A stretch of 64,000 nucleotides of DNA from NCBI RefSeq assembly GCF_009914755.1, contig NC_060925.1. The stretch is one strand, 5' to 3'. This stretch comes from the human T2T-CHM13v2.0 reference genome, Homo sapiens. Shown piece by piece: positions 1 to 64,000 of the stretch. The notes beneath the pieces are model-generated. The model worked only from the letters and a program-made list of their open reading frames with translations, was not told the DNA's origin and did not search any database. Within the stretch, counting starts at the first letter, position 1; each line of letters starts with the position of its first letter. The position numbers and the translations under genes were made by a program.

Positions 1-190
1 ACATTGAAAGTTTAGTGATTTTATAATACAAAATGTGACTGGACTCAGCATGGCTAACGTGCTCATGACCACACAGCTAGGCATCTGAGAGAGCCCATGC
101 TCCAAGCCAGGGCCACTGATTCCAGATCTGCTGTCGTCACTCACAGGCAAGGAAGTCTTTTGACTTGGGGCCTGAAATAATAAAGCATGA

Positions 191-507
<317 letters not shown>

Positions 508-1164
508 TGCATGAATGAGGAAAAAGAGAGGCGTTCATGACAAGTTTCTTACTATTGAGGTGATATGGCCTAATGGTGATGACTGCAAACTTGAATTCAG
601 ATTCTTGTTCTATTGTATCCTTAGGAACGTGTATCACCTCACTTTTTTCCATCTGTAAACTTGAAATAATAATGATCTACCTGAAGCATGATTGTGATGG
701 TTACATGCAATAATTATTAGGAAGAACTTACCATAATGGCTGGCACATAGTATTAATAAGTGATTATTACTCAAAACATCTGTGAAAGTCATAGACATGA
801 AGGCTGCTTATCGGGAAACGCCTCTTCTCAGATACAATCTTTGGTTTACAGATTCTGTGAAAAAGATCTTTCTCACGTCAGCAATAACTGATACATTAAT
901 TCAGTACCAAGCCATAGTTTGAAATCTTTGATCTACTAACCAAAGGCATCATTATTATCCTTGATGTTTTGGAATATGTCAGAGTAAGCAGACTCAAGCC
1001 GCTTCACTTTAATTCATCTATCATAAATCCCAAAATCAAGCCAAGGTCTAATAATAAACAATTAGGCCTCTTCCTAGGTTGGTGCAGGCCCTAGATGATG
1101 AGAAAGTGGAATGGCTAGGCTCACACCTGCCCTCTGGGAATGCCTATGCTAGGAAGCTCTTCAC

Positions 1165-1275
1165 TTTTTTCTTTCTTTTTTTTTTTTGGAGATGGAATCT
1201 CACTCTGTCACCCAGGCTGGAGTGCAGTGGTGCAATCTCTGCTCACTGCAACCTCCGCTTCCTGGGTTCGGGCGA
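1165..1275 (-). mobile_element. 5'-truncated Alu (right-arm 3' part)
   Basis: T-tail followed by 'gagatggaatctcactctgtcacccaggctggagtgcagtgg'. Confidence 0.85.
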
Positions 1276-1813
1276 TTTGAACACACACAAGAAAGAGCAC
1301 AGATAAGGATTTCACTTAACATCATGCCTGGAATAAAGTTCATATTAAAAAACAATACTCAGTATGTTCGATTATAATAGCTACATCTTATTGTCCTGTA
1401 TGAGCAGAGTACATTATACCTGTTGTTTCTAATCTTCATAAGCAAGCCTTCGATGAAAGTATCATTTGCCATTCCTGTTTTACTGTCTTTCCCTAAGATC
1501 AGAGAAGTCAAACAACTATACAAAATTGCTGAGCTAGTAAGTAATAGAACTGGGATTTGCACACTTTAGACATCAAAGTCTAGGTTTTCTCCACTATTCA
1601 CTGCTACTTTTCTGGTTCATTGATTAAGTATGTAGATCAGAAGGCACTATACCAGTGCTTGTCATTTATGATGAAGCTAACCCATTCTAAATCTGATCCT
1701 TCTAGATCCTACTTGAAAGTACAAGGGCTGAGTAACAATCCTGCCTTCTTAAATGCTTAATAATTCCCCCTCATCAACATGCCATGGTTTCAGTCAGAGC
1801 TGCTTTCTATTGA

Positions 1814-2421
<608 letters not shown>

Positions 2422-2949
2422 CAGATTTTACTTTTAATATGAAGAAACATCTGCTGTCTAAATTCCTATCCTCTTACAAATATTTACTGTGAACAGAATT
2501 TGATAATTGATTGAAAATCATTACCAGATTATTAGCCTAGATTATTAGCAGATTCTCCCTTTCCTAATATTGCCAGCATCAAACTCAATGGAGTGAAAGA
2601 AGAAGGAATGAAGATTAAAACATGAATTTGTGTACGTTTTTAAGTATTTTAAGAATACCAAAATAAAAGTGTCATATGAATTTCTTAGTATGTTTCTGAT
2701 ATAGACAGGATAGAGTTTAGTAATTAGCAATTTCTTCTAATTTTTTTTAAAAAAAGTTTATTGTTGTTACTTGCTACAAGAAATTATGGGACAAATTGGA
2801 TAACCACATGTGCTGGCATTTGTCCAGGACAGCCCATATCAAAAGGGATTGGGGTCCATGATACTGTAACAGTATCATTTCTAATTATAACTTCAAGGAA
2901 ATTCCTCTCTCAAAGAGGTAGCTAAGAAACTTATTCTTGTCTTACAAAA

Positions 2950-5340
<2,391 letters not shown>

Positions 5341-5695
5341 TAATGTTTTGATCTTTTAAATCTGCTTTGTCTGATATTAAGAATGTTTTATCAGCTTTTT
5401 AAAATTAAGATTGACATCTTTTTTCCCATTCTCCTTGTTTTCTCCTGTTCAGTTGATTTAGTGGAGTTTCTTGTGTTTCTGTGATTTAGGTGGTTTTCCT
5501 GTAAGCAGCAGATGTCTATATTTTATTTGGCTTTTCTTTAATCTAGCCTACAATCCCTTTAAACTTTTAAATTTGAGATCATTTTAAATCTACAGGAAGT
5601 TGGATGTTAAGATACATATAGGGGAGTCCCAAGTACCCTTCATCCAATTTCTCCAATGGCAACATCTCACATAACTATCCTCAATCTAAAAATCA

Positions 5696-6620
<925 letters not shown>

Positions 6621-7112
6621 ATCTATTTTTTAAGAGGTGAGTTTGATCTATTTACTAATAAACCATCCTAGTTTTTGTATGTAGGAAATGTTTTAAATTT
6701 GGCCACTTCTTGGAAGATAGTTTAGGTGAATATAAAACTTGAAGTTGACAATATAGTCTCTTAACACTTGGGAAGTCTTTTGGAAGTCTACTGTCTTTTC
6801 TTTTTGATAATTTTTAAGGTTTTTCTTTATTGCCAGTGTCTTATATACTTTTACTACAAGGTGTCTGAGTATACCGGAAGTGCACATCCAATTAGAGGGC
6901 ACTGAAGAATTCTGCTATTCTCTTTTCATATGTCACTTCTATGCAAATCCCTCTGCTAACTCCTATCAGGCATATGTTGGAGCCTCACAGTCTACTGTGT
7001 CTTCTAGTTTTTAAGCTTTTTTCCCCCTTTTATCTCACTGTGCTGCTTTTTGCATAATTCCCTCTTCAACTATATCCAGTCTAGCACATATACCATCAAC
7101 TTAGTGTTTTGA

Positions 7113-7440
<328 letters not shown>

Positions 7441-7469
7441 TAAAGACTTCTTTTTTTTAAAAAAAAATT

Positions 7470-7640
7470 ATTATTATCATTATTATCTTTAGAGACAGGG
7501 TCTCACTCTGTCACCCAGCCTAGAATGCTATGGCATGATCATGGCTCACTGCAGCCTCAAACTTCTGGGCTCAAGCAATCCTCCCACTTCTGCCTCCCAC
7601 ATAGCTGGGACTGCAAGTGCATGCCACCATGTCTGTCTTG
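7470..7640 (-). mobile_element. AluJ/FRAM monomer
   Basis: Diverged Alu right arm. Confidence 0.8.
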
Positions 7641-8584
7641 CTTTAAAGATTTCTAATAGACCCGTTTTCCCATTAATGTTTAAATTTGGCTTCTATTGTT
7701 TCATTACGTATCTTTTAAATTTTTTCATTTTTTCCTTTTTAATTAATCAATTTATTTATTAAGATTTTTTTCTTCTTGCCTTGTCTTATGGCACTGATAT
7801 CTTTCTTTTTAGATGAATAATATCTCTATTTCTCTCTTAAACACCTCAAGCAAACTGATTTTGAGGTTTTTGTCAGATTCTTCCATAGAAATAATTTCTT
7901 CTGGAGTGAGTTGATGTTTTATTTTTGCTGACTTTTTCCTTAGCAATATATATCTTGCTGTATATGCTGTATGTAAAAAGTGTGTGTGTATGTGTGTGTG
8001 TGTGTGGTTTTTCACATTATTAGTTGCAGACTTACTTTGAGTAAGACTTTTGGTGGCTGCTCTTGTTTCCGTCTCTTTCTCCTGTCTTGTGTTTTCTTTG
8101 CTACACACACTGTGCTCACTCCTCTGCATTTAGCATTTCTGTATTAGCTTCTGTCTGACTCTATGAGATCCTGAGTCCAGAGGCAAGTCCTATATGGTGT
8201 TTAGGCTTCTGCACTGTGGTCATACTGAAGATACTTTAGATCCAGTCACAGAGGCAGTGGGGGCCCTGCTTTAACTCCCAGTCCGGGGATATATTTTTGC
8301 CCTGCTACCTTGCCTAGTTCCACAGCTTACCAAATCTATAGCTTGGGCAGTAAATTAGGATTAGTTTTGTTTTTTTTTTTCCCCTTCTTTCATTCCTTCT
8401 AATAGCCTCCTTTTACAAAAGGAGTGGAAGTTTGGAACTCCTGCCCCAGCCCTGCGCCATGCTTTACTTTAAGCAAGACCTAGCTCTGGTTGCCACATGC
8501 ATGGTTGCCACACTTTAGGCCCCAACACCCTTCAGAAGCTGGACTCCAGCTACTGTTCACTGGACTCCAGCTATTGTTCATAAT

Positions 8585-8882
8585 TTTTTTTTTTTTTTTT
8601 TTTTGAGATGGAGTCTCACTCTGTTGCCCAGGCTGGAGTGCAGTGGTGCGATCTCGGCTCCTGCAACCTCCGCCTCCCGAGTTCAAGCGATTCTCCTGTC
8701 TCAGCCTCCCGAGTAGCTGGGATTACAGGCGTGCGCCACCAGGCCCAGCTAATTTTTTTATTTTTAGTAGAGACAGTTTTCACCATGTTGGTCAGGCTGG
8801 TCTCAAACTCCTGACCTCGTGTTCCACCCACCTTGGCCTCCCAAAGTGCTGGGATTACAGGCATGAGCCACCATGCCCGGCT
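8585..8882 (-). mobile_element. AluS element
   Basis: Full antisense Alu. Confidence 0.95.
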
Positions 8883-9158
8883 ACTGTTCACCGTTTAAAT
8901 CCTGGCCACTGCTCTGCATTTCTGCTCTGTTTGTGACAGAGATGTTGACATTGTTTGAGCCTAGCTATGTCCTTTTCTCTCCCTTTGTATTTTTCTGTCA
9001 TTGATATGTTTGTAACAGGAAGAGTGCACCAAAATGAGAATTCACCACAATATTTTGACTAGAAGCACAGCATAACTCTTCTGTTTCCAAAGAGCCTGAA
9101 ATGTTTGAATCCTCCCATCACCACCAACCACCACCGCCACCATCATCCCAGCACTGTT

Positions 9159-9165
<7 letters not shown>

Positions 9166-9209
<44 letters not shown>
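9166..9209. repeat. (CA)n microsatellite
   Basis: About 22 perfect CA units. Confidence 0.97.
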
Positions 9210-9212
<3 letters not shown>

Positions 9213-9779
9213 CAACACTCAAGGCCAGGATCTCCTAAAGCCTTGTGCCGTGGGTCTCCGGTCTGCCTTTCCAAGTTTGTGTCTCACCATTCTCCTTGCC
9301 CATGTCAGCACACTGTTGCCCAGCAAACTGAGCAATTTGATCTTCCTGGAGCCTATTCTATATCTTACTACTTTGGGGCTAGTTTGTGTTCTGCCTCTCT
9401 TCTTGAAATGCCATTCAAAACAACCCCCAGTCTTTCAAGCTCAGACAAACTCTTCCTCTATGGAAAGACCTACCAAATCTGCCATTTGGGAAAGAATTTC
9501 CCTCTTCTATTAACCCATTACATTGTTTCCAATTTTTATTACATTTGCCATGATCAAAATACCATTTTAAAACATCTTACCCAGTCTCAAACACTTAACA
9601 TAGTCTTATACTGAAGATGTTAACTGTTTATTAAGAAACTCTTGTGTACTAGATGCTGTCCAAGGCCTTTTTAGATACATCGTTATCTCATTTAATTCCT
9701 TCACCAATTACGGTATGAGGTGAAATTTGCTCATTTTACAGATAAGGAAATTGAGCGTGAGTAAGTCTTACCCAGGTCC

Positions 9780-9960
9780 TTATGAAACTAGCAGATTCCT
9801 AAGACCTCTCTGAGACCTACTAAATAGGAATTGCTAAGGATGGGGCCCAGGAATCTGCATTTTAACCACCTCTTTATATGATGCTCTAGCACTCCTACTG
9901 TTTAAACCTCGTTGCTCATCAGAATCATCTGGGGGTTGAGGGAGGTGGCTTAAAAATATT
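9780..9960. mobile_element. MER5-like hAT-Charlie fragments (MIR-like sequence just upstream, ~9680-9780)
   Basis: 'ggatggggcccaggaatctgcattttaac', 'catcagaatcatctgggg'. Confidence 0.6.
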
Positions 9961-9967
9961 CAGAACT

Positions 9968-10260
<293 letters not shown>

Positions 10261-10404
10261 TTAGAACTACCAAATTGGAATTTCCAGAGTAATGGCAATT
10301 TTTTTTTTACCAGTTTCTCAGATGAGTATGAAGCAGGTGGTTCACCAATTCCTGTGTGAAATATACCTAGGCAAATGTCAGAAACTGGTAGGCCATTGAT
10401 AGAA

Positions 10405-10406
<2 letters not shown>

Positions 10407-10446
<40 letters not shown>
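10407..10446. repeat. (TG)n microsatellite
   Basis: About 20 perfect TG units. Confidence 0.97.
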
Positions 10447-10449
<3 letters not shown>

Positions 10450-10569
10450 TATAAAGGTGACTCAACATTTAAAATCAAGAGAATCCACATAAAATATGAA
10501 TTCCAGTTTCTTTCTAAAAAATTAGAAGGTCGGGTTACACTAGGTTCTTATGTTGCAGGTTTGTTTGAT

Positions 10570-10718
10570 TATTTTTTAAAGGCAGGGTCTTGCTCTGTTG
10601 TCCAGGCTGGAGTGCAGTGGCAATGGCCATAGCTCACTGCAGCCTTGAACCCCTGAGCTCAGGCAATCAGCCTCAGCCTCCTGAGTAGCTGGGACTACAG
10701 GTGCATGCCACCACACCT
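10570..10718 (-). mobile_element. AluJ/FRAM monomer
   Basis: Alu right-arm homology, flanked by 'atgttgcaggttt' direct repeats. Confidence 0.8.
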
Positions 10719-11895
10719 ATAGGCTATCATGTTGCAGGTTTCTAGGTGCCTTGATACTTTGATGTCCCTAATAATGAAAGTAACTGCAAGAAGGGCAGTC
10801 AGTTTATGCCTGAACATAAGGAAAAATTCATATATTAGAAGAACACTGTACACAGATATAAGTACACCAGATAAATGAATATAAGCTTTACTAAAGATTC
10901 ATTACCAAATACAATTTTACTCTTCAAAAATTTTACTTATCAAAAATTTATTGAAGATACCTCATAATCTCTTCCCTTTAATAAAAATTAAAATGTAAAT
11001 GAAATAAAATTATAGGATTCCTAAATATTAAAGACTACTAAGTACAAGAAACAAGATTAGTAAATATTAACAAGGTTACTAAATATCAACCATGAGATTC
11101 TTGAGTTTCTAATTTGCCATTCACTTGCAGAAGTTCACCTGTGAGTTTTGCATTGGTAGATAAAGAAATTCATCTATCTGCTACAATTGGCCTCAGATTC
11201 TAGGTGAATCTGGTCTGTCTACAGCACTCCAAATATAAAGAAGAAATAATGATAGTTTCACTTTCTGTAACCCTACTCAGTGGATTCTGTTGCTCTACTT
11301 GTTTAGCTGTAACTACTGTCAGAAATTTTCTGTGGAGGCCAACACAGGATAGTCGGTTTTTTAATGTGATACAGTTGTGATTGTAACAGGCTGTATAAAT
11401 AGCCATCAGTGGGTACCATGGAAACCACCTGGAATTCTTTATCTCTGTCCTAGAAAGTACTGGAGCTTTTGTACAGCAACTGAAGACATATTTAAGATCT
11501 TTCCAAGTAATAAAAAAGGTCTTTGTGCATTTTAAACATTAAATAAAATTAAATCACAAATAATTATTAAATAGCAAATTACTAGGTTAGGCCCTTTCTC
11601 TAGCTCTCTGGGAATCATGGTTTTCAGACCTATGGTTCTCAAACTGGGGCTGGAAGTCAAAATTAATGAACAAATTACCCCAAATATTCTTAGTACTTTC
11701 AAAAATTTATTTGGAAATTACACATTTGTCTGCTATAAAGTTGCAAAGGCTAAATAAGTTTTTACTGATTAAAAATTTACATAATAATTTACTTATCAAA
11801 AAATTACATAATATGACTCATATTCCCTTGTAAGGATACATAAGGATAGAGAACGGAAAATGTATCCTTATGTATGTATCCTTATCCTTGTATCC

Positions 11896-13510
11896 TTTTT
11901 TTTTTTTCTGGTTCCACTTTGTTTTTATTCACTGAAACCAATAAAAGAGTTGAACACAGCAAAACTTGGAACAACAAGGAATTAACTGGGTGGCAGCAAA
12001 GGGCACCAAAAGAAAAGATAAATTGCCCAAAATAAATAAGGGCTGGTGAGGAAAATAAAAAATGTTTCCGAAAAAAGTGGGCTGTGATGCAAGGTACTGT
12101 GAGATAAAGAAGCAATTGTTTCACGCAAAAAATAGAGGGGGGCACCTCGCTGAAGCCAGCGAGGCCGCTGCACCACGTGGTGTCAGGAGACCTTAGCAAT
12201 GGCCCAGGTTCGCTGGCTGCATCTGCTGTGCCAGGCGCCTACTGTGCGCTCCTCTCCTCATCCAGCAAAGCTCGGCCTACATGGAGGTTTGCTGACTCCC
12301 CCAGGCCACCTTAGTTCCTCTCGGAGTCTGTATGGGTCTGGGCGAGATGCAGGCAGCTTATCTGTTTATGGGGCTGCCTCCTCCAGTACACGGAGAGCTC
12401 TTTGAGGCAAGGGACAATTTGATCTGTTTCTTCATCCTTAAAATTTCTGCTGCTTTTGCTGTTTCTGTGATTTCCTTGGTTTCTCCATTGGTGTGCTTAA
12501 AGCGATCTCCTCTACACGAACGCTAGGGCAGAGCACATTTTCGCACAGGCAGCGCCGCAGCTTGCCCTGGATCTTGTCGATTGAGTTGAAGTCGGACACG
12601 TGGAAGACATGGGTGGACTTGGGCTCCGAGGCGATCTCCTCCAGCTCCTCCCTGAGCGCCTCTCCCACGTCCACGGTGAAGACGCGGATGCCGGCGCGAA
12701 TGCCGGCACGGATGCCGGCACGGTGGGCAGCCGCCGTGGCGTCCAGCACCAGGTCCTGGCTGCAGCCATTGGTGAGCAGTATGGCCACCTGCTTGTAGGC
12801 GCAGTCCCCGGAGCGGTGGCCGGCGCGCGGGGAGAAGCTGCGGGCTGTGATGTGGTGCAGCGCTTCGCCGGTGTTGGTGTTGCCCTGTGGTAGGCGATGC
12901 ATCGGGCGGCCGCCTTGACCTCCTCCCGCGAGCCGAAAACGCCCAGTTCGAAGGCCACGTTGGGCAGGTCGCTGGAGCGCACGGTCCCCATGCAGTCGGG
13001 GCCCGCCTCGAAGGTATCCACCAGGTTGACTACCCACTGCTGCACCTTCTCAAAGTCCTCCTTGCCCACGCTGGAGGAGGTGTCCAAGAGGAAGACCAGA
13101 TTGTAGTGGACGCTTTTGCAACCTGTCCGTTGGGCCTATCAGCCGCCGCCCCGACTCCACAGCGGCAGCATCCAAAGGAAGCCGGCCACAGCATTCCCTC
13201 GGAGGGCAGCCATGGCTCTCCTGTTCTTGGGGACAGGCTTTTCTTGGCCATTTAGGCCAAGAAAGACGCAGTTAGGGCCTACTGCAGCATGGCCTAGCAG
13301 GGAGGCACTCGGGCTGCCAGCAGGAGTCCAATCCTGGGCCCAGGCCCACTGGAAGCAGCAGCTGGGAGAAGACACCAGCCCCAGGCAGCCCCCTCCTGGG
13401 GGTCACCTGCCAGCAACTCGCCCACTCTCCCCCCAATAATCTCACAAACTCAGACTCTAGACAAGACTTGCAGTAAGTCTGGAGGCTTTCCCCAGGCCAG
13501 GGGGCCAGAG
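11896..13510 (-). pseudogene. COL22A1: Processed pseudogene (retrocopy) of a short COL22A1 transcript; the symbol given is the parent gene
   Basis: From ATG at 13213 the minus strand reads MAALRGNAVAGFLWMLPLWSRGGG**AQRTGCKSVHYNLVFLLDTSSSVGKEDFEKV...CENVLCPSVRVE/GDRFKHTNGETKEIT, the recalled COL22A1 signal peptide and vWA domain, without introns. Disabled by tandem TGA TAG (13141-13136) and two frameshifts (~12885, ~12511). AATAAA at 11929-11924, A12 tail at 11907-11896. Confidence 0.92.
12520..13205. promoter_or_regulatory. CpG-island-like segment carried by the COL22A1 retrocopy
   Basis: Visibly GC- and CpG-dense (e.g. ggccggcgcgcgggg, gggcggccgcc) against a CpG-poor, AT-rich intron. Regulatory function is not shown. 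Confidence 0.6.
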
Positions 13511-13840
13511 AGGATACATACATAAGGATATGTAGGGGAAAATTAGTCAAAAATAAAGAAGTTAAGTGAAGCGCAAATTTGAGGGAAAAAAACTTTTAAA
13601 TAAAAATCTCCCTGGTAAACTTCAAATTCACTAAAATCATTTCTATGTGGATGATTTTCTCTTTTCTTTAATATATTTTAGTAGCTAAATAATCTACACA
13701 AATGAGATTTAAAAATTGAACTCCAGACAAATGGAAACGTGAAGGATCCTATGAGCATTTCCTGTCCTTATAAGGGTGGAGGTTTTTTCTTCTTCATCTT
13801 TTTGTCTCCAACTCCTAGCCCAGTCTTTGGCATGCGGTAC

Positions 13841-14145
<305 letters not shown>

Positions 14146-14976
14146 ACACGCAGTACACTTTTAGACAGAGTCTACTTTGCACTTCTTGGTGCTGTTTACT
14201 GGCACACATATTCAAAAGAGTGACCATGGCTGATGAGTGTGGGTCGCAATAACTGATGCGTGGCCAAAGGTGTTTCCCACAACAGTTGGCTTTGATTCAC
14301 CGTGTATCTTCTGCACTGGCTACCGTGTAGTTATGCCTTGCCCTTCATGGGTCCTGGGATTACTTGACTGCTGCCGAGGCTAACAGCCTCTTTTTTATTC
14401 TGATTGTGACCCATTATATTAGTCTGTTGGCCACTGACTCACTAGTACTTGGAAGCAACCCACAGCTATGTTGTCACATCCACGTATTCCCCTCAACACG
14501 CAGCAAATTGGGGTGAGACCAAGGAAAGGCCCATGCACAAAGGAACCTGACAGCTGTCAGCAGTAGCACCTGAGGCCAATTGTAGGCGGTAATAGCACAC
14601 ACTCAGAAAACCATACGCCAGCAGTGTGTGTGCATCACAATGCCGGGAGTGCACATATTGTGGGCTCCTCATCAACAGGGAACTCATCCTGCATTGCTTT
14701 TATATCCCAACTGTACTTAGCACAAGACTAACCATACAGTAGGTATCTGTGCCTATAATGATTTCACCAATATTTCTACATATGAACTACTATTCATCAT
14801 TTAGGGTCTCACTAAATGTTGCTTCTTTGAAGATATTTGCTTGAATCCCCTATGGCATTTTGTAGTTACCTCCATGCAGTAATGATAATATCCAAGTCAT
14901 TCGTTCCAGAGTTTATATCACTTATGTAAAGCGTATAACTCCAAAGCTTTGCAATAGGTGTTCAAGCAGCATATAA

Positions 14977-15017
14977 TGGATGGATGGATGGATGGATGGA
15001 TGGTTGGTTGGATGGAT
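14977..15017. repeat. (TGGA)n/(TGGT)n simple repeat
   Basis: Seen directly. Confidence 0.9.
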
Positions 15018-18000
15018 AAACATTAATTGCTTAGAAGCCAAGTGGAGCAATTTGAAGGAGCACTCTCTCCTATACTTCTTGTTTTGTTATGTCAATTCAT
15101 GAAATCCCCAGAATGACACATAAAAGGAAACCAAAATCAAATTAAAACTTATGAACCTAAACCATCTTGTGTCATCCTTGGTAGACATTTAGTGGAGGAA
15201 ATATGAAATTGTACTATTCATTCAAGGAGTTAATAGGTAAACCAGTTTATCCATCACTAACTTGTTTTTATAGCATCAACATGGTGTAAAGACAAAAACA
15301 ATCTTGAACTCTAGTAACTATCATCTATATTTAATGCCTCTATGCTACAACAGTAAGACTCTGGATGATTATCAGTACCACTTAGAATTAGAGCTTCTTG
15401 TTAAATAATTCATACATTTGATGGGGAAGAGCTTCAAACAATGCTCAAAGCTCCAGTAATTAATGGGCTAATTACGAGATGCTTGTAAAATGGCTTAAAC
15501 ACTGAAAGTTCAGTGTAGGTATAATTGTTTTAGAGTTAACCCTGTGTATTTAAATGTCAAAAAAAATATTCAGTGAAGATGAGTAGAGGGTTGGGAGAGA
15601 GAAGAGAGATCATAAGATATCACACCAGTTTAGAAGTCTTCACTATTGATTTAAGATTTCTAAAAAGGCTCTGGAAAGGCAGAATGCAGGCCTTCCTAAT
15701 GCCCCAGGCATTTTCCAACCATGTCTCTAATCACATAAGAAGAACATCACCCATGAGTCATAGGACTCTGGGTACTCTTAGAGGTCAGAAACCGCTGCAG
15801 TGCAAGTCCTTTCAGCCTAATCGCCTCTTCACTAGCAACGCCCAGGTTCCACAAGAGTGCTCTGTTTCATTCCAGGACCCGTGGGAGTTAAGAATTGAAG
15901 GTAGTTGATTTTTTGGTTGGTTCATTTGTTTGTTTTTCCTCCCTGTTGTTTGCTGTTCTCAGAAATGACCTGCTCTCTGAGCTTTCTTGGAGTGTAAGGC
16001 ATTTCAATTCTAGAAAGGTGGGGCTGGGAGGAAAATGGTCTCCTTGACTGCAAACCATCTAGCTGAAATGTCTTTCACTCATCCCACTGGAAGGGGGAAA
16101 AAAAGCCTTCTTTAGAAGATGAAACATTGTCTTGTGTCTTTTAGCATCGTTCTGGGCAGTCAGTCTGTTAGGACATATTGGGCGATTATAGGACTGTCTT
16201 TTTAGAGAAAGCCATGGGTTTCAAGTTAGCAGGAACCATCTATCAATTCTTAAGATTATGCCATGATTTACTGTCAGAACATCATGTATTCTGATTTTCT
16301 GCCTCCCATGAAACATTGTGCTTTCCTTTTCTATTGATGTATCAACTATAATAGTTACAAGCAGCTACAGAAAAATCAATAGCGAGCTTTCATTACTGTG
16401 TACATCAAGTAAAGAGCCCCCCGCTGCAAGAGCACAACTTGTTAGATGCTCACCATGGAAGGTGTACAACACTCAACTGTTTTTTTCCCAGACTGCATTA
16501 GAAAAATCAACTATAGAAAAATTATAAAATAGTATCATATTCTACATGGAAGCACAGAGACCCTATAAAATCTCTCAAAGGGAATGGACAGGAGGCATTA
16601 TCATGTTTCAAAATGAGCACAGCATTTCCAAAGTGAATATAAAGGTATTTAATGCGATTCCTACGTGGTTTTTGTTTCTGGTTTTCTTTTGCATTTGTCT
16701 TCTTAAGGTCATCAGGATAGTGGGAGGAAATACTGAATTAGTATTTACTAGATTGACTGCGTAAGCAGAAAGTCACCACTGGCTGAAGTGCATGCTGCAA
16801 TAGTCATGCGCTCAACACCCAGCCAAGCAATGAGGACCCTAAGAACTGTGTGAATACAGAGTAATATTACCAGGGTCTTAATCAGATCCAGGAGTCCCAG
16901 ACATACATATGCAAAGTTTTATTCTCTTTCCAAGCACATGTTGGAAAAAGAAAAAGACTTAGGATTTTAAAGCAACAAATACCTTTATTTGCCTTTGGGA
17001 GCACATTAGCTACCAATTAGTGCATGTAAATTGAGACTGCTGAAAAAGAGAATGTATGAACTGATAGTCTGGGTGGGGGACTCTCAAGGCCTCAGAAGTT
17101 CTCTAGCATTTCAGCATCAATTTGGGCAACATAAAGAGATTTCCAAAGCAAATCCTAACAAGTCCTGAATCTGAACCATGTACAAATCATAAATCCCATG
17201 GAATTCCCAATCTTAACATGTGCAATGAATGTATTCAGATCTATATATTTAAGTAATTAGTTCATTACTTTCTGATAGTTATGATCTACATAAAGGTTTT
17301 CCATATGTTACTGTTATGATCCAAGTCCAAACTCCAGTTATTTTTTATCTTTAGAGATAATATATTTAGCAAGAAGGCAAAAACGTGCCTGATAATTTTT
17401 ATGTTCATATAAGAATGTTAAGAAACTACAAAAATGTGTTTTGAAATATTACAGTAACAAACAGGAAACAAACTAAAACCTTGAGTACCAGGTTAACTTC
17501 CCCAAAATACCGTTTTAAAATACTGATGAATTTGAACAAGTGGTTTGATTTTTGGGCATCTGTTTTGTTTTAGGGGAAGGGAGGAATATTTAAATGATAA
17601 AATTTTCAAATATCCCATTTTTTTCATAGTTTTCCCAACTTTTGTGGATTTTTTTTCTATTTCGTTTTTCTATGCACCCAAAAATTATGTGAGAATTTTG
17701 CATTTGCCTTTGACATTCTAACAACAGAATGAACTGCCATTCAGCTATGGTCACTACATTGAGAGTTTAATGCTCCAAAAGGTATGCTCTGCAAGGACTG
17801 TGAAAAGATTAATTAGTCTTTGCTGGTTTCATCAGAGGATGCTGAGAAACTGGCAACAGGCTCTCTCCTGCACCACAGCCCAAGAGGAAGATCCTCTTTT
17901 CCCCAGCAAACCAGGTAGCAATGACATCTGCAAGGTTAGCCTTTCTATTTGCCAGTGTCCCTGACAATTAAAACAGTGAAAATAATTCATGCATTGCCAA

Positions 18001-19505
18001 TCTTAATTACATTCTTGCTTTCGTTTATTCCTTTTGCTACTTTCCTGGCTGGTGTTTTGCATGTTACTTATATGCAGTAGTACTTATCTAAAGCCTACTT
18101 TAGAGTAGTTGTCCTTACAAGAAATGGAAGTCTAAGTAGAGTGGAATAGCATTTGGATGATTACAGATTCTCTGTGAATTCAGCTAACACTTTCCTCAAG
18201 GTAGCACTCATGCTCCTGTTAAAAGTACATTCTTTCCACATGCTTTTTTCACATAGTTAAAAAGAAATCCTTCCATGACATACTGAACCCTAATACCAAA
18301 TAAGCTGGTGCTTCCCCTGAGCCACATAGGAGAATGTTGGCTCTGAGAATGTCGCAGCATCCCTGCACTGCTGTGATGTGCAGTCAACAGAGGGTACGAG
18401 CTCTGGCAGAAAACCCAGAACAGGATATTATGCACAGTAGGGGCTTTCCAACCCAGCTGTTCCAAGCCCTATAGGGTCAAAATGATGGGGAAATCCAGAA
18501 TGACAGTAATTATGCCATCAACCTTACGGCTCCCTGCCAGAGAGGTTGCTGGTTAGACATCTATACATCTAGTAGCTGTTTAATACATTTTTTAAAACAG
18601 GTATAGTGAAAGAATGCATTTTAAGCAGGAATTGAAAATGTACTAAGAATGAGACAATAATGTATGAGCAAGTACTTACTTTGTTTCTTACTTTAGGTAA
18701 GAAAAAATAAAAGGAAGGAGGAAAGGTATGGAGGGGGAGATAGAGGGATGGAGGGAAAAGAAAAGGAAAGAGAAGTAGATAGAAAATCAAACACAGATGA
18801 AAGCAAAGACAATTATGATTATAATTATTTCATTCCCTAATCATGTAAGATTTGAATTTTCTAATTAAGAAAAAAGAACAAAATTAGTTCATATGTCAAA
18901 AAGAGGATTCTAAAATTGCACTGACATAAATGTTATTCTGTGATTCAGTTGCATTCTTAAATTGGTGTGTTATTTATGCAAATTATGGTAAGAAAAATAA
19001 TTTTGGATATTTTTGTTTTACAAATATATTTTTCACTTTCACCACATTATTTCCAGAAGTATCTTTCCTTCCACAGGGGTTCCCTGTCTGCTCTTGCTTC
19101 CTCCAGCTCCTCAATATATGTACCTTTCAGGGTTGTTTCAGCAGTCCTGAAGTTGTGTGTGTGTGTAAGCATGATTAAGAGTACTTTTGTGGGAGTGTGC
19201 TATTGCCAGCCTCACAGATGGTGTTATTTCCTGTGCTAGACTTCCTACTTACTGATAGCTGGGCTCACACTTGACATCCTCTCTTAACTGCCTCTAGACC
19301 AAAACATGCAAAGTCTTGCAGTGTGGGAGGGAACCTGTGGCTGTGCATTGGGTTCAGTTGATAACAATAATCACCAGCCCTGATGAGTCACCAGAGAGCA
19401 ATGGGGTGATACTCAAGTACCAGAGAGATGGTGGTGGTCTCTGGTGGCCCCACCACTGTCCACCACTTGCAAGTAGATAAACTGGTCATTAAAGGAGCTG
19501 TGGAG

Positions 19506-19640
19506 AGCCAGATGCAGTGGCACATGCCTGTAGCCCCAGCTACTGCAGAGGCTGAGGCAGGAGGAACACACAAGGCCAAGAGTTTGAATCTGACCTGGGC
19601 AACATAGTGAGACCCCTATCTTTAAAAATAAAGAAATAAG
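19506..19640 (+). mobile_element. FLAM monomer
   Basis: Single Alu-like arm with an A-rich tail. Confidence 0.8.
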
Positions 19641-20554
19641 TAAATTTTTAAAAAGAAAGGCATTATGAGAGTTTCAGCAGAACATTTAGGAAGGGTCTTC
19701 TAGAGATAATGATGGACAAGTCAGTAAGCTGCTTGTTCACACACTAATGTCCAGTTCATGTTGACTGCTATCTACCCACGTCTCCTCTTCTGGCACCTGC
19801 CTTAGTGGCTGGAAGCTCTCTCAGAAGCTTAAAAAGATGCTTTTATTTTACCTACCCAACAAGGTTTCTACGCATTCCAGCCTCCAAGGAGGGGTGGTTC
19901 CCCTTTGTGAACTGAGATTTAGGAATATCTATGTTTACAACTCCGGGACTAAGATTCAATAAAGCTTCAGGAGGGTGGAAGTGCAGCTTGTGAGGGCAAA
20001 ACTTTAGAATCCAGTGGACTTCTTAAGGTCATCTGAACAGTGAGAGTAAGTACTAGGCTCTTATCCCACTTCCACCACCAACCAATGCAGAAGTGGGATT
20101 AAGATTGATAATCCTGAGATAGCATTAAATGTTTTGATACAGGCATGCAATCCATAATAATCACATCAGATAAACAGTTGTTCTGTGCACACAATCTAAC
20201 ATTTATGCATTTTTTCTTTAAAAAACCTTTCTGCATCCAAATGGCACATTCATTAAGTTTAAAATGAAGCACAAAAGATAGAGATAAAATGAAGCAACTC
20301 TATAATTATATAAATTATAAATCTTACTGTAATAATTATACAGTAGACTTGGAGAAAGACAGGCCTTTCAAGAATTGGTTTTTAGAGATGTGTCTAATGC
20401 CTTAAAGAAGTGTTTGCTTTAAAATCTTGAAAAAGCCTCATGTAGAAGTGAGATGTTGTAAAGTCATCATTGGCTTTGGCCACTGCCAGGTCGACTACCA
20501 GTTTGCTATTTGTGATGTATTTCACTATTTTGGAACTTACAAAGCTATTCCTGA

Positions 20555-20906
<352 letters not shown>

Positions 20907-21261
20907 CAAAAATCAAATTTTCAACAGTTACTTAAATCCACTACTTCCCAAGATGAAAGCTTTATTACCAACTGAAACTTAGAGAACTATGAGTGGTCGT
21001 GGGCTGCCTCTGAACTTGCTGTGGGTATATTTACTGAGCCACCATGGGGGTCATGTGAAGAGTCTAGGGTTTTGTTTTACATCCTTAACACTTCAGTTTT
21101 GAAAATCCCTATAAGACAGTAATAGTTCTATAGGGTAAACTCCAAAGAGGGCTTCTGTAGGGGGCATAGGAGTGGCACCCACAGTTGTGGGAACGTCAGC
21201 AAACCTGCATCCTCCCTCAGGGGAGAGGTCAGAGCAACTCAGAATATTATGACTACTGAAA

Positions 21262-21882
<621 letters not shown>

Positions 21883-23541
21883 ATATTGCCGACATCTTAA
21901 CAGAGCCGCTCTCTGTATATGCTGACTGATACATTAGGCTTGGGATAAATCATATCTGACCTTTCCTTATAATAGCACTGGGTGGACTTCAAAGGTGGAA
22001 GAGATATTTCTTGTTCAATTAAGTCATCATTGCAGAAAGATGAAACAGATGATACTTTATAAGCCAGGCACTGTCCTACCTTGTGGTAATTCCTATTAAA
22101 ACACATTTAAAAGATTAGGAAACTGAAACTTAGAGCAATTTACTAATTTCAATGTCTTATGGCCAGTGCAGTGTTCACGGATTTAAAATCACTTCAATGC
22201 AAGTATCAATAATTCTGCTAAATAATCAGGAGTTGACTATAATTAATCTGCAAAAACCAAACAATTTTCCCCACTTGAATTAATGATTTCTGGGTGTGAA
22301 AGGGAATGGTCACCACATAGTCTTAGTTTCCTTCCATGCAAACCTTAGAATTGAGCATAGCACTTACGAAACCAATATGATCAGATAATAAGATATCTTA
22401 CTATTATCACTGTCTTAGCAAAATCTGTCATTACACTGAAAAAAAAATAGGATAGCTTCTTTTGCAAATGTTTCAAGCTCCAAAAGTTCTTAGAATAATC
22501 TTTCTTGTTATTTTCTCTGCCACATGGTTACACAAATACAAAACAAATTGGAAATATGGATTTTCTGTCTTTCATATACAAATACATATCCCTGAGCAAT
22601 TGAATGAATTATTAATTTGTTTTGTCCAAAAATGGATAAGTATTTGGCTTTAATGATCTTGTTAGGCAACTAGTTTCCCTTCCCTTATAGTTCTCAACTC
22701 CAGAGACCCTCTCTTTTCATTTTTCAAGCAAATAATTCAGAATCAGTGTTGATCCACTGCATGATTTTTCCCCCTTCATTTCAACCTCTGATCTTACTGA
22801 GCAGAATTTTAATAGCTAAGGGAAATGATGTAATAATAAGTAACAAGTATATCTAGCTCTTAAAGAGTAGCTTTAATTTAACTCTACAAACTCATAAAAT
22901 ATTGGATATTTAGAATGAATGTAGATAGTAACAGTTCTCATATGGGCATAAAATTGCAAGAATTTTACTGATTGTGATGTATTACTTTTAGCACAAATAG
23001 AATGTACCAAGTACAATAAACTTCACTAATTCAGGACATTTCAACTTGGCAACAAAAAGCTCAATTTATATGTACTTAAAGAAATGCAATTTTAGTAACC
23101 TCAGTCTAATGCTTAATTAAAGTAACATGTTAACACAGTGGGGCACAATTAAAAAGGAGTTGGGAGCATCAGCTATAATATTCAAATACCTAGTTTTTTT
23201 CCAATCCAATTAATCTATTTTGTGTGTCTGTCTCAGAAAGGATAGTACCAGACCTGCCAAAGGTGTTGGCGGGAGTGAGATAAAGTAGATGCAAGGGGTT
23301 TAATAAAAATTCAAAGAATGACATAAATATAAAGTATTATTCTCAGAAATTACAATTCACAATTAGCCTGCATTTTATAAAATACCTCTAAAACATCTTC
23401 AACATTTAAAAATTGGATGTTAAAATTGGTGATACATTAATAATACTCTTCATTCCTTGAATTTCTGATTCTGTTGCTGACTTTAGATAGAATTTATTTT
23501 TCATCAGTTACATACTCAAAGGCTAAAACAGGAAGGCATTC

Positions 23542-23617
23542 TTTTTTGAGACAAAGTCTCACTATGTCACCCAGGCTGGAGCGCAGTGGCGTGATCTCAG
23601 CTCTCTGCAACCTCCAC
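23542..23617 (-). mobile_element. Severely 5'-truncated Alu with TSD
   Basis: About 75 bp of Alu 3' end flanked by 'aaggcattcttt' at 23533 and 23621. Confidence 0.85.
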
Positions 23618-23835
23618 AGAAAGGCATTCTTTAAACTTCTTATCCAAAATAAACCCAAATACAATTTCCGAAGTAGCATAGAGTTCAAGTTGCTGAGTCT
23701 TACCTAGTGAACCATCAGCCAACACTGTAGAACATCATGGTGCTGCCATATAGTGTATTTCTTGCTGTTAGGAAAGCAAAATTCCCTATCCTATTCTGCA
23801 TTCTGGTATTGACCTGACCTTAATATGTTTGATTC

Positions 23836-24128
23836 TTTTTTTTTTTTTTCCTAATAGGGACAGGGTCTCTGTCACCCAGGCTAGAATGGCCCGATCACAG
23901 TTCATTGCAACCTCAAACTCCTGGGCTTAAGCAATCCCCCCGCCTCAGACTCCTGAGAAGCTGCATGCCACCACACCCAGCTATTTTTTTTTTAATTTTT
24001 AAATTTTTTGTCAAAATGGGATCTCACTATATCAGACTGGTCTCCAACTCCTGGCCTGAAGCAATCCTCCTGCCTCAGCTTCCCAAAGTGCTAGGATTAC
24101 GGGTGTGAGCCACTTACTGTGTCTGGCC
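23836..24128 (-). mobile_element. AluJ element
   Basis: Diverged antisense Alu with TSD 'tttgattctttt'. Confidence 0.88.
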
Positions 24129-24556
24129 ATGTATTTGATTCTTTTAAAATCATGAATACTTGTTCTTTCAAACAACAAATATATTATAGTCATATCTTGG
24201 TTTCCAATTTCTGTTTAAATTAACAAGATGAGAATTGAGGCCCAGGGAATCAGAGGTTCTCCAGATGTTTCCCTTCATTCACATCTAATCCTACCCCTCC
24301 ACAGGAGGTATGAAACCAACTCATTGCAAAGATGTCACCCAGGGCCACATCACCCAGGGATACTGGGGTTGGGCGAGAGCATAACGGGACAGTAGAGACC
24401 TCACCTAACTTTGCCTTCGTGCTTGAGCACTAAGGTCAAGCAAACGTTTTATGAAGTTTCCTGCCCAGTCAACTGCTGAGTAATATACATTATACCAAAT
24501 AAACTGGTTATTTTGTAGAGATTGTTGAATGCTTTCGTTCAACATTTTCATTTTGA

Positions 24557-24886
<330 letters not shown>

Positions 24887-27029
24887 TGAGAAGATTTTTT
24901 TAAGAGTGTTCTGCTGCTCTTTAGTTTCATGTAAACTTATTTTCCCCATGGCACCCTCCTCACTGTCATCCATGTCCCTTTTCTGCGTGAGCTGGTATCG
25001 CTTGCTACCCTCTAAGACCTAGGGGATAGAAAACAATGGGCTCTAGCCTGCCTTCTGCAGGGAACAAAGCCTAGAAACAGGAAGCTGCTACAAGCAATCC
25101 CAACTGCGCTGTGTCCATGGAGTATCATGAATAGTTTACACGAAGAGGATTTCTTTAAAATGCTGAATTATGAAGGAGTATTGATTGTGTGAGTAGAAAT
25201 ATCTAGAAGACTACATCTTTTGTCTTCTAGTCTAATGCTCTGACATGGAGAAGTGTTTCCAGTCAACGGTTTATTCTGAAGATAGCACCTTGTCCACTAA
25301 ATGCACATTACATTCTCAAATTTACCTTTTTAAAGATTCTCTTTGAAATAATCTCTCCAAAAGTCAGTAAGAAACATGTCGAGCACTACCAAAGCTGAGA
25401 AAGTGGAGCTGAATCGGGCTCTTAGCCTCACTCACACAAAATAATATTTTAATTGGCTAAGCTAATATTTGATCCAAGTTCATAAAAGTTTGAAATCAAA
25501 TAATTAAATGCAAATACAGTCTTCATCCCAAAGACGATAAGAATGCCTTTAAGCTAATATTTTTAACAAGAACTGTTCCACAGCGCTCTCTTGTAAATTT
25601 TATCATACCTGAGGCAGTTTTCCTCATTCGATTAGCTGGAAAGCTGAATTTATCCCGAGGCAAACCAGACATCTAGTATGGGCTAAATTCAACAACTGGA
25701 GCTTAAATTTGGCTTAATATATCCCCACTTGGATCTGCCTGTTTAATTCTCTTTCATATGATAACGTTGGTTTATTCATAGTCTTGACTTGCCACCTGAA
25801 CAAACTGAACCTCATATCTTATTCTAAGAGAATAAAACTTTGCAAAAACCACCAAAGTTTCTGAATGGAAATCAAATACAAAGTGATGCTCAAAAACTGT
25901 TTCAGGACGTGAGTACAAAAAAAAAAAATAGTGAAGAGGTTTTCTCTGAGGGAGGGCTGCTCTTTACGAATGTGGATGTTTCCTATGCTTTGGGAGCAGA
26001 TGGTCTTTAGCAGGATAAGGACTAAGACCTCCAAGACCAGCCAAGGCAGCTGCAATTGTGTCTCAAGCTTGAAATTCTGCATGCTACCTATTTTATCAAA
26101 CACCGTATGTATTTGGCCTTATTGTTAAATCTATTTTAAATACAACTTTATTTGAGGTTTAGGGGCAAACTAGGAAATTGCTTCATCCTATATCCCTTTA
26201 AATTCTGTTTCCTGGCTCAGAATATCCCATCGATTTCCAGCCAGAGGCCTTATTTTTCTTTGATTTTCCGTATATTTTAATGTAGTTTTCACTATCATCT
26301 GATATGCAGAAGTTGATACAATGTACGATCTGTTTCATAAACCCCTTTAGTATAGCATTCTGTCCTCATTTTTATCCCTAAGAATTCTAGAATGCAAATT
26401 GCAAATGTGTATACAGAGGGAAAATGGAAGTGTTCTATGCCCGTGATGTGGTCCCTAACACAGCTCACAGCCCCAAAATACAGGCTTCCTGAAAATACTC
26501 AGATTACCACTTCACAACATCAAACATATCAAATGTTTTTCCTTCTACTCATTGAGCTCAATTACTTCAATTTTGAATCAAATTACACTTTTTCTAGAGA
26601 CACATTATAGGAAAAGAGCTTTGTTATATTTGAAATTGGTTAGGAATTTAACAAGGTGAGGAACTTTAAAATTGCTTAAGAGTCTAATAGCTGGGGGTAT
26701 TGATACATAGAAAGTGCTCAATATATTTTTATTGAATTAATTTGCATATGCTTTGTATTCATGGGCACTGAATACAAATTAGCCAATTCAATAATAAATG
26801 CATTGGTTGTCTTTTATGTGTGTGGTGCTATACCTGTGTGGTGTAGGAAATAAGAAACATAAGTCAGAATCTCTGCCTTCTGAGAGAATGCAATCTAGCA
26901 GGAGAGGCAAGGCATAAACCAGTAACCGGAGAATCCAGAAAAGCTTGCCTGGGAAGATGCAATTGCAAATATGTGGAAGATGTTCCACAGACAAGCAAGC
27001 AAGAAGACTGGCGTGTGAAACAAAACGGA

Positions 27030-27870
27030 TTCTCTTATTCGACAAATGTGAACTGAGCTCCTCCTTTGTCCAGACATTATGCTAGGCCTGGGAAAGGTTA
27101 TAATTAACAAGATAGACATATCCCTGTCCTCATAATTGACAGTGAAATTACCATGTAATACCCAATGCCCTGCATGATGGGCAAATAGAGTGTGCTGTAG
27201 ACTCACAGCAGAGAGGACTTCAAGGAGGCTTCCTGGACGTAATGATATCTGCGCTGAGGCCCAGGAGATTGGTCAAAATTATCCAAATAAAGGTTAGGGG
27301 AAGAAAGTTCCAGGTACTGGCCAGGCACATTCAAGAAACTGAAAGAAGTTGGTGGGTGGGGTGAAATAAAACGGGATAGATAAACAGGCCAGATAAATGT
27401 GTTTAATCTTTAACCCAGGGTAGTGGGGTGCCATTGAATGATTTTAAGCAGAGGGTACTAGAGGACATAATTGGATTCACATTTAAAGTTATCACTCATG
27501 CTGTTGTGAGGAAAATGCATTTGGAGGCGGGGACAATATTGGAGGAATCAGTTATAAGGAACAGAGGCGAGTTACGGTTGCAGCAATGGAGAATAAAGGA
27601 CAGATTCAAGACGCAATTAGAAAGCAGAGGCAGCAACTCGGTGATGGCTGGATTGGAAAAGAAGAGGAGAGGGAGGAGTCATGAATGAATCTGGGTCTCA
27701 GGCTTGAAATCCCAGGTAGATATTGGGTAACGGGATGGATTCTTAGTCCAATCATTGGTATAAGAAAAGCAGGAGAAGGAGCAGGTTTAGAAAGCCAGAC
27801 AGATTGAGCTACATTTTAGACACTGAGTTTGAGATGTCCCCTGGCTATCAGGTAGAGACATCTAGTAAAT
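27030..27870 (-). mobile_element. L2 fragments
   Basis: 'ccattgaatgattttaagcag', 'ttttagacactgagtttgagatgtc' are typical of antisense L2. Confidence 0.6.
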
Positions 27871-28400
27871 AGTAAACAGTCATATGTATAGAACCAAATA
27901 AAGTTATATGCTGCAGTCTTCCACATGGGTCACTGAGTGAGCTGGTGAAAGCATTGAACACACTGAAATAAAATGTTCAACACATGGAAAAGTCCAAAGG
28001 ATTTGAGAAAAACAAGCAGGCTTGGCACTACAAGCCAAAGCACCCAGCCAAAAAGTCCTCTTTGAATCCATTTCCCAAGAAAGTACAATCTATAATGGAG
28101 TTTGTGCTTTTCACTTGCTGTTATAAAACAATTCTACACAAAATAAAAATAAAGTTGGCCATGAATTTGATATGGAAGAATAGCAGCATGTCAAAGGCAA
28201 AAAAAAAAAAAAAGAAGAAGAAAGAAAAGAAAAAAAGAAAAATGTTGGTTTAGGGCAAGAATTTAAACAAAAAAGCTTATTCTCATATTTCCTGAGGATC
28301 TCCTCTGTGCTGAGCACTGGCCAGGCACTAGGAATACAGCTGCACATAAGACCAAGTCTCTGCCTACACGGCTTTCATTCTAGCATTCTAGTGGGGGTGA

Positions 28401-28722
<322 letters not shown>

Positions 28723-28810
28723 TAAAATTAGACAAATGTATGCATAATGTAAGGTCAGTCATGAACAAGCAATAATAAGAACACATCATTTAGGGATATA
28801 AGAAAACAGG

Positions 28811-29233
28811 TGATATTGTTTGGATCCTTGTCCCTGCCCAAATCTCATGTCGAACTGTAATCCCCAATGCTGGAGGTGGGGCCTGGTAGGATGTCTTTGG
28901 ATCATGGGGTCATGATCCAAAACACCAGGTCCCTCAGGGCCTGGTGTTGTCTTGGTGATAGTGAGTTCTTGCCAGATCTGGTAATTTAGAAATGTGTATC
29001 ACCTCCCTACACATACTCTCTCTCTCTGGCTCCTGCCTTCACCATGTGATGTGCCTGCCCCACCCTCACCCGCCACCATGATTTTAATCTTCTTGAGACC
29101 TCCCCAGAAGCTGAGCAGATGCCAACACCATGCTTCCTGTAAAGCCTGCAGGTTCATGAGCCAATTAAACCTCTTTTCTTTATAAATTACCCAGTCTTAG
29201 GTATTTCTTTATAGCAGTGCAAGAACGGCCTAG
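28811..29233 (+). mobile_element. Solo MaLR LTR (MSTB-like)
   Basis: 'tgatattgtttggat..cccaaatctcatgtcgaactgtaatcccc...gccaattaaacctcttttctttataaattacccagtc..ggtatttctttatagca'. Confidence 0.85.
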
Positions 29234-29470
29234 TGGAAATACAGAATTCTGGATTATGATCACCTCTGGGGCATCAGGAATTCGTTCTTGGGAGGAACAC
29301 ACAGATAGCCTGAAGGGCTCTGACCATGTTCTGGTCTTCCTGATGAGTGGTGGATTCATAGGTATTCACTATACTATGTTTAAAAACTGACATATACATT
29401 ACATTTAAAACATTAATTATAGTAAAATATGCACAATGTAAAATTTACCATCTTAACCACTTTTCCATAG

Positions 29471-29781
<311 letters not shown>

Positions 29782-29796
29782 AACTTTATTTTTTAG

Positions 29797-31045
<1,249 letters not shown>

Positions 31046-31619
31046 GTGACAGAGACCAGAGTAGCCCACCATTCCCTTTGAACATTGGTATTGTACCACA
31101 AAATCAAGTGGTTTTCAAACATTTTTGATCCGTGGGAGCTTTTTTTCTAAACCATGTATACAAAAAAAGTCAAAAGTGGAGAAATTCTTATTTCTTAGCC
31201 TTGGCACCTGTACAATACAATTGGAAGGGGTTGGGGTGGGGCTTGTCCAGAGAAGTCCCCACAAAGGTGCCCCATAACACTAGACTGTACTCAGTCTCCA
31301 TCGTGAGACTATTATTTATAATAGTGATTTGTGGCATTTAAGATGTGAAATTTCCTTCAAAATCTCAAATATTAAGTTGTGTTACATGCCAATTTAAATG
31401 TCAAATGTATATTATTTCATTCAAATTATCTGAAAACCATTCATTCGCATATCATGAGACCCTTTAGAAACGGAACTACTTGACTAACCAGCACTTCCCA
31501 TTCTCCAACTCCAGCAAGTGACAGAAACTTGCAGGCATTGACACAATAGGGGGAAAAAAACTCCAGGACTTTAAAATAATGAGCCCTGCAGGGTTCAGAT
31601 TCCTGCTCCGCCCGAGGGA

Positions 31620-31860
31620 AGTCTCATGGTAGAGCATACAAGGACTTTAGAGTGAGACAGGCCTGGTCATAAATTCAAGATCTTCTTACTAGCATTAAAA
31701 TCCTAGATGAGCTTCTCAACCCCTTTAAGCCTCTGTTTTTCCACTGGGAAAATGATATTAATAATAACTTCCCCATAAGATTCTTAAGAGGATTAAATGA
31801 GAAAACATATGTTAAAGACACTTGTCACATTAATTGGTGTTTGGTAAATGTTATTTCCTC
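31620..31860 (+). mobile_element. MIR
   Basis: Core 'gcctctgtttttccactgggaaaatg...aggattaaatgag'. Confidence 0.65.
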
Positions 31861-32039
31861 CCTCATTCTTACTAACTTTGAGATCCTGGGAAAGCCATTT
31901 AATCCCTCTGATTCTTAATTTCATCATACCTATAACACCTTCTAGGATAGAATCCTTTACAATTTAGCTTATCCTGAATCCCACTCCTAGGCCAGTTTTC
32001 TACATACTCTCACTAACTCCTGGGATTTCACCCATCACC

Positions 32040-33005
32040 CATCAGCTGTACACTGATAAGTCCCAAATCTATACCTCCAGCCCAAGCCTTTCTCTTGAGG
32101 TCTAGACCTTTATGTCTGGCCATTTCCTGGACATCTTCACCCAATATTCCATGTGCCCCTTAAATTCAACATGGCCATACCTAGACTCCTTAAATATTGC
32201 TTCTCAAATCTGCTGCTCCTCTTGGTGACGGCCACCACCTTCTTCCCTTAACAGACACCTGGAAGCCATCCAGGACCCTCACTCTTTCTCTCTGTCTCTC
32301 CTATTTTTTATTAACCCAAGGCCAGCAAACCCTGTTGCATCAACCATCTTGATGCCTTTCAAGTCCCTCCCCACCTCCTTGGCCGCCATATTTCTCATCT
32401 GTGTTCCTGCAGCAGGATCCTGGCTGGTCTCCCTCCATGAGCCTGCTCTCCCCTCACCCTCCTGCACACACTAGTCCCTTCTACACACTTCTGGCAGAAT
32501 GCTTTCTTTAAATCAGAAAGCTGACCATTTCCCTCTTTCCTAAAACCATTCAGTGTTTCTGCCTTCCTTTTGGAACAAAATCCAGACCATCTGACATGCA
32601 GCACTCTTCACAGTCTTAAACCTTAGGGCCCATCTTCATCTTGCCCACCTATTCCTTCTCCACAAAGGCTGAGCTGTTTAACAGTGTACCAAAGACCTCT
32701 CTGTTCTTTCCTTCTCTAGGGTTTGTATATAGACCACTGTCTGCTAGGATGTGCGTTCTCTTCCACGCGTTGCTCAGCTCATTCTAACTCATCTTTCAAA
32801 ACTCCTCAGGTGTCACCTTCCCCAGGGACCCCTCTTTTCTCTTGAACCCTGTGTTAGCTGCCCATCCTGTAAGGGCACTGCTTATCTGTATCACATTAAT
32901 TGAGCTACTGTACACAGAGACTGTGCCTTTTATTTCCATATCTCCAACACCCAGACCAGAGCTGTTAAGACTGAATGAATAAATGAATGAATGAATGAAT
33001 GAATG
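32040..33005 (+). mobile_element. L2 3' portion ending in (TGAA)n
   Basis: 'tcccaaatctatacctccagccca', 'ccttaaattcaacatg', terminal gaatgaatgaat. Confidence 0.7.
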
Positions 33006-33145
33006 TGTATACATTGTGTATACACGAAGGTATGAAATAATAAATAAAGCATGTTAAGAATGTTTTGTAAACTACAAAGCACCAATCAGTTGTAAGGGCC
33101 TGTTATTTCTGTGTACATATATAGTATATACACTTTATATCTACT

Positions 33146-33400
33146 TTTTTTTTTTTTTTTTTTAAGAGACAGGGTCTCACTCTGTTGCCCAGGCTGGAGT
33201 GCAGTGGCACAATTACAGCCTACTGTACTTGAACTCCTGGGCTCAAATGATGCTCCTACTTCAGCCTCTCAAGTAGCTGAGACTACAGGCACACACCACC
33301 ACATCCAGCCAACTTTTTATTTTTATTTTTAGGGGGAGACAAGGGTCTTGCTGTGGTGCCTAGGCTGGTCTCAAACTCCTGGGCTGAAGCAATCCTCCAT
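33146..33400 (-). mobile_element. AluJ element (5'-truncated)
   Basis: Diverged antisense Alu. Confidence 0.85.
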
Positions 33401-33987
33401 TTTTGTAGACAGCTCCTGCCAAGGGCAGCATTTTCTTATTATTAATTTGCCTATGAAAGCACAAAATTATACATTCTAGTTGGTAAAAATAACTCTTGGG
33501 TTAGTGTGTGTGCATGTGTGTGTGTGTACACACCTATATTATTCTAAGGGACTTATGGGAATGAATTTAAAATCTTGAGTTTCAGATATTGCTGGAAACT
33601 GGAGACAGAATCTCAGTTTAGGTGTCAGCACCAAAATTATCCTGCCCTCCCCTCCCCAATCCCTAAACAGCCCTGATTTCTTTTTAAAAGTGAACTTTGT
33701 TCGTATGAAAAGAACGAACATGTTCTGCAACTTCCAGAAGTTCTTACAAAATTAGTTATGCAGATTATCCATATTTAGCCCTTTAAAAAATAATTTTGAA
33801 CATTAGCTCCTTACAGAAAATCTATTTTCTTTCTCCTTTTCTAGAGGAAAGGGCCTTCTGAGGGCAAATCGTGTGACAGTTTATAGATTGTCATCTCTCT
33901 AAAGACCTCAAGGAAAAGAAGTATTTTCTATGTGCAAAACGGTACCTCTTTTTTCCACCTTTATGTCCTTTAAAAGATTAGATAAAC

Positions 33988-34161
33988 CAGCTCGCACCTG
34001 TAATTAATCCCAGATAACTCCCAGTTACTGGGACCGGGAGTAGCTGAGGCCAGAGGATCGCTCAAGCCCAGGAGTTCAAGGCTACAGTGAGCTACGATGT
34101 CACCACTGCTTTTCTGCCTGGGTGACAGAACGAGACTCTGTCCCTATTTATTAAAAAAAAA
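33988..34161 (+). mobile_element. FRAM/AluJ monomer
   Basis: 'gaggatcgctcaagcccaggagttcaaggctacagtgagc'. Confidence 0.75.
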
Positions 34162-36402
34162 TCAGACAATAATATTAGTAATTTTTAAAAAATAAAAAAT
34201 ATTTAAAATCTTTAAAAAGACAAAAAAGACTAAGGAATTTTTTCCCACTTTTGAAAAATTAACAAAGATAATTACCTTATCAGCAAAAGTCAACACACTC
34301 CATGTGAGCCTCACAGCCCCCAGCCCCCTGGCTCAGCAGAGGACCCATTTCTGAAAAAGTGTGTTGAATGACAAGGTTTATAGGCTGCACCATTATGGCA
34401 GCTACCAGGGAGGCAGAGAAGAGTATCTTCCTCTTCAGAGAGAGCCTGAATGTTGTGTGTGACTGAAAAGTCAGTACTATAATATATTCAAGAAGACCTA
34501 AGGGTTTACTTTCCAATAAGGATGGAAAAAATCTGAGCACCCCACTGTGAGCTTATCGTAATGCTGCTTCATATAAAAAGTTGGTAATTAGTCCCTGAGT
34601 GAATAAAGTAGAATAGATGATAACAGATTGATACTAAGAGAAGCACAAAATGCTCTCGCCAGTCATCAAAATTTAAAGGCTATAGAGAAAGGGTTGGGGA
34701 TGCCTCTGTCTGTTTACATACTATTTCCAACTCAGAATTTGTAATGATAGGGTTTATTAACTGGTGTTTTTAAATTGTATGAAAATGAAGCTTATATAAA
34801 TTTCAAAGGAACGCACAGAGTGCCAAATGCAGGAGCCTTTGCAATCCAGCCTAAAATGCCACAGAAGAACTGGTGGAAATTTTTATCTCATATCCATCTC
34901 TTTTCCTCCAGCTGGGGGTCTTTTGCTAAAATCCAGATGTGGGACAATGCTATTTAATATGAGAACCAAACAGCAAATTTCAAAAACATGTATTTCTGGG
35001 AACTCCAGAACATGTAATCATTTGTCTAGATTTTGGTTTTTTTAATATAATTTAATATCAATTCACTTGTATATTTCTGTTGTTAGAGACTCCTGCTATA
35101 GATGAGTTCAGACTCCCAAGTTGCCAGCTACTATCCATTACTTAATATGGAATAGGACTTGATTTTTATTGGAGGGACATTCCAGAGAAAATGGAAATCA
35201 GGACGATTTCAGTGTTTACATTTGGGCCATAGCTTTGCATTAAACATGCTTTCCCTTTCCATCCCCAAGTTCTGAGAATTTAAATTTCTATTTATATGGG
35301 ATTCATGTTTTAATTTTCATGAAAAAGTATGCATTTTCATCAAAACTAATTCCATGAGTACCGAGGAAACACACTTAAGTTTCTAAACTCTTCCTAAAAA
35401 GTAAATACAAGTGAACCACATAAATGAGTGAAAATTCCAGGTCTTCTGGGAGGTGTTATCATTTGTATTTTGGCACTTAATCTCTTCCATTGCTTTTAGG
35501 TCCTTGTGAACTATCTGTGAACTACCTCAATTACAGTGGAAAATCCAGGGTCTACCTGTCTGTCAGGTCCAGTCCGCAGCATCCCAGGGACTGATTCCAG
35601 TCCAAATGAGAACATAAGCACGTTTCCCTTAACACAAAACTGACCAGTGAAAATCCTCATTTGCAAAACATGTAAATTAGAACTTGATTATTCAGATCAC
35701 AAAAGGATTCATCACAGGACTTTTTGAATAGAAAAGACTATTACATGTAAAGTACAGTATTTTATTTCAGGGAGAGATCCATTACATATATGCCAAATTT
35801 TTGAAAATCAGTTTCTAGTTAGAAAAAGGAAGGAAATTGGCTTGTGAAATAATTTAACAGGTCAAATTCACAATTGTATCAATCTTGGACAAATGCACCA
35901 ATAATGTGAAGCAAGGAGTTACCGGTGTATTCCCTGGGGATGGCTGAACTAAAGCATATCCCTTATCCCCAGGAGCTTACGGTCTGCATAGGGAAACAGA
36001 CAGTTAAATAGACAGAAGCCAGCATCAAGGCAGGCAGCAGAGCAATGATCCTGGAATGGCATGGTCAGTAAATGAGAGGAATTCACTCAGAACTTCTTCA
36101 GGATCATTGCCATGTGTATAGATGTAGAAACAAAATAGACATTCGGCAAGTAAGAATCTTTGGGACAATTAGCAGCATATGTTTTATTATTTCATGATAA
36201 CATTCATCAAAATAGCTTAATGGGATAATTAACTCAGGCATGTGGATTCAATTCTGATCAGCTTTAGCAAAAAATAGTATATTTAGCCAAAATATGAGAC
36301 ACCTATATATTTTCCTGCCAGAAGGAAAATTGCACATATTTCCCAAGTTTTGGGGGAAAAGGGTGTCAGTTTGGACCAGTATTCATAGAAATTAACCATC
36401 GA

Positions 36403-36702
36403 GGCTGGACGCAGTAGCTCACGCCTGTAATCCCAGCACTTTGGGAGGCCAAGGTGGGTGGATCACTGGAAGTCAGGAATTTGAGACCACCCTAGTCAAC
36501 ATGGTGAAACCCCATCTCTACTAAAAATATAAAAATTAGCTGGGTGTGGTGACACAAGTCTGTAACCCCAGCTACTCAGGTGGCTGAGGCAGGAGGATTG
36601 CTTGAACTCAGGAGGTGGAGGTTGCAGTGAGCCGAGATCGCACCACTGCACTACAGCCTGGCAACAGAGCAAGACTCTGTCTCAAAATAAAAAAAAGAAA
36701 GA
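36403..36702 (+). mobile_element. AluS element
   Basis: Full Alu flanked by 'gaa(a/g)ttaaccat'. Confidence 0.93.
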
Positions 36703-38864
36703 AGTTAACCATTGAATGCTGAGCTGAAGACTCTAAATTATCATTCTATAATAGTAAGTGGATAAACCAAAACTTATGATCTAGCCTTTGTTTTATGTTT
36801 GTTGGTAGTTTTCTTTCTTTTTGTTTTTCCTTAACAGAGCAGCATAGTTTATCACAGAATGTTAAAACTGGTTCTCAAAAAAATACAATTATCAAAAAAG
36901 GAAAGTTTCAAACAACTTTCTAAAAAGGGTATTCTTCATTTTTCTTACATTTTACATTCATTCTATGCAAATTTCTACATCCTCTCTATTAATCTCTGAC
37001 TGTTACTAGCTTTGCTTGCTGGTGAGAGTATTTTTCACTGTAGCGTAAAATAATACTGCATTTCAAATTTTTAATAGTCATGTTTTAATCACTATAATGC
37101 AAAACAAATGTAGATTTTTCTATCATGTACCAAGGTAGGACATATTGAAGGTATTTCTGATTGTTTATATTTTGCAATTTTGAACCAAGTATGACTCTGG
37201 ATACATAGTCATACTTATAAATATTTTTAAGTAACTTAAAATCATTTTTAAAATATATTAAATAAGACAGGTGGAATATGCTTTACTAACTGTAAAGTGC
37301 CGCATGGGTAAAATGTCCAGAGCACACCAATGTGGTTGCCAATTTAAATGCCACCGGAAGACTCAGAGCTCCTTATTGTGTAGTATTTATGTTTGTACAA
37401 CTCATCAATGAATAATCAACTATGTTTGAGTCTGCCATCTCACTTTGAAAGAGATATGGTACCAACTCACTACATAACTATTTCAGTACTAATTCCTCAC
37501 TGTTTTTAATTTGGGTCAGAGACTTGGGGATGGAAAGGGGAAGCATGTTTAATGCAAAGCTATGGCCCAAATGTAAACACTGAAATCGTCCTGAACACAC
37601 TTCAACAGCGAATGTATGACAGCCCAGTGTAAAGCCATTTAGAAATAACAAGATGGACATGTACACATATGTAGGTTAAGTTCAACAGTATATAATGCCC
37701 AAAACAGTATATAGTGGGTATGAATTACTTGAACCGAGTTTAGTATCTTTATCCTTTTAGTCATAGTACTGTGTGGTTTTCTCCATATTCTCTTTCTTAT
37801 TTATTTTTGTCCAATTAGAAAATAAAGCAGGGCAGGGTGGCTGCATCTGTTTACTTTCTGAGCATGGGTGTATGTAAACACACACACGTATCTGTCTATT
37901 TTTTCCAGAGGCTTCTATGTACACATCATATAAAAGTCATACTGTTAACATAAATCAACCCCAGAAGAGAAATTCCAGCATACCGTTTTCCCTTGCCTAT
38001 TGTCTGTGTGTGTGTTTGTATGTCAGTCTGTCTTTTTTTATTCTGGCTTTCTCTCTTATTCAGTATTTATAAGGACCTTTAGGGCAGATGTCTAAAAACA
38101 ACTGCATAGTCATCAGGAGTTAGGCGGAATGAAATGCCTTTGCTCATCTTCTCTACATGAGTGACCAGAAGAAAAAAAAGAAACACAGAGTATCAGACTT
38201 TAGAAACTACATGCAGGTTAAAGGGCACTGACCATCCTGGCTTGTGTTCTGCCTAAAGGACAAGGCTCTCATTTGATAAAGATCATTAGTCACCAAGATA
38301 TATATTTTAGAGAGTTCCCAGTAGCGAATATTCTGTTGGCAGTCACTGGAGTGTACCAGATGGTTCATTAGCATAGGCTAGACAAGTCAAAGACTTTCAG
38401 AATCATTTAGAAAATGTCAAACAGAAACAAGAATCCTGTCACTTTTTATTAGAATTAACTACATCATACCCTGGACACAGATTTCACCTTGGGTCAGAAA
38501 AATTAATACAGAATTATATGAATTGTGTAATATACTGGGTTAAGATAGGTCTTTCTCCAGGGACTCATTTGCTGGCAATATATTAAGATCCCTCTACTTT
38601 AGGAATCCTCAATCCTTTCCTTTTGTAAGATATGAAAAGAGTTGACCTTGCTCAAAATCCACTGGTGTCTAATTGATTTGAGGTATATGCAGAATTTCAA
38701 CAAGACATTCTTCTAAAGCTCTTTTGTGATCCTTTTCCCAGGAAGTTTGGTGAGTGGGGTTTACTGAATATTCAGCAGCATGTAAAGTATGTTTATGTCA
38801 AAAGGAAAATACATCCATTAATTGAACACATTGCTTTAGTAAACAGGAATTGAAATGCTATTGA

Positions 38865-39146
<282 letters not shown>

Positions 39147-41588
39147 GTTACAACCCCTAGGAGCTCTGCTTTCAAAACAAAAAGAGATTGGGGGAGTGGG
39201 GAGGGGGAAGAAGAACAGGAAGAAAAAAAGTACTCTGAACTGCTCCAAGTAACGCTAATTAAAAACTTGCTTTAAAGATATTGAATTTAAAAAGGCATAA
39301 TAATCAAATACTTAATAGCAAATAAATGATGTATCAGGGTATTTGTATTGCAAACTGTGAATCAAAGGCTTCACAGCCCCAGAGGATTCCATATAAAAGA
39401 CATTGTAATGGAGTGGATTGAACTCACAGATGGATACCAACACGGTCAGAAGAAAAACGGACAGAACGGTTCTTGTATATTTAAACTGATCTCCACTATG
39501 AAGAAATTTAGGAACTAATCTTATTAATTAGGCTTATACAGCGGGGGATTTGAGCTTACAGGATTCCTCCATGGTAAAGCTGAACTGAAACAATTCTCAA
39601 GAATGCATCAGCTGTACCTACAATAGCCCCTCCCTCTTCCTTTGAAGGCCCCAGCACCTCTGCCCTGTGGTCACCGAATCTGTACTAAGGACCTGTGTTC
39701 AGCCACACCCAGTGGTAGCTCCACCAAATCATGAACAGCCTAATTTTGAGTGTCTGTGTCTTAGACCTGCAAACAGCTAATAGGAAATTCTATTAATATG
39801 TTAGCTTGCCATTTTAAATATGTTCTGAGGGTTGTTTTGTCTCGTGTTCATGATGTTAAGAAAATGCAGGCAGTATCCCTCATCTTATGTAAGTGTTAAT
39901 TAATATTAAGGGAAATGACTACAAACTTTCAAAGCAAATGCTCCATAGCTAAAGCAACTTAGACCTTATTTCTGCTACTGTTGCTGAAATGTGGCTTTGG
40001 CATTGTTGGATTTCATAAAAAATTTCTGGCAGGAAGTCTTGTTAGTATACATCAGTCTTTTTCATCATCCAAGTTTGTAGTTCATTTAAAAATACAACAT
40101 TAAACACATTTTGCTAGGATGTCAAATAGTCACAGTTCTAAGTAGTTGGAAACAAAATTGACGCATGTTAATCTATGCAAAGAGAAAGGAAAGGATGAGG
40201 TGATGTATTGACTCAAGGTTCATTCTTGCTGCAATTGAACATCCTCAAGAGTTGGGATGGAAATGGTGATTTTTACATGTGTCCTGGAAAGATATTAAAG
40301 TAATTCAAATCTTCCCCAAAGGGGAAAGGAAGAGAGTGATACTGACCTTTTTAAGTCATAGACCAAAGTCTGCTGTAGAACAAATATGGGAGGACAAAGA
40401 ATCGCAAATTCTTCAAATGACTATTATCAGTATTATTAACATGCGATGCCACAGGTATGAAAGTCTTGCCTTATTTCACAATTTTAAAAGGTAGCTGTGC
40501 AGATGTGGATCAACATTTGTTTAAAATAAAGTATTAATACTTTAAAGTCAAATAAGATATAGTGTTTACATTCTTTAGGTCCTGAGGGGCAGGGGGATCT
40601 GTGATATAACAAAATAGCAAAAGCGGTAATTTCCTTAATGTTATTTTTCTGATTGGTAATTATTTTTAACAGTACTTAATTATTCTATGTCGTGAGACAC
40701 TAAAATCAAAAACGGGAATCTCATTTAGACTTTAATTTTTTTGAGATTATCGGCGGCACAATCACTTTGTAGAAACTGTAAAAAATAAAAGTATCTCCTA
40801 GTCCCTTAATTTTTTCATAAATATTTCTGGCTTTTGAGTAGTGTATTTATATTGTATATCATACTTTCAACTGTAGACAATTATGATGCTAATTTATTGT
40901 TTCTTGGTTTCACCTTTGTATAAGATATAGCCAAGACTGAAGAAACCAAATATATGTGTTTACTGTAGCATGTCTTCAAATTAGTGGAACTTAGTTCAGG
41001 GACATAGAAGAGTCTTAATGAATTAAAATCATTCACTTGATTAAATGTCTGTAAATCTTCATCATTCCTACTGTAGTTTATTTAATATCTATTGTAAATT
41101 ATGTGACTTGTAGCTTCCTCTGGTTTTCAAGTAAACTCAACAAGGTGGAGTCTTACCTGGTTTTCCTTTCCAAGCATTGTAAATTGTATACCAAAGATAT
41201 TAGTTATTACTTCTGTGTGTACAAAGAGGATTATTTTATTATGTTTATTAATCACCTCTAATACTCATCCACATGAAGGGTACACATTAGGTAAGCTGGG
41301 CGTTGACTCATGCGCAGTCTCAGTCACCCGTGTTATCTTCGTGGCTCAAAGGACAATGCAAAATCGCCGATCAGAGCTCATACCCAAAGCATTACAGAGA
41401 ACAGCAGCATCATTGCCCTCCCCAGCTGAAAAACAAGTTGGCTAGAAGATACATGGAGAGGAATGGTGTGGTCAACAGTTAATGAAACGGTTCTATCATG
41501 CATGTGTAATGTGGATGGAGACAATTATAAGATTTGACTATAACTATTTGGAGGGTCTTTAACATTGCCAAAAAAACAAATATGTTGA

Positions 41589-41718
41589 TTTTTATTTTAT
41601 TTTATTTTTTATTTTAAGAGGCGGGATCTTGATCTCACATGTTGCCCAGGCTGGCCTTGAACTCCTGGGCTCAAGCATTCCTCCTGCCTCAGCCTCCCCC
41701 ATAGCTGGGACTAGGGGT
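41589..41718 (-). mobile_element. FLAM monomer inside the NR5A2 3'UTR
   Basis: 'tgttgcccaggctggccttgaactcctgggctcaagc', flanked by 'tgttgat'/'cgttgac'. Confidence 0.85.
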
Positions 41719-42322
41719 GCATGCCAGCATACCTGGCTACGTTGACTCTTAAAATCTATGTTCTCTTATTTTAAAGATACAGTGCTCCCCACTGAAAATT
41801 AAACCTAAAAAATGTCACATATTGGTATGTTGTTAACCTGGTAGATTAAATCATGAGAATGATTAGAAAGACGGGCAACACAGCGGGTTACATCCACACT
41901 GCTGATCACACCAACGACAGGAGCTGATAAGCAAGAAAGCGTCACAGCCAGCGTCTGTTCACCCAAGGTTGACAAGTGAAGTTTCTCTAATGTTGATTGT
42001 TAGCCGATTTGTAACCTGGCATTTACTTAGCAACTGCCTTATCAATTACAGGATTTGCCGGTAAAAGCAGACTCAAATATAAAGGTTTTTGGCTTAACTT
42101 GGTTTATTATAGTTGCTCTATGTTTGTAAACAGACAATCTCTAATGTCTGATTATTTGTATCACAGATCTGCAGCTGCCTTGGACTTGAATCCATGCAAT
42201 GTTTAGAGTGTGAAGTCAGTTACTTGTTGATGTTTTCTTACTGTATCAATGAAATACATATTGTCATGTCAGTTCTTGCCAGGAACTTCTCAACAAAATG
42301 GAATTTTTTTTTTCAGTATTTC

Positions 42323-42328
42323 AATAAA
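42323..42328 (+). terminator. NR5A2: Distal polyadenylation signal of NR5A2
   Basis: AATAAA with an upstream T-run and downstream 'gtttttatgttgtcc'. Confidence 0.75.
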
Positions 42329-42805
42329 TATTGATATGCCCAGCCTGATAATTTTTAAAAGTTTTTATGTTGTCCTCATTCTATCGGATACTAAAGCTTC
42401 TAAATAAGAGACTTGACTAGGAGTGAAATCAAAAGAATCCCACAGGAATAGATACTTTTCCCTTTAGATAACTTCTAGAGTGGTTGGCTGTCCTTCCATG
42501 GATACCTGAAGCATTAAATTCAATCTGAGCATCATCTCTACATGTGAAACAAAGTATTTTATATCATTTACTGTTATAATCAATAAGCAGAAAAATCTTA
42601 ATAGCATCTCACTTTTTTGTAGAGCTTATGTTGTCCTGATAACTTTCCCAAGTGCTTTCTTAATTCACTTGGTCCTCAGAACAGATCCAGGAGGTATTAT
42701 TATTCTCATATTAAAGCCCCTTGCACAAAAGGATTTGATACACTAGTCAGAGGAGTAGCGGGAATTTGAACCTAGGCAGTTTGACTCCAGAATCAACACT
42801 CTTAA

Positions 42806-43190
<385 letters not shown>

Positions 43191-43591
43191 TCAGGTCACC
43201 TCAAAGTATATAGATATTTATCAATAACCCAAACATAAAGCCTTTATACTTTATGGATGTTAAGCCTAAAAAGTAAGATGCCCATGTTCTAGAAATTAGC
43301 CTCCTTCAGTACCATTGTGGCTTTGCAGATGTTTAAGGCAATAAAATAACTATGAAATCCATTTTCAAAATTAATAAAACCTCTATTACAAAATAGTGTA
43401 ACAGCCACAAAACACTTAACAATGTTTAGGAAACATTACGGTCCAGCCTCCCACTTTACACTCCACCCTTCCCATCCCTACTCTGGGCCAAGATAAGCAG
43501 GAAGTGCTCATTCTTTCCCAAGCAGATGCCAATTTTTCTTAGGATCCTACAAAAAGATACCATGGAGTCCAACCCAAAATACTGCACTTAG

Positions 43592-43921
<330 letters not shown>

Positions 43922-45329
43922 TAAATAGCGGGCTACAAAACGCATCCCCCTTTTCAACCTGTAACTAGAAAGAACTTTTTAAATTATTCTTGCTGACATT
44001 CCATGAAATATGAAAATACATATTCATATTTAAATGAACTATAATTATCATACAGAACAGTGTAGAATTTGATAAATATTTACATATGTATACATCCAGG
44101 TAATCATCACACAGGTCAAGCAAGATGAAGCACATGGATTTTAAAAAATGTTTTTATAAGCGGTTATATACTTTAAAAAAAAAAAATTGGTGGAGAGAGC
44201 GTTTCTCCAAAGCCCAACCTGGCAATTGGCAGGGCTCATTCTGATGAGTACAGAGGCCTCCCTTCCACGCACGGAGATGCTAAATCCATCAGCATGAGGC
44301 AGCCTCTAAGAAAAACCGGCCCATGCTGATATGCATTTGATTGTTATATCTGATATTCAAAATAACTTTGAAGAGGTTCGTACTTTTAACTAAGTTTGAC
44401 GTTCAGTTTGAAGCCATCTCTGATGTATATTTTTATGAGAAACATGTGGAAAGTTTGTTCAACATAACGCAGGTCAAAATGCTACAATACTTAGTGATTT
44501 TGACATTTCCCTGGAATAATAAAGACCAATTTTCCTTAACACTGAACAGGAAGTGTATAGTTTAGTCACTCAAAATAAATATTCTTGCAATGCTTTATTG
44601 CTGTTTCATGTAGGCATTTGTTTTATGTTAAGTTAGGAATTAATAATTCAGTGACTAACAGACTGTGATTGTGGTTTTGTTTGTAGAAAAGCTAAGAACC
44701 AATCTAAGAAACATTGTATGTTTGTTGCTGGAAAAGAGAGAAAGGGGCAAAGGGGGATGAAATTAGACTAATTGCTGAGTATTCCCTTGAGTGAGTTTGA
44801 AACTAAACTATCAAGAAGGGAGGAGGCTTGAAAGCACTGGAGTCTCCATGCCCTTCCTGAGTTGATGGGAGCACAGATCAGACCTGAGTCGGCCCCAGAA
44901 GGCACTGGGGATCCTGGTCCAAGCTCCATAGACACCAGATCAGATCCCAGACTGTTCTTAGGATCATGTTAGTCACAGCCAAGGAGAGACAGGAGTTGTC
45001 CTTCCAAGGAGACAAGGTGTGGATGCCTGATTCGTGTCTAACTTTTACTTTGCAGAGCACGCCCACTCTCTCGTCTCACCTGACCCAGCAGCAGCCCCCT
45101 GTCCTCGGTGGGCTTGGGCACCCTACCCCTCAGAGTGTGAAGCCCAGCCCAGGGAGCTATGCGTGGGCTGGGGCCTCTCAGTACTTTAGTAACAGGAATT
45201 GAAGTCCCTCCCGCTCCCCTGCCACCATGGACATCTCCCGCACGGAAGCCGTCACAGGCTGTTCTTCCTCACCTCTCCTTCTTCCCACATGGCCTCAGTA
45301 TCCAAGCCCTACCAGTTACTTTTCCTATT

Positions 45330-45960
45330 TTTCTCCCCAGTCAGTCTCCCCCTTCCTTCCTTGCAGATTTGGAGCAGGCCTTTGGCATTTCTTGCCTTGA
45401 ATTATGCACTAGCCTCTGGGCTGATCTGCTATCAATCTGAACATACCCCAAACCTCACTCCATAGAGCACCCAGAGCCATCTCCCTAATTCAAAGCTGAT
45501 AATGTCATTCGCTCACTTACAGTCCTCCAATGCCTGGTATTTTCAGGAAAAAGTCAACTCCTACTATGGCATCCAGGTCTTTCCTGGCACAGCCTCTGCC
45601 TACCTTCCCAGCCTCTGCCTGCCTCCCAGCCTCCCCTTCCAGCCTCCTTTCCAGGCCCACTGGTGTATCAACCACACCATGAGCACAGCCTGCTCCTTCC
45701 TGTTCACTGTTCTCCAATGGTCTAGCCAAAAAAAACCAGGCTTAGAGAAGCCAAGGCAAGGAGGCTGCCCCTCCCCATCCAGTACACCCCCATCTCTGGG
45801 GCCCCCAGATGTCTGATGTTCATTATGCTCTGGTCTCATTGTGTTTGTTTCCCAGGGTGGCCCTTCTAAACTGTGAGCGAAAGGTCAAGAGCAGTGACTC
45901 AGTCATTTATAAACCACTGGCCCAGTGCCTGGCATAGAGCAGGCACGGCACATGATTTCC
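45330..45960 (+). mobile_element. L2 fragments
   Basis: 'cccagtgcctggcatagagcaggcac' 3'-end motif and a pyrimidine-rich body. Confidence 0.5.
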
Positions 45961-47068
45961 ACAAAAGAATCGAAGTTTCCCGAGTTGTGGACCATACTGC
46001 TCCCCAGTGGTCTCCTTGACTTGACCATGTACATCTTCATGGGGCCCAGACTGGGATAATCCAGTGTCCATCCAATATGCTCTTCTATCTCACCCTGTAT
46101 CACAAACATATTTTATGTTTGCTTCAGGGGTGATTCACATGTGTGACTGCATGTCAGCTCCCACTCTAAGTATGTTGTTCATCCAAAAACTAGACAGTGA
46201 AAGTGGCATCACGCCATTCATATGAAATGTTTAGCGTCATTACACAACATCAGAAGAAAGAGCTGCGAAGGGGATTAGAACTGTGCTTTGTGGCTCAGAG
46301 AGTAGAAACCCGTAAGGTAGGTAAATATTTTGAAGGGGAAGATTTTGACACAATGTGGAAAAAGAAAGCTTAATGGTCAAAGCTGTCCAAAAATGGAACT
46401 AACTATATTAGAGGCTGGTGACCTCCTAGGAACTGCTCCACCTGAGGCTGGACCTGACAACAGTGTTGGGGATGTGACTCCTACATGGAGTGGCTGGGTA
46501 ATGTTTAATGACCCTCCAGAACTGACAGTCTAAGATTCCAGCAGGGCCAACAAAACAGACAGGTCTAAACCTTCAGGAAGGTCCTCTTTGCTCACTTCTC
46601 CCCGCAGGGAAGATTTGCTTGTGCTATTAGAGTCTGCTAGAATGGCGAGATACTGAGAGGCACAATCCAACCAACTCCAGAGACCTAAGTATATAAGGGA
46701 GAAATTCATGAAGCTTGTTTTAGTATTTATTTATGATGCATGAGAAAAATCACAGCCTGCCAAACATGTTAGACCAATTCATGTTTACAAACAGGAAAGA
46801 GTTAGCATTCTGAAAATGTGTCTACCTTTTGGAAAAATTGTATTCCTGTCTTTGCCTCTGCTTCTCCAGTATCTGATATGTAGTGGGAAGAAGCTCATGG
46901 TCAAGGTGCTGGTTCCCACATGCATATACCTCCTCTGTGTGAGGGTCAAAAACATTCTCTGGTTAGATGATGTCACCTAGGAACATTGCTGGTGCTTGTC
47001 CTCCCAGCCCTTCCTCACAGCTCACCCCACCATCTGATGAAAGACAGCCAATTGAAAAAGTTGCACTG

Positions 47069-47452
<384 letters not shown>

Positions 47453-47627
47453 TTAGTTGAATAAAAACAATGTATCCCATATCCAATATTTCTCACTTGA
47501 GAAATATTAATTGTTCCAGGCAATGATCTAGTTGAGGAAATGACCCAAAGAACACATACTAGAGAGATTTCATGAAAATAATAGCATCTATGTTTAAGCA
47601 CTACGTGCTGAGTTTTGAGTGCGATAT

Positions 47628-48055
47628 GCTATGGCAGACAGTTATCTCCCCAAAATGTATCCTCTCTTTTTTTCCTGGACACACAGCTGCCCAGCTGAAG
47701 ACTATATTTTCCGGCTTCCTTTGTAGTGAGGCACGACCAAGTGAGTAAGATGGGGCTGTGGCAATGGGATGTGAGCTGAAGTGACAAGCATACCTTTTCA
47801 GTCTTCTCCATCGGTAAAAGCGAGTCACTTTCCTTAGTCGTTGGCGCCTAGCCCTTTCCCTGGCTGGACCCGAGGTGCAGACAGCAATCCAAGATGACCA
47901 GTGATTGAAGAGCAACAAGAAAGCTGTAACCTTGGGTCCCTGAATGGCCTGGTAGTGTCCACAGACCAGCCTCAAGTGACAGAGAAATAAACTGCTCTCT
48001 TATTTAAGCCACTATATCTTGGGGTCTCTTTATTTCCAAAGCTTAGCATTTACCT
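47628..48055 (+). mobile_element. Old MaLR LTR (MLT1-type)
   Basis: 'cacacagctgcccagctgaagactatattttcc', 'agagaaataaac...ttatttaagccact'. Confidence 0.7.
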
Positions 48056-48312
48056 TAATATGCAAACATGATTTCATTTAATCCTCATAACGACCCCTTC
48101 TTGTGACTATGAAAACTGAAACTTACAGACGTACATAACTTGTTCAAAGTCCTGCAGTTAGAAAGTGACAGAGTGAGGGTTCAAAAACAGTTCTGATTCT
48201 AAACCTCAGGAGTTCGGAACCTGAACCACTTAGCTACAGTGTCTTCCTGAAAGCACACACCAAGGTGTCCTGTAGAGTCAACATTCACTCCAACAACTGA
48301 GCATTTTCTTTA

Positions 48313-48640
<328 letters not shown>

Positions 48641-49470
48641 AAGAAGCAATAGTGACAGATACATTTCTAATAATTGCAACACCAAATAACTAGAAATTTT
48701 CTTGACCTTAACAAGAGCCTAGACAAGCACAGTTATAACCACAGACATCCAAAACAAGGGTCAGCTGCTCAGTGCCGTGGGAGCATTGACAACACAGACA
48801 TTCTATGAGTCTTACATAAATGAGAATTTTGAGGTGGTGACCTTTATTTTCTATACCACCTCAACGGGAAACATTGGCATAACCACCACTTATTAGCCCT
48901 GACTATGTTGTAACTATAAGAGCTATACTAATTTTTATACCTTGGTTTGATTAGTAGTTTCCCTGTTTATTTTATCACAAAATCACTTGAGCCATGTTCT
49001 CTATACATTAATTATTACAGACTACACAAATAGAAAGCAATTATGTTAGAAGAGAAAACATGTTGTGTCGATCATTTCTGCTCACATTACTTTGCCATCA
49101 GTGCAGTTAGCAAGGTACTGGCTGTTTAAAAAAATTTTGTCCCAAAGATTTTCCCCAGAAGTAAATTAAGACTGCCAAAAGGTCTCTGCCATAGAGGTGG
49201 AACAAGCTTCTATAAATAAGTGTGGAAACACGTGTTACATTCCCCCTGAGTGTTGCTGTAACAGGCTTTATTTCGCCTCTGCTCTTGCCTTGGGGCCTTG
49301 TGTTATTTGAGTGTCAAATGTTCCTGCAACTATTGTGTGGCCTGGATTCCAGCCAAGCTCCTTGGGCAATGCCCGATCAGTGCTCACTCATCCTCTCTAC
49401 TTCCCTTAAAGAAGTCTTAAAGTGGCACAACCACCTGGGGAGAGAGAGAAAGCCTGTCATCTCTCGCTCT

Positions 49471-49760
49471 CTTTTTTTTTTGTTTTGAGACAAGGTCTTT
49501 CTCTGTTGCTCAGACTGGAGTGCAATAGCATGATCATGGCTCACTGCAGACTTGACCTCCCAGGCTCAAGTAATTCTCCCACCTTTGCCCCCTGAATAGA
49601 TGGGACCACAGGTGTGCACCACCATGCACAGCTAACATTTTGTTTTGTTTTGTTTTCTGTAGAGACAGGGTCTCCCTGTGTTGCCCAGGCTGGTCTCAAC
49701 CTCCTGTGCTCAAGAGATCCTCCCACCTCAGTCTCCCAAAGTGCAAGGATTACAGGCATG
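49471..49760 (-). mobile_element. AluJ element
   Basis: Diverged antisense Alu. Confidence 0.88.
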
Positions 49761-50508
49761 TAATGGATTAATGCAGAATCTAGGAAACAAAACATAGAAG
49801 AGATGGATTGTTAAACTCCATCTCTCCCTTTTCGTTTCATCATCTGATTTTGGGGAAGAACCTGCCTTTCCTCAACCTACCAGTAAAAGAAAAGGCAATA
49901 AAACACACCATTATCATGGGTTTATTTCACATCTTTAAAAATAATCATCTTGGCTAAACTAAGCAAAAAATAAAAGTGGCATGACAGTGGTTTCTGCTTT
50001 TTGTGCTTCTTTTCTGTTTTTGCTTTGTTTCATTTTAATGTAAAGGAAACTCAAATGAGGAGCTTGTTTGTCTTCAACACTAACATTCAGGCTCTTTATC
50101 CAGCCATATTTGTGCCTGAAGTGTTATTAGCCAAAGATAATTTTACAGAAGGTACAAGATTTAAATGTGGATGCTGCTTACAAAGGCATAAAAGGCTGAA
50201 TAACAGATGACTGCTGGGACATGAGAAGTGAGAATCAAAAAGCCAAGGAAGGGCCACCCACAGATAGAGAAAAGAAGACACGGCAGGGGACGGGGGTGGG
50301 AGCGGGTGGAGCCAAGATAGCCGAATAGGAACAGCTCCAGTCTACAGCTCCCAGCATGAGCAATGCAGAAGACGGGGGATTTCTGCATTTCCAACTGAGG
50401 TACCAGGTTCATCTCACTGGGGAGTGCCTGACAGTGGGTGCAGGACAGTGGGTGCAGCACACCGTGCGTGAGCCGAAGCAGGGTGAGGCATTGCCTCACC
50501 TGAGAAGC

Positions 50509-50754
50509 TCAAGGGGTCAGGGAATTCCCTTTCCTAGTCAAAGAAAGGGGTGACAGATGGCACCTGGAAAATCGGGTCACTCCCACCCTAATACTGCGCT
50601 CTTCCAACAGGCTTAACAAACGGCACACCAGGAGATTATATCCCACACATGGCTCGGAGGGTCCTACACCCACGGAGCCTTGCTCATTGCTAGCACAGCA
50701 GTCTGAGATCAAACTGCAAGGTGGCAGCAAGACTGGGGGAGGGGTGTCTGCCAT
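50509..50754 (-). CDS. L1 ORF0 (antisense ORF in the 5'UTR), 81 aa
   Basis: ATG-initiated MADTPPPVLLPPCSLISDCCASNEQGSVGVGPSEP...IRVGVTRFSRC, closely similar to the recalled primate L1 ORF0 (MAGAPPPASLPPCSLISDCCASN...). Expression unknown. Confidence 0.7.
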   Translation of the reverse strand: MADTPPPVLLPPCSLISDCCASNEQGSVGVGPSEPCVGYNLLVCRLLSLLEERSIRVGVTRFSRCHLSPLSLTRKGNSLTP

Positions 50755-51329
50755 TGCTCAGGCTTGAGTAGGTAAACAAAGCAGCTGGGAAGCTCTAACT
50801 GGGTGGAGCCCACCACAGCTCAAGGAGGCCTGCCTGCCTCTGTAGGCTCCACCTCTGGGGGAAGGGCACAGACAAACAAAAGACAGCAATAACCTCTACA
50901 GACTTAAATGTCCCTGTCTGACAGCTTTGAAGAGAGTAGTGCTTCTCCCAGCATGCAGCTTGAGATCTGAGAACGGGCAGACTGCCTCCTCAAGTGGGTC
51001 CCTGACTCCCGAGTAGCCTAAATGGGAGGCACCCCCCAGTAGGGGCAGACTGACACCTCACACGGCCAGGTAATCCTCTGAGACAAAACTTCCAGAGGAA
51101 CGATCAGGCAGCGGCATTTGCAGCTCACCGATATACGCTGTTCTGCAGCCACCGCTGCTGATACCCAGGCAAACAGGGTCGGGAGTGGACCTCCAGTAAA
51201 CTCCAACAGACCTGCAGCTGAGGGTCCTGACTGTTAGAAGGAAAACTAACAAACAGAAAGGACATCCACACCAAAAACCCATCTGTACGTCACCATCATC
51301 AAAGACCAAAGGTAGATAAAACCACAAAG

Positions 51330-52346
51330 ATGGTGAAAAAACAGAGCAGAAAAACCGGAAACTCTAAAAATCAGAGCGCCTCTCCTCCTCCAAAGGAATG
51401 CAGCTCCTCACCAGCAATGGAACAAAGCTGGACAGAGAATGACTTTAATGAGTTGAGAGAAGAAGGCTTCAGAAGATCAAACTACTCCAAGCTAAAGGAG
51501 GAAGTTCAAACCAATGGCAAAGAAGTTAAAAACTTTGAAAAAAAATTAGATGAATGGGTAACTAGAATAATCAATGCAGAGAAGTCCTTAAAGGACCTGA
51601 TGGAGCTGAAAACCATGGCACAAAAACTACATGACAAATGCACAAGCCTCAGTAACCGATGCAATCAACTGGAAGAAAGGGTATCAGCGATGGAAGACGA
51701 AATGAATGAAATGAAGGAAGAAGGGAAGTTTAGAGAAAAAAGAATAAAAAGAAACGAACAAAGCCTCCAAGAAATATGGGACTATGTGAAGAGACCAAAT
51801 CTATGTCTCATTGGTGTACCTGAAAGTGACGGGGAGGATGGAACCAAGTTGGAAAACACTCTGCAGGATATTATCCAGGAGAACTTCCCCAATCTAGCAA
51901 GGCAGGCCAACATTCAAATTCAGGAAATACCAAGAACGCCACAAAGGTACTCCTCGAGAAGAGCAACTCCAAGACACATAATTGTCAGATTCACCAAAGT
52001 TGAAATGAAGGAAAAAATGTTAAGGGCAGCCAGAGAGAAAGGTCGGGTTACCCACAAAGGGAAGCCCATCAGACTAACAGCTGATCTCTCAGCAGGAACT
52101 CAACAAGCCAGAAGAGAGTGGGGGCCAATATTCAACATTCTTAAAGAAAAGAATTTTCAACCCAGAATTTCATATCCAGCCAAACTAAGCTTCATAAGTG
52201 AAGGAGAAATAAAATACTTTACAGACAAGCAAATGCTGAGAGATTGTGTTACCACCAGGCCTGCCCTAAAAGCGCTCTTGAAGGAAGCACTAAACATGGA
52301 AAGGAACAGCCAGTACCAGCCACTGCAAAAACACACCAAATTGTAA
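51330..52346 (+). CDS. L1 ORF1p (RNA-binding/chaperone), uninterrupted 338 aa
   Basis: Full canonical length with coiled coil, RRM and CTD; REKG, ARR and YPAKLS motifs retained. Confidence 0.9.
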   Translation: MVKKQSRKTGNSKNQSASPPPKECSSSPAMEQSWTENDFNELREEGFRRSNYSKLKEEVQTNGKEVKNFEKKLDEWVTRIINAEKSLKDLMELKTMAQKLHDKCTSLSNRCNQLEERVSAMEDEMNEMKEEGKFREKRIKRNEQSLQEIWDYVKRPNLCLIGVPESDGEDGTKLENTLQDIIQENFPNLARQANIQIQEIPRTPQRYSSRRATPRHIIVRFTKVEMKEKMLRAAREKGRVTHKGKPIRLTADLSAGTQQARREWGPIFNILKEKNFQPRISYPAKLSFISEGEIKYFTDKQMLRDCVTTRPALKALLKEALNMERNSQYQPLQKHTKL

Positions 52347-52394
52347 AGACCATCAAGGCTAGGAAGAAACTGCATCAACTAATGAGCAAAATGA

Positions 52395-56239
<3,845 letters not shown>

Positions 56240-56443
56240 ACAATGAGAACACATGGACACAGGAAGGGGAACATCACATACCAGGGACTGTTGTGGGGTG
56301 GGGGTGGGGGGAGGGATAGCATTAGGAGATATACCTAATGCTAAACGACAAGTTAATGGGTGCAGCACACCAACATGGCACATGCATACATATGTAACAA
56401 ACCTGCACGTTGTGCACATGTACCCTAAAACTTAAAGTATAAT

Positions 56444-56495
<52 letters not shown>

Positions 56496-56615
56496 GAGAC
56501 CAGAAGACAAGGACATAGAAGGGGCAAGAGAATGAGCTGAAAGCATGCAGGGCTTAAAAAAAAAAAAAATGAAAGAAAGAAACGTAATGATGAGGCTGCA
56601 ACACTGAAACACCCT

Positions 56616-56935
56616 AGCCAGGTGCGGTGGCTCATGCCTGTAATCCCAGCACTTTCGGAGGCCACAGCAAGTGGATCACCTGAGGTCAGGAGTTTGAGAC
56701 CAGCCTGGCCAACATGATGAAACCCTGTTTCTACTAAAAACACAAAAATTAGCCAGGCATCGAGGTGGGTGCCTGTAATCCCAGGTACTCAGGAGGCTGA
56801 GGCAGGAGAATCACTTGAACCTGGGAGGTAGAGGTTGCAGTGAGCCAGGATCTGGGCCACTGCACTCCAGCCTGGATGACAAAGTGAAACTCTAACTCAA
56901 AAAAAAAAAAAAAAAAAAAGAGAAAAAGAAAAAAA
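56616..56935 (+). mobile_element. AluS element
   Basis: Full Alu. Confidence 0.93.
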
Positions 56936-57395
56936 CACCTGTGAGCTAGGATTGACCGGGGACAATAAGAAATGTAATTTTTTTCCTAAGATTAAAACTG
57001 TCCTTGTATTAATTACCTCATCCTGTGGAAAACTCTGTGGGTAGATAAGGTATCAGTGTGTTGGGAGCTGATATTAAATGATTACATATCTTTATATTTA
57101 ACTCGACTGAAGCATCCTCAGAATGTTTGTGTTTATTTTCATAAAGTGCAGTTGGAGCTTTGCACTTCAGATCCAGATACTATTAACTACCAGAGTCAAA
57201 GGAAGGGGTTTTCCATCTACACTTCGATTTACAATCCACAGAGATGTCAATGTCCTGTGTTTCAAGCACAGCAGAAAACTTTCCCAAATATAATGTGACA
57301 TGCAACAAAGTCTCAGAGCAGAAGCAAAGATATGAGAGAGGACCTAAAACACAATGGTAGGGGCGCACTGTTGTAGTCTCAAGAAAGGGACTTCA

Positions 57396-57700
<305 letters not shown>

Positions 57701-59642
57701 AAGGGACTTCAGGGGAACGTGGGACTACAAACATTTTTATATGTTTGAACACAATTCATTGTGATTACGTAGGAATAGGGAAAGCCAAAAACTACTAATT
57801 TTGTTATCGGTTAGTAAAATACCCGTTATTAATAACCTGTTTGCTTCTGAGCTCTCCAAACAGAATAAAGCCATGTGCCCTTCCTTCTGTCCGTCCATCA
57901 GGTGTTTGGGAATGGAAAACAGCTCCAATCATCCATCCCATCAGTGCCTACACGGGGGTGGGATGGTGGGTTGTGGCATCAGCAGCTCAGGTGGTCAAGG
58001 CCTCCTTCAGCCCTTGGTTGGGAGTGTGGAAGATGGGATTGACAGTGGCTTTATAAACATGGAGGAGGGGCATCTGCCACTTATATATCTGGGAACACCC
58101 CAGAGAAACCATCCGGCTCCCAGGGATGGAGGGTGAGAGGAAGGAGAGGGCAACAGGGAAGGCTCTCCTCTTCCCCTGCCCTCCACTGTGTTACCAGCCA
58201 TCCTGAAATCAGTTTATTATGCCCCCCAAATCAAGTACCCTGCCCATTCCCAGGTTGCCAAATCCTACTCTGTGTCTTCGCTTAGACAATTTCAGATATC
58301 TACTGTTCTTGGTCAGAGGAAAGTAAACAGGTATTTACCCATCTATGGTCTGGAAATTAAGACCTGGCCCAGATGCCCAAAAACAGTAATCCTTCCTTCC
58401 CTCTCTCACCCCTGAGTTCTCCCTCCTTATTTTCTAATGACTTACTTTGCTTTCAGAGAGAGAGAGAGACAGAGCCAAGCTTACAAAATATGTCACCAAT
58501 CTCCTAGCATAAATAGGATGCACATCTCAGTAGTGTAATGTGTCAGCACATGGGAAGAATTAAAAGGGAATTAGAAGTCTACTGAACGTCCTCTGTTTCT
58601 TCCATCATGAAGTTTTAGGGAGCCAGGCACTCCACCAGGGATCCTAAACCTGCTCCCAGCTTTAACTTCTTTTAACTTGATACCTACTCATAATGATGCT
58701 CAAAAAACATTTCTCAGATTGAATCAAATATTTAAGTGCTTTTATCCTGTTTTAATGTGTATTTGAAAGCAAATAATTTGAAAAGCAGTATTAATGATCT
58801 TGTCACCGTGAAAAAGGAAGATTCCTTTTTCGTGTCACGATGAAAAGATCTGATTCGTATTAAAATCTTCCTCTTTACCTTTCTTATAACTACTTTAAAA
58901 GAGAATGTAATCATTTAAAATTATATTTTTGCTGATAATTTCTGGGCCAGTAAATTCTTGATTATCTAGGATAAAGCAGATATGACTTGAAAAATAATTC
59001 TTAAAGCCACTAAGGTCCAACACATGGAAACCTCCTTTTCATTGTCTATCCGTTCACCATGAAAGTCTATATTGCTTGAAAGATAGAGTGAGCAAGAGCC
59101 TTTGCACCTAGATCCAGACACTATTACCTTCATCAGCCCTGGAGATTATTACATCACAGACAGCATAGTTCTTTCTTAGTTGGACATTTTGTTTGGTCAC
59201 TTGTTAATCTGAAAATCCAAGTGAGAAATACCTTATTTCCTCAAATCTAAGATGCCAACAATTGTAAGACACACCATTATCTTATGCACCACTGAAAAGG
59301 AAACGTGTTTCTGATATCATTGAAAGGTATACGATATATCCTGACTTGAAGGAAGTTAAACAGTGAGAAATGTGTCTTAGGAGTGGTGAGATGAAGCATT
59401 ACTTCCCTGGCTACAGGTTCTTCACAGCCACGTTCCGGAAGCCCGAATGCTCAGGCCATGGCAGGATCACGGCACCAACCATTCCAACCATGACTAACAG
59501 AATCTAAAATTACCAATGGATTTCTTAGGGTGTGTCTATTTATTTCCTTATTCGACAGATATTTCTTTGTACCTAGCATACATGTTAGACACTGTCGTAC
59601 CCTAAGGGTTCACAGTCTAGAGATGTATGACTTTGGTTTAGG

Positions 59643-59850
59643 CCAGGGATCAGCTAACCATGGCCCATGTGCCAACTCCAGCAGACCTGTTTTTGTAAGC
59701 TATTGTAACAAAACCACACCCGTATGTTTAAGTAGTGCCTGTGTCTGCTTTTACAGTACAATGGCAGCGTTGTCACCACAAAAACTACATGTTACCTGCA
59801 AAGCCTGAAATATTTTCGATCTGACCTTTTACAGAAAAAGTTTGCTGATC
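59643..59850 (-). mobile_element. MER58-like hAT-Charlie MITE
   Basis: 'gcctgaaatattt..atctgaccttttacagaaaaagtttgctga' terminal sequence. Confidence 0.75.
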
Positions 59851-59962
59851 TTTGGTTTAGGTTATAGTTTGGGACTATAGTTGGGTCACTTTAAAAACCT
59901 TCAATTTAAAACAAATATCCTATCCATTCAAAGTGGCACAGACTGTTTAAAAACATAAACTG

Positions 59963-60269
59963 GGCTGGGTGCGGTGGCTCATGCCTGTAATCCCAGCACT
60001 TTGGGAGGCCAAGGCTCCTGAGGTACCTCCTCACCTGAGGTCAGGAGTTCGAGACCAGCCTGGCCAACAAGGTGAAACCCCATCTCTACTAAAAGTACAA
60101 AACTTAGCCAGGCATGGTGGCGGGCACCTGTAATCCCAGCTACTGGGAAGGCTGAGGCAGGAGAATCACTTGAACACGGGAGGCGGAGGTTGTATTGAGC
60201 CAAGATCGTACCACTGCACTTCAGCCTAGAAGACAAGAGCAAGACTCCATCTCAAAAATAAAATAAAAA
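59963..60269 (+). mobile_element. AluS element with a small internal rearrangement
   Basis: Full Alu; 60016-60030 departs from the consensus. Confidence 0.93.
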
Positions 60270-60594
60270 GGTAAACTAGGCAGGAAAGAGAATAAACAAG
60301 GAGGATAGGACACACAGAGACTAAGCACTAGGGATTATTTAAGACCTTTTCTTTCTTTCCCTTTGCCTCTAACATATAGTCTTCTGAGTATTATATGACA
60401 TCGATAAGGACAGAAAGATCTGTTAACCTGACAATATTGCAATTTATTAGCAACTCCGGTATTCAGGTTTACAAAGAAAGAATTGAACACTTGTAGGTAA
60501 CATCTGATGTAGTGACAATGGACTTGAGCCATTCTCCACTAATCTTCATCAGTGACATCCTCTCAACACCGACCCTCTGTGCTGTCATTCATGG

Positions 60595-61700
<1,106 letters not shown>

Positions 61701-62166
61701 GAGGTGAGGAAGTTAACTCATTCTTTGTTACGGGCAATTGACATTTGCTCATTTCTATATAAGATGTGGATAAATTCATGTTTAGAAAAATTGTATATGA
61801 ACTTGGTAACATAATCTAAGCAAAAATGCATGCTTGTCATACAGATTCAACTTCAAGGCCAATTGTTCAACCTGCTCTTCCAAACACATGGCCTTCCCTA
61901 AGCCCCTTCCTCTATGAGGAAATTCTGGAGATCCTAGAAATTCTGGGAATTTTGTTATTAGGCATACTTCACTCATCCTCGCGGGCTTTATGTCACTTTT
62001 ATGAGCAAAAATTTCCTGTATCTGCAGTAGTATCAAATGTAAATGACAATTTGTATTTTTCATTACAAATTACTCCTAAAATTAGCATACTAGAGTTTTA
62101 ATAAACTTTTAAAATTGCCTTAGACTACTTTAATATTCAGAAAAGGCATTAAAAATCGAATGACTA

Positions 62167-62780
<614 letters not shown>

Positions 62781-62807
62781 TAAAATTGCATTCCTTTTAG
62801 TTACCTC

Positions 62808-62970
62808 TAGTGGTGCTTTTCAAACCTGAAGGTGGGCACAGATCACCTGGAGACCTTATTAAGATGCAGATTCTGATGAGCAGGTCTGGAATGGGGCCAA
62901 CATTCTGCATTTTTCACAGGTTCCCAGGTGATGCTGATGCTGCTGGTTCTCAAACTACGCTTTAACAAGC
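62808..62970. mobile_element. MER5A-like MITE
   Basis: 'atgcagattctgat..caggtctggaatggggcc..ttctgcattt..caggtgatgctgatgctgctgg'. Confidence 0.8.
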
Positions 62971-64000
62971 AGAGACATATAAGTGAAGGCTAAGAAGAGA
63001 CACTTTTTTTTTAACGAAACAGTTAAGTTTTGTTAAACTTAACTGTTTAACGAAACAGTTAAGAAACCATTTATTCAAGGAATATTTATTGAGTACCTGT
63101 TAAGAGTCACAACATGTGATAGATGCTGGGCTTTCTCCCTCTGAGAGAGAAATTTCATTAAAAAACAATTATAGCAGCCATGGGTGCCAGGATAGATAGG
63201 CTCTTGGGGGACCAAAGAAAGGGTGGGGCAGGATGAGGTGCATAACTAGAAAGACCATCCTGAAAAAAACGGCATGTGAGTTGTGCCTTGAAACACAGGA
63301 GGAAGAGGCCACAGAAGGGAAAGATGTTTCTTATGTAGAGAGCTGCAGGAGCACAGGCACAGCTCTGAGAGCTCATAAATCCCTCTGTAATTGCAGGTTG
63401 TTCAGCCAGACTGGAAGGCAAGTGCCTTGGGGGGAGGGTGGAAAATGAAGCAGACGATGGGCAGCAAGGAGGACTGAGAGGCTGGAGGCACCTGAAGGTG
63501 GTGAAACAACCCTGAACGATTTTTTTTCCAGAAGAGAATCAGGTTTGTATCTTGGAAAGGCCACTCTGGCCACAATCTAGGATAAGGGAGTAAAGAAGAG
63601 GGGCAGATGCTCTAAGAACCATTGAAACACCGGAGCCTTGTATCTCACTCACAAGATGAAACATACACATTTTAAAACAAGTAAGCAGCTTATATGACCT
63701 TACTTGCATAAATAGTATACCCAGTACCTGGTATGGAAATAACATATCAATGATTTCCAAATAGTCATCTACTAGTGCTTGAGGAAAAAAGGTTTATTCT
63801 ATAAAGACAAAAATGTTTAACCCAATACAATTAATTTGCTTTGTAAAGCTTTAAGAGTAAAATTCAAGACAATCTCTGCCCTAAAAATCACAAATTCCAA
63901 ATGGATACATCAAATCAAGCATGATGCAAATGATAACTTCCTGCCTGCTCTTCATACTGCTGTGTCGAGACATTGTGTGTAAGCAGGTGCTAGGGTGGAT

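What the first reader, a model, noticed from the sequence alone, without database searches (positions are those of the whole stretch)
11896..13213. Retrocopy preserves a short, collagen-free COL22A1 isoform (signal peptide + vWA + novel C-terminus)
Seen: COL22A1 similarity runs intron-free from the ATG through the vWA domain to ...KEIT and stops at 'ATCACAG|' (12465/12464). It then continues into ~560 bp of non-COL22A1-coding sequence ending in AATAAA + 16 nt + poly(A). Known: retrocopies are usually 5'-truncated and keep the parent's 3' end; this one keeps the 5' end and has a different 3' end. Inference: the template was a spliced COL22A1 mRNA using an alternative terminal exon with intronic polyadenylation, expressed in germline or early embryo. 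With the frameshifts repaired, the frame reads into the new exon for 35 aa (ETAKAAEILRMKKQIKLSLASKSSPCTGGGSPINR*, TAA at 12360-12358). That predicts a small secreted vWA-only protein lacking the TSPN and triple-helical domains, which may be unannotated or extinct.
Basis: partly seen in the sequence, partly recalled or inferred. Interest (0 to 1): 0.8.

Follow-up and report, generated by a model that had tools for sequence, protein, structure and literature searches.

The report
Dead COL22A1 retrocopy preserving short isoform
A dead, intron-free copy of the collagen XXII gene inside an NR5A2 intron was made from a short messenger RNA that ended in an alternative last exon within the gene's fourth intron, so it preserves evidence of a collagen-free form of that gene.

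Summary
On the minus strand, window 13513-11896 is a processed pseudogene of COL22A1 (chr8 of the same assembly). It is colinear with exon 1 (5'UTR), exon 2 (ATG, signal peptide), exon 3 (whole vWA domain) and exon 4 (ends ...KEIT). It then continues into a 578-nt segment that lies 4.9 kb inside COL22A1 intron 4, on the same strand. In the parent gene this segment follows an AG acceptor. It ends at AATAAA plus a cleavage site, exactly where the retrocopy's poly(A) begins. The next regular exon lies 5.4 kb further downstream. The template was therefore a spliced, intronically polyadenylated short COL22A1 mRNA. The retrocopy is dead: it has two stop codons and two frameshifts. In today's human gene the acceptor, AATAAA and an open frame (264 aa, 20-aa tail rather than 35) are all intact. 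The new exon shows no clear recent constraint. Its 171-182-nt core is, however, retained at 80-84% in an old partial duplicate of COL22A1 upstream. I could not check present-day expression or transcript annotation. Retrocopies as archives of isoforms are a known idea, so interest is moderate.

The parts
13511..13543 (-). Upstream copy of the likely target-site duplication, abutting the retrocopy's 5' end (3 nt overlap with the first CCT of exon 1)
   Evidence: Direct repeat D1 13518-13543 vs 11836-11861, 26 nt, 81%. My hand extension to about 33 nt has one 4-nt CATA slippage.
13294..13513 (-). Copy of COL22A1 exon 1 (5'UTR); parent chr8:140033382-140033162
   Evidence: 92.7% identity, 204 of 220 aligned bases; genome hit E 1.3e-77; parent exon followed by a gtaaga donor
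13123..13293 (-). Copy of exon 2 (rest of 5'UTR, ATG 13213-13211, signal peptide); codons 25 and 26 are now TGA (13141-13139) and TAG (13138-13136); 8-nt insertion in the UTR part
   Evidence: 87.1% identity; parent chr8:140002776-140002614 with AG and GT flanks
12539..13122 (-). Copy of exon 3 (complete vWA domain), carrying a 6-nt deletion, a 1-nt deletion (about 12886) and a 24-nt tandem duplication (12699-12722)
   Evidence: 87.7% identity. Pfam VWA lies in two frames. The parent exon translation matches VWA 1-172/174, E 1.3e-52. It is 97% identical to collagen alpha-1(XXII) of Rhinopithecus bieti. Repeat D2.
12465..12538 (-). Copy of exon 4 (...DRFKHTNGETKEIT) with a 1-nt deletion (about 12511)
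   Evidence: 97.3% identity, 72 of 74; parent chr8:139963663-139963589 ends ATCACAG|gtaagg
11908..12464 (-). Copy of an alternative terminal exon that lies inside COL22A1 intron 4 (parent chr8:139958642-139958065). It reads 35 codons to TAA 12360-12358 in the retrocopy and carries AATAAA at 11929-11924.
   Evidence: 87.2% identity in ungapped columns, 485 of 556; genome hit E 4.0e-175; AG acceptor and poly(A) site in the parent
11961..12131 (-). Core of the alternative exon that is also kept in an old upstream duplicate of COL22A1
   Evidence: 84% to chr8:140346709-140346879. The parent is 80% identical to the same place. Background in the flanks is 58-64%.
11896..11907 (-). Poly(A) tail, 12 A; the first 3 could be templated (parent reads CCAGAAA)
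11862..11895 (-). 34-nt filler between the poly(A) and the downstream target-site copy. It is an inverted copy of the end of the target-site duplication and forms a hairpin with it.
   Evidence: Inverted repeats I1 (20 nt, 100%), I2 and I3. DNA fold -11.9 kcal/mol, z -4.62, with 0 of 200 shuffles as good.
11832..11861 (-). Downstream copy of the likely target-site duplication
   Evidence: D1

Best explanation
Window 13513-11896 (minus strand) is an L1-type processed pseudogene of COL22A1, inserted antisense in the last intron of NR5A2. Its template was not the 65-exon collagen mRNA. It was a short, capped, spliced and polyadenylated COL22A1 transcript made of exons 1-4 plus an alternative last exon. 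The exon-4 donor was spliced to an AG acceptor 4.9 kb into intron 4. The transcript was then cleaved and polyadenylated about 578 nt later, at an AATAAA signal inside the intron (intronic polyadenylation). That mRNA encodes the signal peptide, the whole vWA domain and a short unrelated tail, with no TSPN or collagen domains. Its stop codon lies in the last exon, so the mRNA would not be expected to be an NMD target. Steps shown here are the exon-by-exon origin, the splice junctions, the poly(A) site and the position of the new exon inside intron 4. Also shown are the decay of the retrocopy and the intact signals and 264-aa frame in today's human gene. Steps inferred are that the transcript was present in germline or early embryonic cells, that insertion happened some tens of millions of years ago, and that L1 did the copying. 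Whether the short form is a regular protein-producing isoform or a rare by-product is open. I lean slightly towards a real but minor isoform whose coding tail is not itself conserved.
For: The five parent pieces are colinear on chr8, minus strand. All junctions fall on GT/AG sites of the parent. The parent's genomic sequence diverges from the retrocopy exactly where the poly(A) begins (CCAGAAA|gtagagc versus CCAG + A12). The parent is COL22A1: its exon 3 translation is 97% identical to collagen alpha-1(XXII) of Rhinopithecus bieti. Regular exon 5 lies at chr8:~139952683-139952534, downstream of the new exon. The parent short-form frame is open for 264 aa. Only one retrocopy of these exons exists in the assembly: searches found only the chr1 copy and chr8 places. 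The new-exon sequence has only 3 places in the genome, so it is not a dispersed repeat. An old DNA-level duplicate 313-342 kb upstream keeps an exon-3-like piece with a GTAAGT donor. It also keeps a new-exon-like piece preceded by a pyrimidine tract and AG, with a core at 80-84% against 58-64% in the flanks. This suggests long-term constraint on part of the new exon.
Against: Three points argue against a regular, functional isoform. (1) With the old duplicate as outgroup, changes private to the parent exon (22) are not clearly fewer than changes private to the dead retrocopy (30) in 524 columns; in the core the counts are 5 and 8 of 175. (2) Non-CpG divergence of the new exon (10.8%) is about twice that of coding exon 3 (5.5%), as expected if it drifts in both lineages. 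(3) The coding tail differs, at 20 aa in the gene and 35 aa in the retrocopy. In addition, 0 of 222 fetched collagen XXII-like proteins carry the tail motifs, and a search with the junction frame found nothing (weak test). Two points argue against a textbook L1 insertion. The target-site copy does not abut the poly(A) but sits 34 nt further on. No TTTT/AA-like nick site is evident.
Confidence: 0.9

Rival explanations
1. The template was a one-off aberrant transcript using a cryptic acceptor and a cryptic poly(A) site in intron 4. It was captured by chance and was never a regular COL22A1 isoform. The structure is as described, but it says nothing about biology.
For: There is no clear constraint on the new exon in the parent lineage (22 vs 30 private changes). 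Non-CpG divergence is 10.8% vs 5.5% for exon 3. The tail is not conserved. The acceptor has an interrupted pyrimidine tract. The tail is found in 0 of 222 fetched proteins. A short 1.6-kb RNA is simply easier to copy in full than a 6-kb one (general knowledge).
Against: The AG acceptor, AATAAA and a U-rich stretch downstream (gcttgctttttg) are still intact in human after tens of millions of years. The 171-182-nt core is kept at 80-84% in a duplicate whose flanks are at 58-64%. That duplicate also has a pyrimidine tract and AG at the matching place.
Confidence: 0.4
2. Template-switch chimera: the L1 reverse transcriptase started on one RNA (the 3' segment) and jumped to a COL22A1 mRNA.
For: Chimeric retrocopies exist (recalled, not checked here), and the 3' junction of this insertion is irregular.
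Against: Both parts come from the same gene, the same strand and the right order, 4.9 kb apart. The join falls exactly on an exon-4 GT donor and an AG acceptor. A polymerase jump has no reason to respect either site.
Confidence: 0.03
3. The 3' segment is older NR5A2 intron sequence, or the whole block is a DNA-level duplication rather than an RNA copy.
For: None found.
Against: Four introns (30.4 kb, 4.8 kb, 33.6 kb and 4.9 kb in the parent) are missing precisely. A poly(A) follows the parent's cleavage site. The segment matches chr8 at E 4.0e-175.
Confidence: 0.01

Closest known systems
Processed pseudogenes used as archives of transcript isoforms. Shemesh et al. 2006 PNAS is cited for this in Carelli et al. 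2016, PMC4772013 (passage read). Shemesh 2006 itself was seen only in reference lists and is not held.
   Same: An intron-free copy records a splice or termination variant of its parent gene that differs from the reference mRNA.
   Different: This is a single case. The variant is an alternative terminal exon with intronic polyadenylation that removes all collagen domains. I do not know whether it was in those authors' lists.
[quoted passage not shown]
   Same: Retrocopies revealed a novel alternatively spliced exon and alternative transcript ends of the parent genes.
   Different: Those parents are non-coding. Here the parent is a protein-coding collagen gene and the variant predicts a truncated secreted protein.
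Intronic-polyadenylation isoforms that give truncated soluble proteins (general class; recalled, no call)
   Same: An upstream donor is joined to a terminal exon inside an intron. The stop codon and poly(A) signal lie in that exon, and the downstream domains are lost.
   Different: Present-day use of the COL22A1 site was not shown here. The evidence is a genomic fossil plus intact signals.
LOC100420255, NCBI's curated COL22A1 pseudogene model (hub table, 12465-13413)
   Same: Same locus and same parent gene.
   Different: The model covers only the part matching the reference mRNA. It omits 100 nt of 5'UTR (13414-13513) and the whole alternative-exon part with the poly(A) (11896-12464).

Membership tests
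L1-mediated processed pseudogene (retrocopy) | Colinear copy of a spliced mRNA with introns precisely removed, at a locus other than the parent's | tested here: met
   Five parent pieces on chr8 are joined at GT/AG sites; the copy is on chr1
L1-mediated processed pseudogene (retrocopy) | Poly(A) tail at the parent transcript's cleavage site, downstream of a poly(A) signal | tested here: met
   AATAAA 11929-11924, 16 nt, then 12 A; the parent genomic sequence diverges there
L1-mediated processed pseudogene (retrocopy) | Target-site duplication directly flanking the insert | tested here: inconclusive
   There is a 26-nt direct repeat at 81% (D1). Its downstream copy is separated from the poly(A) by a 34-nt inverted filler. 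The empty site in an outgroup was not available.
L1-mediated processed pseudogene (retrocopy) | Insertion at a TTTT/AA-like endonuclease site | tested here: not met
   The target-site copy starts ATTTTCC in the retrocopy's orientation and is not A-rich. The consensus is recalled, and the site may have mutated.
Alternative terminal exon with intronic polyadenylation | Regular upstream donor joined to an AG acceptor inside the following intron | tested here: met
   ATCACAG|gtaagg donor and cttgaatAG|GAACAGC acceptor in the parent; the junction is preserved in the retrocopy at 12465/12464
Alternative terminal exon with intronic polyadenylation | Poly(A) signal and cleavage site upstream of the next regular exon | tested here: met
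   The new exon ends at chr8:139958065; regular exon 5 is at ~139952683-139952534
Alternative terminal exon with intronic polyadenylation | Use of the site in living cells (junction reads, 3'-end reads) | not testable with these tools
   No RNA data or transcript annotation for chr8 were on hand. Paper searches gave nothing on a short COL22A1 form.
Functional retrogene | Intact open reading frame | tested here: not met
   Codons 25 and 26 are TGA and TAG, and there are two 1-nt deletions
Template-switch chimeric retrocopy | Two parts from unrelated RNAs joined at a non-splice position | tested here: not met
   Both parts are from COL22A1 and are joined donor-to-acceptor

The most novel reading that the evidence does not exclude
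COL22A1 has an old, still usable intronic-polyadenylation switch after exon 4. It yields a small secreted vWA-only protein (264 aa in human) in place of the collagen. Its terminal exon carries a roughly 175-nt element that has been constrained for more than 100 million years, long enough to survive in an ancient partial duplicate of the gene. The isoform is missing from current annotation.
Probability: 0.2. Interest if true: 0.55.

Novelty: new member of a known kind. Interest (0 to 1): 0.35.

Why it matters
Collagen XXII is a marker of the muscle-tendon junction, and per the abstract of PMC13300400 in the listing its variants have been linked to intracranial aneurysm. A collagen-free, secreted vWA-only product, or merely a premature-termination switch that limits full-length output, would change how expression data and 5' variants of COL22A1 are read. 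The retrocopy gives an exact junction and 3' end to look for. It also shows that NCBI's pseudogene model for this locus is truncated at both ends. The principle that retrocopies record isoforms is already established, so the value lies in the specific, testable prediction.

Tried and rejected
- COL22A1 + retrocopy: 0 papers. LOC100420255: 0 papers.
- COL22A1 + isoform + polyadenylation: 10 papers, listing only. I read passages of PMC8268681, which do not describe a short form.
- 'Collagen XXII' + isoform: 78 papers, of which 15 were listed. I read passages of PMC8851264 only, with nothing relevant; the other 63 were not looked at.
- One search was badly specified (2 of 5 generic terms, 45,935 papers) and is uninformative.
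- (retrocopies, intronic polyadenylation and related terms) listed 12 of 116 papers. None of the 12 contained the phrase 'intronic polyadenylation'.
- Shemesh 2006 (PMC1360558) is not held.
- A protein search with the retrocopy's junction frame (54 aa, longer proteins) gave 36 candidates, none at E <= 10. This is weak, because the query is short and the database huge.
- I scanned the 222 fetched proteins for the tail motifs and found 0. My filter flagged two proteins. P0005 has a different continuation after KEIT. P0124 is the regular form cut short.
- No exon-4-like sequence was found in the upstream duplicate, within the 40 kb examined.
- The template-switch, DNA-duplication and pre-existing-intron readings were rejected for the reasons given under rivals.
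- I did not fold the protein; a vWA fold would add nothing to the question.

Full report
WHAT IS IN THE WINDOW. On the minus strand, the stretch 13513-11896 is an intron-free copy of the 5' part of a collagen gene followed by a poly(A). Stop-to-stop frames and Pfam show a von Willebrand A domain split over two frames. Profile positions 1-74 fall in frame 12512-13135 (E 4.2e-10). Positions 74-173 fall in frame 12438-13049 (E 5.6e-20). ATG is at 13213-13211, the junction is at 12465/12464, and AATAAA is at 11929-11924. There are 16 nt to the tail and 12 A at 11907-11896. TAA is at 12360-12358, closing the 54-aa frame that ends ...KEITETAKAAEILRMKKQIKLSLASKSSPCTGGGSPINR.

WHERE IT CAME FROM. I searched the window's own assembly with the two halves and refined the matches with blastn on the fetched loci. 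Every piece maps to chr8, minus strand, in order:
- Window 13513-13293 maps to chr8:140033382-140033161 (92%).
- Window 13295-13121 maps to chr8:140002778-140002612 (86%).
- Window 13125-12536 maps to chr8:139997832-139997260 (83%).
- Window 12538-12465 maps to chr8:139963663-139963589 (96%).
- The 3' segment, window 12466-11905, maps to chr8:139958644-139958065 (84% over 584 columns, genome-wide E 4.0e-175).

In the parent, each piece is bounded by AG and GT. Exon 4 ends ATCACAG|gtaagg, and the 3' segment is preceded by ...cttgaatAG|GAACAGC. At its end the parent reads CCAATAAAAGTGGAACCAGAAA|gtagagcataggcttgctttttg, while the retrocopy has CCAG followed by 12 A. The copied RNA was therefore cleaved and polyadenylated there.

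The translation of parent exon 3 is a complete vWA domain (PF00092 1-172/174, E 1.3e-52). It is 97% identical to 'collagen alpha-1(XXII) chain' of Rhinopithecus bieti (P0003). This agrees with the hub's label for the pseudogene.

THE NEW EXON LIES INSIDE INTRON 4. A tblastn of P0003 against 80 kb downstream of exon 4 placed the next regular coding exon (GFDLMDLFSVKEILGK...) at chr8:~139952683-139952534. Later exons follow in order. Intron 4 is thus about 10.9 kb. The new exon begins 4,946 nt after exon 4 and ends about 5.4 kb before exon 5. It rules out a template-switch chimera, a pre-existing NR5A2 intron segment and a DNA-level duplication.

STATE OF THE RETROCOPY. A global alignment of a parent mRNA model (1,604 nt, joined in a script from the locus files) with the retrocopy gave these identities:

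| Piece | Identity | Non-CpG divergence |
|---|---|---|
| Exon 1 | 92.7% | 6.4% |
| Exon 2 | 87.1% | 9.8% |
| Exon 3 | 87.7% | 5.5% |
| Exon 4 | 97.3% | 2.7% |
| New exon | 87.2% | 10.8% |

Codons 25 and 26 have become TGA and TAG. There are two 1-nt deletions (about 12886 and 12511), a 6-nt deletion and a 24-nt tandem duplication (12699-12722; also D2).

The retrocopy's 5' end (13513) lies 100 nt upstream of where NCBI's pseudogene model starts (13413). If that model follows the reference mRNA, the template started further upstream than the reference transcript. This is an inference.

THE SHORT FORM IN TODAY'S HUMAN GENE. I joined parent exons 2, 3 and 4 with the new exon in a script. This gives an open frame of 264 aa starting MAGLRGNAVAGLLWMLLLW... 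and ending ...TKEITGTAKAAGILRMEKQIKSSLS, with stop TGA. The tail is therefore 20 aa, not the retrocopy's 35. The stop lies in the last exon, so by the usual rule the mRNA would not be an NMD target (established knowledge, not tested). The acceptor AG, AATAAA and a U-rich stretch after the cleavage site are intact. The pyrimidine tract before the acceptor is interrupted, so the site looks moderate at best. That is my reading; no scoring model was available.

IS THE NEW EXON CONSTRAINED? The evidence points both ways.

Against constraint, its non-CpG divergence (10.8%) is about twice that of coding exon 3 (5.5%). This is expected if it drifts in both lineages.

I also found an outgroup. A sensitive comparison shows an old DNA-level partial duplicate of the COL22A1 5' region. 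It lies on the same strand, 313-342 kb upstream of exon 1. It has two recognisable parts:
- An exon-3-like piece at chr8:~140375131-140375566. It is 73% identical over 143 nt, with an acceptor-like site and a GTAAGT donor. Its frame is broken, and the tblastn E-values are 0.001 and 0.02.
- A new-exon-like piece at chr8:140346680-140347303, 63.7% identical over 661 nt to the parent. It is preceded by a pyrimidine tract and an AG.

The flanking intron is colinear at 58-61%. No exon-4-like piece was found in the 40 kb examined.

With this duplicate as outgroup, changes private to the parent number 22 and changes private to the retrocopy number 30, in 524 gap-free columns. In the core the counts are 5 and 8 of 175. 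So there is no clear slowing of the parent over the time since the insertion.

For constraint, a 171-182-nt core of the new exon (window 12131-11961) is 80% (parent) to 84% (retrocopy) identical to the duplicate. The surrounding background is about 60%. Part of the exon therefore seems to have been held over a much longer time, either as a 3'UTR element or as an intronic regulatory element unrelated to the isoform. Local gene conversion is an untested alternative. The sequence is not a dispersed repeat, since only these three places exist in the assembly at the search's sensitivity.

AGE. Private changes on the retrocopy lineage are about 6-7% of sites (30 plus half of 12 ambiguous, of 524). 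With recalled primate neutral rates, this suggests an insertion some 40-60 million years ago, near the base of the anthropoid primates. This is rough and untested, because no other primate genome was on hand.

INSERTION HALLMARKS. The best direct repeat flanking the insert is 11836-11861 versus 13518-13543 (26 nt, 81%; D1), extendable by eye to about 33 nt. Its downstream copy does not touch the poly(A). The 34 nt between them (11895-11862) are an inverted copy of the end of the duplication. I1 is 20 nt and 100% complementary to 13511-13530. Together with the downstream copy the filler forms a hairpin of -11.9 kcal/mol, with z -4.62 and 0 of 200 shuffles as stable. A snap-back extension of the nicked target strand before priming on the poly(A) would give this arrangement. 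A pre-existing palindrome or later slippage of the AGGATA(CA) motif would give it too. I could not decide without the empty site. No A-rich start of the duplication is seen.

WHAT IS KNOWN. That retrocopies archive transcript isoforms is established. Carelli et al. 2016 say so, citing Shemesh 2006 and others (passage read). Pan and Lin 2020 used retrocopies to find a new spliced exon and alternative transcript ends (abstract read). For COL22A1 specifically I found nothing on a retrocopy or on a short vWA-only form:
- COL22A1 + retrocopy: 0 papers. LOC100420255: 0 papers.
- COL22A1 + isoform + polyadenylation: 10 papers, listing only, with passages of one paper read.
- 'Collagen XXII' + isoform: 78 papers, 15 listed, with passages of one read.

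None of the 222 collagen XXII-like proteins fetched carries the tail (0 of 222). A search with the junction frame found nothing. Both tests are weak, because the database is clustered at 90% and the query is short. I could not see GENCODE or RefSeq transcript models for chr8 or any RNA data, so the isoform may well be annotated already.

VERDICT. The retrocopy is a fossil of a short, intronically polyadenylated COL22A1 transcript. NCBI's pseudogene model misses both of its ends. Whether the short form matters biologically is open. This is a new member of a known kind, of moderate interest, with a precise and cheap test available.

Noticed in passing
L019-L022 (chr8:140340001-140380000 of the assembly): about chr8:140346680-140347303 and about chr8:140375131-140375566: There is an old, decayed DNA-level partial duplicate of the COL22A1 5' region, 313-342 kb upstream of the gene on the same strand. 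It has an exon-3-like piece with a GTAAGT donor (73% over 143 nt) and an alternative-exon-like piece (63.7% over 661 nt; core 80-84%). The intron flanks are colinear at 58-61%. I do not know whether it is annotated.
   Followed up: partly
window 11961-12131 (parent chr8:139958121-139958302): A 171-182-nt AT-rich core of the alternative exon is far better kept in the old duplicate (80-84%) than its surroundings (about 60%). It may be a conserved non-coding element inside COL22A1 intron 4, with only three copies in the genome.
   Followed up: partly
window 11832-11895 and 13511-13543: The 3' junction of the retrocopy is irregular. A 34-nt inverted copy of the target-site duplication sits between the poly(A) and the downstream target-site copy. 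It forms a hairpin (-11.9 kcal/mol, z -4.62). Snap-back synthesis at the nick is one possible origin.
   Followed up: partly
window 12685-12722: Three tandem 12-nt units (CGGATGCCGGCRCG-like) give GIRAGIRAGIR in the retrocopy. The parent has one unit, so 24 nt were gained after insertion.
   Followed up: yes
window 13414-13513 and 11896-12464: NCBI's pseudogene model LOC100420255 (12465-13413) omits 100 nt of parent-derived 5'UTR and the whole 569-nt alternative-exon part with the poly(A). The 5' extension hints that the template began upstream of the reference mRNA start.
   Followed up: partly
window 13285-13274 (parent exon 2 start): A tiny upstream open frame (ATG CTG CTG TAG in the parent) precedes the main ATG in the COL22A1 5'UTR. 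In the retrocopy it reads ATG CTG CAG TAG.
   Followed up: no
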